Positions 1-64,000 of a DNA stretch of 64,000 nt are shown here, one piece after another; within the stretch, counting starts at the first letter, position 1, and each line of letters begins with the position of its first letter. Under the pieces are notes generated by a model. That model was not told where the DNA came from and did no database searches. It saw nothing but the letters and a program-made list of their open reading frames with translations. The translations under genes and the position numbers were made by a program. Location of the stretch: IMG/VR virus record IMGVR_UViG_3300037042_003932, positions 32,001 to 96,000 of that record; one strand, 5' to 3'. Origin of the DNA: a virus.

Positions 1-302
1 TTTCCGCTCAAGCAGAGGTTGACTACTTTCTCGTACTCCGCGTTCTCGTTGTGGGGACACGTGTAGTCACCTTCTGAAGGAATCAGAACCTCACCTGAGT
101 TAATATCGTTACTACACCTGGGACACATGTCGTAGGGCTTCCAGATAACGAAAACTCGGGAAGCGTACTGCACACGGATTTGATCGGCTATTTGGTTCGC
201 TTCTGTCTTTGGTTGAACGAGGTTTCCCCCTTTGTTTCCACCAAAGACATTCGTGAACTCAAACTTCTGCGCTGACTCTACCTGAGACCTAAAGTCATCC
301 AT
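1..302 (-). CDS. Hypothetical Zn-finger protein (runs off window edge)
   Basis: My translation from the ATG at 302 gives MDDFRSQVESAQKFEF...DMCPRCSND...YTCPHNEN..., open to the window edge. It overlaps the portal stop codon. Not in the ORF track. Confidence 0.6.
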   Translation of the reverse strand, partial: MDDFRSQVESAQKFEFTNVFGGNKGGNLVQPKTEANQIADQIRVQYASRVFVIWKPYDMCPRCSNDINSGEVLIPSEGDYTCPHNENAEYEKVVNLCLSG

Positions 303-2034
303 TCATAGTTCCTTGTGCTGGGTCCTGTTGTAGCATCTGGGTATTCTGCAGCTTCAAGCGCTGCACCACGACAGAGTACAATATGAAATCTTCCATTTGC
401 AACTGGTGCAATCGACTCTTCTTGGCCCCGTACTCCATGCCTGAGAGCTCAGCCACAACCTGATCGGCGTTGGCTATGACCTGCTGCTGGTTATACGAAC
501 CCGGAGTTGTGTTGGCCTCTTGCTGAGATTGAGCTGCTGCAGCATTTTGCTGCTTCTGCATCTCCATCTGAATCTCATTACTGATACGTGAGCCACGAAG
601 AGTTTCATTCTTGATACGCTCCTCTTCGCGTTTTGGATCGATTTCAAAAATCTCACACATCGTCGTATCAGACAGCACTTGAGACCCTGTCTGCTTTCCA
701 GATTGCCACACGTTGTACATGAGTTGCTGTCTCTCAAAATCATCAACCATTCGGAACGGAGTGAGACCCAACTTCACTTTTTCCCAACCCAGGAACTCGG
801 CGCACTTGTCGTCCATCCACTGCATAAGGTCGACGATGTCAGCGATGTGTGTTGCGAGCTGGTTCTCGATCATGCGCAACGTGGCTTCCATACCTCGACC
901 AGTAAGACCGCCGTACAAGAACTCCATAGGGATACCGAGAGTTGCGACGATGCTCTTCTCAGCCTCTTGGATTTCACCCAGAGTCAGTAGAGCTCGTCCT
1001 TGCCCACCGAGCTGAACCATACCCACCGGGATAGGCGAGTACATGATATGGAGGGGATCTTTACGGTGTAACCGAATGTTGATGTCGAGTTCGTCGCGCC
1101 ACTTCGACAAGCTAATCTGCTGCACAGGGTCAGCAACCCCAGAAGCCTGAGAGGCGTGGAGAATCCTGAAAGGAACTAGGTAGTCCAACGCGATGGCTTC
1201 GTTAGCCTTACGCAGAATCTGTGTGAAATGGAACCGCTCGAGCGCCGCTAGGATCGGAGGAAGTCCCCACTGCGGATTGATGCCCGCAGGAGCACCCACC
1301 TTCATATGGAAGATTGCGTCACGTGCGAACTTGAAAGGCTTGTGCTCTTTGATTGCCTTCAAGAAGCCAATCGGCATGGTGTCGATGAGCATCTTGTGGC
1401 CTGAGTTCACACGCGAGACAATGGCAGACGGAATCTTGTAGTAGTAAGTTGACTCTCCGGTGAGTGGGTTATGGTCGATGTCGAGGTCCTTGGCGTCCCA
1501 TCGAATGAAATTGATTCCCTTACTCAGCAGGAGCTTCCGGTCCTCGATATTCTCTTCGCCGACTACGGCTCTTTTTTTGCACGAGTTGCATGTGTACGTG
1601 AACTTGAGGTGCGAAACGTCAAATGTGTACGTTGTGTTCTTGATATTCGACAGAGACGAACACGACGGGCACTTAAGGTAACGCACGAATGGTTGATACA
1701 TAGATATGAAAGCGTTACCATAAACGTACTTATCAAGAGAACACTTGATAAGGAATTCACGGACACGCAACGTCTTCTCAAGAAGGTCTTTGTGCTTGGT
1801 CTTGAGATGCTCGTTAACCGTCTCGTAAGTGATCTTCGTGATCGGGTATTCGCCAAACTTACGCAGAGCAGCAAAAATGTGAGGACTTTGGTAGAAGAGA
1901 TACTCACACCAGATAAAGAGCTCTTTTAGCCTCTTGGGCGTGTAGAGCTGCGAATACTGGTAGTACGGATTTGAATGAGTACCATCCATGCCCCCGTGAT
2001 AGGGGTCGAACAAACGCATTGTGTCAGTCGTCAT
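295..2034 (-). CDS. Probable phage portal protein with inserted zinc ribbon
   Basis: 579 aa with portal-like motifs (DKYVYGNAFIS, IFHMK...WGLPPILAAL, LGIPMEFLYG) and a Q-rich C-terminus. CPSC...CNSC insertion. GGAGG RBS. Confidence 0.7.
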   Translation of the reverse strand: MTTDTMRLFDPYHGGMDGTHSNPYYQYSQLYTPKRLKELFIWCEYLFYQSPHIFAALRKFGEYPITKITYETVNEHLKTKHKDLLEKTLRVREFLIKCSLDKYVYGNAFISMYQPFVRYLKCPSCSSLSNIKNTTYTFDVSHLKFTYTCNSCKKRAVVGEENIEDRKLLLSKGINFIRWDAKDLDIDHNPLTGESTYYYKIPSAIVSRVNSGHKMLIDTMPIGFLKAIKEHKPFKFARDAIFHMKVGAPAGINPQWGLPPILAALERFHFTQILRKANEAIALDYLVPFRILHASQASGVADPVQQISLSKWRDELDINIRLHRKDPLHIMYSPIPVGMVQLGGQGRALLTLGEIQEAEKSIVATLGIPMEFLYGGLTGRGMEATLRMIENQLATHIADIVDLMQWMDDKCAEFLGWEKVKLGLTPFRMVDDFERQQLMYNVWQSGKQTGSQVLSDTTMCEIFEIDPKREEERIKNETLRGSRISNEIQMEMQKQQNAAAAQSQQEANTTPGSYNQQQVIANADQVVAELSGMEYGAKKSRLHQLQMEDFILYSVVVQRLKLQNTQMLQQDPAQGTMNG

Positions 2035-2063
2035 AAGTCCTCCAGTCTCTGAAAGGATAGGAA

Positions 2064-4205
2064 ATGTGTAACAAAGTCAGACTCGTTAGAATTGGTACGA
2101 CGCCTGTCTTCTTAATTCCTGGAAGCAAAAATGACTCCTGGGTTCATGTGTTCGGGTGTCAGTTTGTCGAGCAACTTCGCGGTTGGGTCTGTCCTGCTTA
2201 CCGCCCATTTCTAGACAATGTAATACGAGATATCAGGACACTCAATGAAAATGTCCTAGATGAGAAAACAATTAGCAACGCGTATGAGCAAGCTCCGACC
2301 AAAGAGGACTGGCTCATCCGTCTATCGGACACGCCACCCCCCGGGAAGATCAAGAGTTACGCGCACCAAATAGAAGGAACAGCTGAACTTCTAGCTAACT
2401 ACAGGTGGTATCTCCGCTGGGAAATGGGGACAGGTAAGACGAAAGTTGCTGTTGACGCCCTCACCTATCTCAAAACCAAAACAATTGTTATCTGCCCTGT
2501 TATCGCAATTAACACATGGCACCGAGAAATAGCCCTTCACTCGAATGGTGAGCTGACGTCAACGGCTATAATAGGCACACCAAAGCAAAAACTGAAAAGG
2601 CTGACCGAAGCAAAAGAATTTGACGTCGTAATTATGTCCTACGACACGGCCCGGATGTACAGCGTCCCTAGCATCTGTTCCGAGGCTCAGAGCTTACGTA
2701 AGAAATCTCAGATGGGCACGACCCGAAGTCACGTGCGGGTACTCGACGCCATCGCTCTTCTTCATTCAAAAAAGGACCAAGAGGAACTCTTAGGGGCGTT
2801 CTATGCTGGGAAGGCTACTGCCGATGACGTTGAGAAAGCAGTGGACCGTCTTAACGGAGGAGTCATTCCTTTTTTGTCTGGTCTAACTTTCGAGACGATA
2901 ATCCTCGACGAGGCCCATCGAGTAAAGAACATACGAAGCCAACGGACCAAAGCTATCAGTGCTCTGTCCGCTCGGGCTTCGCGTAGATACCTCTTGTCTG
3001 GTACGCCCACCGTTGGAGACCCGCGAGACTTCTACACACAACTCCGAGTCCTCTTACCTGCTCTCATGCCCGAAGAGTGGCATAACTTTGTTCCTAAGTT
3101 TTGTGATGTCTCGAAGACCAATAAGCACATAGTTCGTGGTTACAAAAATATGCATGTCATTAACGGGAGAGTTAATTCTGTTTCTAGCGAACGAAGACTT
3201 ACCGAGTGCGTGTCACTGCCTCCTAGAACCGATATAAATGTTCACTATTCTTTAACGGGGAAGCAGCTGATGGATTATAACATCGCAATCCACGAGTGCT
3301 GCATACAGGTTGGCTTAGGGAAAGATTTGAAATTCAAGCATGGAGCTATCCGCTTAACCAAAATAATGCAGATGTGTAGCGGGTTTTACTATTTGCCAAG
3401 AGCAGCAACCGGAAACTATTGCGACGAGTGTGACCACCTGTTTGACTGCGTGTCTAGAAACATCGAACCCGGTACCAATAGATGTCTGAACGCAGAGGCC
3501 AAGATTGTTGATGTGTTCAAGTACAAAGAGAATCCGAAGCTGGAAGCGCTCGAAGACCTTTTGGAAGACATCCTAGAGGATGCAGAGCACAAGGTAATCA
3601 TCTGGGGTAACTACACCACGGAGCTCGATGACATCGAGGAGCTTCTTATCAAAATGGGGCACACGTATATCCGAGTAGACGGCACGAATACGCAGCACAT
3701 AAAGAAACACGAAGAACGATTCCAAACAGACCCAAAATGCCGTGTGTACCTCGGGCAGATACATACGGGAATTGCAGTCACGCTTACGGCAGCTAAGTAC
3801 TCTGTTTACTACAGCCGTGCATGGTCTATGGATGCTTGGGACCAGTCGAGGGGACGGAACTTCCGAATAGGCCAAACGCAAAAGACCATCGTGTACAGGC
3901 TGGTGGGAGTCCAGTCAGTTGAAAAGCAACAGCTCATCGCGTTGGATAATCGCCATGATATCGCTGAGATTTTGACAAAGAACGTAGAGTGCATGCTCTG
4001 TGAACAGTACGAAGACTGTTCGGCTAAAGGGATATCGCCTTGGTGTGAGGGGTGTGTCATGGCGGATAAGATGGAAAAGTACATGACTTGTCCAAAGGTT
4101 ATTCAACCTGGGGTAAATGAAACTCCATTAGCTGAATATCTTGAGGACAAACGTGATGCAGGCTATGGTAAACATGAGGAGCAAGACGATGCAGATAACA
4201 TTTAG
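2064..4205 (+). CDS. SNF2-family (SF2) helicase/ATPase
   Basis: EMGTGKT Walker A, ILDEAH, LSGTP, RVDG, QSRGRNFRIGQ motif VI. Confidence 0.9.
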   Translation: MCNKVRLVRIGTTPVFLIPGSKNDSWVHVFGCQFVEQLRGWVCPAYRPFLDNVIRDIRTLNENVLDEKTISNAYEQAPTKEDWLIRLSDTPPPGKIKSYAHQIEGTAELLANYRWYLRWEMGTGKTKVAVDALTYLKTKTIVICPVIAINTWHREIALHSNGELTSTAIIGTPKQKLKRLTEAKEFDVVIMSYDTARMYSVPSICSEAQSLRKKSQMGTTRSHVRVLDAIALLHSKKDQEELLGAFYAGKATADDVEKAVDRLNGGVIPFLSGLTFETIILDEAHRVKNIRSQRTKAISALSARASRRYLLSGTPTVGDPRDFYTQLRVLLPALMPEEWHNFVPKFCDVSKTNKHIVRGYKNMHVINGRVNSVSSERRLTECVSLPPRTDINVHYSLTGKQLMDYNIAIHECCIQVGLGKDLKFKHGAIRLTKIMQMCSGFYYLPRAATGNYCDECDHLFDCVSRNIEPGTNRCLNAEAKIVDVFKYKENPKLEALEDLLEDILEDAEHKVIIWGNYTTELDDIEELLIKMGHTYIRVDGTNTQHIKKHEERFQTDPKCRVYLGQIHTGIAVTLTAAKYSVYYSRAWSMDAWDQSRGRNFRIGQTQKTIVYRLVGVQSVEKQQLIALDNRHDIAEILTKNVECMLCEQYEDCSAKGISPWCEGCVMADKMEKYMTCPKVIQPGVNETPLAEYLEDKRDAGYGKHEEQDDADNI

Positions 4206-4626
4206 CCGGGAAGAATTCGTGGACATGTTGTCCGGGTTATGGGGGATACCACTAGGGGTCGATGACCTTGTACTCGACTTTGACGAAATGACTGGTGACG
4301 TAAAGACGTTCACTGTGAAGGGAATGACCTCCGCGTCCTTGGCGCGTGTTGGCGCTGTAACACAATCGGCAGCACCAACTCCGCAACGGGTAGAGAATCG
4401 AAAGTCGTCCAGTGTCTTTCCGAGTAGTGTCAAGGAAGATGAACCACGAGAGTCTGCTGACGACATCAATCTCGACGACGTTATCAGGTTGAGCCATGAA
4501 CTAGCGCTTCAAGGACAACCACGGTCAGACAAAAGTCCTGATAACAACCAGAACGAACTTCTTATGTACCCTGGAGCCAGCGATACGTTCCCGCTTGACT
4601 TCGCGAATCAAGTTCTCGGAAAATAG
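4189..4626 (+). CDS. Hypothetical protein
   Basis: ATG at 4189 preceded by GAGGAG. In frame with the 4141-4626 ORF and fills the gap between co-oriented genes. Confidence 0.6.
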   Translation: MQITFSREEFVDMLSGLWGIPLGVDDLVLDFDEMTGDVKTFTVKGMTSASLARVGAVTQSAAPTPQRVENRKSSSVFPSSVKEDEPRESADDINLDDVIRLSHELALQGQPRSDKSPDNNQNELLMYPGASDTFPLDFANQVLGK

Positions 4627-4655
4627 GCTATACGCCGTAAACTCAGGAGGAAAGC

Positions 4656-5525
4656 ATGTCTGAAGAAGACGATGTGAAAGAAACACGTGCGTCTGATCGT
4701 AAGTTCGAATATCCCGAAGGTTTCCTAGACCCCCTACTCCCCAAAGGCGTGATGTCTCCCTCGCAGGTCGGTATGTACCAGCGATGCCCTCGTCAGTACG
4801 AGTACAGGTACATCCTCGGTACCGTAGAGGCTCCTGGGATTTCCATGGTAAAGGGGACCGCTATCCACAAGGGAGCAGAGGTCACACACAGAAGGATGAT
4901 CGAGACTGGATCTCCACCGGATGTCAAGGAGTCTATGCAGGCAGTGGCCGACTGCTTCGCGGTTGAGTCGGTGTTCATTGAAAACTGGGAAGGGTTTGAC
5001 CCCGGCATTGTCAAAGACAAAGCGATCTACGGTTACGCGGCGTACCACCGCCAAGCAGTCCCCCTCATAAAGCCCGTTCACGCTGAGAAGACATTCGCCA
5101 TAAAGGTCGGGGGTGTTCCTGTCCGAGGGGTAATCGACCTCATCGATAGCGTTAAAGATACCGAAATGTCTCTGGAAAATGACCCAGAGAACCCCCGTAT
5201 GGTCGAGGTAGTTTCGGACTTAAAGACCACTACGAAGAAATGGCCGGAACAAAAAGTCCGTTACACGCATCAGTTAACCTTTTATGCTCTTGCAGAGGAC
5301 ACGAATAAGGTTAGAATCGATTTCTTAGTTGACCTTAAAGCAGGTCCTAAGTACGAACAAGAGCGATCTGAGCGAACATTACTCGATAAACAATTGCTGG
5401 CGGAAGACGTGGCCCAAGTGGCGGAACAGATCAAAAAAGGAAACTTCCCTAGGTGTGACCCCACGTCGTGGGCATGCACTGAAAAGTTCTGCGGGTATTC
5501 CAAAACATGTCGAGGACCAAGATGA
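4656..5525 (+). CDS. PD-(D/E)XK nuclease, Cas4/RecB(AddB)-like
   Basis: SPSQV...CPRQY, GTAIH, GVIDLID, SDLKT, QLTFYA, and a C-terminal Cys cluster. AGGAGG RBS. Confidence 0.85.
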   Translation: MSEEDDVKETRASDRKFEYPEGFLDPLLPKGVMSPSQVGMYQRCPRQYEYRYILGTVEAPGISMVKGTAIHKGAEVTHRRMIETGSPPDVKESMQAVADCFAVESVFIENWEGFDPGIVKDKAIYGYAAYHRQAVPLIKPVHAEKTFAIKVGGVPVRGVIDLIDSVKDTEMSLENDPENPRMVEVVSDLKTTTKKWPEQKVRYTHQLTFYALAEDTNKVRIDFLVDLKAGPKYEQERSERTLLDKQLLAEDVAQVAEQIKKGNFPRCDPTSWACTEKFCGYSKTCRGPR

Positions 5526-6727
5526 GCTATGCATATCTGTTGAACTTCAACCAAATGCCCCACAAAGAGTTCTGGCATCTCGTGAAGACTACGAACGCAG
5601 CCGCTAAGCTCTCGTTCCAGTTAGCCTGGGCTGACGTGGGAGCAGGTAAAGTTCTCTCAGAGAAAGAAGCCCAAAAGGCCCTCAACAACCTGTTCATCTA
5701 CTCGCACCAACGAATCCTTGAGAAGGGACTCGATAAGATTTTCCCCACGCAACAGCTGTACACTAACGCTCTGGTCTCAGTCGATGACATGTGGTGGGTG
5801 GACCACTATACGGCTGGCATCAATATGTGGTCCACACTGAATTGGTTCAGCTCGCGTAAAAAGGCAGATGGTAAATTCAACGGGGCGTCCACGCACTTCG
5901 TTCAGGACTATCATGGTGACCCCATGTACCTGATTTCTCTGCATAACGGCGCGTGGCATGAACCCCGGAAGAACAAGGACTCTATCGCCATCGAGATGGT
6001 TAACGCAGGCAAGATGTTCCGTAACGAGCAGGGTGAGTGGCGTTACTGGGCAAACGTGGTTCCACAGAATCTCATTGACGAGCTCCCTCCGGTAGCTATT
6101 ACGCCCCAGTATAAAGGTGCGTCGTACCTCCAGCCGTTCACTCTCGACCAAGTGGTCAACAACATCAAAATCAAGCGCCTCGTAAAGATGGCTCTCGGGG
6201 AGAGACTGTCGGCTATCCGGATGTCCCAGCACTCAGATTGGCGAGAGGGAAAGTCGGATATGGGTCCAATGTGGCCCTTTGCCGACTGTAATGGTGGGGT
6301 GTTCACTGCTGGGTCATACCCCGTTGACCAACTTTCGTTTATCCAAGACTTTGAGAACTCACCCCTCTCGAAGCCAGAGGTCATCCAGCAGCACTACGCC
6401 GTCGTTGAAGAGAACAACGGCAGTCCCGAATACGGCGTAAATTCTCCAACAAGCGATGACGACGAACCTGACTACCATAAACACGTTCTGTCTGTGGTAG
6501 AAGCAAGACCCAAGCTCGATGAACTTGGCTTTACGAGCAAGTCTAAGATCTACGATGCTCCGTTTAGGCAGTCCGTCGAGATGTTCCAAGCGGCCTGGAA
6601 TCATAGGAAGATGGACCTATATCCCGAGGAAGTCTTAGTTGTCGACGGGATTCTTGGTCCGAAAACAACCACAGCCTTGCTGGCTGCGTCGAAGCAGTAT
6701 GGCATCGACAACATCAACTGGAGGTAG
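5522..6727 (+). CDS. N-acetylmuramoyl-L-alanine amidase (Amidase_2) with C-terminal peptidoglycan-binding motif; putative endolysin
   Basis: VDHYTAG, ASTHFV, AWH, SIAIEMVN, SQHSD, then FQ...VVDGILGPKT. ATGA overlap with the upstream gene. Confidence 0.8.
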   Translation: MSYAYLLNFNQMPHKEFWHLVKTTNAAAKLSFQLAWADVGAGKVLSEKEAQKALNNLFIYSHQRILEKGLDKIFPTQQLYTNALVSVDDMWWVDHYTAGINMWSTLNWFSSRKKADGKFNGASTHFVQDYHGDPMYLISLHNGAWHEPRKNKDSIAIEMVNAGKMFRNEQGEWRYWANVVPQNLIDELPPVAITPQYKGASYLQPFTLDQVVNNIKIKRLVKMALGERLSAIRMSQHSDWREGKSDMGPMWPFADCNGGVFTAGSYPVDQLSFIQDFENSPLSKPEVIQQHYAVVEENNGSPEYGVNSPTSDDDEPDYHKHVLSVVEARPKLDELGFTSKSKIYDAPFRQSVEMFQAAWNHRKMDLYPEEVLVVDGILGPKTTTALLAASKQYGIDNINWR

Positions 6728-6728
6728 C

Positions 6729-7145
6729 ATGAATATCAAGGTTCCTACGAAGTGTTCGCGTTGTGGTCGGGTCAGTGAGACCGAACTCCCGCTTGAGGAG
6801 GTTAGCCACATCGTCGAGAACGAAGCGGCGCGTAAGAACGCTATCGAGGAGTTCACGAGAGCCGTGTTGGACACCACGGACGTACCGAATCTCCCTGACG
6901 TCATCATCATCCACAAGGACGCTGACGGCTCGTTGGTTATTGAGTCTCACGACAACCTGTGCTCTCTCGACGGCAAGCGCAACAAGGGCTGTAAGTCTCG
7001 TGTCAAGTACCTAATCGAGGACATCATGTTCAGGATCAAACATGAGAAGGTCGAAGAGACGGTGGAAAACGAGACTCCGAAGAAGAAACGGCGAACCAAG
7101 TCTGAGATGGAAGCTGCTAAAGTGGCGGCAGAAAAAGCAGAGTAA
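6729..7145 (+). CDS. Hypothetical protein (CxxC, basic C-terminus)
   Basis: ATG 1 nt after the amidase stop, preceded by GGAGG. CSRC...C...C. Confidence 0.6.
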   Translation: MNIKVPTKCSRCGRVSETELPLEEVSHIVENEAARKNAIEEFTRAVLDTTDVPNLPDVIIIHKDADGSLVIESHDNLCSLDGKRNKGCKSRVKYLIEDIMFRIKHEKVEETVENETPKKKRRTKSEMEAAKVAAEKAE

Positions 7146-7146
7146 C

Positions 7147-7311
7147 ATGGAGAAGTACGGAGTAGACGAAAAGATTGACCGTACAAAACTAGGTACAGAG
7201 GAGAGCGTCGAAAAAGAACGTTGTCCTTGGTGCCAGCGTGTTCTTGTTAATCCTAAGAAGATCGGTGGAATCCTGAAGTGCCCTATGCATGGGACGGAGC
7301 CCTTCGAATGA
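7147..7311 (+). CDS. Small Zn-finger protein (54 aa)
   Basis: MEKYGVD...CPWC...CPMH. Abuts both neighbours. Confidence 0.6.
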   Translation: MEKYGVDEKIDRTKLGTEESVEKERCPWCQRVLVNPKKIGGILKCPMHGTEPFE

Positions 7312-7538
7312 CACGAACACCTATCCGGAGAAAACGCGTTGACCCTGAGAAGACCATCCAGGCTATACGTGCTCTGTATATGACTGCGTACAACTCTGAG
7401 AAGAGTCTACTCTTGTGCTCGACCGAGCTATTTCATCTTTTGGGCGATATCCTAGAAGGCGTCCCGCCCGAAAGACTCAGCATGATTCATATAGACAAGT
7501 CAGAAGTGCTAGCAGAGTTAGCTGCCGCATCTGAATAA
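7308..7538 (+). CDS. Hypothetical protein
   Basis: ATGA overlap with the previous gene and a GGAG RBS. Confidence 0.55.
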   Translation: MTRTPIRRKRVDPEKTIQAIRALYMTAYNSEKSLLLCSTELFHLLGDILEGVPPERLSMIHIDKSEVLAELAAASE

Positions 7539-7566
7539 TGTACCCCAACAAAGTAGGAGCAAAGAC

Positions 7567-8574
7567 GTGGCTAAAACTGAATCGACAATCCCCACGGAAT
7601 CCGAGCAAGACGATATCTTGAGCTCTGTCATTCCTGTCGAGGCCGAGGTACAAGCCGAACAGCCCGACGACAAGAAGAAGAAAAAGGGAGCTAAGGTAGA
7701 GATGGCTAGCAGCGGGCTACAGAACACAAAGCTCGATATCAATTTGATTGATCTCCCAGAGCGCTGGAATCGTGACAAAGCTGGAGACCTCAAGAATCTC
7801 ACCCAGTCCATCAAGATAAAGGGACAGCTTGTTCCACTGGCCGTTCGCCCGAACCCTGAAAACCCCAAGAGGTACATCCTCGTTGACGGTCGTCGCCGGT
7901 ACATGTCGATGCTCGATCTCGGGATCAAAGAGGTCAATGTCTCTCTCGTCCTCGACGACAACGACGTAGACGCGTACATGACTTCCATGGCCACCAACCT
8001 GGCTCGCACCGGACACAACTGCGTCGAGATCGCAGAGTCATTCACGTACCTTACCCAGAGCGGGAAGAAGCAAAAAGACATCGCAGCGTCTTGCGGCTTG
8101 AGCGATGCCTACGTGTCGCAGCACCTCGGAATCTTGGATCTCCCCCCGGAAATCCTGAAGCTGGCACGTACCGAGAAGTTGAACTTCGCACACCTCCGCG
8201 TGTTCAAGAGTGTCTTCAACGACGAAGACATGTCTTTCTTCAACAAGCTGACCGACAGGGTTATCACGAATAACCTTCCTCCGGATAAGGCCGATGAGGC
8301 TGTGTCCCGGTACAAAGAGCGCAAGCGTGCCAAGGAAGAGGCAGCGGGTAAGAAGTCCAAGAAGACTGGTCGTCCTGCGAAGAAGGGCAAAGACCCTATG
8401 GACTACGATACCGTCGCTACCTCCATCAAACCGATCCCGAAGAAAGAAATCCTCGAGCTGCTCAAGGAGTATGCTGACAGGTACAAGGGTTCTGGTTCTA
8501 AGACCCGGACTGCGTACTACGAGGGTTTCCTTCACGGCGCAGAGACGGTTGGCGGAATCCGCGAGACAAAGTAA
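7567..8574 (+). CDS. parB: ParB/Spo0J-family DNA-binding protein
   Basis: LTQSIKIKGQLVPLAVR, LVDGRRRY (GxxR motif), NLAR, and HTH QKDIAASCGLSDAYVSQHL. Confidence 0.85.
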   Translation: MAKTESTIPTESEQDDILSSVIPVEAEVQAEQPDDKKKKKGAKVEMASSGLQNTKLDINLIDLPERWNRDKAGDLKNLTQSIKIKGQLVPLAVRPNPENPKRYILVDGRRRYMSMLDLGIKEVNVSLVLDDNDVDAYMTSMATNLARTGHNCVEIAESFTYLTQSGKKQKDIAASCGLSDAYVSQHLGILDLPPEILKLARTEKLNFAHLRVFKSVFNDEDMSFFNKLTDRVITNNLPPDKADEAVSRYKERKRAKEEAAGKKSKKTGRPAKKGKDPMDYDTVATSIKPIPKKEILELLKEYADRYKGSGSKTRTAYYEGFLHGAETVGGIRETK

Positions 8575-9591
8575 TCATCTTCTGACGAATCCCACCTGTT
8601 CGCTCATATCAAATAATTGACGCCGTAAATTCTTAAGAACAGATACCTTTATCTGTCGAACGCGCTCGACAGTAACTCCCGTAGTAGCTGCAAGCTGCGG
8701 AAGAGTTTTGGGATCTGTTTTCCGGTCGTCAGTGGCTATGTTGTAGTACTGCAAAAGGATGAACCTGTCTCTGGGTCGGATAGGCATAAGGTTTAGGACT
8801 TGACGAAGTAACTCGGCGCTGTCGTTGTTAATAGTCAAATCTTCAATTGTGTCGTCCGACTCAGGACGGTTCATCGCTTCTTCTATAGGGACTACACACG
8901 ACATCGTAGTGATCTCTTCAGCGTTAACCGCGATGAAGTCGTGTAGTCTTTTTCGCGCAGAGGGACACTTGGTTCGTAATGGGTTATCCGTTCGAAGACC
9001 GCAGAAAATACATTCGTACGACCCGAGCTTTTGATTCTTCTTTACGGCTTTTTGTTTGTGCGAAGGTACATGGACAATACCGCTCGCGTGCAATTCATCG
9101 AGCATCTCTTTACGTATCCACCACGATGCGTAGGTTAAGAACCTAGTCGACCGGGTCATGTCAAATTTGTCTAGAGCCAGCAAGAGACCGACGTTTCCTG
9201 CTGATATTAGCTTTTGGATTACTTCTGGTGACTTGGATAGCTTCTTAGCGGTTGTCACTACAAAGCGTAGATTAGTGACGATGAGTTCTTCTCTGGAGGC
9301 CATATCCCGAGTTGAACCGCATAGTGGACAGTAGACAGGAGGGATAAAACAGTCAAAACGTGTGTTACATTCGGTACAAGTAATGGCTTTACCTGTCACA
9401 CGTTTCGGCGTCGGTGTTCCGCATTTCGTGCAGTTATTTCGCTTAACTAAGTGCGGGAGTCGTTTATGGCATTTGGGACAACTCTTATACAAAACTAGAA
9501 GTTCACGTTCACGCTTAGGCGTAAGAACTTTATGTTTACCCACGTCTTCGTAGTAGGTTCTGAATGTTCGACTCTCAAAGAAACTGTCCAT
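8575..9591 (-). CDS. RpoD/RpoH-like sigma-70 factor with zinc-ribbon insertions
   Basis: Region 1.2-like YYEDVGKHKVLTPKRERELL. Region 2 REELIVTNLRFVV...GNVGLLLALDKFD...RFLTYASWWIR. Region 4 TLPQLAATTGVTVERVRQI. Confidence 0.9.
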   Translation of the reverse strand: MDSFFESRTFRTYYEDVGKHKVLTPKRERELLVLYKSCPKCHKRLPHLVKRNNCTKCGTPTPKRVTGKAITCTECNTRFDCFIPPVYCPLCGSTRDMASREELIVTNLRFVVTTAKKLSKSPEVIQKLISAGNVGLLLALDKFDMTRSTRFLTYASWWIRKEMLDELHASGIVHVPSHKQKAVKKNQKLGSYECIFCGLRTDNPLRTKCPSARKRLHDFIAVNAEEITTMSCVVPIEEAMNRPESDDTIEDLTINNDSAELLRQVLNLMPIRPRDRFILLQYYNIATDDRKTDPKTLPQLAATTGVTVERVRQIKVSVLKNLRRQLFDMSEQVGFVRR

Positions 9592-9625
9592 GATTTTCTC
9601 CTTAGTGTTTAGTGGTCGAAAGCGG

Positions 9626-9654
9626 TGGACAACGCAACGTGTGCAAGGTAGGCT
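9626..9654 (+). promoter_or_regulatory. Candidate sigma70-type promoter for the SSB-like gene
   Basis: TGGACA (9626-9631), 17 bp spacer, TAGGCT (9649-9654). AAGGAG RBS and ATG at 9681 follow. Confidence 0.5.
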
Positions 9655-9680
9655 TTATGCCTTCTGCAAGGAGAACAACA

Positions 9681-10700
9681 ATGGCAAAACAAAAGACCGT
9701 CTCCCCCAACCCCGAACAGACAGAGGTGAAACCAATGAGCGATGCTCCGACCGAGAATGCTGCAATTGAGAAAAGTCATCCCGCTCCTTCAGCTATGTCC
9801 TTGCTACAAAGTTATACCCATATTCCGGAGTTCGTCGAGCGTTATGGTAAACAACTCGTAAGGATCGAAAAGGAAAACGTCACTGCCGAGCTTATCGACG
9901 AAACGCTCTGGAAGCTTCCCGAAGATATCCAAGATAAGCTGTTCGCCCTCGTGGCCAAAATGAACCCGCAAAAGAAGGGCGTCGTCGCCGCTGGTGCGGT
10001 GACCGAGTTCCTGGAAGCCCGCGTTAACCAGGGAACCGGTAACGACCCTAACCGTCCTGAGGATTCTATCGCAGGACACTTCTACCTCTCCAGCTCTGAA
10101 AAGATGGGGAAAGAGTTCCTCGCTACGCCCATCCTTCTGTGGGAAGGATGCCAGAAGTGGGAGAAGCGGGATGCAAACGACCCGAAGCCTGCCATTCCCG
10201 AGTGCACATCGCATGACCGTATCGTCGGAGACAAGTACGGACACTGCGAAAAGTGCTTATACCTGCCCTGGCGGGACAACAAACCGAATGAGTGTTCCAA
10301 TACCGTAAGCGCAATCCTTCTCACGAAGGACCCCATGAACATCGTCATGATGCGCTTCCAGCGTACGTCTACCCCCGGTGGGACGCAGCTCGTGAAGCTC
10401 GCCCGTCGCGGTAGCGTTCCGTGGGCTCGGTGGTACAAGTTCGCCACGGAGAAACAAGAGAAGGTTGATAAGCGTTGGTACACAATCACGGCAATCCCAG
10501 TCGATGAGAAGGTGGAGCCAAACCTCCAGAAGTTCTGTGATCTGATGTGCACCGTCGCAGAGCGCGATTACCTGTATCCCAAGCTGGCGCGGAACTACGC
10601 ACAGGAACCAGAACCAGCACTCCCCTCGGCAACAACTGGACCAGTGTCTACCGAGATGAGTGAAGCCGACCTGGGCAGTTTCGGCGGGGTAAACGTCTAG
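9681..10700 (+). CDS. Putative ssDNA-binding/recombination protein
   Basis: Has its own candidate promoter and terminator, an aromatic/basic core (ARWYKF, KRWYTI), a Cys cluster and an acidic flexible tail. Sits upstream of the nuclease, primase and polymerase genes. Function is inferred from context. Confidence 0.45.
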   Translation: MAKQKTVSPNPEQTEVKPMSDAPTENAAIEKSHPAPSAMSLLQSYTHIPEFVERYGKQLVRIEKENVTAELIDETLWKLPEDIQDKLFALVAKMNPQKKGVVAAGAVTEFLEARVNQGTGNDPNRPEDSIAGHFYLSSSEKMGKEFLATPILLWEGCQKWEKRDANDPKPAIPECTSHDRIVGDKYGHCEKCLYLPWRDNKPNECSNTVSAILLTKDPMNIVMMRFQRTSTPGGTQLVKLARRGSVPWARWYKFATEKQEKVDKRWYTITAIPVDEKVEPNLQKFCDLMCTVAERDYLYPKLARNYAQEPEPALPSATTGPVSTEMSEADLGSFGGVNV

Positions 10701-10715
10701 TGTTCTAAGTTCTGT

Positions 10716-10770
10716 GGGACCCCTCTCTGATACGGCGTAATTGCGTATCAGAGAGGAGGTCTCCTTTTTT
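10716..10770 (+). terminator. Rho-independent terminator
   Basis: Perfect 13-bp stem CCTCTCTGATACG (10722-10734) / CGTATCAGAGAGG (10744-10756), extendable, followed by TTTTTT (10765-10770). Confidence 0.8.
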
Positions 10771-10790
10771 CATGTGAAAGAGGTACCCTT

Positions 10791-11672
10791 ATGACCTGCA
10801 AATTGAGCCCGTTTCTGTTGGAACACGCTGCATGGTCTTTGAGCAAAGTAGAAACAGTCAAACAATGCCCCCGGAAGTTTTGGTATACGTACATCAACAA
10901 GCCGAACAAAGCTGCTTTAGGTATTGTAGATAGTTCTGAAGCTCGAACAGGTAAGGCTATTCATCGCGTACTCGAACTCATGCTGAAGGGACACCCTTTA
11001 GACTTCGCAATATCTACAGTGATACGCGAAAAACAGTTGCTCACAAAAGAGATCGAAGCAGTAGAAGCGTCGCGTCCTGCTGCTACAAAATTCATAAGAA
11101 CGTTTAACGCGTTCAGGAACTCACATGGAGACCATGACCTCATTGTCGAGGCCCAAGTAGCTGCGGGCTTCAACGGAGAAAAGAAACCATACTTCGAAAA
11201 ACGAGGAGCTCCTAACACACTGTTGTTGCGTGGAATGATCGACGTAGGGTGCATCTTCAAAGATAAACCCACTGCGATGGTTATCGACCACAAAACTGGT
11301 AAGAACAAAGGCATAGCGAATCACGCGCACCAGATGGATTGTTATGCCTTGCTTATCAAGGCGAACTATCCGCACGTTACAAAGATGATTCCAGCGATCC
11401 ATTGGGTTCAAGATCAGCTAGTCGAGACGTGTGACAACATCGACTTAACCAATCTTGACGCCCTCGTTGATAAGGTCGTACAGTTCATGTTGGACGCCAC
11501 CATTGAGGTTGATGGCTCTAACCTTGAAACTACTAAGACTGGAATCCTCTGCAACTGGTGTGACTACTACTCGTTGTGCCCCGCTCACGTTACTGACTCA
11601 CTAGGTGGTGCTCATGGCGAAATCAAAAAAGAGGGACAAACAATCGAAGGACTCGAAGGTCTTAACACGTGA
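10791..11672 (+). CDS. Second PD-(D/E)XK Cas4/RecB-like exonuclease
   Basis: WSLSK...CPRKF, GKAIHRVLE, RGMIDV, IDHKTGK, QMDCYA, CNWCDYYSLCP. Confidence 0.85.
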   Translation: MTCKLSPFLLEHAAWSLSKVETVKQCPRKFWYTYINKPNKAALGIVDSSEARTGKAIHRVLELMLKGHPLDFAISTVIREKQLLTKEIEAVEASRPAATKFIRTFNAFRNSHGDHDLIVEAQVAAGFNGEKKPYFEKRGAPNTLLLRGMIDVGCIFKDKPTAMVIDHKTGKNKGIANHAHQMDCYALLIKANYPHVTKMIPAIHWVQDQLVETCDNIDLTNLDALVDKVVQFMLDATIEVDGSNLETTKTGILCNWCDYYSLCPAHVTDSLGGAHGEIKKEGQTIEGLEGLNT

Positions 11673-14600
11673 ACAATGTGCTAAGATATGGCCTCTAATC
11701 AAAGCAGAAGACTGGGTAAAGTTCGCAAAAGAGGCCGGTAGACCTGATCTCAGATTTACCGCGACGTCCCCAACATCCGTTCTCGGTTTGTGCCCTACAC
11801 CGGCACATGCTGAGACTAATCCGTCATTTACTATCAACGGTACTGACGGAATCTGTGGTTGCTTTGGATGTAAGTGGTCAACGACAAATCCCATAGTCCT
11901 TTACTCCGTAATCACACAGAAGACTATTCCTGAGAGTTTCTCGGACCTGCACGCGAAGTATCGGCTCACTTTCTTACCAAAAGATTACGGTGAACAGTTA
12001 GAAGCACAGCGGCTCAACTCAGCAATGAAGAGAGCCGCTGAAGCTATCTTCCATGATGAGCTTTGCCAAGCGATTGCATGCGATTGCACGGGAGAATACG
12101 AGTACGCTCGGAAGGCTGTGGACTGGCTCATCACGGAGCGCCAGATAAATAAAGATGTCATCCCGTCTCTCCCGATTGGAATCTTTCCAACTATCGCTCA
12201 GCTTAGTAAGAAGTTAACAGCCAGGTTCATACAGAGAGCTGCTCTCGAGAACGAGACTAACCCGTCTACAGTAATAACTACCGAGAAACTAGAAGACCAC
12301 GCAGGAACTGCAGTCACGTATTTCTCTGACTTCTCTCGCGCAGGAGTTAACGACAAGTTCATCGGTGCTCCGGTATTTACGCTGTACAATTCGCCACATA
12401 ACATCGGGCGATTCAAGATGCGTTTACCTGAGAAGGGTCACACGCATGTGATGCCCGATGACCCCTTTGAGGAGATCCCTGGGGTTTATGGGTTAGGGTG
12501 GGACCAATACAAAGCTTGTTGGGACCCAAAGGCAAAAACCCAAGCGGCGTATGCTGTCGAAGGAGAGATGGACTGTTTATCTCTCATGGCGCATATGGCT
12601 GAGACTGGTAACATCTGGGGTCCCGTTGTCAGCTTAGGTGGCACAGGAACAATCGAGGGCTCAGAAGAATCTCTAATACGTAGTCAGGTCACGGACGTCT
12701 ATTTTATCGGAGACGCTCCAAACAAAGGCGGGGACGAGAAGACCAGCTCCAGCGGAGACGTAGCAGTTACTAAGTGGCTATCTGTTTACTCAAAGATTCG
12801 TTCCTACGTTTTTAGCCACGAGGCTTGGGAAAAGTTAGCACCAGCTGATGACCCGGATAACGCAATGCACCTTGATTGCGTAGGACCGGACAAGACGTTT
12901 CTCGAGCTGTATACAAACCGAACGGAGAATTACCAACCCTCAGGGCATTGGCTCTTCGAAAAGGCGTACGACAAGCTCGAGAAATTAGACCCCACAGACT
13001 ACCGAGGACTAACTGAAATAGCAGTTGAGGTCGGTAGGGTACTGCTGAACCTACTAGACAGAGAAGCGTATGTTCAAAGTATCTGTGAGGCATTCCCCAC
13101 ACTAAAGCCTGACCCGTTAAAGCGAGCTCTCACTAGCAGCCTCGTGTCTGAAGAAGCGTTCATCATGCGCTTCAAAGAGGCAATTGAAGCCCTCATGTTC
13201 GTAGTAGGTACTGACAGTGCTAACGCTGATCGGAGGTTACTGTGTGTCGGTCGACAGAAAAATACAGTCTACTCGTTCAAGTTGGACAGCCCCACTTCTG
13301 CAGTAAAAGAACTCGCTACTATCTCGGGTGGTATCGCTAGGTTCATTGACGACCACGTTGGTTGGCCTTCCTTCGTACCAAACCCAAGCACCAAAGAAGG
13401 TGATGGGTGTATGGAGTCCATAGATAAGACGCTGAGATTCTATGCTAACGAGGCCGTTATGCGTGCTGCAGTAGGTGTTCCTGATCTCAAAGACCATGAC
13501 TTATTACGGCAGGGGTATCACTGTATAAGAGACTCATACGGGAATGTGAAAGGGGAGTACGTTGTTGACGGTGGAAGTATTCATAAGATCGTATCTAGGG
13601 ATCATAGCGGGGCACACTGGAACCTGCTAGATGGTCCACGAGATGAAAACATCATATTCGATACGGGGTACACGCACAGAACAATCGAGGAGCCATGGTA
13701 CCCTGGTGGCTTGGACGTTGACACGCTGGAGAAGGGTAACGACGTAGACCTATTAAGGCTGTATAACGACCTCGTAGCAGTTTTCACAGACGGTTTCTTC
13801 TTTAAGAATCACGACGTCGTTCCGAAAATGTTGGGAGCTATGCTCATGGTGCTAGCTGTCAACAACTGCTTCCCTCGACAAATCATGGCGTCAGTCACAG
13901 GTGAGACAAGTTCTGGGAAATCTTCTTTCTTATCTACGTTAAGCAATATAGGTGGCGCTAAATCCATGAGGCTCCTTCTTTGCTCAGTGGGATTCGACGG
14001 ATTCTCCGAAGCAGGTATCAGTGCTCATATCGACAACTCACGAAAGGCTCTGTGCCTAGACGAGGCTGAGTCTGATGAAGGTACTCGTAGGTCTGAAGCT
14101 GTTGGTATGATCAATGAGTTGTTCCGGAGTTGCGTGTCTGGTGAGGGTGCGCGTATCCGTTCTTCGAATAACGGCACTTCAGACGTGAGTATACGTAAGA
14201 TATTTTGTCCGGTGATTTACAGCGGAATTAGTGGGGTGCACAAGGCTCAAGACATGAATCGTATGATCATGATTGAGACCAAAAGAGTCGAGGGCCGCGA
14301 TAATGTGAAGAACATTATCCATGCCAAATATGGTGAAGATTTTGCTCCAGATATCGCGAAGAGACTTGCTGTTGGGATGTACCGTCACGTTCCAGCCTTA
14401 ATGGAGAGCTACGCCAAGATCGAGCGGTTATACCCCACGTTCCACACATTCGTAGGAACCAAGATAGAGTATAGATACGCCTCGGGCCTGTTTGGTATGT
14501 TAGCGGTCCTAGACGTAATCGGCCTCAATTGGAAAGAGTTCTTAACTGATTTCGTGACGTCTAATACCGAGGCTATCGACCGTGCTACCAAGTACTCAGA

Positions 14601-15192
14601 GTCTAACTCTACCTTAACGGCTATGATGCACAACCCAGTCATACGTGTTCCATCCGGGGACAAAGATATGCCGCTACTTTTCAGGTCGATTGCACAGCTT
14701 ATGGTCAATCCAGGACAGAGGCATTATATCAACGAATCCTCTGTGGGTATTTTCTTAGACGAAGAGCGACAACTTCTGCTTGTGCTACTTGACCAAGTTA
14801 TCAAACGGTTGCTCCCGTACCAAGAAAAGTTAACAGCTAGCACCCTGCGTCAAACACTGACACGCGGTAACAACACCCTGTCAGATCAACGCGTAATCGA
14901 ATCCCAAATACTTGAGACCAGCAGACAGTACTTAGGTAATGGAATCACGACGCATGACGTTGTCGTCTTCGAGGCTGGCATGTGGCTCAGTAGAGCAAAA
15001 AGTAACGAAAACAATGGAAAAGGAATTGTTACTCCTCAAGCACTAACCAATCAAAAAGAAATGGCGGTTGGCGATGACAGACCAACAGACACAGGACCCA
15101 CCTCCGAATCCACCCCCGGACCCGAGTCCAAAAAAGACGAGGAAGAAGTCATCGAAACGATCAGCTACGGACCAGGAGAAACTAACTTCTAA
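11614..15192 (+). CDS. Primase-helicase (Zn finger + TOPRIM + P-loop ATPase)
   Basis: CP...H...CFGC zinc finger, VEGEMD and DPD TOPRIM acidic motifs, GETSSGKS Walker A, LCLDEAE Walker B. Confidence 0.8.
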   Translation: MAKSKKRDKQSKDSKVLTREQCAKIWPLIKAEDWVKFAKEAGRPDLRFTATSPTSVLGLCPTPAHAETNPSFTINGTDGICGCFGCKWSTTNPIVLYSVITQKTIPESFSDLHAKYRLTFLPKDYGEQLEAQRLNSAMKRAAEAIFHDELCQAIACDCTGEYEYARKAVDWLITERQINKDVIPSLPIGIFPTIAQLSKKLTARFIQRAALENETNPSTVITTEKLEDHAGTAVTYFSDFSRAGVNDKFIGAPVFTLYNSPHNIGRFKMRLPEKGHTHVMPDDPFEEIPGVYGLGWDQYKACWDPKAKTQAAYAVEGEMDCLSLMAHMAETGNIWGPVVSLGGTGTIEGSEESLIRSQVTDVYFIGDAPNKGGDEKTSSSGDVAVTKWLSVYSKIRSYVFSHEAWEKLAPADDPDNAMHLDCVGPDKTFLELYTNRTENYQPSGHWLFEKAYDKLEKLDPTDYRGLTEIAVEVGRVLLNLLDREAYVQSICEAFPTLKPDPLKRALTSSLVSEEAFIMRFKEAIEALMFVVGTDSANADRRLLCVGRQKNTVYSFKLDSPTSAVKELATISGGIARFIDDHVGWPSFVPNPSTKEGDGCMESIDKTLRFYANEAVMRAAVGVPDLKDHDLLRQGYHCIRDSYGNVKGEYVVDGGSIHKIVSRDHSGAHWNLLDGPRDENIIFDTGYTHRTIEEPWYPGGLDVDTLEKGNDVDLLRLYNDLVAVFTDGFFFKNHDVVPKMLGAMLMVLAVNNCFPRQIMASVTGETSSGKSSFLSTLSNIGGAKSMRLLLCSVGFDGFSEAGISAHIDNSRKALCLDEAESDEGTRRSEAVGMINELFRSCVSGEGARIRSSNNGTSDVSIRKIFCPVIYSGISGVHKAQDMNRMIMIETKRVEGRDNVKNIIHAKYGEDFAPDIAKRLAVGMYRHVPALMESYAKIERLYPTFHTFVGTKIEYRYASGLFGMLAVLDVIGLNWKEFLTDFVTSNTEAIDRATKYSESNSTLTAMMHNPVIRVPSGDKDMPLLFRSIAQLMVNPGQRHYINESSVGIFLDEERQLLLVLLDQVIKRLLPYQEKLTASTLRQTLTRGNNTLSDQRVIESQILETSRQYLGNGITTHDVVVFEAGMWLSRAKSNENNGKGIVTPQALTNQKEMAVGDDRPTDTGPTSESTPGPESKKDEEEVIETISYGPGETNF

Positions 15193-18148
15193 AGAGATCA
15201 CTCTCGATTGTCAGCTTTGTACTCGGGGTTGGGATGGTCCAAAGTGCCTAGCGTGTGACCATTATGGGTCACAACACTTCCTTCCGGACAGAGGTCCAAA
15301 GGTAACTGACTGCTTCTTCGTCAGCGACTCGCCTGAGCTAGGTCCTTCCACGAACGTGCATTCGCACGAACCCTGGAAGTCTGGCTTAGAGCGAGACGCT
15401 CGAGCTATGGTAGAGACCTTCCGGAACAACAACCCTAGCTACCAAAACGTAGAAGCGTATTTCACGTACGCGGTTCATTGTGTTGTTCCAAAACCCTCGA
15501 TCAAAACTATTCGGTGCTGCAGCGAAATCTTGAAGAACAAGTTGGTCAGCAACAGTGACCCTGAGAAGCCCATTATGGTTTTCGCGTTTGGTCCCCTCGT
15601 GCTGAAAGCTCTCGGGTTCAATATCAAGAAACACTCTGACGTTGTAGGCCAGCTTCTAGAGACAACGATTGGTGGTCGTCATGCTTACATATTCGCCTCG
15701 ATTTCTCTCGCTCAAATGGTGGTTAAGTCTGGCTACATAGAGCTGGTCAACCGCCATATCCAATCGTTCATGGGTAGCGTCCTTATCTCTAACGTGAAGA
15801 AGACGTTAAAGACTAAGGCCAACGTTGCTCTCATCGCTAAGAACTACGTATTCCCAAAGACGCTGGAAGAAGTAACGAAGCTGGTCGACCGTATCATCGC
15901 GTATGCCCCAGAGGGTTCAACCCCTGACACCCACCTGATCGCAATCGACACTGAGACTAATACGCTCATGCCCCACAGGGAAAAGCTGAAGTTGCTCACG
16001 CTCACTGTGGCGTGGGACACGGGAAGAGCTGCTTCGATTCCGGTGGAGCACAAAGAGTCGAAGTGGACTTTGGAAGATGTCAGACCTGACTTGATGCGCT
16101 TGCTCACATGCAACAAGCCAAAAGCGGGACACAACATCAAGTACGACATCAAAGTGTTACGTCGTAAAAAGTTCAAGATTAACCGGATTGCTTGGGACAC
16201 CATGGTGGGCGAACACCTTCTCGCGGAAGATAAGAAGGGGTTCTATGGATTGAAGGAACTCGTAAAGCAGTACATACCAAGTTACGCAAACTACGAGTCG
16301 GGAGTCAAAACTCACGCCAACACGGCGGTTCTAGAAAAGAAGAAGGAGTTGAAAGCACTCGGGAAGAAACTCAGCAAAGCTGAAGAGTCTCTTCTCAAGG
16401 ACGACGGGTATGCCGATGTTCCTCTGGACGAGTTAAGTATCTACGGTGCTATCGATGCTGACGCCACATTCCAAATTGCCATAGCGCAACGTAGGAATAT
16501 GGGCATTGAGACACAGAAGTTCCACGAGGAAAGGCAGAAATATCAGAAGTTCGAACGAGCTTCGTTCCGACAAGTAGGAGAAATCCTATGCCCCGTTAAA
16601 GAGCCGCTTAACCGGATTATGGCGTCGAGGACTATGCCAACCTTAGGAGTTCTTGCGCGTATGGAAGATCGGGGTGTCCCCATAGATCGGAAATACGCAG
16701 AAGAACTCGCTATCAAAATGGAGCAGTCTTCCAGAGAAGCCATCATCAAGCTCAACCACATGCTCCCGGTTGGGTACAATGAAAAACTCAATCCTGCGAG
16801 CTCTGGGCAGATTCGTTCCATCCTCTACAACGTAGGGTTCGTACACCCCGAGACCAAAGAGCACGTCTGCTACCTTGGGAAAGTCGAACCTCCCCGAACA
16901 GACTCAGGGATGATTTCGACGAACGCGCAGTTCTTGCGACTGCTCGTCACAAAGTACGACTGCCCGTTCTCCCGAGACCTCTTGGAGTTTCGGGCGATGC
17001 AGAAGGCACGCAACACGTTCATCGAGAACATCATGGTTCTCACACGTGAAGATGACCGGATGCATACTACGTATCACCAGCACGGCACGTCTAGCGGGCG
17101 TTTGTCAAGTTCGCACGAAAACATGCAGAACATCCCCAAGAAACTTGGGGGTCACAACATCAAACGAATCTTCATTCCGTCGAGACCTGGGTTTGCCTTC
17201 GGTAACGCCGACGCTAAAGCAGCAGAAGTCAGAATCTATTCGGCGTACAGCAAAGACAAGAATCTCATTAAGGCTCTCAATGACGGCATGGACCCCCACA
17301 GCTTCTTCGCGTCCATGGTTTACAATCCCACCAACGTGTTAAGCGGTGTTGATCGTTCTCGGTGGAAAGAGGTAGCGGAGACTGTAGGTATCGACATAGC
17401 CCATGCATGGTCTTACGAGGACTTCTGTAACAGAGATATCCTAAAAGAAACGGAGGCAGCATACAGTAAACAGTTGGACCGCTTGCGCGGTATCATCAAG
17501 CGAGTCGTGTTCGGGATACTCTACGGAGCTACCCCAAATAAGGTCTCTTCGATTGTTGGCATCCCAGAGGAACAAGCATCGGTCATCGTGGACACGCTGT
17601 TCAAGATGTTCCCAACAATCCCCGAGTACATTCAGCTCACAAAAGACCAGATCAAACACCTGGGTTTTGTGGAGACATTCTTCGGAAGACGCCGACGATT
17701 CGGGTCTCTGACCAAGCTCCCGTGGAGCTTGAGGTCAAAAGCTGAACGTCAAAGTGTCAACTTCAAGATCCAGAGCACGAGCTCTGAAATCGTCCTCGAG
17801 GTCCTGTGCGACATGGAAGAACCCTTACGCGTTGACATGCAAGGGGAGCTTCTCCTAACCGTGCATGACTCTGTTGGGTTCGAGTGCCCCAATAAATACG
17901 TCCATCAGCTCCCTGAGTTCATCAAGGAGTATGGGATGCGTAGAGTCAACAACAGGTACCCCTGGCTACCAGTACCGTTCTCTTGGGATGTAGAAGCTGG
18001 CCCGTCGTACGGGGAGCTCACGAGCGTCGACAACTACATCAAGAAGATGGAGAACATCGACCACATCATCCCTGAGAACCCCGCCGACCGTTACGAGTTC
18101 ATCGAGCAGGAAATACGCGCAGACCTCGAAGAGCTAGTTGCCAGTTAG
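15074..18148 (+). CDS. polA: Family A DNA polymerase with N-terminal UDG-like domain and 3'-5' exonuclease
   Basis: Exo motifs IAIDTET, GHNIKYD, YGAIDAD. TSSGRLSS..NMQNIP. Motif A DAKAAEVR, motif B KRVVFGILYG, motif C TVHDS. Confidence 0.92.
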   Translation: MTDQQTQDPPPNPPPDPSPKKTRKKSSKRSATDQEKLTSKEITLDCQLCTRGWDGPKCLACDHYGSQHFLPDRGPKVTDCFFVSDSPELGPSTNVHSHEPWKSGLERDARAMVETFRNNNPSYQNVEAYFTYAVHCVVPKPSIKTIRCCSEILKNKLVSNSDPEKPIMVFAFGPLVLKALGFNIKKHSDVVGQLLETTIGGRHAYIFASISLAQMVVKSGYIELVNRHIQSFMGSVLISNVKKTLKTKANVALIAKNYVFPKTLEEVTKLVDRIIAYAPEGSTPDTHLIAIDTETNTLMPHREKLKLLTLTVAWDTGRAASIPVEHKESKWTLEDVRPDLMRLLTCNKPKAGHNIKYDIKVLRRKKFKINRIAWDTMVGEHLLAEDKKGFYGLKELVKQYIPSYANYESGVKTHANTAVLEKKKELKALGKKLSKAEESLLKDDGYADVPLDELSIYGAIDADATFQIAIAQRRNMGIETQKFHEERQKYQKFERASFRQVGEILCPVKEPLNRIMASRTMPTLGVLARMEDRGVPIDRKYAEELAIKMEQSSREAIIKLNHMLPVGYNEKLNPASSGQIRSILYNVGFVHPETKEHVCYLGKVEPPRTDSGMISTNAQFLRLLVTKYDCPFSRDLLEFRAMQKARNTFIENIMVLTREDDRMHTTYHQHGTSSGRLSSSHENMQNIPKKLGGHNIKRIFIPSRPGFAFGNADAKAAEVRIYSAYSKDKNLIKALNDGMDPHSFFASMVYNPTNVLSGVDRSRWKEVAETVGIDIAHAWSYEDFCNRDILKETEAAYSKQLDRLRGIIKRVVFGILYGATPNKVSSIVGIPEEQASVIVDTLFKMFPTIPEYIQLTKDQIKHLGFVETFFGRRRRFGSLTKLPWSLRSKAERQSVNFKIQSTSSEIVLEVLCDMEEPLRVDMQGELLLTVHDSVGFECPNKYVHQLPEFIKEYGMRRVNNRYPWLPVPFSWDVEAGPSYGELTSVDNYIKKMENIDHIIPENPADRYEFIEQEIRADLEELVAS

Positions 18149-19785
18149 GCAGTTTTCTTCTCATCGTCATTTGTGTAGTAGAACTGCAGGTCATTCACAA
18201 CTACTTTAAAAGCCAACCACCCAAACACCGCAGCATGAAGACAGTCATCCGAGAGGGACATCGCATGAGTCCAGACCTTACGCCCAGCGGCTGTAATGTC
18301 TTCGTACTCGTTCATCATATCCTCGATGGCTGTCTTCATCTGCGGCAACGGCCCTAGCTCCACTTCTTTTCGTTTCAAAAGGAGAAAGAAGTTGTCCACA
18401 ATCGTGGTTTTGTCCACGGTGTACCTGTCGAGCTGGTTCCAAACAACCGCCTTCGTCTGGCTCGTGTACTGAGCTTGCGTTACCTTATGAACCCCAAGGC
18501 GTTTACGGAGTAAGTCATTCGGCGCATGTCCTTCACCCGCGTCACCTACGACCAACCCCACCTTATGCGACATGCACACGTTGGCAATCTCTTCGATATT
18601 ATTTACGGGGTTAATTCCAGGATAGACTTTGTAGAAGAGACAAACCAACTTTTTGTCCTTGGGTCTGTATCCCCAGATCCAAAGAGCGGTTCGTGACACG
18701 CCAGTCGTACCGCCACCAGTCCAGTCCACGCCAGCAACGATGGTTGAGATTTCGGAGTGTTGTTTGGTATCAGGGTATTGTTGGAGCGCCTTCCCCACGC
18801 ACAAGCATTCGATCTCTTCTTTTGAAATCATACGAGAGCCAATGTCGTCCGAGACACCTAAGACTTCATTGTTAAACTTCGATTCATTCAGCTCGTCGTT
18901 CTTTACTAGGATTCTGTTCCACGCATTTTGCGCATAAGGAACAAGTTCTGGGCAAGCCATAGCCATTGCGTGAGGATTGTACTCAGGCATGATGAGCTGA
19001 CTGATATGGAACCCCTTGACACGGAATGCAGGGTCAATGTCGGAGTTCTTAAACGAATTCAGGTCGATCCATTGACCCTTGAAGGGGTTCAGATACGAAC
19101 CACACTTCAGGCAAATGATCCCTTCCTTACCTAGGGACCGTGTAGAGTCGATGTACTGGTGCGTGTAACAGCTGTCGCACTTGATCACCCACTCCGTCTG
19201 GCTGCTGTTATCCCACAAGAACTGGATGGTGTTCTCCATGGTCTTGGGGGTACCCGCGTAGGTCTCAAAGGCATACTTCGAGTGCGACAAGCATTCGTTT
19301 CCGACGATGATGACAGGGTCGTACAAGATATCCTGGACTTCGTCGTACATATTTCGGTCGGTAGAAGGGCCACGAAGACGGTCGGCGTCGTCCAGAGCGT
19401 AGGTGAACAACATCTCCGATCCGTTTTTGTACTGTTTGTGGAACACACGATCAGCTAAACCAGTATGGAGGAACGTCCGACTGATGTGAGGTGAGTACCT
19501 CATCGTTTTCGACACACGTGAATTGGAGAAACGGACCGTCTGCTCCTTCGTGGGGCTCACAAACATCACGGAGAAATGTGGTATAACACTACACTCAACG
19601 ATAGCGAAATTGGCTAAGGTAGTGGACTTAGCAACCTGTCGTCCTGTTTTGAAAAGGGTTCGCCGTGACCGGCAATCGTAGAAGGCCCTATGCATAGGCC
19701 AATTGGAAAGATCGAACTTCTTTCCGTTGAGCTTAATCCATGATTCGGCAACTTCACTTAAGGTTGCCTCTACTTTAGCAGACAT
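18145..19785 (-). CDS. terL: Terminase large subunit (GpA-like)
   Basis: GRQVAKST Walker A, YDEVQD Walker B, GTPKT, CDSC/CLKC, NEVLG, AGVDW nuclease motif, DDCLHA. Start placed at ATG 19785; 19797 is an alternative. Confidence 0.88.
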   Translation of the reverse strand: MSAKVEATLSEVAESWIKLNGKKFDLSNWPMHRAFYDCRSRRTLFKTGRQVAKSTTLANFAIVECSVIPHFSVMFVSPTKEQTVRFSNSRVSKTMRYSPHISRTFLHTGLADRVFHKQYKNGSEMLFTYALDDADRLRGPSTDRNMYDEVQDILYDPVIIVGNECLSHSKYAFETYAGTPKTMENTIQFLWDNSSQTEWVIKCDSCYTHQYIDSTRSLGKEGIICLKCGSYLNPFKGQWIDLNSFKNSDIDPAFRVKGFHISQLIMPEYNPHAMAMACPELVPYAQNAWNRILVKNDELNESKFNNEVLGVSDDIGSRMISKEEIECLCVGKALQQYPDTKQHSEISTIVAGVDWTGGGTTGVSRTALWIWGYRPKDKKLVCLFYKVYPGINPVNNIEEIANVCMSHKVGLVVGDAGEGHAPNDLLRKRLGVHKVTQAQYTSQTKAVVWNQLDRYTVDKTTIVDNFFLLLKRKEVELGPLPQMKTAIEDMMNEYEDITAAGRKVWTHAMSLSDDCLHAAVFGWLAFKVVVNDLQFYYTNDDEKKTA

Positions 19786-19792
19786 ACTGCTA

Positions 19793-19821
19793 AACATAGG
19801 AAATGAGTACGGAAATGTCAA
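19793..19821 (-). promoter_or_regulatory. Candidate sigma70-type promoter for terminase, overlapping the MoxR start
   Basis: Minus strand TTGACA (19821-19816), 17 bp spacer, TATGTT (19798-19793), then 7 nt to the ATG at 19785. Confidence 0.6.
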
Positions 19822-21050
19822 ACAAGAAAGAAGTTATCCATTACGCAGACCAGTATGATATCCCGCGTGTGAGCCCCCAAGAAGCGATTGACCAGATCAA
19901 ACTCTCTATTGCAAACAGTCAGTTTCGTGGAGTGTTCAACCTCGTTGGACAGTCTGGCATCGGCAAAACCCACATTATTCGTCAAATAGCCCAAGACATG
20001 AACCTGTCAAGAGTAGCGGACGTACGTACAGCCCATTTCTCTATCCTGGGTGGCGGTGTTCCGAAACTCCAAGGAGACAACGACAGGTTCTTCAGCATCC
20101 TGCTCCCGCCCCAATTCCCCGATACAGACGAGTCGGCTTTGATCTTCTTCGACGAAATCAACCAGGGGATGCAACATGCCATCAGCATGTTCTTCTCTTT
20201 GATCGAAGATCGGAGCCTGTACGACTACGAGCTCGGGGACAAAGTGACAATCGTCGCAGCAATGAATCCCAACACAGCGAATTACGTCGTACAGAATATC
20301 GAGTCGAACGCGGCTCTGCGCCGACGTTTGAAGTTTCTGTACGTGGTATCCAACGCCAAAGATTTCCTGGCCCACGCCTCTACTTCGAGGTTCCACTTCA
20401 CCGACACAGCATGTCGTGCGATTGGCTCGTCATCGAAACCCTGCCACCCCGCAGTCCTGGAGTTCCTGAAGGGGTCTCCAAGCCTAGTCGAAGATTCCAA
20501 GGCGCGAGAGCAGAACAAGCAGTACGCGTGCCCTGCGTCGTGGCAGACGGTGAGCCTCGACGCCTACGTCATGGACTACAGTCAAATTCCACTGGATAGT
20601 GACGTGGCGCGGGTTCGGTTCGGGTCATCCATCGGCATGACCATGGCCCAGCAGCTTGTCGGGTTTTTCCACGACAGATCAGCAACCCTGAGTGCAGAGG
20701 ACGTCATCCTGCACTTCCCCAGTGTCCAAAGTAAACTAGAGAAACTTGTCGAGAATGGTGCCCTGGAGAAACTCGTCAGCCTCACAGGCGACGTCTTGGA
20801 GTACATCTTCATTAGTGAACCAAAAGAAGTGAGTCGCGTAGCCAAGAATCTCATCCGGTATCTTATGGTCGTCCCCAATGACGCCAGTATCTCAGCCATG
20901 CAACAAATACCAATAATCGCACAGCAAAACAAAGCAGGGGTATACCTAACGCAGCTCATGAAGGAGTTACGAAATCACCAAGAGTTCGTGACGTTGAACC
21001 AACGTCTCGAAACAGCACACGCATCCATTGACTCAAAACTCAGGGCTTAA
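19803..21050 (+). CDS. MoxR-like AAA+ ATPase
   Basis: GQSGIGKT Walker A, IFFDEIN Walker B, IVAAMNP sensor I, AALRRR arginine finger. Confidence 0.88.
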   Translation: MSTEMSNKKEVIHYADQYDIPRVSPQEAIDQIKLSIANSQFRGVFNLVGQSGIGKTHIIRQIAQDMNLSRVADVRTAHFSILGGGVPKLQGDNDRFFSILLPPQFPDTDESALIFFDEINQGMQHAISMFFSLIEDRSLYDYELGDKVTIVAAMNPNTANYVVQNIESNAALRRRLKFLYVVSNAKDFLAHASTSRFHFTDTACRAIGSSSKPCHPAVLEFLKGSPSLVEDSKAREQNKQYACPASWQTVSLDAYVMDYSQIPLDSDVARVRFGSSIGMTMAQQLVGFFHDRSATLSAEDVILHFPSVQSKLEKLVENGALEKLVSLTGDVLEYIFISEPKEVSRVAKNLIRYLMVVPNDASISAMQQIPIIAQQNKAGVYLTQLMKELRNHQEFVTLNQRLETAHASIDSKLRA

Positions 21051-21744
21051 GACCTAGACGAGCTAACTCCGCATGGAGATGGCTCTTGTGTTCTGCAACG
21101 TAGAGGTAACAAGCAGCAAGACGGGCTAGTTGCACACCGACCGCATTCTCTGCGAACTCGGTGTGCGCTAGTCTGTTCTTGGGAGTATGACTCCAAGCTT
21201 GCTTTACCTCTTTTTTTAGTCCAGTGACGTATTCTTCCGAAGTGAGTTGTTTCTCCAAACAGTCTTCCGCAAACAGAAGTTCACTTGGCGGAAGCACAAA
21301 GCCTTCGCGACGGAGACAAACAGCCACGTAAAGCTGCACGTCACCATCAAAATCTGGGATGGTATCTTTGTCAGGGTCAAACTGGCGAATGACAGCGGCT
21401 TCGCAAATAGCCCAAGCCATATGCGCGGAGTGATTCTCCTGCAGCGTACCAACGCTGAAAGGTTGACCGTTCAACGCCTGCACCGTGTGCTGGAATGAGA
21501 TGTTGTCCCAGTAGAAAGACGGGTGTTCCGTGAGCGCAATAGCCGCCTGGATCTTGTCGCGGTCCACTTCACTCAAAGGGTAGCTGTCTCGCTCTAGGGT
21601 TAACCATAGAGCTTCAGGTTCCCACTTGAGGACTTCGTCCCCGTACAAAGAACGCAGCGACAGTAAGAGAGCAATAGCCGAGCTAGAAGACGCGGCTTTA
21701 AGCGTAGCTTTTGCTTCAGGTTCTAGTGCCTTGTTTTTCATCAA
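21040..21744 (-). CDS. Hypothetical protein (possibly head-associated)
   Basis: 234-aa ORF with an ATGA overlap to the upstream - strand gene. Confidence 0.6.
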   Translation of the reverse strand: MMKNKALEPEAKATLKAASSSSAIALLLSLRSLYGDEVLKWEPEALWLTLERDSYPLSEVDRDKIQAAIALTEHPSFYWDNISFQHTVQALNGQPFSVGTLQENHSAHMAWAICEAAVIRQFDPDKDTIPDFDGDVQLYVAVCLRREGFVLPPSELLFAEDCLEKQLTSEEYVTGLKKEVKQAWSHTPKNRLAHTEFAENAVGVQLARLAACYLYVAEHKSHLHAELARLGLKP

Positions 21745-22745
21745 TGCGAGTATGCCACAAGATTCGTAGCGAGGGAAGACTTGAGGTCATTCGGCAGAGT
21801 CTCAATAATCTGCTCAAGAGCAGTAGGGTCAACTTGGCCACCGGGGGCTATCTCAGACGCGAAGTCAGGGCCAATCGCGTCAGACCAAAAAGTGACAGGC
21901 AGAGACGACAACACGTTCTTGTCAAACATCTTTCCAGCGATGTTGATGCTCTGTGCCGCCAGCTTATCCGTGTTCCAAACAGTCTGGATAGGATCAAGAA
22001 TCTTCTTACCGTACAGATTCACAATGCCTGCCTGCTTGTCCAGATCATGGAGCGCTGCGGCCAACTTTACCTGGTAACCTTTGTCCGCAATATAGTCAGG
22101 AGTGTTGGTAAAAGCTTGTGCCAACTTCTCGTACGAAGCCGCGACAGGCGAATTCACCTTCAGGGCTGCTTCCTTGCGAGCGCCGAGCCAGTCACAAAGA
22201 AGCTTGGTGCTTGTGAGCGTAATGCCTGCGAACTTCTTGGTAGAAGGAGCCAACGGAACTTCGTAACGCTCAGCTACCTTAACCAGGTTGAGCATGATTT
22301 CAGAGCGTTCGGTCGGAGAAAACTCCGCGTACCGTTGTCCCACAATCTGCTCGGCAAGTTTGACGTCACCAGCGGAAGCAACGCGAAAACGGCGTTGGCT
22401 ATCCAACAGCCAGTACTCCTCACCTGCTTCTTTTTCCAACAAGCTCTCGGAGTTGAACGATGCGGTGTCTACCCCGTAGACCTCGGCAGCGCGATCCAAA
22501 TTTAACCTCACGTCCAACGGAAGGACAGAGGCAGTCTTGCTGTAAGCAAGAGAAAGAACAGCATGCTCCCGATTATGTAGGGGGAACATCCGGCGCTCTG
22601 GCCATGCAAAAGCTGACATCGGCAGGTTCGAGAACTCCTCCGAGTCGAGCTCAGCAGTCTTCGCCATCTCTTTGATGGCTGGGAACTTCTCGGAAAGGAC
22701 TCGCAGCATTGCGAAACCGGCATCAGTGGTTTGGTCGATGATCAT
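21741..22745 (-). CDS. Putative head/scaffold-associated protein with many K-x-A motifs
   Basis: LPMSAFAWPERRMFPLHNREHAVLS resembles DUF6582-type phage head modules. 11 K-x-A sites. Confidence 0.5.
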   Translation of the reverse strand: MIIDQTTDAGFAMLRVLSEKFPAIKEMAKTAELDSEEFSNLPMSAFAWPERRMFPLHNREHAVLSLAYSKTASVLPLDVRLNLDRAAEVYGVDTASFNSESLLEKEAGEEYWLLDSQRRFRVASAGDVKLAEQIVGQRYAEFSPTERSEIMLNLVKVAERYEVPLAPSTKKFAGITLTSTKLLCDWLGARKEAALKVNSPVAASYEKLAQAFTNTPDYIADKGYQVKLAAALHDLDKQAGIVNLYGKKILDPIQTVWNTDKLAAQSINIAGKMFDKNVLSSLPVTFWSDAIGPDFASEIAPGGQVDPTALEQIIETLPNDLKSSLATNLVAYSH

Positions 22746-22826
22746 TCCATTTCCTGCCTGTAAATAGTCGAACTAGTTCTAGCGACACTACTAATTGTAC
22801 GCCAAACAACCCAAAGGAGTAACTCT

Positions 22827-24464
22827 ATGGGCGAATCGAAGGACAATGCTCTCACAAACGCGCTGCAGTGGCTCTGTTCCCCTCGGGGTGGGAACAACTT
22901 CTACGGACGCATCCTTAATGGATGCCGACGTATCAGTACTCCCGGCAAAGGAACCGCTTGCGTCTCGGTAAACCTGTCCACAGGTAGGTACTCTTTCGAG
23001 TATGACCTCGAGTGGTTCGAAAAACTTAACGTCAAAGAACAGCTGTTCGTGGTCATGCATGAGGCGTGTCACATTGTGCTCCAACACATTCCTCGGGCTC
23101 TCTGGATGTACAACAATTTGCCTTCGGGTTCTGACCTGAAATTAAACCACAAGCTCAGCAACTGCGCTATGGATTTTGCAGTTAATAGCAATTTCCTCAG
23201 AAAAGAACTGGATGAATTTGGGGATAAGTGTCCCTTCCTGAATCCAGCAATGTTCGAATTGCCGCATAAGCTCATGTTCGAAGAGTACCTAGACTTGCTT
23301 ATTCAAAAAGCCAAAAAGGTTCCTATGTTCGTTATGTCGCTAGGTGACGGTGGAAGTCAACCAAGTGACCAAAACAACCACAAAGAGGACAGCGACGAAG
23401 AGAACAGCAATTCCCCTGGTGATGAAAAGAATGAAGACCAAGACGACAGCGAGTCAGACGAAGGTGACAGTAGCACGAGCGAAGACTCTGACGATACCGA
23501 GGATGATTCCGAAAATGAAAATGGCGGAGGTGGGGGCGCGGGTGATCCAGGAGAGGAAGAGGAAACTAACGGAAGTAGTCAAGGAGATGGTCTTGGCGAT
23601 TTACACCCCGAGTTCCCTCGACACACATTCGACCCGAGCGAAACGAGTCTGACCCGCACTGATGCTGAGATGGAAAGACTCATAAGCGAGCTGACCAAAG
23701 AAACTAAAGAGATGGTCAGGCACGCATACGAGCAAACTATCCGACGCAGGGGAACTATCCCGGTAGAAATCAGAAGTGAAGTAGAAGCACTTTTGAAAGA
23801 ACCAGAAGTTCCGTGGGACCAAATTCTCAGAAACATGATGCGGTCTAGCATCATAGCCAAGATGTACGAGAGTGCTGTTATTCCTAATTACAGCCTTCTG
23901 CCTGTAATGGGTATGGGTATCATTCCGTATCCGGGTCTTCAGTGTGACACTGCAATCAACGTGTCTATTCTCATCGACACCTCAGGCTCTATCAGTGACT
24001 CAGACTTTATAAAGTTCGTGACTGAGCTCAACGGAGTTCTACAGTGCACCCATGGGATAAACATGCACGTCGTCATGTTCGACGCGTATATCCAGTACGA
24101 ACACTACCTGAGCGAGCTGGAGGCCGATGAGCTACGAACCGAGATGAAAGCAGGTAAGGCGTCATACGACAGGCACGGACGCGGAGGAACAGACTTTAAC
24201 CCGCCGTTCCAGTGTGTTAGTGGCGTCGATAGAGACACAATCCCCCGGATAGACAACTGCGCGGGTAACTGGGAGGAACACCGATTCAAGAAACCAGACT
24301 TGGTCGTGTTCCTGACAGACGGTTGCGCCCCTGTAGACGAGGAGTCCGGAGGACCAATCCCCGTGTACCAACCAGACTGCCCAGTAATCTGGGTCATCTG
24401 TGGCGGCAGTAGAGCCGAGGTACACCCAGCCATGGGACAACGTGTCGTTGTCCTCTCGGAGTAA
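22827..24464 (+). CDS. HEXXH metallopeptidase-like + vWA protein (DUF2201-type), MoxR partner
   Basis: MHEACH, NCAMDFAVN, a long D/E/S/G linker, MIDAS IDTSGSI, GRGGTDF, FLTDG, PVIWV. AAGGAG RBS. Confidence 0.88.
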   Translation: MGESKDNALTNALQWLCSPRGGNNFYGRILNGCRRISTPGKGTACVSVNLSTGRYSFEYDLEWFEKLNVKEQLFVVMHEACHIVLQHIPRALWMYNNLPSGSDLKLNHKLSNCAMDFAVNSNFLRKELDEFGDKCPFLNPAMFELPHKLMFEEYLDLLIQKAKKVPMFVMSLGDGGSQPSDQNNHKEDSDEENSNSPGDEKNEDQDDSESDEGDSSTSEDSDDTEDDSENENGGGGGAGDPGEEEETNGSSQGDGLGDLHPEFPRHTFDPSETSLTRTDAEMERLISELTKETKEMVRHAYEQTIRRRGTIPVEIRSEVEALLKEPEVPWDQILRNMMRSSIIAKMYESAVIPNYSLLPVMGMGIIPYPGLQCDTAINVSILIDTSGSISDSDFIKFVTELNGVLQCTHGINMHVVMFDAYIQYEHYLSELEADELRTEMKAGKASYDRHGRGGTDFNPPFQCVSGVDRDTIPRIDNCAGNWEEHRFKKPDLVVFLTDGCAPVDEESGGPIPVYQPDCPVIWVICGGSRAEVHPAMGQRVVVLSE

Positions 24465-24466
24465 GC

Positions 24467-25153
24467 ATGACGACATACCCATTTTACTCGGTAAAGGTAC
24501 GACACAGCACCGGTAAGATGCCCAGTACTGACACACGAAAGGCTCGTCACTTCGAGAAGGCTCGAACGAGTTTTTTCCAATACGACAGGTTCTACCTGTT
24601 TCACAACGATGACATTGGCTTCGTGAACAGAATGTTCAACGTGTACATGTTGCATACAATTACCCCAGAAATCCTCGGATACCTGAATGACATGCTAGAC
24701 ATAGAGATGGTCACGTCGTTGGGCCATACGAAACTGACACGAAAAGTGTCTACAAAAATCGAACGAGGACAACAACAAGCAAGTGTCCCATGGCATGTTG
24801 GGAGGTCTAAGATCGAGAACTACATGCTCGTAGTCCCCACGTACACGTTTAACCTGAAGTTCTCAACTAGACAGAAGCATGCGGAACTGCCAGATGGACG
24901 TGCCATCGGGTACGTACGATCAAAAGTTACTGTCGGTTCCGTAATCTTCAAAGACGCACCTTTGCTTGTAATCAACGAGCGGGTCATTCCAAATCCTTGC
25001 ATGTTCTGTGCGCGGTATCTTGACGGGTTCCAAGCGGGAATTTGCAATTTTGGAACCAGGGTTTGTCATAAGACAAACACAATATTTGCACCACTAGAAA
25101 GGAAAACGATCCAAGATGACGATGTTCCTACGGACGGAGTTATTGAAGTATGA
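24467..25153 (+). CDS. Hypothetical protein with C-terminal Cys cluster (RT-operon gene 2)
   Basis: Starts 2 nt after the vWA stop. CMFC-x11-C-x6-CH. Overlaps the RT start by 38 nt. Confidence 0.65.
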   Translation: MTTYPFYSVKVRHSTGKMPSTDTRKARHFEKARTSFFQYDRFYLFHNDDIGFVNRMFNVYMLHTITPEILGYLNDMLDIEMVTSLGHTKLTRKVSTKIERGQQQASVPWHVGRSKIENYMLVVPTYTFNLKFSTRQKHAELPDGRAIGYVRSKVTVGSVIFKDAPLLVINERVIPNPCMFCARYLDGFQAGICNFGTRVCHKTNTIFAPLERKTIQDDDVPTDGVIEV

Positions 25154-26285
25154 TGTGAATCCTCTCTTGGAGGCAGACGAAGACCTCGCGCTTATCATCG
25201 ACGACTACACCCTAGCAAACTGTCTACGCACGACCGCACACCTTCTATGGAACGCGGTTATCAACCGAAACGGTATGTACACAACGTTCAGCATACCCAA
25301 GAAGACCGGGGGTGAACGAACCATACGAGCGCCGCGTCCGTACCTGAAAAGACTACAAGCTCGGATGTACAAAAAAATACTAACTCCGCTACACAACAGA
25401 CTAGGAGACCACGTCACAGGATATAGATCAGGATTTGGGACAAAAGCAGCCGTATCGCTACACGTTCATCCATGCGAAATATGTGACAGTGCCCCTGAAG
25501 GAACAACCGCTACGTCACATGCGTGTCCCCGCAACGGAACGTATATAAAGCTCGACCTCAAAGACTTCTTCCATACCACACGTAAATGGTGGATCGAAGA
25601 CTATCTAGTCTCTGTAGGGTACGGAAGTTACGTCTCAGATTTGATGGCTGTAATCATGACTGTTCCAGGGTTACCGCACCCAAAGAAACCAGACGCAAAA
25701 GTTACAGGGGTACCCCAGGGGAGTCCGACCTCTGGAGCCATCTGTAACCTAGTAGCTGCTCAACGCCTAGACAAGCCCATTATGGATCACCTACGCTACC
25801 TAAACGTGATGCATAAGCTCGATACTACCTGGGGTTGGAGATACTCGAGGTATGCCGACGACATCGCAATCACCTGCGGAAAAAAGATGCATCACAGCGT
25901 TCGCAGAGACGTAATCGGCCAGGTCAAGAAGATAATCTGGAGGGCAGGTTACACCGTAAACGCCAAGAAGACGAAGGTCAAAACAGGTCGAAAACAACGG
26001 AAGCTACTGGGCCTGGTGTTCAACCAGAAGCCCAACATCGACAGACGTGACTACCTGCGACTAAGGGCCATCGTATTCAACTGCTCGATGCATGGCTTTG
26101 ACTCACAGGGCCAACGTGCAGGTTACGAGAACGCTGCGCAATTCAAGTCATGGCTCCAAGGGAAAATTAACTACGTAAAGCACATTCACCCAAGTCATGG
26201 ATTGAAGCTCCAAGAGGTGCTCGAGAGCGCTATAAAGATGCACAATCCAGAATGGACAGAAATAGTCAATGAAGAAATTAACTGA
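25116..26285 (+). CDS. Retron-like reverse transcriptase
   Basis: FSIPKKTGGERTIRAP, LKRLQ, KLDLKDFF, PQGSPTSGAICN, YSRYADDI (YADD at 25851-25862), GYTVNAKKT, LLGLVFN, RLRAIVFN, LQGKINYV. Confidence 0.92.
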   Translation: MTMFLRTELLKYDVNPLLEADEDLALIIDDYTLANCLRTTAHLLWNAVINRNGMYTTFSIPKKTGGERTIRAPRPYLKRLQARMYKKILTPLHNRLGDHVTGYRSGFGTKAAVSLHVHPCEICDSAPEGTTATSHACPRNGTYIKLDLKDFFHTTRKWWIEDYLVSVGYGSYVSDLMAVIMTVPGLPHPKKPDAKVTGVPQGSPTSGAICNLVAAQRLDKPIMDHLRYLNVMHKLDTTWGWRYSRYADDIAITCGKKMHHSVRRDVIGQVKKIIWRAGYTVNAKKTKVKTGRKQRKLLGLVFNQKPNIDRRDYLRLRAIVFNCSMHGFDSQGQRAGYENAAQFKSWLQGKINYVKHIHPSHGLKLQEVLESAIKMHNPEWTEIVNEEIN

Positions 26286-27675
26286 CACAAAGATCTTCAC
26301 GGCCATTATGTGCGAGTACAGGTTCAGGACAAAGGAGGGATTCGACGCAGGAGACGATTACCCCAAGTACTCACGCGACGACGGCTGGTGCGTGAAAGAT
26401 TCTTGGGGTCTTGTGTTCGGCACGTACTCACCGAACGTCCCTGAGGTAAATGACTACACCGCAAAAGATGCGATGGAGCTCGCCGACGACCCAGAACTCC
26501 ACAAGATATTCCCTCCCCCATTCTACGTAGCGTCCCTGGACGACAGCGCCAACCGGACAATGTTGTACTTCGGAAGACACGCAGCTAAGTTTGTATCCTC
26601 GTGGGTACAACAACCAGGTGAGTACCCTCTGGACTTCTTGGTCATTAAGCCCTCCGTCGACGAGCCTGCATTCAACGTGGATACCATGTCTCAAGTGGCG
26701 AGATGCCACGCTCCAGAAAAACACGTATACGGGTGTAAGGCGTGCTTAGAGAGCGCCACGAGCTTTGAGGGTTGCTGCAGTATCAAACGCACGTTATGCC
26801 CTACAGAAGACCCCTTAGAGTTCAAATCTAAGTGGAGCGTTGGACCGTTTCTCCCGTCTAGAAAGCACACCATCCAGGGTTATTTGTATGTGTCACCCGT
26901 CATGCTACACGACAACGATTCTCGCAAGATCGTGGGGGTAAAAGATATCAAGCTAACTGATCTGGATTTCAGTCAGTATCAGGAACTGTATGACCGACGC
27001 TGTGAGTCTCTAAAAGAGAGACAGAAAACTCTCGAAAATGGAAGAGTGTACTGCTCACAGTGCTCGGTGCGAGACGAGTGCTTCAATCACTTCAAACACA
27101 AGAGACGTTTCTGCTGCAATCCACGCCCTAGTGTAGAGCAGATAGCCTCTGAGATTACAAACGCAGCCGTTATCAAACTATCGAAAAGGACCATCGCTGA
27201 GATCTTAGAAGCTAGTGGGCGTACGCGAGCACAGAATCCAAGAACTGGAAGGACAAGTGAGGCTACGATAGGTCTTGCGGACCTTAACAGGGGTCTGGGT
27301 TTCTGTGTTCACCGTGTATCTGACAACTACATAATGGTGAGTGGTAGTACCGACGAGGAATGGGAAAGGTTCAAACAAGCTGAGTCTATTACCTGTTATG
27401 AGGCAGGTGTAGAAAATCTTCTTCGTACCTTAGACGACCCCGTGAAGTTTGCAACCCTCTTATCCTGCGTAAGCACACGCCAGTCACCTGCTCGAGCTAC
27501 CGGTTTTGGAAACTTTCACTACGAGTACATGTACACACATGTACGGTACGGTGACGAATTCAGTATAGCGTTCCACCAACCGAGCGGAAGAAGAGTATCC
27601 CCGTGGAAACTAGAAGTTAAGTCCCTCCCCTGCCTATTCAAGCACTACGGAAGAATCCCGGGGTCTACGTGGTAG
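26269..27675 (+). CDS. Cys-rich hypothetical protein (RT-operon gene 4)
   Basis: 468 aa, overlapping the RT stop by 17 nt. Motifs CH...CKAC...CC...C and CSQCSVRDEC...CC. Confidence 0.7.
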   Translation: MKKLTDTKIFTAIMCEYRFRTKEGFDAGDDYPKYSRDDGWCVKDSWGLVFGTYSPNVPEVNDYTAKDAMELADDPELHKIFPPPFYVASLDDSANRTMLYFGRHAAKFVSSWVQQPGEYPLDFLVIKPSVDEPAFNVDTMSQVARCHAPEKHVYGCKACLESATSFEGCCSIKRTLCPTEDPLEFKSKWSVGPFLPSRKHTIQGYLYVSPVMLHDNDSRKIVGVKDIKLTDLDFSQYQELYDRRCESLKERQKTLENGRVYCSQCSVRDECFNHFKHKRRFCCNPRPSVEQIASEITNAAVIKLSKRTIAEILEASGRTRAQNPRTGRTSEATIGLADLNRGLGFCVHRVSDNYIMVSGSTDEEWERFKQAESITCYEAGVENLLRTLDDPVKFATLLSCVSTRQSPARATGFGNFHYEYMYTHVRYGDEFSIAFHQPSGRRVSPWKLEVKSLPCLFKHYGRIPGSTW

Positions 27676-28672
27676 GAACGAAGTCCGGACAGATGGCGAG
27701 AGCCGCAGCTAGCGCTGCGTCTTCTGCAGCCTGGGCCGAAGCGACCTCTGCTTCGGCCTCTTTTTTTGCTATCACAGCAGAAGACACCGCGAGGTTCTTG
27801 ACCGTAGTGAGCTGAAGCGCAGAGTTATACGACGTGAACAACGAGGTGTACAACGTATCCAACGTTGACGTTAGGTTGGTTGCGTTACTCTCAGTATTCG
27901 CAAACGACGCGAGGTTTGTTTCTTGCCCCGCAAAGGCTGCTGACAGCGCAGGGTAACGCGGCTCAGTGTTACCCACGTACGTCAGCATCTCCGCAACAGG
28001 AACCTGGTACGTCTTTGTCAGACCTGCAAAAGCCTGACCGCCAGACACCGTCTTTATCGAATTGAAATAGTTTGTCCAGAAGCTCTTAACGTCAACAGCT
28101 AGAGCGTACTGTTCCTTGTATTTCTCGGTGATTGTCGTCTGGTAGTTAGCCGCGTCTCTCGCGTCCGCTAAGTCTTTCTCAGCCTCCACCAGAGCGAGAT
28201 CCGCTGCGACTCGTTCAGCCCGTGCCGCATAGTACGCATCCTGTAGCTGCTGCTCGTAGGTTTCATCCTCGGTAGGATGCCAACCATCCAAATTGCCTGA
28301 GAAGACTTCCTTAAAATCGTACCAAGCACGAACACCGTCGTTGACGCGAGACTTAACCGCGTCTTTAGCTTGAACCGCCATATTAAGGTCAGCGTACTTA
28401 CGTGTGAGAACACTCGTCAGGTAGTAAGAGTTACCGGCAGTCAGAGCCACTTCACGTCCGTTTGAGATGTTCTCCAAGTCATATGGAGTAGCCACACGCT
28501 CGAACACATCTTGTGTCGTGTCCACCACGTCCGTAATCTTGTACACGAACAAAGATGTGGTTGGTAACTCACCCTGCTCAGACACCAACGCCGTGATGAT
28601 GTACTGGAAGTCCCCTTCTTCAAGGGCCACCGTTGTGTAGTTGTACTCTACTTTTGTTAGTGCTGCTGTCAT
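27665..28672 (-). CDS. Hypothetical virion-associated protein with coiled-coil C-terminus
   Basis: FERVATPYDLE domain followed by an Ala/Glu-rich helical region. Confidence 0.6.
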   Translation of the reverse strand: MTAALTKVEYNYTTVALEEGDFQYIITALVSEQGELPTTSLFVYKITDVVDTTQDVFERVATPYDLENISNGREVALTAGNSYYLTSVLTRKYADLNMAVQAKDAVKSRVNDGVRAWYDFKEVFSGNLDGWHPTEDETYEQQLQDAYYAARAERVAADLALVEAEKDLADARDAANYQTTITEKYKEQYALAVDVKSFWTNYFNSIKTVSGGQAFAGLTKTYQVPVAEMLTYVGNTEPRYPALSAAFAGQETNLASFANTESNATNLTSTLDTLYTSLFTSYNSALQLTTVKNLAVSSAVIAKKEAEAEVASAQAAEDAALAAALAICPDFVPTT

Positions 28673-29047
28673 TTAGGCACTCGTGAGGGTAGTTGTAGTC
28701 GTGCCAGCAAAGCTCGACGTGTACGTTTCGTATTCAGAAACCAAAAACTGCAAGCGCTGTTTATTGTACGCAGCGAACTCAGCGGCAAGGTCAAGAGACT
28801 CCCAATTCTTCGTGACCTCGTCCAGCCGGTAGAACTCAGCACCAGCAGTCTGAGCTGCTGCTAGGGTTGTGTGGGTAACTTTCTCGATGTCGTAAACGGT
28901 AGCTACGCGAGAGAACGCCTCAGTTTCCGTGGTGAACACGAAGACATACGGGGAAATATGAACAGAGGCTGTGATATCGTGTTTTACTCGGTAAAGTGGA
29001 CCTGTCTCTACCGTTCTGGTTTCGACCAGTGTGACGGATACGGTCAT
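28673..29047 (-). CDS. Hypothetical protein, paralog of the 27665-28672 N-terminus
   Basis: FSRVATVYDIE. Abuts both neighbours. Confidence 0.6.
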   Translation of the reverse strand: MTVSVTLVETRTVETGPLYRVKHDITASVHISPYVFVFTTETEAFSRVATVYDIEKVTHTTLAAAQTAGAEFYRLDEVTKNWESLDLAAEFAAYNKQRLQFLVSEYETYTSSFAGTTTTTLTSA

Positions 29048-29730
29048 TCAAAAACCTCTTCTTCCACGATTACGAAATCAGTCCCAGCGGTGTTCGAGTC
29101 GTTAACCAGGCTTTGGAGTTCCGCTTTGACGGAAACCACTTTGTTAGCAGCGTCAGTCACCTCAGGGAATACCGTGATAGACCTGCCGACCCGATGGTAA
29201 TTCTGCAGAACCTGGTTTGATTCGAGATAAGCAACACTCAAAGGATACCGTCCAGCAATTATGCTGTTGTAGCCAGAAGCTATATGAGCGCTGCCGCCTC
29301 TGGTGACGCTAAACTCCAATGACCCGTTAAAACCACACGCGAATTCCCCGTGAACCAAGAGAGAAGTATCTACCTTAACTGAACCTGTGCCCCGGTTCGT
29401 AACGTCGGTCACAGTCAGGTCAAGAGTTTCAGACCCCTCTTCCGTTGCCCACACTTCCGGAACATACGTGAAATGAAAAATGTCACCGATTTCTAGGGTT
29501 TCAAATAGACCAACACAGGACAGGTGGTCTAACGAGTAGCCTGTGTCCAAGTAGTTGTACATGTCGAGAAGAGTAGCAGCACGAACAAGTCCACCCGCAT
29601 CTCCCATGTTAACAACCAAGCATTTTAAGAAGGAAGAAGGATCGGTATCGGGGTACGCAGAGATTGTTACCCCAATGGCGTAACCATCGCGTGTCGTTCG
29701 TTGATCAAAAGTAGCCGTGATTTTTGCCAT
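29044..29730 (-). CDS. Hypothetical protein, distant paralog of the two downstream genes
   Basis: LVRAATLLDMY...YHR...DAANK...LQSLV. AAGGA RBS. Confidence 0.55.
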   Translation of the reverse strand: MAKITATFDQRTTRDGYAIGVTISAYPDTDPSSFLKCLVVNMGDAGGLVRAATLLDMYNYLDTGYSLDHLSCVGLFETLEIGDIFHFTYVPEVWATEEGSETLDLTVTDVTNRGTGSVKVDTSLLVHGEFACGFNGSLEFSVTRGGSAHIASGYNSIIAGRYPLSVAYLESNQVLQNYHRVGRSITVFPEVTDAANKVVSVKAELQSLVNDSNTAGTDFVIVEEEVFE

Positions 29731-29756
29731 GTCCTTACCCTTTCAAAAGCATTAAA

Positions 29757-29785
29757 ATAGTAGACCATGAACCAAACAACGTCAA
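29757..29785 (-). promoter_or_regulatory. Candidate sigma70-type promoter for the 29730 operon, overlapping the ruvC start
   Basis: Minus strand TTGACG (29785-29780), 17 bp spacer, TACTAT (29762-29757). Confidence 0.55.
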
Positions 29786-30330
29786 CGCTGTGGGTAGGTG
29801 TCGATCCTTCAGCTACGAGCACAGGGTTAGCAGTAATAACCCCGGAACTCACGCTCGCCACAACAACGATACGACCAAAAGAACTTCGGCTAGGAGCCAG
29901 ACTGAAATTTATCCAAGACGAGCTCCTAGCGTTCGTAAAGAACCAGAACATCCAAAGGATTTACTCGTGCATAGAAGGACCCTCACTAGAGTCCACGAAT
30001 CAAGCAGATACTTTGGGACAAGTACGTGGAGTCATCTTGGTAACCTTGGAAAATCTTGGAGCCGTAGTTACTGTCGTACCACCAACAACCCTTAAGAAGT
30101 TCGCGACCCGGAGTGGCTCCGCAGATAAAGAAGATATGATTGCAGCGGCATTTACCAAATGGAACGTCGTGTTAAAAGATGATGCCGCTGACGCTGCTTG
30201 GTTAGCACAATTAGCGTATTCGTTAACAACTAATAAGATAGACACGCGAGAACAACTTGAGGTAATCTCTGGTATAAGGTCACCCAAAGCTAAACCAGTA
30301 TTGCGTTTCAAACGAAAACCAAACGTCTGA
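29767..30330 (+). CDS. ruvC: RuvC-like Holliday junction resolvase
   Basis: VGVDPSATSTGLA, CIEG, PTTLKKFATRSGSADKEDM, DDAADA. Confidence 0.88.
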   Translation: MNQTTSTLWVGVDPSATSTGLAVITPELTLATTTIRPKELRLGARLKFIQDELLAFVKNQNIQRIYSCIEGPSLESTNQADTLGQVRGVILVTLENLGAVVTVVPPTTLKKFATRSGSADKEDMIAAAFTKWNVVLKDDAADAAWLAQLAYSLTTNKIDTREQLEVISGIRSPKAKPVLRFKRKPNV

Positions 30331-30342
30331 AAAGGAGAATTT

Positions 30343-33018
30343 ATGACGCTGACTCTGGCTAATCGTGTGTACACGACGCAGGGAACAAATCCGTATGACT
30401 CCGTAAGATGGGAAAAGACACCGGTAAAGATTACAGACGAAGTTGGAAACACAATTTACGAATTGAATGATGCTGAGTTCCCATCGTCATGGTCCAAGAC
30501 AGCTCGAAAAATCACAGCGAACAAATACTTCAGAGAGTTCAGAGACTCAAAAGAGAAAGAGACCAGCCTTCGAGACACCATCACCCGTGTTGAAAATTTC
30601 ATAACGAACAAGGGCATAGAGCATGGGTACTTCGAGAATCATAGTGAGAGCGCAGCGATCTATGCTGCTGAACTAACTCACATCCTCCTGCATCAGATAG
30701 CCGCGTTCAATAGCCCTGTGTGGTTCAACGCGGGTGTTCCAGGGGTTGAGAAGCCTCTTCTCAGCGCTTGTTTCATTAACAAAGTCGAAGACAACATGGA
30801 CAGTATCCTCGACTTGGCTAAGACCGAGGGTCTCATATTCAAAGAGGGTGCTGGTTCCGGCGTAAATTTCAGCAATCTCCGCGCATCCACCGAACGCATC
30901 CGTGGTGGTGGTACTGCCTCTGGTCCCGTGTCGTTCATGCAGGGTTACGATGCCTTTGCCAACGTCATTATGTCTGGAGGCCGCACACGCCGCTCGGCTC
31001 GGATGTGTATCCTCAACGCCGACCACCCAGACATTGAAAAGTTCATCACGTGCAAGAATGAGCAAGAGGTCATAGTTGAGCGACTCATAAAGAACGGAAT
31101 GTCTGCGCGGTTCAACGACCTCGAGGGTGCCTACTCCTGGGCTAAGCACCAGACGGGCAACAACAGCATTCGGGTGACTAACGAGTTCATGGAGCGTGTT
31201 CGCCAACACATGTACTACGGTAAAGAGGAGAAGTGGAATCTCACCAACCGTTCGGATGGCAGCACCGCTAAAACTGTGGATATTGGTGAGTTATTTACAC
31301 TGATTGCCACATGCGCTCATAGTTGTGGTGACCCTGCCTTACAGTTTCACGACACCATCAACGGCATGAACACTTGCTCGAGTGACTTTGTAATCGAGGG
31401 ATCGAACCCATGCAGTGAATTTATGTGGGTAAATAACTCAGCTTGTAATTTGAGCAGCATAAACCTCGTTAAGTTTATGCGCGACGATAACACATTCGAC
31501 ACAAAGTTGTTTAAGCATGTTGTACGCATGCTCATCATCGCACAGGACATCATTGTCGAATCTGCAAGCTACCCCACCAAAGACATCGAGATTAATAGCC
31601 TCAAGTACCGTCCTCTCGGACTCGGGTACGCCAACCTAGGTGGACTCCTCATGCGTTGGGGCATTCCTTACGACAGCGACAAAGGTCGTGAAATTGCTGC
31701 GTCTATCACTAGCCTCATGACAGCGCAGGCGTATGTAACAAGCGCGGAGCTCGCAGCTGTAAAAGGCCCATTCAGCGCCTACGAGTCCAACAAATCCAGT
31801 ATGGAAGAAGTGCTCAACAAGCATCGAGCATTCACGAAAAAGATACCCGAATCTCACCTGCAACTAGTCGCGTACAAAGCCTGGGGAGAAGCTATCTCAG
31901 TAGGCTTAGGGAAAAAGAAAGAAGACGGCGCAGGTTACAGAAACGCACAGGTCACAGTGCTGGCCCCCACGGGAACAATTGCCTTCATGATGGACTGCGA
32001 CACCACGGGCGTAGAGCCTGCCATGGGCCTTGTCGCGTACAAGGACATGGTCGGTGGCGGAACAATGAAAATCACAGTGGATGCCGTCCCCGAATCCCTC
32101 ATGACCTTGGGGTACTCCACGCTGTCCATTCCCAAAATCATGCAGTACATCAGTGACAACGGCTACGTAGAAGGGTGCCCCGACTTCAAGGAGGAACACC
32201 TGAACGTATTCGACTGCGCATTCTCGGCCAAAACACGCATGGTGTCCGTGGAAGGACACATCAACATGTGTGCAGCTGTTCAACCGTTCTTGTCTGGAGC
32301 CATCTCCAAGACCTTCAACATGCCAAAGACAGCAACGGTAGACGAAGTCAAACGGGCCTATGTGATGGCGTGGGAACGCGGGCTCAAGGGTGTGGCCATC
32401 TACCGGCAAGGTTCCAAGTTCAGCGAACCCATGCGAGCCCGTGAAGTACTAGAGTCTATCGAAGAAACAAAATCGATTGTTCCTAGCCGACGCAGTCTCC
32501 CCACTACGGTTGTGGGAATACGCCACGCGTTCACGGTAGGAGCACACAAGATCTACCTGCACTGTGACTTGGACCCCGAGACGAGTGAAGTCGCTGAGAT
32601 ATTCATCCGTGCCGGTGGCTTTGGGTCCACAGTCGGAGGTCTACTCGACACGTACGCGACGTTGTTCTCGAAGTCCTTGCAGTACGGGATACCCCTCGAT
32701 GTTTGCCTGAAGCACATGGAAGGATCTAACTTCCCACCAGCTGGAATTACGTCCAACCGAAACATCCCAATGGTCAAGTCCATCATGGACTACATAGCCC
32801 GATGGATGAAACAGGAGTTCATCGACAAGAGAACATCCCCGATGGTTCTGGCCCACCCCGATACGGAGAACGGCGTCTCCTACGTTCCACACGCAGACGA
32901 CGCAGAAGTATCGAATCTCGGAGAGGACACCTGCCCCAAGTGCGGACACCTTATGGTTAGGACAGGCTCTTGTACGATGTGCAAGAACTGCTCGCACAAC
33001 TCAGGCGTCTGCGGCTGA
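30343..33018 (+). CDS. nrdJ: Class II (B12-dependent) ribonucleotide reductase with TSCPD-type C-terminal domain and Zn ribbon
   Basis: FNSPVWFN, SACFI, GGRTRRSA, SNPCSEF, ACNLSSINL, APTGTI, QPFLSGAISKT, and a C-terminal CPKC...CKNC...CG. Confidence 0.93.
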   Translation: MTLTLANRVYTTQGTNPYDSVRWEKTPVKITDEVGNTIYELNDAEFPSSWSKTARKITANKYFREFRDSKEKETSLRDTITRVENFITNKGIEHGYFENHSESAAIYAAELTHILLHQIAAFNSPVWFNAGVPGVEKPLLSACFINKVEDNMDSILDLAKTEGLIFKEGAGSGVNFSNLRASTERIRGGGTASGPVSFMQGYDAFANVIMSGGRTRRSARMCILNADHPDIEKFITCKNEQEVIVERLIKNGMSARFNDLEGAYSWAKHQTGNNSIRVTNEFMERVRQHMYYGKEEKWNLTNRSDGSTAKTVDIGELFTLIATCAHSCGDPALQFHDTINGMNTCSSDFVIEGSNPCSEFMWVNNSACNLSSINLVKFMRDDNTFDTKLFKHVVRMLIIAQDIIVESASYPTKDIEINSLKYRPLGLGYANLGGLLMRWGIPYDSDKGREIAASITSLMTAQAYVTSAELAAVKGPFSAYESNKSSMEEVLNKHRAFTKKIPESHLQLVAYKAWGEAISVGLGKKKEDGAGYRNAQVTVLAPTGTIAFMMDCDTTGVEPAMGLVAYKDMVGGGTMKITVDAVPESLMTLGYSTLSIPKIMQYISDNGYVEGCPDFKEEHLNVFDCAFSAKTRMVSVEGHINMCAAVQPFLSGAISKTFNMPKTATVDEVKRAYVMAWERGLKGVAIYRQGSKFSEPMRAREVLESIEETKSIVPSRRSLPTTVVGIRHAFTVGAHKIYLHCDLDPETSEVAEIFIRAGGFGSTVGGLLDTYATLFSKSLQYGIPLDVCLKHMEGSNFPPAGITSNRNIPMVKSIMDYIARWMKQEFIDKRTSPMVLAHPDTENGVSYVPHADDAEVSNLGEDTCPKCGHLMVRTGSCTMCKNCSHNSGVCG

Positions 33019-33045
33019 CGTTACACGGTAAAGAAGGAGAACCCC

Positions 33046-33510
33046 ATGCCCTTAGCAAACACTACGCAGTTTATCAAAGACCTAATCGCAAATGACGCCC
33101 TGAACTTTGCGACGGTCGAAGAAGCTGCGGCAGCGTTTGCTAAGGCATTTTCCTCTTATTTTGGTAACGTGTCTGCGCCTCCACTCAGCTTATTAAGTAA
33201 CCTGGACCCCGGAGCTGTAGCGAAGCTGACCACAGGACTAATTCCCGCGTTCAACGCGACGGACCCTGCGTCAGTTTGCGCAGGGATACAAGCCGCTATT
33301 CTCGCCTACATGAACCCCCCAACACTCATGTTTGGACCAGCGGCAAGCGCTGCGGCATCCACAGCACCCCTGGCCAGTACGCTAGCGTCTGCGATGACTG
33401 TAGTTCAAGATGACTCAGCTACTGCTAAGACGATCCTCGCTACTCAGCTTTCTTTGTGGTTACAGACGACGACGGTGACGATTGGGACGGTGGTTACGGC
33501 GCTGGTTTAG
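33046..33510 (+). CDS. Hypothetical Ala-rich protein
   Basis: 154 aa with an AAGGAG RBS. Stop overlaps the convergent gene. Confidence 0.6.
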   Translation: MPLANTTQFIKDLIANDALNFATVEEAAAAFAKAFSSYFGNVSAPPLSLLSNLDPGAVAKLTTGLIPAFNATDPASVCAGIQAAILAYMNPPTLMFGPAASAAASTAPLASTLASAMTVVQDDSATAKTILATQLSLWLQTTTVTIGTVVTALV

Positions 33511-36500
33511 AGGGTGATTCCGCTGACGTTACAGCGGTCCCACATAAAGCCGAGGGTTCTGAGGTTAACGCGGAAAGTGTCCGGGTTGGTCACGTGGTAT
33601 TTCACACCTACGCGAACGATGCCAACCGCTGCAGCAGTGAGATCTGTTGCTGCTACAGGGTACATAACAACGTCATCGTAGTTTGCGCTGGCGTGCGTGG
33701 ACCCGTGAGTCATGAGAGACCGCGTAAAGAGAGAATTGCTGTAGTAAGCCGATGGAGGAGAACTTCCGTCTATCGGGTCAAACACCACGTCATAGTCCTC
33801 GTGGATCACAGGAGATACCACGTCAACTATTCTAGGTGGAGCAACCAAAGTGGACGTATACACTCCGACGTCGTCGAAGACACCGTAGTTGTTATGCAGC
33901 AAGAAGACTTCGGCTGAGTGGCCCGTTGTCTCCAAGTGTGCATACATACCAACTCCAAGGATCGCCATCGTCGTAATAGCAGCCGGAACTCCTGGCAGCG
34001 CAAGGTCTAGACCGTATTTAGCGTTGTAGTGAGTATGCGGTAAGTAGATCTTCTCCATATCTACGGTTCCACTCGTACCTGTGTGATTAAGGGTAAAGAA
34101 CTTATGGTCAATGTAATCAGACCACGTGACCGGCGAACCATAGTCTCCAAGACGTGCTTGGTGGTACATCCAGACATTACCACCCATGTGCATGATACCT
34201 GCAAATCGAATCTGACCAGCAAGGTTACCTTGGTAGGACCAAACAAGATTTATGAGCGTGTAATCATGTTGGTCAAACGTGGATTCCGCATTGGCACTCG
34301 GCAACATGTATTGCGTGTGACCCGGAACACCAAGACCAAGATTGTACTGGGGCAACGGACCAACGCGGTAAACGCCGTCTACTCGCAGCCACAACCCGTA
34401 CCACTTCATGTCGTCAGCAGCAGCAGGCAGAGCCGTACCCGGTAGGAAGTAGTTGTTAACCACACTAGTCATAGTGCGGATCTCTGGAATCGTGACGATC
34501 TTACCCGCTACAATCGCCCGGCCACCCATGACACCAATAGCATCAACAGGGTACTGGCCTGAGGAGTATTCCACACCTCCGTAACTGACTAGAGGCGCAG
34601 GAACCGTAGCGAAACCCTCGAGGACCCTGTTGAAGTATGCGTGCTTATGTGCGCCCAGAATATTGGTGGTAACTGCTACGAGAGTCGGAGCGGGGTGAAT
34701 CGCCATAGCGGCCCCGGTAGTTATGGCCTCGTGAGTAGGCGTATACGACATCGTAGAGACAGTAGTCACTATGTTAGTGGCCGTAATATACGCTGTAGTC
34801 GTGTTAAGCGTAAAAACAGTAGCCCATATCATACGCATATCCCCGGAATAAATGTCCCCAGACAAACTGTCAGCGAACCAGTTCGTGGGGAACAAATCGT
34901 ACCGAGTGTTGGCCGTAGCGTTATAGATCCTGCGAGACCCACGTACGTTAGCGTTCGCCTCGTGTCCTGTGGGAGAACCAACGGAGTCAATGTTAACGTA
35001 AACATTGCCCGTCCCAGTACCCGGCGTATGGATCACAAAATGGTCAACGTAATACTCAATATACCCACCCTGGATTGTGAGGTGAAAAACTTCGTTTTGA
35101 AAAAAGATCCCGTATCTTGAAATCGTGTTCCAACCAACTTGAGCGTCAGCTGGTCGAAGATTGCTTATGTGACCAGTACGCCAAACAAGTTGGACTCCAT
35201 ACGTTAAAAACGTAAAAGTAGGATCATACGTGTATATAGTATCCCCAAATACCCACTCACCCTCAACTAGCTCCGATGCGTCCAACGACGCTTTGTCGTT
35301 AATGAACGTTTGGAGCAACACGAGAGTTGCTTGGAGCGTACCAGCAGCAATGTCGAAAGTGTCGTAAGACTTATGACCACCTGCATGGGTATTCGCAGAA
35401 ACACCAATGAGAGTTGCTCCCGAAGGTGCTGTGACGCTGTTGAACGTCTGTGTAGTGTACCCATTCATCCCGAAGTAAACGGTACCCCACTCATCTCCAC
35501 GTACGAGCGTGCCGTCAATGAAGAGCAAGTCATCACCTAAGCGTCGACAGATCGGAATAGAAAGAGGCAAACGATCTGGGTGCGCGTCAGCCAAGAACAA
35601 CTGACCCGGCAAACTGACCGTCGAAGTACCCGAGGACTCCGTGGCTTGCCTGCGTCCGCTGTACGTGACGCCGTCAGGGTTCACAAGCCACTCATACGCC
35701 AGGCAGAGCGTGTCACCACTCAAGAGACTTTCAGTGGCGAAAAACGCCGCGAAGGTCGAAGCGGGGATGTGGTGCAACTCGCGGTCGTAAGTCGCGGCAA
35801 AGTCATAGAAGGGGTTCGCGATACCATCTACCAAGATATCCCCGAGCAGCACATACCCTGAACCAGAAGTAACATGGGTGAAACCACCCGCTCCTGCCAG
35901 AGTATTCAACGCTGTGGTCACGTCCCCAATAGTCGTTGTTCCGTCGTCACACAGCGTGATGACCAACGTTGGGTACGGTTCAAACAACGTCTCAGCCGTG
36001 ACCCGCAAGGGCAACGTACTGGGGTCAGCTTCCTGCCACCGAATAGAGAGCTTGTGTCCCTCTTGGAATCGGTACAGGTCGGTGCTCAACGTAATGGACC
36101 AGTTCGCCGCTTTTACGTAGGTGATCGAGCCCTTCTTGTCCGTCTTGGGACCCGCGATGGGCTGGAGAACGATGTCCGCAGAAATAGTGAATTCGTTATT
36201 AGCGGGCACCCATGTGACAGAAGGTTGGCCATGGCCTGAAACGAGACCAGCAGCTGTTCCTCCAGTGATGATCCACCGCATGTCGGTATCTTGAAGATAC
36301 TTCTGCGTCGCAGTCTCGACCTTCAGCGTCTCTGTTCTTTTGCGAAGGTTCTCAAGTGGCCTGTTGAACACAACAGCACGGACGCGCTCTCCCGGGCTAA
36401 ATACCTTTGTAGCCGCAATTCCCGCTGCCGCGTCGGGATAAATGGTTCCTGGGTTACCTGAGTCGTTGGTACCGGTACCATCACCAACTTTGAAATCAAC

Positions 36501-36515
36501 ATCTTGAGTTGCCAT
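33507..36515 (-). CDS. Virion structural/tail-fibre-like protein
   Basis: 1002 aa, T/G/V-rich. N-terminal NRPLENLRKRTE resembles fibre-attachment segments. Downstream of the baseplate genes. Confidence 0.6.
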   Translation of the reverse strand: MATQDVDFKVGDGTGTNDSGNPGTIYPDAAAGIAATKVFSPGERVRAVVFNRPLENLRKRTETLKVETATQKYLQDTDMRWIITGGTAAGLVSGHGQPSVTWVPANNEFTISADIVLQPIAGPKTDKKGSITYVKAANWSITLSTDLYRFQEGHKLSIRWQEADPSTLPLRVTAETLFEPYPTLVITLCDDGTTTIGDVTTALNTLAGAGGFTHVTSGSGYVLLGDILVDGIANPFYDFAATYDRELHHIPASTFAAFFATESLLSGDTLCLAYEWLVNPDGVTYSGRRQATESSGTSTVSLPGQLFLADAHPDRLPLSIPICRRLGDDLLFIDGTLVRGDEWGTVYFGMNGYTTQTFNSVTAPSGATLIGVSANTHAGGHKSYDTFDIAAGTLQATLVLLQTFINDKASLDASELVEGEWVFGDTIYTYDPTFTFLTYGVQLVWRTGHISNLRPADAQVGWNTISRYGIFFQNEVFHLTIQGGYIEYYVDHFVIHTPGTGTGNVYVNIDSVGSPTGHEANANVRGSRRIYNATANTRYDLFPTNWFADSLSGDIYSGDMRMIWATVFTLNTTTAYITATNIVTTVSTMSYTPTHEAITTGAAMAIHPAPTLVAVTTNILGAHKHAYFNRVLEGFATVPAPLVSYGGVEYSSGQYPVDAIGVMGGRAIVAGKIVTIPEIRTMTSVVNNYFLPGTALPAAADDMKWYGLWLRVDGVYRVGPLPQYNLGLGVPGHTQYMLPSANAESTFDQHDYTLINLVWSYQGNLAGQIRFAGIMHMGGNVWMYHQARLGDYGSPVTWSDYIDHKFFTLNHTGTSGTVDMEKIYLPHTHYNAKYGLDLALPGVPAAITTMAILGVGMYAHLETTGHSAEVFLLHNNYGVFDDVGVYTSTLVAPPRIVDVVSPVIHEDYDVVFDPIDGSSPPSAYYSNSLFTRSLMTHGSTHASANYDDVVMYPVAATDLTAAAVGIVRVGVKYHVTNPDTFRVNLRTLGFMWDRCNVSGITL

Positions 36516-36536
36516 TTGTTATCTTCCTCACTGTTA

Positions 36537-37109
36537 TCAGGCGGAAACAGTCATCCCTAGAGTCCACTCATAAACCACACGCATAGTCGTCGCTTTGACG
36601 AAAGCCGGGTACGTTTGGCGTGCATACATTCTGCGAAAGGGGATTGATTCCCAAGTGGTGTATACACCGTCAATCTCATCTTGAGAACCACGGGTAAATA
36701 GCCCTGCTTCCGCCAACTCAATATTGTCGGCGATACCTGCGGGTACTTCCGCAATTATCCGCACTTCAAACGCCTCTTCCACCTTCACCCGCTCAGAAGC
36801 TCGGTCTAACTTTTTTGTGTATACTGAGTTAAGAAGCGCGTAATCCGTGGCAGTAGCCGGGACAACGCCATCACCAATGCTCAAGGACCAAATTTGGTTA
36901 TACTCTGGGTACATCTGAGCGGTGACTGGTGTCGTTGGTGTTATCTGAGCGAGCAAATCGAGCACGACAATCCTGCCGTGGTTTGTCACCTGATTTTTCT
37001 TTACGGAGTGATACACTCGCTTTCCAGAAATAGTGTCATACGCACTCACTGACAATACTCCGTAAAGCTTACCTACGTCGGCGTGACCGTAACCGTTTAT
37101 CTTGTGCAT
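36537..37109 (-). CDS. Baseplate/tail-fibre attachment protein
   Basis: KNQVTNHGR...SIGDG...ELAEAGLF...MYARQT..FVKA...YEWTL pattern. ATG at 37109 after GAGG. Confidence 0.6.
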   Translation of the reverse strand: MHKINGYGHADVGKLYGVLSVSAYDTISGKRVYHSVKKNQVTNHGRIVVLDLLAQITPTTPVTAQMYPEYNQIWSLSIGDGVVPATATDYALLNSVYTKKLDRASERVKVEEAFEVRIIAEVPAGIADNIELAEAGLFTRGSQDEIDGVYTTWESIPFRRMYARQTYPAFVKATTMRVVYEWTLGMTVSA

Positions 37110-37116
37110 TGTTTCC

Positions 37117-40100
37117 TCACGGGTAAATATACGAGACTCCAGCAGGATAGTTCGAGTCAATGGTAATGCCAAGAGCACGCTCAACGAATTCTGTACGTGT
37201 ATACGGCGTTGGCAACGTTACCCTAACATACCCAGGCTCCAGACCGTCCAACATTAACGGCGTAAACCCTAGAGTCGTATCCGGCTGGGGTCCGCTGCCC
37301 TCATTAAGGATTACGACAGTTCTAGCCGTGAACGTGATGTCTGCGGCGACGTCCCACGTAGTAATCGGGGTAACGAGGCCATGGTCGAGGGACTCTGGGT
37401 CGAGATCGATAGTGTAGTCTCGTCCTTCCAAAGCATCAATGCCCCCTACGGTTGCATGGATGGTACACTGAACAATTCTCTCACCCACGCCAACTCCCAA
37501 AACGAAAGGAGCAGCTGGAGGTGATGCCAGTACCTGAGATGTCCGGTCGTAGACCTGATACCTATAAAAATCATCGAGACAATAAGGCTGATCCAAGTAC
37601 AGACCACAGTCTGGGAATTGAATCCCGTCTAACCCCGAGAAGTCATACCCGAAATCCAACTGGAGAGTATCCCACAGCTCTTGGGAATCGATGAAGATAT
37701 CTCCGGACTCAACGTACGGATACGTGTACGAAGGTTTGACAATCAGAATGATATTAGCCAAATCATCCTGGAACTCCTGCGTCATCTCAACGTTAGGATC
37801 AATAGAGATAAAGAACATATGAAATTTCAAGTACTGGTCCATCAAACAGAAAGCAGCTCCGTGCCTAAAAATATCAACCTCGGTCGAACCTAAGCCATCT
37901 GTGGGTGTGAGAACCATCCCGGTATCGTCTGCGTCCAAGAACAAACCTGGGTCATCGATACACGAAAAGTCTTCAGAATCTAGAATACTTGCGTACAACC
38001 TGGTCGTAGCGAATCTTCGGTCTGGACCAGCGTTAGGCCAAAGAATACTTGGGATGTACTTGTTGTTCCACCACTCAGGGTCTTCCACGTAATCCGTAAC
38101 GGTAAACGCTGTCGTAAGAATCTCGAAAGCTTCAAACGACAATTTGTTATAGTTTGAAGGGTCCTCAAGGTCCGCACGAACAGGGATATTAAATGGATAC
38201 GAATAGGTCCGTGTGATTCCGAGGGTGTTCACCGTAGACACCACTTTTGCGTAGTCCCACGAGACTATCCAAGCCAACGAGGATTCCGACACCATTGGGA
38301 ACTCTGATGATAGCACCAGCGTATGCGCGTCCGTCACGCTCGATATTTGATACTTACCGTCATTTGCGTCGTTGCCTGTGTTGGAGAAAACAATCCATCC
38401 ACCTACATCAGCAGAGGAAAACGACGCAGACGCCGACGTAAATATTTTCGAGGTACCCACAGCCGTAAGCACACCGTCAGAGCCTGACGCGTTGACCCCG
38501 TTGCTATACCCCGTAAATACTTCACCGTCGCTTCGGATGACCGGGTAGCCCGCAGCCACGTTCAAGGCCGCTTCCACGATGTAGAGCTTCGGTCCAGAGG
38601 TGTACAAGTACATCACACCGCGCAAAAAGTTCTTGTACGTTTCGGACGAAGCTGCAAATCGGTTCAGCAAGTACCCATAATTGTTGTACAAATCAAAACG
38701 ATCAACCAACACCTCCGGAACCCAGAGGCTTAGTTCTCGAACGTTGTTGGAAGCTAGCTCCTCAGTCCTACCACCTGCGGATAAAAAGACCTCAGTCATG
38801 TACTCATATGAACAGAAACGTATCAGGGATGACGGACTCCAGTACGGAATACTCAACTGTCGAATGTATGTCCAATGGATATCAGCCTCCGACGTCACAC
38901 CCGTAAGTGTAACACCCGCAGAGTCCACGAGGGTTAACCCGTAAAAAGTAGGGGCCGAGGCATCAATAGCTGTAATGGTGTACTCACCGAGTGGATAGAG
39001 AACGGATTCTGTAATTTGAATCTTTGAACCTATATCCGCTATCGGGTCTAGCTCGATACCTGTTGGAGCCCATGGGTACCTAGCCACCTGGAGTACATCA
39101 GTACTTGCGTTAAAAAATCCATACTCAGAGAAGGGGTTAACGTTATTCACGTACGGCAAGGGCTGTATGATTCCCTTGGTGTAGTTCACCGTGTAATCAA
39201 CACCTTCAGTAACAGGTCTACCATCGACTCTGGTCGCATACACCCTAACAGTTCCAGGGATCAAATGCTTCACACCTAGACTTGTTGCTCCATATGAGGG
39301 TGACGAACCATCGTAATTTTGGATTAGGTTCGAGCCTTCATAGTCGTAGTCTCTACGAATTACAGCGTAAACTAAAGGAGCCGAGTAACCTAGTGGAAAT
39401 GGAGTGTTGTAGTTACCGATGATATTCACACCGTCGAAATAATCGACCTCATACTGCTCTTCTTCCGCGTCAAAATAAATCGCTTTATAGTGCCTCCACC
39501 TAAGGTCAGCAGCCGACGTCGCTGTCGGAAGGTTGAACAGCAAGTTGCCGATAGCATTAGGGAGGTAGACGGTAGTGTTCACAGACAAGTGTTGTCTGTC
39601 GACCAGATAAAAACCAACATACGCTGGGTTAGATGGAGACGCGTACACCTCGATGATGTCCCCAACGTGCGTATCGTCAAACATAGTGGTGGACACGTCC
39701 CCTACAAAGGCAACGTCACCAGTAACAACAAACTGTCCGGTGTTACCTTCCTGAACTAGGGGGCCACGGTAGGCCAATATATTGAGTGTATCACCCTTTC
39801 GTACTGCTGTGTCCTGCTCCCAATTACCTGTGGTGAAGCCAGAATCAACAAGCCTATTGCCTACTTGGATGTTCGTGTAACGCCACGCTACACCCGACAG
39901 GGGAACCTTGATTCCTAGGTTCGGGTCAACGACCTCGTTGAAGATATCCCGATTGAAGTAAACAAATCCGTCGTCATCTTTGAGAGTGAAATCGACGTCA
40001 TTCTCGAACGTAACGGAGGGGTCAAAGATAGAATTCTGCATGAGTACCAGCGATACTTCAGAACCTGGCATGTCATACTTGTACTTGTCGTCTATCTCGT

Positions 40101-40359
40101 ACTGACCCTCAACGAACGAGAGCTCATTCTCTTTGATGAGAAAGAGCTTCCAGTACTCTTTATTGAACACAGGCGTATCAACAAGCCCGGTGCTGAGAAC
40201 GCTCCCTAAGAGGTCAAGGTACACTTGCCCGAGGTACTGTTCCGAGGCTTTGTAGTACGCGTGCAGGTCCTTAGTGTCTCGAAAAAATTTCTGCCAGAAA
40301 CCTGACAAACCACCGAATAATGAGGAGTTATAGTCGTCGACTTCGAACGGTTGAGGCAT
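37117..40359 (-). CDS. Baseplate wedge-like structural protein
   Basis: 1080 aa following the J-like gene. SSETYKNFLRGV...AALNVAAG, IVKPSYT, repeated EGVDYTV-type motifs. Confidence 0.6.
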   Translation of the reverse strand: MPQPFEVDDYNSSLFGGLSGFWQKFFRDTKDLHAYYKASEQYLGQVYLDLLGSVLSTGLVDTPVFNKEYWKLFLIKENELSFVEGQYEIDDKYKYDMPGSEVSLVLMQNSIFDPSVTFENDVDFTLKDDDGFVYFNRDIFNEVVDPNLGIKVPLSGVAWRYTNIQVGNRLVDSGFTTGNWEQDTAVRKGDTLNILAYRGPLVQEGNTGQFVVTGDVAFVGDVSTTMFDDTHVGDIIEVYASPSNPAYVGFYLVDRQHLSVNTTVYLPNAIGNLLFNLPTATSAADLRWRHYKAIYFDAEEEQYEVDYFDGVNIIGNYNTPFPLGYSAPLVYAVIRRDYDYEGSNLIQNYDGSSPSYGATSLGVKHLIPGTVRVYATRVDGRPVTEGVDYTVNYTKGIIQPLPYVNNVNPFSEYGFFNASTDVLQVARYPWAPTGIELDPIADIGSKIQITESVLYPLGEYTITAIDASAPTFYGLTLVDSAGVTLTGVTSEADIHWTYIRQLSIPYWSPSSLIRFCSYEYMTEVFLSAGGRTEELASNNVRELSLWVPEVLVDRFDLYNNYGYLLNRFAASSETYKNFLRGVMYLYTSGPKLYIVEAALNVAAGYPVIRSDGEVFTGYSNGVNASGSDGVLTAVGTSKIFTSASASFSSADVGGWIVFSNTGNDANDGKYQISSVTDAHTLVLSSEFPMVSESSLAWIVSWDYAKVVSTVNTLGITRTYSYPFNIPVRADLEDPSNYNKLSFEAFEILTTAFTVTDYVEDPEWWNNKYIPSILWPNAGPDRRFATTRLYASILDSEDFSCIDDPGLFLDADDTGMVLTPTDGLGSTEVDIFRHGAAFCLMDQYLKFHMFFISIDPNVEMTQEFQDDLANIILIVKPSYTYPYVESGDIFIDSQELWDTLQLDFGYDFSGLDGIQFPDCGLYLDQPYCLDDFYRYQVYDRTSQVLASPPAAPFVLGVGVGERIVQCTIHATVGGIDALEGRDYTIDLDPESLDHGLVTPITTWDVAADITFTARTVVILNEGSGPQPDTTLGFTPLMLDGLEPGYVRVTLPTPYTRTEFVERALGITIDSNYPAGVSYIYP

Positions 40360-40363
40360 CAGA

Positions 40364-42505
40364 TTAACTCCTCAGGTAGACAGTGATCAGTTCAGGGCGG
40401 CTCCGGTACACCACAGTTCTATCAGAGATTCCACTGTAGTTATAGAGCTCCAACAAATCATTGCCCGTGGAGATCGACGTGATTCCTTTACTCTGTAAAG
40501 CAGCGGGAACGACGATCTCGTCTCCGTTGGTAAGAGTAACCCCGTTCGTGTCAGTCACCAAGATGGATACGATGTCCGTGGTCGAAAACTCTGCTACCTG
40601 TCCATCAGGCAGGTTAAGAGCGTAAGTGATGTCAAAAGGAAACACAGTGCTAATCTGGTTGTAGTTGACACGCAACTCCGTCATCAGGTCAGACATGTCG
40701 AGGTAATCGTTAGCATCGAACGCGTTAATGAACGCTGAGATGCTCGATTGTATCTCTTCAAAAGACGACGAAGCCGCGACAGTTGGCTTGTACCGAACAG
40801 GAATCATCGCGGATATCCAGATGTTATGTCGGGCTCGCACTAGATGATTCGCAGCCAATACTCGATCCGAGATATTCTTTGTGTAGTTATGGACACTCAT
40901 GAAGCCTGGGAGCGTCTTGTAACGAACACGCAGATTCTTTTCGTTGAAGGCTGCTGATACTAACCCGGTGTCTGGGTCGTAATAGCCAACGTTTACGCCG
41001 ATGACCGCTTCAGCCGACTGACTCTTCTCTGGGTTAAGAACTGTCACCTGATACTGAGAAGTACCAACAACGGACCCCTGGATAGGTGGAAGATTCGTTC
41101 TGTTTTGGAACTTTATTGTTCCGCTCGTAGGGTCTTTAAACGGGTCAGAGCTATCCGGGTTTGTTAACTCGACACTCAAGATGTCGAGAATAGGATTCCC
41201 CGATAAATAAATCCCACCGGACGTTCGTAGTCGTCGAGAGGTTCCCGCTGTGACATATGACAAGGTAGGGTTCGCACTGACTGCTGCCGTACGCACAAAC
41301 GAATATGCTGGTAGATTGTCAAAGTTGACGTTGTCGAAGTAGGGAGACAGCCACCCAATGGAATACTCTACCGCATTCGTCGTGAGTTCATCTGACGCCT
41401 GCGTGAATGGCGTTGCTTCAGACACATGGAGCTCGTCGTCGAATACTCCATGGATGGTATAGCCACGCGGAGACCCTACGATCCCTGAGCGAATGTACAG
41501 CACATGACCAGGCTGAACACCGAGGTCTGTGAACTTCTTGCTCGTGCCGTCGTACGTAAGCTGCGGGTCGCGGAACACCATCGCTTTACCATCTGGTCGC
41601 GGGAAAAGACGGCCAATGGTTGCGTTCTCTTCTTTAACGCCCTCGGGCATCTCGATATACGTGTCGTAATGACCACCCACATGAAGTTCAATATGTTCCG
41701 CTACTTCCAGCCTCTTATCCCGAAGCATCTCAGGTTCACCCATACCAACAGTAAGGGTTGTCCAGATGTCAGGAAACTCATTCTGCAAAACGGTATCAAT
41801 GGACCGGTTGTTAATCAGATTCCTGACGGTCACTACGTTCTGAGCTCTCTCAATCAGGTCAGCAGTAGTCTCGACTACACTTCCGTCAGAACTACCGACC
41901 GAGTGATTCACATACGACAAGTAAGGGATTCCCGAAGGAGATTCCACACGAGTGAATCTGCCAGCAGACAGGTTGTAACTGTCGCCCGTACGAGCCGCTT
42001 TCAACGGGATATCCGCCACGTAGTCGATGAGACGACCCTTCGTGTCGTACACGGGCCGCATGCTGTCACTCGGTATGACCAGAGAGCCATCAACGATATC
42101 CAGGTAGAATACCAGAGATGGTGTACGCCAGAACTTGATGTCACTACGCAGCGTGACTGTCGCACGTTGCGTAAAGTGAATCTGCGCAGTCATCTTGGCA
42201 TGGGTTCCTGAGTTCCTAGAGACGAACCAATTCGACAGAATCTCATCGACCATCTGAGACACGTCGGGTGAATCCAGGTCACCATCGACGTCTGCTTCAT
42301 CTTGCACCTTCTTCAGCGATTGCATCTTCGACACGTGCGCGACTTCACCACGTAAAAAAGCAAAGATGTTCGCAAAGGCTTGAACCGCTAAATCGCGAAG
42401 GGCGCTTCCTGGCTGAAACGAACCTTCCGGAACAGCTTCTGTCAGGTATTCAGTGAGAAAGTTTTCAGCAGCAGTGACATCTTCGGTTGAGATATTAATA
42501 CGCAT
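40364..42505 (-). CDS. Baseplate J-like protein
   Basis: GSALRDLAV, VSRNSGTHA, AARTGDSYNL, GSVVETTADLIER. Follows a gp25-like gene. Confidence 0.75.
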   Translation of the reverse strand: MRINISTEDVTAAENFLTEYLTEAVPEGSFQPGSALRDLAVQAFANIFAFLRGEVAHVSKMQSLKKVQDEADVDGDLDSPDVSQMVDEILSNWFVSRNSGTHAKMTAQIHFTQRATVTLRSDIKFWRTPSLVFYLDIVDGSLVIPSDSMRPVYDTKGRLIDYVADIPLKAARTGDSYNLSAGRFTRVESPSGIPYLSYVNHSVGSSDGSVVETTADLIERAQNVVTVRNLINNRSIDTVLQNEFPDIWTTLTVGMGEPEMLRDKRLEVAEHIELHVGGHYDTYIEMPEGVKEENATIGRLFPRPDGKAMVFRDPQLTYDGTSKKFTDLGVQPGHVLYIRSGIVGSPRGYTIHGVFDDELHVSEATPFTQASDELTTNAVEYSIGWLSPYFDNVNFDNLPAYSFVRTAAVSANPTLSYVTAGTSRRLRTSGGIYLSGNPILDILSVELTNPDSSDPFKDPTSGTIKFQNRTNLPPIQGSVVGTSQYQVTVLNPEKSQSAEAVIGVNVGYYDPDTGLVSAAFNEKNLRVRYKTLPGFMSVHNYTKNISDRVLAANHLVRARHNIWISAMIPVRYKPTVAASSSFEEIQSSISAFINAFDANDYLDMSDLMTELRVNYNQISTVFPFDITYALNLPDGQVAEFSTTDIVSILVTDTNGVTLTNGDEIVVPAALQSKGITSISTGNDLLELYNYSGISDRTVVYRSRPELITVYLRS

Positions 42506-42508
42506 TGG

Positions 42509-42949
42509 TTACCTGTCTGCCAATTCAACCAGTTTTACTGTTAGAGACTCATTCAGCTTATTCGAAATCTCAACCCAGATACTCACGGTAGACGACGAAG
42601 CATCATACGAAATAGACGTCAGCCTGGCATAACCCAAAGATTCATCTTCAGGATACCCACCGCCTGACTCTTGGTCCGCGAGTTGGTCGTTCGTGTCGTC
42701 TATAGCCAAGACAACAGCGTCTTCGATATCCGGGTTGTCCTGGTTTACGTTAACGCCAATTAGCGAGGCAAAAGAAGTCCCAGAATCCTGGTGCAATGGA
42801 TCGCTACCTACGGGGGTCATGAACGTCTTGATCCATCTATTCACAAGGGCTTGCAACCCCCAGACCTTTAGAGACGAAACAAAACCAAAGGTAAATGCCT
42901 TACCTCCGTACGTCTCATTTGCTGCCGTAGGCTGAAAATGGATGTCCAT
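42509..42949 (-). CDS. Baseplate wedge gp25/W-like protein
   Basis: 146 aa, FMTPVGSDPLHQDSGTSF. Position directly before the J-like gene. Confidence 0.7.
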   Translation of the reverse strand: MDIHFQPTAANETYGGKAFTFGFVSSLKVWGLQALVNRWIKTFMTPVGSDPLHQDSGTSFASLIGVNVNQDNPDIEDAVVLAIDDTNDQLADQESGGGYPEDESLGYARLTSISYDASSSTVSIWVEISNKLNESLTVKLVELADR

Positions 42950-42952
42950 CGA

Positions 42953-44326
42953 TCACACCGTCCCTTCCGAGTCCAACGGGATAATTTTAGGCGTAGCGGG
43001 CTTGGCGTTAGCCGCTTGCTCCAAAACTCTACCTACGCTCGCTCTAGCAGCTTGCAACGAGCTTTCTTGCCCACTACGAACAGCTGCCTGGTACCTGTAC
43101 GCAGAAGAATCTTGTTTCGCCTCTAGGTTCGAACGATAAGCTCCCGCGATAACCGCAACCGCTGGGTTACCGGTCATCTGCTTGTTCAAACCCATGGCGT
43201 CAGGACCTATAGCGTTCGCCGCTTCTTCAGCCCAAGACATGTACGATGCGTACGAGTCATCGTTGGGTTTCCAAACATTAAACAACGCTACCGCTGACTG
43301 TTGCCCAGCTATCAAGCTATAAAGGGACGCCCACTCTTCCTCAACCTGTAAATGCGGAGAGACATCCACTAGGTCTGCAGACGTTCCTTGGATGTGGCTA
43401 CGCATCGTAATCCCAGTGAACGACGCAGACACCGACCGCGCAGAAGAAGAGTGAGTTTCGCTGTTCAAATCGGGGTATGCAATGCGCAGTTTAGCCACCA
43501 AGGTAGCCAACGTTACGTACTGCATAGGTGAGTAATCCCAGTACTTTAGGTTACCCTCAGTCCCTAGGGGGTCTCCTCCTGGTAACCATGTCGCGGGAAC
43601 GACCTCAAAAGATGACAGATCAACATCCAAGTACAACGCTTCTTCAAGCGCTATCGACACACAAGTCTCGCTAAGACTCCCAGCTGACCCGTAGATATTG
43701 TTCGTGTCTCCTAGGATGTAAAGATCTCCATTCCGGCTAATAACGAAATGGACACCTTCTTTACGATCCGGGGGATTCAAAAAATACTGCAGGCTAGAAG
43801 ACAACCGCCTAGAGTTGTACATCCCGTTCTCGGGGACAGTACCCTTGGGAAGCCACACCTGCACGATGCTACTCTCAGACACCTGCTGCGCAAAGTACTC
43901 CCTGCCACCTGGGACGTTCATAGCTCCCTTCCACTTCCCAGAAGCCTTGAACGCGTGCCAGGTAGACCCGAAAGAATGAAGAACAATCTGCTTCACTTCG
44001 CGTGCTGTGTCTTTGGACCACGGGACAAATGAGTTGGGGGACGCAAAGGTATAGTAGACCTTCGACGTAGGTGGAAACCCTTCGGCAGACAACAGCCGCT
44101 TACTCAGAGTTGTCGCTGGGACATCGTACGTGCTCGTGTTCGTCTGGACACCTACAACCCGGTCGTGGTGTCCGCTGACATTACCGAGTAAAGAAAGCCA
44201 ATCAGACGCCTTGGCTTCTTCAGTCTCGTACGTAGAATCCGCAGGGGAAGAAGCTGTCTTTCTAGCTGATGTGTTCTCTGCTGCCTGCTGAGACAACTGC
44301 GATTTCTGTTTTCCAGAGATGGGCAT
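42953..44326 (-). CDS. Baseplate-cluster protein with Amidase_2-like domain
   Basis: KQIVLHS, GVHFVISRNGDLY, VSIALE, QYVTLATLVAKL. Confidence 0.65.
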   Translation of the reverse strand: MPISGKQKSQLSQQAAENTSARKTASSPADSTYETEEAKASDWLSLLGNVSGHHDRVVGVQTNTSTYDVPATTLSKRLLSAEGFPPTSKVYYTFASPNSFVPWSKDTAREVKQIVLHSFGSTWHAFKASGKWKGAMNVPGGREYFAQQVSESSIVQVWLPKGTVPENGMYNSRRLSSSLQYFLNPPDRKEGVHFVISRNGDLYILGDTNNIYGSAGSLSETCVSIALEEALYLDVDLSSFEVVPATWLPGGDPLGTEGNLKYWDYSPMQYVTLATLVAKLRIAYPDLNSETHSSSARSVSASFTGITMRSHIQGTSADLVDVSPHLQVEEEWASLYSLIAGQQSAVALFNVWKPNDDSYASYMSWAEEAANAIGPDAMGLNKQMTGNPAVAVIAGAYRSNLEAKQDSSAYRYQAAVRSGQESSLQAARASVGRVLEQAANAKPATPKIIPLDSEGTV

Positions 44327-45027
44327 CAGTGACCTCCACGTTGTATTCTCTGGAGATCGTCGATGAACTTTCTCTTCTTGTAGCTAAGCTGACCCTGAGT
44401 CATGTTGTACTTCTTCATCAGCTGGCTGTTGGACATAGCAGACTTACCCTTGTAGCCAATAATGTCCTCGAACAGAGGCTTATCCATGGGTGATAGCCCG
44501 AAGTGATAAAAATCCACCATGCCGTCGTCAGCGTCAGCATCGAAGGAGGCTCCCTCGGACTCCACGAGCTCACGGCGGTCAAACGCTCGCTGGAATGTGA
44601 CAACCCTCTTAGGTGTCCACCCTAAGTGGTCTGCCATCTCATCCGTAGTCGGGTCTCTACCAAGCTGGTCAGATAGCGACGTCTTCCCTACGTTGTACGC
44701 GTGATAGAAGAGCTGCTGGTTCTCCGGGATTCGAGCTACGTTCATGTGTGGGTACACACTGCGAGAGAGCTTACGCAGCCGACTCGTAACGTGTGTGCCA
44801 ATCGTGGCTCCCATGTTGGGGTTGTAATTATCAAGGGCTTCCACCGCCAACAGTCTCGCCTTGGAGTTCAACGCTACTGGCGGAACTGCTTGACCCCACT
44901 TATTGACTTCGTTCTGAATGAGAGGTTGCAACTGGTTCAAGAGCTTCTCAAGAGTCTGTGGATTTCGAGTTTGCTTCCACTCTTTCCAAAGCTCTAAGTC
45001 CGTAACCTGTCGAGAAGTCATTGCCAT
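44326..45027 (-). CDS. Second phage sigma-70-family factor (sigma 2/3 regions, FliA/SigB-like)
   Basis: LEKLLNQLQPLI, EALDNYNPNMGATIGTHV, VARIPE, LGRDPTTDEMADHLGWT. Confidence 0.75.
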   Translation of the reverse strand: MAMTSRQVTDLELWKEWKQTRNPQTLEKLLNQLQPLIQNEVNKWGQAVPPVALNSKARLLAVEALDNYNPNMGATIGTHVTSRLRKLSRSVYPHMNVARIPENQQLFYHAYNVGKTSLSDQLGRDPTTDEMADHLGWTPKRVVTFQRAFDRRELVESEGASFDADADDGMVDFYHFGLSPMDKPLFEDIIGYKGKSAMSNSQLMKKYNMTQGQLSYKKRKFIDDLQRIQRGGH

Positions 45028-45039
45028 GGAGTAATCCTC

Positions 45040-48000
45040 TTATTCCGAGAGTCTCTTGGAGCGAACGAACTCTCGATACGCTTTTAGCACTTTATCCCAG
45101 TTACGTCGCGTCTGCGGTACTTGGAACATGTTATCTCTCACCGCTGTATCTAAGCGCTCCCAGTCGGCCAAAATGATATTTCCAAGAGGATCATCGATAG
45201 CTGTAACGTCCGCGCCTGTAATTTTTGATATCGTAGCAGGGTCCATGATATTCCCCGGACCTTGACGAAGCTCAAAGAGGCGCTTGTAGTACACCGCACC
45301 CTTCTTAGAATTCTTATCCTCGCTGTTGTAAGCTGTAACCGTGTTATCAGCGCTGCTATCCGACTTCGTGATGCTATTAAGATCAGTGCTGTTCTTTAGG
45401 TCTCGGAACTCTGTGATAGTCACTGCAGGTCTTGCCACGTAATGCATGGCGTCGTCATAGTTCTTAAACAAATGCCTGAATTTGGGCTTAGGCTCCGTGT
45501 ACATACCCTCTTCCCAAACCCAAGATTCGAGTGCTGCCTTCGGGATAGGTTCTCCATTTGTCTGATAGAGATCTAGCATCTCTTCCCAGTTAAAGATGGA
45601 AGTCTTTCCAGTGTCGTTCACAGTTGGGTACAGCAACGTGGTGTAAAACTCGTCAGTCTCGTCTACTGTCTGCATGATACGCGCAACTTCAGCGACAGGG
45701 TCTCTAGGAGCCGAGAGATACCCCTCATCGCTATCACGCATATAATGGTCGAGGTCCAAATCTCTATCCCGCTCTTTATACACATTCAGGAACTCAGGGA
45801 ACGACCTCAGATACCCAAGCGTCACACTTGTCGAGATTTCAGGAGATTCAACATTCCACGTATGCGACACCGATTGTACGTACCCAAAGATATCAAATTT
45901 ACTGTCTCTAGAGTCAAAAACAACAGCAGGGAAACCAGGTACAATATACGGGTCAAAAGCTAAACGAAGTGACGCTGCTCGAGGTTCGTACCGGGAACGG
46001 AAGTACTCGTACTTCGCGTACAAATCAAACAAACCTCCGAGTATCTGGTTGGTATCGCTGTCTGACTCTACGGGAGCTGCGGCGTCAGCTTCTTTTTCCG
46101 CTGTAGATGGGTCAGCAGCTTTTGCACCTGGCGTTGTTCCAACCTTCTTTACGTTCTCCGCGTGTTGCTGCGCCGCATATTCGTCGCTAACGGCATACGG
46201 AGTTTCCGCTACCTTTGCCTGAGCCGGTGTCTGGATAACAGCAGACGGAACGGCATAACCTTTAGCCTGCGGTGACCCACTTGTGCTCGCAGCACTCGCA
46301 AGAGTAACTGCTCCATCAGCCTCGGCTAACTTCTTCCACCGGCTGTATATCTTAGAGGAACGTTTACGCCACCACTCCATTGGTGTTTTTTGGTCTTCTT
46401 TTAGGAAGGATTTCTTTACCGCCGAGTTTACGTCGTTAACATCTACTCGCAAATTCCGAGACTTGATAACACCATCTTTGTACGTCTTAGTGTCAACTAG
46501 GTTCTTTAGCTTCTTAGCCGACCCTGAGCCCTCACCGTAGGCATACGCGACTAAATGCATCTTGTTCGGTACAGCAGGTAAGTCATGCTCGGGGTCTGCG
46601 TACATATCAGAAAGAATGAAATCTTTATTTTTAGCGCCTACAGCCCAAGCACACTGAGCGAGATACATACAACTCGCAGCGATGTTCAATTCAGGGTTGA
46701 AGATGTTAACTCCACCTAAACTAGCAATGTACGAATCAGTCAGTAGACGCCTCTTCTTAAGCGTCTCTATACCCTTGTCAAAAGTGCTCTGTAATGTTTG
46801 ACCCAATCCTTTTGAACTCGAGTGAGTAGACGCTACCGTAGGGTCACCACCAGACTCAGCGGCTAACGTGGACAACATAACGTAAATAGCGTCAGGGAAT
46901 CCTAGAGGTGTCAAATACTTTAGAGCTAATTCCTTATACGTAGTAAGCATAAGAGTAGTAAGCGTTCCTGCTTTTCCTTTGTAAACCTTTGGGGTGTAGC
47001 TGGGTGTATACGCAGCTCCCGTAGACGTAGCAGGCTTACCATCGACGGCTACACCAGTCCCTAGAGCCTTATAATATTGCTCCAACATCACAGCCCACGG
47101 TGGAACTCCTATATGACGGGTTACTGGACCCTTATGGAGCTCTTCAGGATAGATGAGAAAGTTCTTAGTGTTGGGCTTATCCGTCAATAGGAAAGACTTC
47201 ATCCACAGCTTAACGATGTGCGGATATCCTGTGGTCGTCATCGACTTGGTAAGCTCACCTATCTGTGCGTCGGAACTAGCCGTGAGAATCTTATTGAGGA
47301 AATCCTCACCCAGGTACACCCGAGTAGGTTGAGCCATGAAGTTTTCATTGAAGCTGTAGGACTCGATCATACTCGGGAATATGATGTTACATCGAGGCGG
47401 AACAGCAAAAATACATTGAGGCTTTACGTAGTGCGCGAGGATTGAACCTTCAGAATTGTTAGCCTTGACGTTACGCTTAGTGAAAGAACCCTCGAATAGC
47501 CGTGTGTCCTTGTTAACACTCGCAATTGGTGGAGCAGGAGTAGTCCCAATCTCCATGAGCATCACGCCCATAACCTTCTGCAAGATTTCCCACGCCGTCC
47601 CCGAATCACCAACACTGACACCAATCTGGTCAGCAAGGGCGTTCATCACGTTGACGCTCGTCACTTGATTGAGAAGCGGGAACGCACCAGTGGTCGGGTC
47701 CTTCTGGAGCTCGTCGTCGAACCCGTACAAAGCCGTCCAACGCCGCACGAAGTCCGTCTTACGCAACCAGCGACCAAAGAAATTACGACCAGGAACGGCG
47801 CAAGCAGACCTAGGGACTGTCCCTTGGGGCTCAGAGGTCAGCTCAGATTCCCCTACAGATACCTCACCCTTTAAAGCTTTGAAAATATTCCAAATGAACT
47901 CTGACGGGCTCTTAATGACCTCAAGAGGATCTTCAATATTTTCGCTTCCAGTTACGGGAACAGCTGTGGGGACCAAGCCATGACGGAATAACGACAAGGG

Positions 48001-48474
48001 GTATGACACCATCGGGGTGACTACAGTCTCGCTCGAGGTTCCGACAACGGCGCTGTTCGCGGTAACGATGTCATCAACCGACGACATATAGTAGAACTTC
48101 AGCTGCTCAAAAATCTGTAGAGTAGAACGCAGGCTGAAGTTCACCGCTCGTCCCATGCCTGTGTTCGTGTATCCCCACTCTATGATCTCGTATTCACCCA
48201 TCATCCTGAACTGTGGATTGTTGGGCTGGTAGAACTCGTCCAGATAAAATATCTCAACGAGAATTCGGTCCTCAAACCCCAAACGCTGAAGCATGACGTG
48301 AGGAGGAACAGTAATCTGAGCAGTCGGAATCTGCCAAACACCAAACTGGACGTTTACAGAGTTTACAGGTATCTCGATGCCGTCGATGTAAACAAGCCAC
48401 ACAGCGGTATGCGGCCTATTAGTGGAATAATTTTCGGTAGTAGCCGCAAGCGGATTCTGCTTCTTCTTTGGCAT
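45040..48474 (-). CDS. Baseplate hub/tail protein with lytic transglycosylase (SLT) domain
   Basis: LAAESGGDP...SSKGLGQ...FNPELNIAASCMYL...AYAYGEG. Hub-like C-terminus FDPYIVPGFP...GYVQSVSH. Confidence 0.75.
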   Translation of the reverse strand: MPKKKQNPLAATTENYSTNRPHTAVWLVYIDGIEIPVNSVNVQFGVWQIPTAQITVPPHVMLQRLGFEDRILVEIFYLDEFYQPNNPQFRMMGEYEIIEWGYTNTGMGRAVNFSLRSTLQIFEQLKFYYMSSVDDIVTANSAVVGTSSETVVTPMVSYPLSLFRHGLVPTAVPVTGSENIEDPLEVIKSPSEFIWNIFKALKGEVSVGESELTSEPQGTVPRSACAVPGRNFFGRWLRKTDFVRRWTALYGFDDELQKDPTTGAFPLLNQVTSVNVMNALADQIGVSVGDSGTAWEILQKVMGVMLMEIGTTPAPPIASVNKDTRLFEGSFTKRNVKANNSEGSILAHYVKPQCIFAVPPRCNIIFPSMIESYSFNENFMAQPTRVYLGEDFLNKILTASSDAQIGELTKSMTTTGYPHIVKLWMKSFLLTDKPNTKNFLIYPEELHKGPVTRHIGVPPWAVMLEQYYKALGTGVAVDGKPATSTGAAYTPSYTPKVYKGKAGTLTTLMLTTYKELALKYLTPLGFPDAIYVMLSTLAAESGGDPTVASTHSSSKGLGQTLQSTFDKGIETLKKRRLLTDSYIASLGGVNIFNPELNIAASCMYLAQCAWAVGAKNKDFILSDMYADPEHDLPAVPNKMHLVAYAYGEGSGSAKKLKNLVDTKTYKDGVIKSRNLRVDVNDVNSAVKKSFLKEDQKTPMEWWRKRSSKIYSRWKKLAEADGAVTLASAASTSGSPQAKGYAVPSAVIQTPAQAKVAETPYAVSDEYAAQQHAENVKKVGTTPGAKAADPSTAEKEADAAAPVESDSDTNQILGGLFDLYAKYEYFRSRYEPRAASLRLAFDPYIVPGFPAVVFDSRDSKFDIFGYVQSVSHTWNVESPEISTSVTLGYLRSFPEFLNVYKERDRDLDLDHYMRDSDEGYLSAPRDPVAEVARIMQTVDETDEFYTTLLYPTVNDTGKTSIFNWEEMLDLYQTNGEPIPKAALESWVWEEGMYTEPKPKFRHLFKNYDDAMHYVARPAVTITEFRDLKNSTDLNSITKSDSSADNTVTAYNSEDKNSKKGAVYYKRLFELRQGPGNIMDPATISKITGADVTAIDDPLGNIILADWERLDTAVRDNMFQVPQTRRNWDKVLKAYREFVRSKRLSE

Positions 48475-48495
48475 CGAGACCCTCTGGAGACTCAG

Positions 48496-48990
48496 TTAGC
48501 CGCGCATTTCAATAATGGCTGACATGATTACAATGGCACAGCGAGCAGCCACACGCAACACAGCGTTTGTAGACTTCAAAGACGCGATGAGCATGTTCAC
48601 GTACTCTTCGTTTATCCGGTAGTTTACAAAAGAGGCAGCAACATTCTCGTACAGTAGGTCGTACTGCCGTAACTCAGTATCTATGGGTATGCTATTACGC
48701 TTCTCACAGATAAGGACCTCTAGCGTCTTTTGCTGGTTAACCAAATCGACGAAGATCGCGGATAGATTACTCCGTAAAGTACGAAGGATAACTTCCCGGG
48801 TCTGCACCTCTCGGAGCTCAGTATTAGCTATATGGTCCAGCGTTCTGTTTCTCAAGAGTTCCGCATTAGGCACTCTGAGAAACCTCGCAGCCATCACCTC
48901 TTCTAGCGGTATCATCTTCCCTCGGTGACACCTCCGGTACTCGGGTTCAGGGAGACGCCCTGCTGTCTCAAATTCCCAGACGTATGTCAT
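48496..48990 (-). CDS. Hypothetical protein
   Basis: ATGA overlap with the upstream gene. Predicted helical. Confidence 0.55.
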   Translation of the reverse strand: MTYVWEFETAGRLPEPEYRRCHRGKMIPLEEVMAARFLRVPNAELLRNRTLDHIANTELREVQTREVILRTLRSNLSAIFVDLVNQQKTLEVLICEKRNSIPIDTELRQYDLLYENVAASFVNYRINEEYVNMLIASLKSTNAVLRVAARCAIVIMSAIIEMRG

Positions 48991-49541
48991 CCCCACACCA
49001 GCGCATTCGTTTTAGTCGCCTGTTGTCCGAACTCGTCATGACCCGTGTAGCGTATGTACACCTTCTGAGCCGTGGGCCATGGAACCGTACTCTGGATATA
49101 GAACGTAAGTTCATGCCCTTGGGTTCGTCTAACCTTGCTTAGAGTCCCGTCATACGGAGGATAAAAAGCCTCGGTTTCAACAAAGCCATTGTACGCAATG
49201 TCAAAAGTGAGACCGCCATCCACGCTGATCTCCACGACCGACACTTCTTGACTGATCCAACTCGAGTAGCAGTAGGTTATGAACTTGAGCACCTGAGTGA
49301 GAGACACATTCCTCTGTCCGTCCAACGGACGAGAGAACAAGAATCGAGGCTCAATATCGCTCTTGGGTGTTCCACACTCACATTGCCCACACGGGTCAAT
49401 CCCACAACCCCCGGCCATAACCCCGACTTCCGGAGACGGAGGAGTCCCCAAAGGACCTGTCTTCCAGAACTCTTGCGAACGGAAACCGTCATCAGAGAAA
49501 CTTCCGATATTGAGGTTTCGTGGTGCTACTACAAATGGCAT
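48987..49541 (-). CDS. Hypothetical protein with Ig-like (SbsA-type) segment
   Basis: SRPLDGQRNVSLTQVLKF followed by a beta-rich C-terminus. Confidence 0.5.
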   Translation of the reverse strand: MPFVVAPRNLNIGSFSDDGFRSQEFWKTGPLGTPPSPEVGVMAGGCGIDPCGQCECGTPKSDIEPRFLFSRPLDGQRNVSLTQVLKFITYCYSSWISQEVSVVEISVDGGLTFDIAYNGFVETEAFYPPYDGTLSKVRRTQGHELTFYIQSTVPWPTAQKVYIRYTGHDEFGQQATKTNALVWG

Positions 49542-49544
49542 CTA

Positions 49545-50129
49545 TCACACCTTTGTAAACCCGAGGTTGCTACTCCAAGAACCAAAAGGAGTGGTACGCT
49601 CAGCTAGGATCGACAAGTAGTACTCGACATCCGGCGAAAAGAGACTCGCGGAGCAAGTGAACTTGAAAACACCTTGAGAAGTATCCGTAGTTTCAGGACC
49701 AAATGGGTATACCAGTGCTCCCGCAGTACTGTACGCAGCCAGAGTCATACTCGTGAGGTCCGTAACGCGTACACCGTCTTTCGTCATCCAGACCCCAAAG
49801 GTTGCAGTCACGCCGTTGTCCGATGCCGTCATCTCAAACTTGACGTTGCTCACAGCTACAAGTTGAGACCCACCGTACACGTCGTCGTTGTATGTGTTCG
49901 TGATTTCCCAAGTCCAGTAGCCCGCGTCTAACGCGGTAAATGAAAACTTGTACTCACCTGATGTTCCGATTTCCACGACAGCTTGGTCCAACAGAGGAGA
50001 CGCAACGACTCCGTTAAACCAAATAGTGATTGTAAAACCAGTCACACCTGTATGCTTGGTGACACCATCCGGCTCATAAAGAGGAAAGGTGTCTACAACG
50101 CTGAAGTTCAAAGTGGTAGGAGGAGCCAT
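49545..50129 (-). CDS. Hypothetical beta-rich virion protein
   Basis: Two similar Ig-like halves (SGEYKFSFTA / QGVFKFTCSA). GAGG RBS. Confidence 0.55.
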   Translation of the reverse strand: MAPPTTLNFSVVDTFPLYEPDGVTKHTGVTGFTITIWFNGVVASPLLDQAVVEIGTSGEYKFSFTALDAGYWTWEITNTYNDDVYGGSQLVAVSNVKFEMTASDNGVTATFGVWMTKDGVRVTDLTSMTLAAYSTAGALVYPFGPETTDTSQGVFKFTCSASLFSPDVEYYLSILAERTTPFGSWSSNLGFTKV

Positions 50130-50139
50130 GGTTTACCTC

Positions 50140-53100
50140 TCAGTCCGTGATTCTAATTTTGTTAGTGCCGCGAACTTCTGCTCGCACGCTGTCCAGGTAT
50201 ACGTACCGAGAGCTGCTTGTGGTCTCTCCACAGATACCAAACGCACCCGGCATGATATGATTTGTGTCCACGGTGGTGCATGTAGCGAGCACTGTTTCTC
50301 CTGAACGAGCAATGAGAGTCAGGGTGCTACCCACAGCCTCAAACTCAAGCTCAACAGTATCTCCTACAGTATAGGGGCACGCAATAGTAGCCAGGGAAGT
50401 TCTACCTTGCGTTCCTGCGCTGTCAAAGACACGCTCTATCTGCAACAAGGTATTCCCCGTTGAGATGTGATACAGCGTCCCCAAGTACCCATGCGCAATT
50501 CCAGTTCCAGCTGTGGCCCAGTGAATTCGTGTGAAGAATCCAATGCGGCCACCTGCGTACCCAACACGCGCATCACCTAAGATAGAGACATCCCTCAAAT
50601 AGGGATAAGCGTCCCAGCGCTCCCAACCAACTTCAGAACAACGCGCCGCATTGGAATAGATATCCCATCCGTCACCTGTCTGAGTGATGACGTCCCAGAA
50701 GTCACCAAGGTTCGTAGCGTCTGCCCGCGTGAATCTCTCGATGTACTTAAACGTGGAACGTTGACTCACTTGTCCCCAAGTAGCGTCACGATCTCCGAGT
50801 AGCAGAGCGCCGTTGGGTTCCTGTTTCGCTGCGTACTCAACAACCCACGCGTCAGTTATCTCGTGCACGATGGGTTCCGCCCACCATCCACCACCCTTTA
50901 TGCGCAAGTCTGCGGGAGCTGCCCACAAAGATTGATTGATAGGTCCCGGAATCCACGCTTTACCGATAGCGCCAGCGTTGTTCACGATTATCCCGCAGCC
51001 ATAACTGACATGCTGCCAAAAATCGATTATAATCGGAGTATCGAATCGTGCTCGTGCTGTGTCCTTGTGATAACCACCCCAGAATAACGGCACTTCACAC
51101 GTCTGCGTTCCACGTTCAGAGTCGTAGATTGCTAACCTTATTGTGGGGTCCGCTATTCCGTGAACCTGGTCTCTTACATAAGTTCTAGCGACGTCGTCAC
51201 CGCTATTATAGAAAGAGAGCGTAAACCGATTTGTGATAACTAACCCTGCACATTGCACGTCAACTAAAAGTAACTCGTCGGTCTTACATAGAAAACTTGC
51301 TTGGGGCATCATGGTCATCGATACGTGCATCCACCTAGGATCAAGACAATCATCCCATTGGATCTCTTCCGAACCCATAGTTGTTCCTTCCGGAACCCAG
51401 CTATGAGGCCACAATGTTCCAATGTTCAGCATGGGTGCGTCCCACCCTACAGCCTGAGAGTCCTGGTAAACACGAACATACGCTCGCCACTCGTCCTCAA
51501 GGTCTAATGGGTTTCCTCCGGCGAGATCCAAAGCGGCGTGCTCACGCCACCACCATCTTGGTGGATGCATATAGTACGTACGATTACGTCGTGTAGTCAG
51601 CGTACCTGTTGCCGTTGAACCAGGAGCATTGTTGATCCTGATGTAACCTGAAGTAGTCTCTGGACCTGCTTTGGCGCTCCAGCTCGTACACACCTTCGTA
51701 TAACCAGCTACAGAGAAACGAACATTCGTCCTCGAGTATGCGTAGTTTTGATTTTCTGGTTTTGTGAGAGTACCATCGGTGCTGTCGTGTAAAAAACCAC
51801 CTGTGTACGGGCCAGGTAACGGAAGTCCCGTACTCGCGTCCTCTTCAACACCACCTAACAACAAAGTAAAACTATACCCTGTGTCTAGGTAATAGGATCT
51901 AGCTGCTCGCCAACGCGACCACAAACGATTCCAATACGAAGTCCCACCGTAATCTTCTGGATCTCCAGCGTCACCAGCATCAGCCAAAAGCTGTTCGTCG
52001 TTAACAGACCAAGCAGACCCTGACCACTGAAGAGTCCATACACCAGGGTGCACAGCGCCTGTAGCCGGGTCTTCACCGCCGTATACCCAAATGGTGTCTA
52101 CCCCGTCATAACTCAAGGCACACGACACCAGGTTACGAGGTAAAGTAGATCCCGTAAGCGTTACAAGATACTCAGTCGCTACGGGGGTTGCTGGGTTAAC
52201 GATAACCACACGAAGTTTAGACGAGTGTACTTCTTTACCTCCAACGACTACAGCCATTCCGTCGAGGGACCCTCCAGAACAAAAGACAGCTTCCCCTCCG
52301 GAGTCTGCAGTAGCCAAAAGGTTCGTACCGAGCTCTGTGATAGTCCCCGCGCCGCTTGTGTCTACAACCAAGACAGTTCGAGAGTACACACCTGTCGTGG
52401 CTTCGCCTCCCAAGATGTACAACTTTTTGTTAGCCGGGTCCCACGCGGTAGCTGCGTTCATACGAGCTGACGCGTACGTTGCGGGGGTAGTTTTAACTCC
52501 ACCGTTCCAATAGGTTAACAAAATACCTACTAAGTCAGTGCCTAAAAGAACATACCGATAACTGAGAGTATCAGTTACGCCCGCAAATCGAAGTTGTTGT
52601 GTCGTGTCAGCTACTGAGTCTGCTCCAGTGATAGTTAAGTTTGTAGAACCACTCCAAGTAGAAAAATAGAAATCACCTGTAGGTGACACAGAAGCAAGAA
52701 CAAACATATGTGTGACATCGGTAGCCACCTGAACATCATGTACGTCACTAGGCCCGACCGTAGACTCTAGAGGTACTTCTAGCTTAAGAGTCGGATTGAT
52801 TACTATGTTTCTACCTTGGTAATCGATATGCCGCTCTTCTCGGCTACTCTCTAACATTTCACTTCTAGCTTTATCCCAGTAACTTGGACGGTAGGATTCT
52901 ACTGTACTCGGACCAGCCTTCTCGTTCCATATAGTGAATCCCGCGTTATTAAAATAATTAATCGAAGGTGAGCCGTACGTATTTTCAACAAGAACAGCGT
53001 CTCGAGGTGTGCAATAATCCCCTTGCATAACTAGAGCGCAACACAAGGCATAATCCAAAGTGTAGTTACATGCGCTCTGGTATGTCTCAGGGTCCGTATC

Positions 53101-54132
53101 AACCGTGACGTACGCCACCTTGTTGTACTCGTTGACCATCGACACAATTGGAATACCGCCGTTCTCTTCACGAGTTCGCGTAGAGTTCCACGTGTGCCAA
53201 TGCGGGACATACCTACTTCGGAAGTAGTTGACGAAGAGATCAGGGTCTCCGTCCTCTTGAACTCTTTTTGCCTGTGTCGCTTTCAGATATCTGTAAATTA
53301 TGTAGTCGGCCCAGCACGTGAACCAATCGTACTCGTCAATCTCTCGGAAGGTCCTGTCCCTACTCTGGTACCGCGCCCCATCACCCGCTGTGGAGTGCTG
53401 GTCCATGAGAAACGCTACCGGAGTGGGTTGTCCTCCGTTACCTGTGGTACGCCAGGTGTACATCGCCTGAGCCTCAGGGCAGTCAAGAGGAACTGCACCT
53501 TTGGACTCATTCGCAGTAGGTGTGAACTCATCCCAGTACCAAGGCCACACACGGTTCAGGTTGATGTACTTGTCCACACCGCTAGGGTGTGGTCCCAACT
53601 TCCGGATATCACGAGTACCAAAATAGAAACCATCCGGATTACAGCATGGCATGAAGAAGAGAGTGAAATCGTTACGAAGCTTCTCGAAGTCAGGATGCGT
53701 AAGGAGGATCTCCATCGCCTTGAGCGATCCTGGAAGACCATCAGATTCATTACCGTGGATCATACAATCAATAACAAAATGTTTACGATCTGCTGGACCC
53801 AACCTTAAAGCTTCTAACGGTCTGCCTTCGTAACTCGAACCTAGAAGAATACGTTCGACGCTGGGGTTACACGCCTCTAACACGTCCATCCAATCAACAA
53901 GGTAATCTGTAGTGTTCCCTGGGATGTTAAAACACGCAGGGTCGTCGTTATACGCGGTAAAACCTTGTGTCGCTTCAAAGCGATGATATATGCGTACAGG
54001 TAACTGAGGTTCAAGAATAAAATTAGAAACTATGCGAGGTTCGTGGGCCTTTACCGCTTTCCCTGTAACCGGACACCACGCAACGGATGAGCGATAGAAC
54101 TCGGAGTCAGCAAACTTTAGGTACCGCGTCAT
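50140..54132 (-). CDS. Virion protein: M14 zinc carboxypeptidase + Kelch-like propeller + lectin-like C-terminus
   Basis: GSSYEGRPL, IHGNE (HxxE), NPDG, NLNRVWP, DQHS. GG-type repeats LYILGGE, VVVGGK, IWVYGGE, LLLGGV. Confidence 0.8.
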   Translation of the reverse strand: MTRYLKFADSEFYRSSVAWCPVTGKAVKAHEPRIVSNFILEPQLPVRIYHRFEATQGFTAYNDDPACFNIPGNTTDYLVDWMDVLEACNPSVERILLGSSYEGRPLEALRLGPADRKHFVIDCMIHGNESDGLPGSLKAMEILLTHPDFEKLRNDFTLFFMPCCNPDGFYFGTRDIRKLGPHPSGVDKYINLNRVWPWYWDEFTPTANESKGAVPLDCPEAQAMYTWRTTGNGGQPTPVAFLMDQHSTAGDGARYQSRDRTFREIDEYDWFTCWADYIIYRYLKATQAKRVQEDGDPDLFVNYFRSRYVPHWHTWNSTRTREENGGIPIVSMVNEYNKVAYVTVDTDPETYQSACNYTLDYALCCALVMQGDYCTPRDAVLVENTYGSPSINYFNNAGFTIWNEKAGPSTVESYRPSYWDKARSEMLESSREERHIDYQGRNIVINPTLKLEVPLESTVGPSDVHDVQVATDVTHMFVLASVSPTGDFYFSTWSGSTNLTITGADSVADTTQQLRFAGVTDTLSYRYVLLGTDLVGILLTYWNGGVKTTPATYASARMNAATAWDPANKKLYILGGEATTGVYSRTVLVVDTSGAGTITELGTNLLATADSGGEAVFCSGGSLDGMAVVVGGKEVHSSKLRVVIVNPATPVATEYLVTLTGSTLPRNLVSCALSYDGVDTIWVYGGEDPATGAVHPGVWTLQWSGSAWSVNDEQLLADAGDAGDPEDYGGTSYWNRLWSRWRAARSYYLDTGYSFTLLLGGVEEDASTGLPLPGPYTGGFLHDSTDGTLTKPENQNYAYSRTNVRFSVAGYTKVCTSWSAKAGPETTSGYIRINNAPGSTATGTLTTRRNRTYYMHPPRWWWREHAALDLAGGNPLDLEDEWRAYVRVYQDSQAVGWDAPMLNIGTLWPHSWVPEGTTMGSEEIQWDDCLDPRWMHVSMTMMPQASFLCKTDELLLVDVQCAGLVITNRFTLSFYNSGDDVARTYVRDQVHGIADPTIRLAIYDSERGTQTCEVPLFWGGYHKDTARARFDTPIIIDFWQHVSYGCGIIVNNAGAIGKAWIPGPINQSLWAAPADLRIKGGGWWAEPIVHEITDAWVVEYAAKQEPNGALLLGDRDATWGQVSQRSTFKYIERFTRADATNLGDFWDVITQTGDGWDIYSNAARCSEVGWERWDAYPYLRDVSILGDARVGYAGGRIGFFTRIHWATAGTGIAHGYLGTLYHISTGNTLLQIERVFDSAGTQGRTSLATIACPYTVGDTVELEFEAVGSTLTLIARSGETVLATCTTVDTNHIMPGAFGICGETTSSSRYVYLDSVRAEVRGTNKIRITD

Positions 54133-55490
54133 ATCTGTCCTCGCGCAATGGTCTTCATATAGGCTGAAAGAACCCGAGCATCTTTACGTTGTAAAATGTT
54201 ATTTCCCATCGCTACTTTCGACATGTAACAGTCTGCCGCAGTTGAACCTTCTCCGGTTGTAGAATCTGTTCCTATACGCAACTGTGCAGGAGTCACACCT
54301 CTAGGAAACCATCCAGTAACTGGGTTTGCGACACTGTCTAATTTTCGACCGTTAACATACAAAGATGCGTACTTAGACCCATTATTGATCTCCCAACACG
54401 CAACGATACCCATCGCCGCAAAACCATCCCAGTCGGAGAGACAATCGAGATACGCGTAGTACACGGGAACAGTGTCTCCGAGGATAACAATCAATCGATC
54501 ATTGCTATCGCTCATCGTGACTCTGATTCTTTGAAGGTCGCTATCAAGATTCAGAAGGTACGCTGATTTATAGGAGCCAACTCCCGCGTAATTCAAATGT
54601 CCTCGGGACACAGAGGGGTCAGGTAACACAACGCTCATAGCTAACCAACCAGACTGCTTTATAGCTATCTCGGCGTTAGTGCTCTTCAGGTACCATAAGC
54701 CACGGCTGTACGTCGTAGGACCAAGATCAATGGGGATAGGTGCCCGAGTGATATTCTCAAAAGAAGACCACTGAGAGTAGCTCATGGGGCAAGCCACGAA
54801 CCATCGCCCTGTTCCGGCGGTTACGTTAAGAGAAACGTACACCGGAGTGACCAAGGGAGCTGTTAGCATCACTGCCCACCAGCCACGAGAACCCGGCAGT
54901 TTACGCCACCAGGTACTCGCACTGGACGTACGCGTACCTGCAGTAACATTTATCCCTATGGTTACGACGCCTACCGGCGATGTTCCGTCTTCACTCTTAA
55001 TGAGAAACTGGTACACGCGAGTATACGCTGCGCTGTTGGAACACGATTTCTCGATGACAGCATCGTTAGCGTCGACCTCTGTATCTATTACTGTGACATC
55101 CCCCATGGTGGTACCCACCATGATGTCTGCTACGACACCTGTCTCCTGATACAAAGAGCCAACAGGTGTAGGTGCAACAACGTCAAAGGCAAGGTTCACA
55201 GCATTCCATGTAGCTGTCCAACGCTGTTCAACATACCCATCCGAAAAATATCCAGCCGTTCCAAAAACCTCTTCTGGGTTTGCTGCAGGCGTGACTACTT
55301 TGAAACGTTCATTCCCTGAATCCCATACAGAAAAAGCTTCAGTCGTTACGGTGGCGTCAGCATCAATCGTATCGAACTTAAGGTTACCATCGCCCTCAAT
55401 ACCCTTACCTACCGCTCTATTTCGAATAGGGTCCCAAACAAAAGTTGGGTTGAGTTGCGTTAAGAGAGCTCGTCCAGTTCCTGATATCAC
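54129..55490 (-). CDS. Virion protein with ConA/LamG-like C-terminal domain
   Basis: IVACW...SLYVNGRKL...LRIG pattern. Confidence 0.55.
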   Translation of the reverse strand: MISGTGRALLTQLNPTFVWDPIRNRAVGKGIEGDGNLKFDTIDADATVTTEAFSVWDSGNERFKVVTPAANPEEVFGTAGYFSDGYVEQRWTATWNAVNLAFDVVAPTPVGSLYQETGVVADIMVGTTMGDVTVIDTEVDANDAVIEKSCSNSAAYTRVYQFLIKSEDGTSPVGVVTIGINVTAGTRTSSASTWWRKLPGSRGWWAVMLTAPLVTPVYVSLNVTAGTGRWFVACPMSYSQWSSFENITRAPIPIDLGPTTYSRGLWYLKSTNAEIAIKQSGWLAMSVVLPDPSVSRGHLNYAGVGSYKSAYLLNLDSDLQRIRVTMSDSNDRLIVILGDTVPVYYAYLDCLSDWDGFAAMGIVACWEINNGSKYASLYVNGRKLDSVANPVTGWFPRGVTPAQLRIGTDSTTGEGSTAADCYMSKVAMGNNILQRKDARVLSAYMKTIARGQI

Positions 55491-57103
55491 GGCGTCACCT
55501 GAGGAACAACGCCCATGCTGTACACCATAGCTTGGACATAGAAAGTGAGATCAGGGTCTCCTACAAGACCATCGTGCCTAACCTCGATAAAGATGGTGTT
55601 CTTCTTCGCGGGATTACCGTCCTTATTAATCCACGGAACCATCCACCATGATGTAACCGGGAGTACTCGAGTACCAATATCCCAGCTACCCGCGTCAACT
55701 AAGGCTTCTGATATGTTAATATACCCTGTGAGTCTACTACTGCACAGTGCATACTCTTTTCGGGAGTCATCTTCGAAGATCATCAAGCCCTCGTCTACTT
55801 CGATAAGATCATTCGACGCCACTTCCAAGTACGTCTGTGGAGACGTCATCGCTACGGTCAAAGCAGTCTGCCTAGCTATCCCAATTCCCTGCCACACAAG
55901 CTCTTTGCCTAGAGCACTACTCGTCTCGTAGACGCGAACACGAAAAGGAATTTCTGTGTCTGTCTTTGCCACAGGAAATCCCCAAGCTCGGAGCCAGAGA
56001 AGAACTCCTGAATTACCAGTCGCAGGTACCTCAAATAAGTACGTGGCTCCCACAGCCACAGCAGTGCTGTAGGTTGCGACAGGTTCATCTAGGACGTTGT
56101 CTACTAGTACCCAGGTACCCGGAGTACCTCCAGCGGTACAACGCCACTTGATGCCTGCAGAGTCTAGTATCTCAGCCCCTGTAGCGTATGTGCCTGTTAT
56201 TGGGTAACCGGCAGCTATCGTTGGGATGCACCCAACAGAGTCAAAGACTTTATTCGCAGCGATAGACTGTAACGTGGAGTCGTCAACGGCCCCATGAACA
56301 ACCGCCCCAAGGGCTGTACCAGCCACGTGTACCGGGGCTGTCTCGTCAGGGGAGATGACAAGTTTCCCCAACGAGAAAGCCAACCCACTCGTGGAAGACA
56401 GAGCTACCCGGGGTTTCCCGGTACCGTCGTCCTCGATACCGTCGCCATACGGAGTCGGGATGATCGTCGGGACTCCTCGGGGAGATGCTGTTACGGCGGA
56501 AAGTAGGAACGTCGCAGTCTGGTCAGCAGGCACACCACTACAGTACAAGGTGCAATAGAGCGACCCGGCTGTCTCAGCGTTGAAACCAAAAGAGTACGAT
56601 GACCTCTTCGTGGGAGATGCTAAATCAACGACATGCGTACATACACGAAGAGTCTTCGCTACGTCGTCATAGATCTCAACAGTCAGCTGTCCTACAGACG
56701 TCGTCGGTGTAACCGTTAAAAGGTATCCAATACCCTCAACGGTATACGCGTCTATCTCGGCCAAGACGAATTCAGTACCGTCCAGTAGAGTAACAGCATG
56801 AGCAACATAAGAAGTATCGTATGCCCCACTCCATTCACCGCCGAGTTCATCGAGGACCCAATGAGAATTAGTGATACCATCGATCAATGTGTAAAAGGCT
56901 CTAGTACCGTCTCCTCGGTCAAGAACACGAACAGGCATTCCAATACGCCGTCTATCCGACGTGATAGCATCTCGTTCGGTTAGAGTAGCTACCGTGCGCC
57001 AACCACCTCTGCCGTAAATCTCGTCGTGGACTGCATACGTGTCTTCACTGTCCGATGGGGCGATAAAGCCTGTGAAGCGAACTGATCCCGGAATAGCCGC
57101 CAT
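55487..57103 (-). CDS. Tail-fibre/structural protein
   Basis: GGWRTVATLTERDAI...RRIGMPVRV N-terminal module and a WRCTAGGTPGTW motif. GGAGG RBS. Confidence 0.6.
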   Translation of the reverse strand: MAAIPGSVRFTGFIAPSDSEDTYAVHDEIYGRGGWRTVATLTERDAITSDRRRIGMPVRVLDRGDGTRAFYTLIDGITNSHWVLDELGGEWSGAYDTSYVAHAVTLLDGTEFVLAEIDAYTVEGIGYLLTVTPTTSVGQLTVEIYDDVAKTLRVCTHVVDLASPTKRSSYSFGFNAETAGSLYCTLYCSGVPADQTATFLLSAVTASPRGVPTIIPTPYGDGIEDDGTGKPRVALSSTSGLAFSLGKLVISPDETAPVHVAGTALGAVVHGAVDDSTLQSIAANKVFDSVGCIPTIAAGYPITGTYATGAEILDSAGIKWRCTAGGTPGTWVLVDNVLDEPVATYSTAVAVGATYLFEVPATGNSGVLLWLRAWGFPVAKTDTEIPFRVRVYETSSALGKELVWQGIGIARQTALTVAMTSPQTYLEVASNDLIEVDEGLMIFEDDSRKEYALCSSRLTGYINISEALVDAGSWDIGTRVLPVTSWWMVPWINKDGNPAKKNTIFIEVRHDGLVGDPDLTFYVQAMVYSMGVVPQVTP

Positions 57104-57112
57104 GGACTCCTC

Positions 57113-58069
57113 CTAAGAAACGACGATGTTGATGGCTGAGCCAATAATGTTGGTGGAACGATGAACTCGGTAGCTAGTCGTCTGTGAGAAACCATTGGTC
57201 ACGTTTACGGTGTAACTTGTCTCAAATGGGACATCAAGATTCGTGCTCGCATCTTTGAAAGTTGAAGCCGTTCCAAAAGATGCCGGGTAGCCTAGGTACT
57301 TATGGCCACCAGCGCTGAAAGCGTACGTGCCAGCAAAAGCATTAGACAAACCACCCACACGAAGAGTCTCAATATCCCCTTCAATGAGAGGGCCTGCATT
57401 TACCGATTCTCCATAGAACTTTTTCCACTGCCAAGTTACCGTGAATGTATTCGTGAAGGTACCTGAGTTAGTGTTAACACCGTTTATCCGAAACACATGG
57501 GTTGTAGCGCTTGTTTTGGTGATTAGGGAAGCGGGGTAACTGGTAACCTGTACCCCATCATTAGCCGTCCCACTTAGAATCGTGACATCACCACTAGTGA
57601 CGTCTACCAGGTCAATCGAATTGGTAGCGACGTTAGCGCTGTTCGAGGTGGTCCATACGAAAGTTCTATTCGTGGAGATTGAATCTCCGACCTCCAACAA
57701 TATAGATTGTCCCGAAATCGAAAACGCAGTGAACGCCGGGTACTGATACGGGTAGAGTAAGCCATCGAACATGGCCGACATTGTCGCAGCATCAAATGTG
57801 GACCCAGCAGGCCACCCACCTACCGCTGTGGGCATAGGCGTTGTGTTCGTGTAAGTGTCACCGCCGCCACCCCCACCGCCCATGGCCTGGACTATCGCGT
57901 TTATCAGGCTGACCGTTCCGAAGGAATCCACATAGTCTTCCCACTCGGTATCGGCAGAGCTCAATGGGATAGCAGCAAAATTGGAGGGGACGAGAGCCCC
58001 GTCAACCGCTTCCAACAAGTTACCATCTCGGAAAGTCTGGTTGCCTAGGGTTCTCGTCTCTCGAGACAT
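57113..58069 (-). CDS. Structural protein (T/S/G-rich, Ig-like)
   Basis: Poly-G linker, LLYPYQYP, KYLGYPASFG. Confidence 0.55.
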   Translation of the reverse strand: MSRETRTLGNQTFRDGNLLEAVDGALVPSNFAAIPLSSADTEWEDYVDSFGTVSLINAIVQAMGGGGGGGDTYTNTTPMPTAVGGWPAGSTFDAATMSAMFDGLLYPYQYPAFTAFSISGQSILLEVGDSISTNRTFVWTTSNSANVATNSIDLVDVTSGDVTILSGTANDGVQVTSYPASLITKTSATTHVFRINGVNTNSGTFTNTFTVTWQWKKFYGESVNAGPLIEGDIETLRVGGLSNAFAGTYAFSAGGHKYLGYPASFGTASTFKDASTNLDVPFETSYTVNVTNGFSQTTSYRVHRSTNIIGSAINIVVS

Positions 58070-58071
58070 AT

Positions 58072-58587
58072 TTACTCCTTCAGGATGCCACAGCGTAACA
58101 GCATAAGCATAGTCCTGCCGTCAAATACGCTTTCGTCAGAATCGCTCCTAATTTTAGTATTTTCTACGCTGATGGTGTACGGCTCAAAATCGTGGTCTTC
58201 CTGTAGGAGTTCCTGCTCCTTTTTGGCCAACGCCTTCCTGTCTTCTTGCGCCTGGGGATGTTCTTCAACGAGAATTTTCATATCAGCGCGAAAAGCATCC
58301 ATATCTGCAATCGTGTACGCTCGTCCTCCTGGTTGTTGAGGGTCCGCGTGCGTCATAGGGTTACCATTCTCATCCTGTTGCGCGTGTCTCTCTGCTACAC
58401 TTTTTCTCGCGACCTCATAAATCGCCATAGCAGGAGACTCATGCAGCAGACTCTGCATGAGCTTAGCGTGTTCCAAAATTCCATGGAGGTTTTTCGCCGC
58501 CATCCACGCTACTTTTAAATTGTTGCTGTTCAGCGAAGGAGTCAATACGGTACGGAGTTCCAGCAGTTCATGGTTTTTCAACTTCAT
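58072..58587 (-). CDS. Hypothetical protein (possible fibre chaperone)
   Basis: 171 aa, helical, GAGG RBS. Located among fibre genes. Confidence 0.5.
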   Translation of the reverse strand: MKLKNHELLELRTVLTPSLNSNNLKVAWMAAKNLHGILEHAKLMQSLLHESPAMAIYEVARKSVAERHAQQDENGNPMTHADPQQPGGRAYTIADMDAFRADMKILVEEHPQAQEDRKALAKKEQELLQEDHDFEPYTISVENTKIRSDSDESVFDGRTMLMLLRCGILKE

Positions 58588-58681
58588 TTTTGGTCCTCTA
58601 TGCGTGTGTGATTTCTAAAGTACCTTATGACTTTTTGGGGGATTACGCAATGGTCGTTAGCTATAACAGGGGAAGCGTTCG

Positions 58682-59701
58682 TTAACCGACGATTATCGGT
58701 GAGGGCTTGTACACAGAAGTAGCTGCGGGAGTATACGTAATGACTAACTTCGGGTCAGAAGCTGTACCTGTGTAATCCACCCATCGGACTCCTACAGCCA
58801 AATCAGCGTCCGCTTTCCATGTGATACCCGTCCCCGAGATATCAGACCCGATACGAACACCTAAAACGCTTATTCCCGTTTTGCTTAGAGCCGCTATGCC
58901 CGTAGCATCAAGGGTAAAAGTCTTATAGCCATTTGAAACTACGTAGTCAGCATACGACTTCGTTACGAAAACCGTAGTCCCAAACGAATTGAAATCAGTC
59001 GTCGCAATATTACCAGGGTCTGCAGGCGTAAAAGCAACTACGTTCAGGCTACCATCCACGGTGTCGTACGTGTTTACGTGATACGTATCGGTCGAGTACA
59101 GATGCAGGATAGCCTCTGTTATCGTAGCACCAGCTCCTAGGGCAGCAGTATCAAAAGAAAAACCAGCACGTCTCACTGCGTAATACTCATCCGTATCAGC
59201 GTGGCATGTGATACGCGACAGAACACCCGCTGTGGTCGTATTGGACTTAGACGTTCCGCTACCTGTGCGTATGCTGGACAACGTAGTCCCTACAGTAACC
59301 ACCCGAGCAGCATAACCGTCACAAGTAGTTCCACCTTCACCGTCAGCAGGAGCGACCGTGAGTTCAGCCAATCCAAAAGAATGCTGTGGCAGCAAGCGAT
59401 CTACTACGAGCCAGTCTAAGAAATGCAAAAACCACCAATAAAAGAACAACGAATAGTAGATACGTTTTGCGTACTTCGAGTGACTTCTAAAATCAGCCCG
59501 GTACACGTTGTCGCCCAGGGTTACTACGTAATGTTTGGGAGTTATCTCAACGAGGTGCTCAGGAGCGTCAATCCTGAGAGCGTGCCTGGAAATCTTTCGT
59601 TTAAGCCACGAGCCATTCAACCAGGATAACAAAGTGCCCTGGTGTTTTTGAAACCAATCGTCGTTAAATACCTTCCAAGGGCCACTATGCAATTGTGCCA
59701 T
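58682..59701 (-). CDS. Protein with C-terminal DNRLRE/CBM96-like domain
   Basis: FDTAALGAGATITEAILHLY...DPKLVITY. Aromatic hydrophobic N-terminal stretch. ATG at 59701 after GAGG. Confidence 0.55.
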   Translation of the reverse strand: MAQLHSGPWKVFNDDWFQKHQGTLLSWLNGSWLKRKISRHALRIDAPEHLVEITPKHYVVTLGDNVYRADFRSHSKYAKRIYYSLFFYWWFLHFLDWLVVDRLLPQHSFGLAELTVAPADGEGGTTCDGYAARVVTVGTTLSSIRTGSGTSKSNTTTAGVLSRITCHADTDEYYAVRRAGFSFDTAALGAGATITEAILHLYSTDTYHVNTYDTVDGSLNVVAFTPADPGNIATTDFNSFGTTVFVTKSYADYVVSNGYKTFTLDATGIAALSKTGISVLGVRIGSDISGTGITWKADADLAVGVRWVDYTGTASDPKLVITYTPAATSVYKPSPIIVG

Positions 59702-59900
59702 TACGGACATCCTCAACAATCTGGTCTACTTTTTCTTTTGAATCTATCCCTGTGAAAGCATACTGAATACTACCGTGTGGTACCAGTCCCTTGGTATCAG
59801 ACTGTTTGATGACGCCTCGGGTAAAAACCTGAATGAAAAGCATGTCATCGTGCCAATGGTACCAACGTATTTTACGTACTATAGCTATCTCAGGTTTCAT
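59685..59900 (-). CDS. Small hypothetical protein
   Basis: 71 aa. Start overlaps the fibre gene stop. Confidence 0.45.
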   Translation of the reverse strand: MKPEIAIVRKIRWYHWHDDMLFIQVFTRGVIKQSDTKGLVPHGSIQYAFTGIDSKEKVDQIVEDVRNGTIA

Positions 59901-62900
59901 CAGTCAGTCCAACTATTTACGGTGTATTCCAAACGTAGACCCAGAACGTACGCGTCTAACGATGTGGTGTCATGCGCAGTGTCTGTGGGGTCTCTCTGCA
60001 ACTTAAGAACCAGCAGCTTTCCACCAGCAGGAGTCCCACTCGGAGTAACACCTGTACTCCACGTGCCTATCTTAAGATCTTCAGCGGTGTCACCAACAAC
60101 AGTCTCCAACTCTTGAACTGTTCCCATGGTGAGATCAAGAGGGTTTCCGTCCGTTGCACAACCAGCAGATAACGAGAACAAGAAGTTATTAGTGCTGTCT
60201 GTGGCCACATTCATATACGTGATCTTGGCGTTAATAACGCCACCATCGTATGAGTCAGGGAGCAAGAACGACCACCAGGCTATACAAACACCTGCGTGAG
60301 CAAATTTAAGAACGTCAAGAACCTGTTTATTAGTGGTCAGCTCTCGCGTCTCTCGCGTCGCGGGGGTTGTGGTACCAAGAGCTGCTGACGCCGCAGGGAG
60401 AATTATCGACTTCGCTGGGTAAGCAGTTAAACCGGTTCCACCTACAGACACACCCAAAGAAGACCAACTCGTCACACCCGCGTCAGTAGACGTGAATACC
60501 TGCCCACTAACTGTAGGCATCGCTGTCGGCAGGGTGTACGTTGCATTCGCTGTCTGAGTTCCTGCTGTGAACGTTGTGTAATATGCATTGTCCCCAGCAG
60601 AGAACATCTTCAAATAACCAGCAGTGTTGCCAGTTGGAGTAGTTGCATCAAAACCTAAAACAACACCAGCAGGAATACTAACTAAGCCAACGTTAGAAAT
60701 AGTTAAGGCCGTGTTACTGATGCCCGTGTACGTATTCGACGTACCAAACATCATCTCTGTACCGACAGCCGTCCACTTAACGCCGATGCCTGCATTACCA
60801 CCAGCACCCCCATAAGAAGGAGTGCTGAACGTAATCTTCGTAACCGTATCCGCCGATGCGCTCGGACTAGAAATCGTTACCTGACCATTATTGCCGTCCT
60901 GGAAAACAGTTCTTGCTGCTGTGTCTCCACTTACACTCAGAAGGCTCAACGGATTCGTGGTGCCAATACCAAAGTTACCTGCGTGGTACGCTTTTGATGT
61001 ACCAGTAGAATAGATGGTCCAATGATTTGTGGGCTTCGTAAGCGTTGGGATGTACAGCGCATAAAAGTTGGTAACAACACCAACACCCGCGTAGTCATAA
61101 ACTCTGAACGCCGTAGAGGCTGTTACTGCTCCGCTTGTGGTAAGTACATACGTGAAACCAACGCTATCTGTGAGCGTCCCACCACCTGCGTACCGATGCC
61201 GAGACTGGAACGACACAATGTGGTTGTAAGTGATGTCCCCGTTAAGAACTGGAATAGAGTCAAACGACGCATACGCACCCGTATTCAGACTGGTAAACGT
61301 ACTCTCATCCCGGAATGCGTGTGAGAACAAATCTGTTCCGGCTACTGCGCGACAAATAAGCAAAGCCGAGTCATCACCGCTTGGGGCATTCGTTCCAAGG
61401 AACATACGTGGTAAACCAGAAGTAGCCGTCCCTGTTCCCGTATAAGCGTGAGCTGTGCTCAGACCCCAACCTGAACTCGTCTTAGGGCCTAAATCTCCCG
61501 TGCTGGCTGTTACGAGAAGAGGGAAGCTGCTTATGTCTGTAGCTTCAGCAGCCACGGTAATCGTGGTGGGCACCGCATGGGTGTGGAGGGTTGTTGCCCC
61601 GCCACCAGTCAACGCAGTGTGGTTAGCATCCGTAAGATGCTGATAGTTACCCCCTACCGCGTTGAGCCCCGACATGTTGTTGTGCAACGTAATGAGTGGC
61701 GTTCGGAAGTTACTCGCGTTCACCTCACCGTTGTGTACATAATAGATAATACGACTCGTGCTCGTTGAACGACCAAAAACAATCTCACCCAATCGGTCAC
61801 TACCATCAGCGGTTAAGGCGTGTACGCCCTGCACAGACTGCTTAGGTATCAACCCGTAATTCGTACTTAAATACGCAATGTTCCCGGTGTTGACTCCGAA
61901 TAGTCTCTTCCAAACCTTCCAATCGCCTGCCGGGATCGGCGTCGAGCTTCCCTCGTTGGTATACCCCACTAACGTTGTGACAGCGGCCACCTTAGCATCG
62001 CCACCTACAGCCCCCGTCGTTATAGGAAAGATGCCATCGGGCGTTTGGAGATAGCCACAAGTGCTAACGTCTGCTGTACCATCTCCTGCAGCAAAAGGAG
62101 TCCCTGTGCTAGCAGTTGCTGTACGCGTTGTGCCTGTACTGGACATTACCAGCGTACCGACACCTTGAATCACACGATACACGTTTCTATCTATCTGGGG
62201 AGTGCCACTCGCGCCATTTACTGAGCAATAAGTATTTACCGTCCACGTCCCAGCATCAAGCTGGGTGCGACCAAGCGCTGAGTTGTAAAGGTAACACTCA
62301 ATTATTTTTGGGGAAGTCGTTGTTGTCGTAGCTTCAACTACTTGAGGCTGCTCAGCAATAGTACGCGGAATCTTCAACAATGCCTCAACGGCATAAGCGC
62401 TCTGCCCCGGTCCCGTGCTAATAATCGAGGCATCGTCCGCAAAAAAATCAATACCAGCAGACCCAGATACTGTGACGCCAGTCCGCGATATCCAGTTCAT
62501 ACCATTCCAGACCAACTGGTCATCTATAGCTGGAGAAGGGGCACTCACGTCAGACAGATCGTTTATGCGGTACCCCTGGTAAATACGGATGTTCACCCTC
62601 CCCACAGTAGCCGACTTCGTAATGAGTCGTCCGACGCGGATCTCCAGGTTTGGTGAATCAGGAACCCCAACCCTCAACTTACCCGGCACTGCCGCCGATA
62701 GGTAGAGAACATCTCCCGCAGTCGTAGCTACGCCACCTCCAAAGGGAAGCACACTAGCAACGATCACATTGCCCGCTGTCTCCACGTGGACCTGAATATA
62801 CGCCGAGGGCGTGGTAGTGTTGATGAGGGTCGCAACCTGCGCCCGCGTCGGCGTCGTGCCGCCGAGGTCCACAATGATGGCCCCGCCAACCTCGGTATAG

Positions 62901-63526
62901 GTGAGTCCCCCCGAGGTCGTATCAACCACCGTGAAGGTGTACGCATTTCCAGCCGTCCCGCCAACAAGACCGTCCATCACCATTCCCTGCGTGGACAGAT
63001 AGGCGCTACCGATGTGATTCGTGTCTAGACCATTGATGTGCCCACGGACCGTCACGAACCCGTAATCGTTGTTGGAGATGTCCTGCGTAGAGCAGCCCAC
63101 TACGAAAGCCGTAGTAGCTGAATCCGCCTTGGCCAAAGCCACCGTGATGACGTTATTCGTCCCGCCACTATATACACCTGTAGCGTAGACAGCTTGGCCG
63201 TTGTAAATAGTAACGCCCGTGTTGTTGTACACCCGGCGCAGGTCCTCTTGCCCAATCTGGAGCGTGACGTCGCGGCCAATCTCAGCAGAAAGCGTCTTCC
63301 ACGTAGCATCGTAGAAGAGATGACCCTCCGCGTAATCCCCAACAGTTGGAGCTAGAGCAAGCTGAATACTATCGACCGTGGCCTTAAACGCCGTCAGGTC
63401 CGCATAAGCGTTGTTAGCGTTATTTTTTACTTCAACAACACCCGCTGCGTTGTTTATTTTGGGGCCACCCTTGCCAAGTTCAACGAGGGTACCAACGCCA
63501 TCTATGCCATAGTGCTTACTTGACAC
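59900..63526 (-). CDS. Long mosaic tail fibre protein
   Basis: 1208 aa, G/T/S-rich. Fibre modules GNFGIGTTNP, YTLPTAMP...GQVFTSTDAGVTSW, GVSVGGTG. GTG start with GGAGG. Confidence 0.75.
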   Translation of the reverse strand: MSSKHYGIDGVGTLVELGKGGPKINNAAGVVEVKNNANNAYADLTAFKATVDSIQLALAPTVGDYAEGHLFYDATWKTLSAEIGRDVTLQIGQEDLRRVYNNTGVTIYNGQAVYATGVYSGGTNNVITVALAKADSATTAFVVGCSTQDISNNDYGFVTVRGHINGLDTNHIGSAYLSTQGMVMDGLVGGTAGNAYTFTVVDTTSGGLTYTEVGGAIIVDLGGTTPTRAQVATLINTTTPSAYIQVHVETAGNVIVASVLPFGGGVATTAGDVLYLSAAVPGKLRVGVPDSPNLEIRVGRLITKSATVGRVNIRIYQGYRINDLSDVSAPSPAIDDQLVWNGMNWISRTGVTVSGSAGIDFFADDASIISTGPGQSAYAVEALLKIPRTIAEQPQVVEATTTTTSPKIIECYLYNSALGRTQLDAGTWTVNTYCSVNGASGTPQIDRNVYRVIQGVGTLVMSSTGTTRTATASTGTPFAAGDGTADVSTCGYLQTPDGIFPITTGAVGGDAKVAAVTTLVGYTNEGSSTPIPAGDWKVWKRLFGVNTGNIAYLSTNYGLIPKQSVQGVHALTADGSDRLGEIVFGRSTSTSRIIYYVHNGEVNASNFRTPLITLHNNMSGLNAVGGNYQHLTDANHTALTGGGATTLHTHAVPTTITVAAEATDISSFPLLVTASTGDLGPKTSSGWGLSTAHAYTGTGTATSGLPRMFLGTNAPSGDDSALLICRAVAGTDLFSHAFRDESTFTSLNTGAYASFDSIPVLNGDITYNHIVSFQSRHRYAGGGTLTDSVGFTYVLTTSGAVTASTAFRVYDYAGVGVVTNFYALYIPTLTKPTNHWTIYSTGTSKAYHAGNFGIGTTNPLSLLSVSGDTAARTVFQDGNNGQVTISSPSASADTVTKITFSTPSYGGAGGNAGIGVKWTAVGTEMMFGTSNTYTGISNTALTISNVGLVSIPAGVVLGFDATTPTGNTAGYLKMFSAGDNAYYTTFTAGTQTANATYTLPTAMPTVSGQVFTSTDAGVTSWSSLGVSVGGTGLTAYPAKSIILPAASAALGTTTPATRETRELTTNKQVLDVLKFAHAGVCIAWWSFLLPDSYDGGVINAKITYMNVATDSTNNFLFSLSAGCATDGNPLDLTMGTVQELETVVGDTAEDLKIGTWSTGVTPSGTPAGGKLLVLKLQRDPTDTAHDTTSLDAYVLGLRLEYTVNSWTD

Positions 63527-63565
63527 GTTCTACCTCCGAAATACGTTTCGTAGTAAACCAAAGAA

Positions 63566-63594
63566 AGGATAGGCTTACGCCTCAGACCACTCAA
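63566..63594 (-). promoter_or_regulatory. Candidate sigma70-type promoter for the tail fibre operon
   Basis: Minus strand TTGAGT (63594-63589), 17 bp spacer, TATCCT (63571-63566). Confidence 0.45.
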
Positions 63595-64000
63595 CGAAGA
63601 TCGTAGCGGCACCCTGGCTAGAGCTATCCGCCGTATATGTTGCTGTAATCTGAGTCTCAGCAGGCAACATGTAAAAAGTGTCAATACAACACGGACCAAG
63701 CGCTTTCAGGTTGTTCTCTGCAATCGTCATGAACCGATCAGCGTCTCCAGAGTCTCCAACAGTCACAGTAGGAGCTGTTCCGTTAAACGTTTGTGTTACG
63801 TTTACACACACACGGAGAATACGTCCGTAAATTGGGATAACGGCTCCAACGTTCAAAGTTCCAGCTGAACCAAATACCAATGATACTTCTCGAGTCTTCG
63901 TGATCTTGGCAAGAGACGTAGATGTCGATGGACCTAGGTCTACCCACGTAGAGCCATCAGCATCCCACAAGTACGAATGGTCTGCGTCAAACGTGAGTGT
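63575..64000 (-). CDS. Virion structural protein, C-terminal part (start outside window)
   Basis: Frame is open to position 64000. VTQTFNG...VGDSGDADRF beta-sandwich. Confidence 0.6.
   Translation of the reverse strand, partial: TLTFDADHSYLWDADGSTWVDLGPSTSTSLAKITKTREVSLVFGSAGTLNVGAVIPIYGRILRVCVNVTQTFNGTAPTVTVGDSGDADRFMTIAENNLKALGPCCIDTFYMLPAETQITATYTADSSSQGAATIFVEWSEA

Follow-up and report, generated by a model that had tools for sequence, protein, structure and literature searches.

The reverse transcriptase (RT) gene of this phage was found to belong to a long-standing syntenic cassette, in which an RT of the retron type is encoded together with new partner proteins and without a template RNA in cis. 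By definition, a retron combines an RT with a non-coding RNA (ncRNA) contiguous with it, and retrons are viewed as defences of bacteria against phages. Elsewhere in the same genomes, we found structured modules resembling the msr-msd RNAs of retrons, and these were present in all RT-positive genomes compared. Our tentative reading, to which we give a little short of an even chance, is that the cassette represents a phage variant of a retron whose templates are supplied in trans by these distant modules.

The RT gene is part of a tightly packed operon in an uncultured phage lineage

The window, i.e., the whole stretch of 64,000 nucleotides analyzed, comprises bases 32001 to 96000 of a 143,878-bp IMG/VR virus record with an estimated completeness of 80% (here labelled G000). 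Its genes include those for a large terminase, a family A DNA polymerase, a primase-like protein, a class II ribonucleotide reductase and large structural proteins, and no tRNA genes were found in the 64-kb window. The closest terminase among GenBank phages was only 27% identical, and the phage has no near cultured relatives. The carriers of the cassette appear to form an uncultured lineage of phages of roughly 140 to 200 kb, apparently of the lytic type.

Hundreds of relatives of the RT family were found in metagenomes; when viral contigs were scanned with single proteins (RT and ORF228), no match was obtained. For comparison, 43 syntenic IMG/VR loci (28 to 46% RT identity) and 33 metagenome loci were used; 6 of the latter were full length at 60 to 80% RT identity, and the closest RT homologues (60 to 87%) came from a single metagenome scan. 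Gene junctions were analyzed in about 57 non-redundant related loci. The lineage was also sampled independently of the RT, using the neighboring gene rev334 as bait (61 evaluable loci), and a genome-wide comparison was made of 15 genomes, nine RT-positive genomes serving as positive controls and six RT-negative ones, two of which were complete with terminal repeats.

Table 1. Features of the RT locus and the distant module array. Positions refer to the window, except for the last row, which is given in coordinates of the full record (G000).
Feature	Position	Strand	Remarks
MoxR-like AAA+ ATPase	19803-21050	+	Pfam AAA_5, PHROG 1297; neighbor of the cassette, not a member
Divergent intergenic region, 81 bp	22746-22826		Between rev334 (-) and the + strand operon; palindrome GAACTAGTTC at 22770-22779
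DUF2201 protein (N-terminal putative metallopeptidase domain and VWA-like domain)	22827-24464	+	First gene of the coupled operon
ORF228	24467-25153	+	First gene of the three-gene RT cassette
Hairpin GGTTCCAA (25026-25033) / TTGGAACC (25050-25057)	25026-25057	+	Inside the codons of the conserved Cys cluster
Reverse transcriptase, 389 aa	25116-26285	+	Pfam RVT_1, 2.9e-20
ORF468	26269-27675	+	Last gene of the cassette
Intrinsic-terminator-like stem and T-run	27733-27759	+	11 pairs (7 G-C), then CTTTTTTT; just 3' of ORF468
Three tandem modules	G000:117579-117988		About 21.6 kb past the window end, about 59 kb downstream of the RT gene

The first-pass annotation, made from the sequence of the window, described the RT gene as overlapped on both sides by long open reading frames, and all of its coordinates were correct: the DUF2201 gene and ORF228 are separated by 2 nt, ORF228 overlaps the RT gene by 38 nt, and the RT gene overlaps ORF468 by 17 nt (Table 1). 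It had further named the 81-bp divergent region as the sole non-coding DNA near the operon, and both this gap and its palindrome were verified, with GAACTAGTTC being found once against a chance expectation of 0.06. The gap probably serves as a promoter or in regulation; an RNA module of the distant type described below would not fit into its length, and module-like structure was absent from it. At the other end, the terminator-like stem marks the probable end of the operon. This stem falls within the 3' end of a convergent open reading frame on the minus strand (27665-28672), and either the true end of that frame differs or the terminator is embedded in it.

Retron ncRNAs usually sit in non-coding DNA just upstream of the RT gene or the operon. 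In the approximately 57 loci, the upstream frame ended between -146 and +12 nt from the RT start, commonly with an ATGA-type overlap of 1 or 4 nt; one locus was exceptional at +69, where our script probably chose the wrong RT frame. A frame of 166 to 274 aa lay on the plus strand between the DUF2201 gene and the RT gene, abutting or overlapping the RT start, in nearly all of these loci, and a frame of 420 to 560 aa followed 3' of the RT gene with the same tight packing in almost every related locus. The lack of room for an msr-msd at the RT gene, which the annotation had pointed out for this one genome, is thus a feature of the lineage, and in none of the approximately 57 loci was an msr-msd found contiguous with the RT gene.

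The cassette is surrounded by replication and nucleotide-metabolism genes. The DUF2201 gene (Pfam PF13203, 1.4e-14; PF09967, 5.7e-14; PHROG 1314) was syntenic in every RT-positive locus. Together with the MoxR-like ATPase gene, it flanks two reverse-strand genes (19803-24464) and leads into the cassette. The cassette may form a metal-dependent complex for which the MoxR/VWA pair serves as a metallochaperone or maturation factor, an idea prompted by the position of the cassette next to this pair and by the conserved Cys clusters in all three cassette proteins.

ORF228 and ORF468 are conserved cysteine-rich proteins

The first-pass annotation had considered that the 228-aa frame might be spurious and hide a canonical msr-msd in 24467-25116. 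This proved not to be the case: in 49 aligned homologues, the frame stays open at only 13 to 25% identity, and the family shares the motifs FP.D..YL and VVP as well as four invariant cysteines (C178, C181, C193 and C200). An AlphaFold2 (AF2) model built on the family alignment was of mixed alpha/beta type with a mean pLDDT of 80. Given the conserved frame, the shared motifs, the invariant cysteines and the confident model, we conclude that ORF228 is a real protein gene. The gene call in the ESM Atlas starts ORF228 at residue 18, leaving out the first 17 residues (window 24467-24517). Since these residues are conserved in homologues (YSVKV motif), and relatives have a GGAGG ribosome-binding site before the start codon that corresponds to the longer frame, the start at 24467 is preferred.

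ORF468 carries two conserved Cys4 clusters, with C146, C156, C159, C170, C265, C271 and C282 invariant and C262 conserved in at least 90% of homologues, and its AF2 model (mean pLDDT 88) consists of beta-rich domains and one long helix. The cysteine patterns of the two proteins are CxxCx11Cx6C, Cx9CxxCx10C and CxxCx5Cx10C. Neither protein matched Pfam, PHROG or PADLOC (E ≤ 0.01 for Pfam and PADLOC), except for a weak match of ORF468 to REase_II (E 0.0014), and structure searches with both (Foldseek against the PDB, VIA-align wide and ESM Atlas) gave no usable match, the best scores for ORF468 being a Foldseek E-value of 0.15 and a VIA Z of 3.8.

The RT belongs to the retron clade, yet several defining features are altered

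In PADLOC, the best 25 of 66 RT matches were all to retron RT models, with RT_XIII at the top (1.1e-56, 191 bits; next model 161 bits) and no UG/Abi/DRT RT model among these 25. Sequence matches in the PDB were likewise nearly all to retron RTs (Ec67, Ec86 and Ec78). The nearest cellular homologues (27 to 31% identity) are type XIII retron RTs scoring 520 to 675 bits on RT_XIII, compared to 146 to 191 bits for three members of the phage clade, and the phage RT leaves roughly the first 110 to 115 positions of this profile unmatched.

The catalytic YADD motif is intact in the phage RT. The VTG triplet of the thumb region is replaced by LLG, which aligned to V-T-G of Ec67 and of which L298 and G299 are invariant in the family, and the NAxxH position reads AVSLH (residues 112-116), with A112 nearly invariant and H116 invariant. 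The placement of AVSLH is our own reading, since the HMMER alignment to Ec67 is loose across an insertion of roughly 20 residues. This insertion contains H116, C120, C123, H135 and C137, all invariant in the lineage. It maps to window positions 25461-25526 (RT residues 116-137), between the NAxxH-equivalent motif and motif 3, and reads H-x3-C-x2-C ... H-x-C. Judged from its sequence, it looks like a zinc knuckle, which is absent from the retron RTs aligned. By sequence, then, the protein is a retron-clade RT with type XIII as its nearest relative, yet it departs from several of the features by which retrons are currently defined.

ORF228, the RT and ORF468 are gained or lost as one cassette

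Among the 61 evaluable loci of the rev334-based sample, the RT gene was present in 46 and absent in 15, and the notion that it is a strict core gene of the lineage was therefore dropped. Even so, the cassette is at a fixed position in most members of the lineage. In the six RT-negative genomes, the genes for the RT, ORF228 and ORF468 were all missing genome-wide, whereas the MoxR/DUF2201 pair was kept in one RT-negative clade and lost in the other: the MoxR-like ATPase gene was retained in G047 and lost in G049, and the DUF2201 gene occurs without the RT in the G047 clade. As the three genes disappear together while the MoxR/DUF2201 pair varies separately, ORF228, RT and ORF468 form one functional cassette.

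No conserved template RNA was detected within or beside the operon

A template embedded in coding sequence was among the options raised in the first-pass annotation, which had suggested a covariance and synonymous-site analysis of the ORF228 region. This analysis was run on seven close relatives and revealed no conserved RNA structure. Codon identity at identical residues was close to the background of 0.42 to 0.44, rising only in the 20 codons at the start and the 25 codons at the end of ORF228 and in a short stretch of the RT gene, and no 100-nt block of synonymous-site conservation was found in the operon. At the ends of ORF228, the raised stretches fall where genes join, where the ribosome-binding site lies and where ORF228 and the RT gene overlap. 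With RNAalifold, the halves of ORF228 reached consensus energies of only -2.3 and -0.3 kcal/mol over the seven relatives. The region as such folds slightly better than shuffled sequences (z = -2.8, 20 shuffles). The hairpin at 25026-25057, described as modest at first pass, is present in this genome, but was not conserved in the seven relatives. The module descriptor introduced below, applied to 60 RT operons (283 kb), gave 4 matches at scattered positions compared to 3 in shuffles, and Rfam at its gathering threshold detected no family in the window.

Modules with msr-msd-like topology are found at distant sites

As described in PMC7736814, retron ncRNAs share a topology in which the terminal repeats a1 and a2 enclose short msr hairpins and one long msd hairpin, with two G residues facing each other. 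A search of the rest of the genome for a1/a2-type inverted repeats, which the first-pass annotation had proposed, did recover such elements, beginning with the three tandem modules of G000 (Table 1). These are 123 to 127 nt long (for the second module, only the inner 15 bp of its 24-bp stem are counted), with closing stems of 12 to 24 bp (7 to 24 bp over all modules) and folding z-scores of -4.0 to -6.1. Each module starts with the 5' arm, a G, a linker of about 15 to 25 nt (sometimes with a small hairpin) and a conserved triloop hairpin of 7 to 8 bp (AG-UAA-CU type), and ends with a variable region, often a long hairpin, followed by (C)UCAG or AAAG and the 3' arm, with a G directly before this arm. 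In searches that did not require a G at these positions, every long-armed module still had one after the 5' arm and one before the 3' arm.

Modules of the same architecture were found at the syntenic site in G001, G003, G007, G011, G025 and G039, with the neighboring 206-aa and 112-aa genes as anchors of synteny; a 198-aa gene on the upstream flank of the array is not conserved. Further arrays or clusters were present in G012, G017, G032 and G034, and dispersed copies with long msd-like hairpins and terminators of their own in G011 and G001.

An alignment of eight modules showed pairing in 99.2% of cells, with compensatory changes in 13 of the 15 pairs and seven G-U cells compared to a single non-pair; when partner columns were slid by one to three positions, pairing dropped to only 26 to 49%. 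Covariation in the closing stems is inflated by ascertainment, since the modules were found partly through their complementary arms, and that in the module hairpin is more independent evidence. The G-U pairs, along with T-run terminators on the same strand after the last module, indicate that the modules are RNAs read in the direction of the flanking genes.

The covariance models R1 (three modules) and R2 (eight modules) recovered only their training copies, even with filters off, being too specific because of the variable middle region, and the family was therefore defined by a Python descriptor of our own with shuffle controls. Searching the distant modules against Rfam with cmscan in E-value mode gave only a chance match to sR28 (E 0.92), and two motif-pattern scans of viral contigs gave only single chance matches, none of which was confirmed by R1. 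A reading of the modules as MITEs or other transposons was rejected, because copies within one genome have arms that differ in sequence and are still self-complementary, which argues for selection on structure and not for shared terminal repeats.

Several individual elements were also noted. At G011:88701-88855 (+) and G011:27334-27526 (-), dispersed modules occur singly, each with a long msd-like hairpin and with AUUCAG preceding the 3' arm; the former is followed by its own intrinsic terminator and lies in the interval that separates the DNA polymerase gene from the terminase gene, at a distance of 7 kb from the RT gene. In G001, a non-coding gap of 490 nt adjoining a module (13122-13350, -) contains a very large perfect hairpin at 13399-13586, whose arms of about 50 bp are separated by 86 nt and which could be an origin or a terminator. 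Near the end of the G000 record (142985-143140), direct repeats GGTG(N)TTGGGTGTTTG surround a structured stretch with CCCTCAG, which may be a terminal or packaging-related sequence or another element.

Modules and RT co-occur across genomes of the lineage

One fixed module descriptor was applied to the 15 genomes, requiring arms of at least 8 bp in a first pass and of at least 7 bp in a second. In the first pass, RT-positive genomes contained 2 to 10 non-coding elements (0.2 to 2.0 in shuffles), compared to 0 to 1 in RT-negative genomes (0 to 0.8 in shuffles). Tandem sets were found in the second pass in 8/9 RT-positive genomes and 1/6 RT-negative genomes, and the ninth RT-positive genome, G011, had three dispersed modules and no tandem set. 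Modules were thus present in all nine RT-positive genomes, and five of the six RT-negative genomes were at chance level. The exception, G052 (RT-negative, 84% complete), has a module-like pair on the minus strand near the end of its record (152437-152703), which is either a relic, evidence against a dependence on the RT, or a chance occurrence.

In trees of TerL and rev334, the RT-negative genomes formed two well-supported clades. The presence of the RT requires one to two changes on these trees, so that the co-distribution amounts to only one or two independent contrasts and may reflect mere clade membership. Read with this in mind, it is suggestive, and fits a functional link between the RT and the modules.

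A possible retron variant with templates in trans

A template encoded in trans was another option listed in the first-pass annotation. It is supported by the a1/a2-type modules at distant sites of the genome; from their anatomy, conservation and co-distribution with the RT, we infer their use by the enzyme, the production of msDNA and a purpose for it. In the mechanism that we propose, the RT, perhaps with its two Cys-rich partners, would bind the conserved module hairpin, synthesis would be primed from the 2'-OH of the G following the 5' arm, and the variable 3' hairpin would be copied, each module yielding its own kind of small single-stranded DNA. This DNA might serve in counter-defence, in superinfection exclusion or the exclusion of rival phages, or in replication or recombination. 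A fuller version, which we hold with somewhat less confidence than the general reading, is that of a split retron, in which one cassette with two novel, putatively metal-binding partners and 3 to about 9 unlinked, differing modules per genome would make several small single-stranded DNAs during infection for a function on the side of the phage. If the link between RT and modules is true, this would be a natural retron acting in trans on several templates, and phages would have gained a retron-based function of their own. Speaking against templates in trans, nothing physically ties the RT to the modules, the two signature motifs with a presumed role in initiation have changed (to AVSLH and LLG), and no described retron with unlinked or tandem ncRNAs was found in the literature searched.

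The same altered motifs count in favor of a reading in which the RT uses no dedicated structured ncRNA at all. Here, synthesis would be protein-primed or template-independent, or another RNA would be copied, in the manner of AbiK, DRT4 or DRT9, with the Cys-rich partners as primer or effector and the modules as an unrelated RNA family. We consider this unlikely, although it is the strongest of the alternatives. The failure to find an ncRNA in cis, the module-like pair of G052 in a genome without the RT and the one or two events behind the co-distribution all agree with it, and retron RT clades 4 to 6 are likewise without an ncRNA found (Mestre et al. 2020, PMC7736814). However, the best 25 of the 66 PADLOC matches were to retron RTs and not to UG/Abi or DRT enzymes, and RNAs with the topology of retron ncRNAs are present and enriched in RT-positive genomes. 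Should the link to the modules fail, the cassette would present a retron-clade RT working without a recognisable ncRNA, which would bear on the retron RT clades for which none has been found.

It is improbable that the template comes from the host, either as a host retron ncRNA or as another host RNA, with the phage RT hijacking or interfering with the retron defence of the host. Such a scenario would account for the lack of a template in cis, and phages are reported to counter retrons (bioRxiv 10.1101/2023.03.15.532788), but the cassette stays intact at RT identities as low as 28%, presumably in many different hosts, which argues for a self-contained system. An ncRNA hidden in the coding DNA of 24467-25116 or its vicinity was rejected and retains only a very slight chance, since the synonymous-site, alignment-folding and descriptor tests were all null, and the protein is conserved with its Cys4 motif. 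The points in its favor are the slightly better folding than in shuffles and the raised synonymous identity at both ends of ORF228, the latter being at the positions of gene junctions, ribosome-binding site and RT overlap.

Comparison of the phage cassette with known RT systems

Type XIII retrons correspond to RT clade 10 of Mestre et al. 2020 (PMC7736814), where one partner protein has a winged helix, a zinc finger of the SWIM type (CxCx12CxH) and a DEDE motif. Another partner of type XIII retrons is a HEAT/ARM-like helical repeat protein. The phage cassette resembles this type in that RT_XIII was the best RT model and bona fide type XIII RTs were the nearest cellular homologues, and in having three genes, including two for accessory proteins, one of them zinc-binding (putatively so in the phage cassette). 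It differs in the much lower RT scores (146 to 191 compared to 520 to 675 bits) and the missing N-terminal part of the profile (about 110 aa). Apart from the weak REase_II match, the phage partners had no match in PADLOC, which may hold no models of type XIII partners; their Cys patterns differ from the SWIM pattern, although they may be distant homologues, and their predicted AF2 structures do not resemble helical repeats. Also in contrast to type XIII, the ncRNA is not contiguous with the RT gene, and the carrier is a large phage and not a bacterial chromosome.

With canonical retrons (Ec86/Eco1 and Ec67), the phage system shares a retron-like RT core with YADD, and the distant modules share the a1/a2 stem, the opposing G residues and the combination of short msr-like and long msd-like hairpins. 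Unlike in these retrons, the candidate ncRNA is unlinked (at a distance of tens of kb), multi-copy and often in tandem, and the RT is without NAxxH and VTG and has the extra Cys/His insertion.

UG/Abi and DRT RTs (AbiK, DRT2, DRT4 and DRT9) are reported to be stand-alone enzymes, of which some lack a structured template next to them and some work without a template or from a protein primer. In contrast to these, the phage RT groups with retrons, and UG/Abi/DRT RTs are bacterial defence genes and not phage genes at a fixed site.

In engineered retron editors, the RT and the ncRNA are expressed separately, which would show that a retron RT can work on an ncRNA provided in trans. Those systems are artificial, whereas the separation in the phage would be natural, with several different templates per genome; if the link between RT and modules is true, a compact RT with interchangeable short templates would offer a starting point for the production of DNA in cells.
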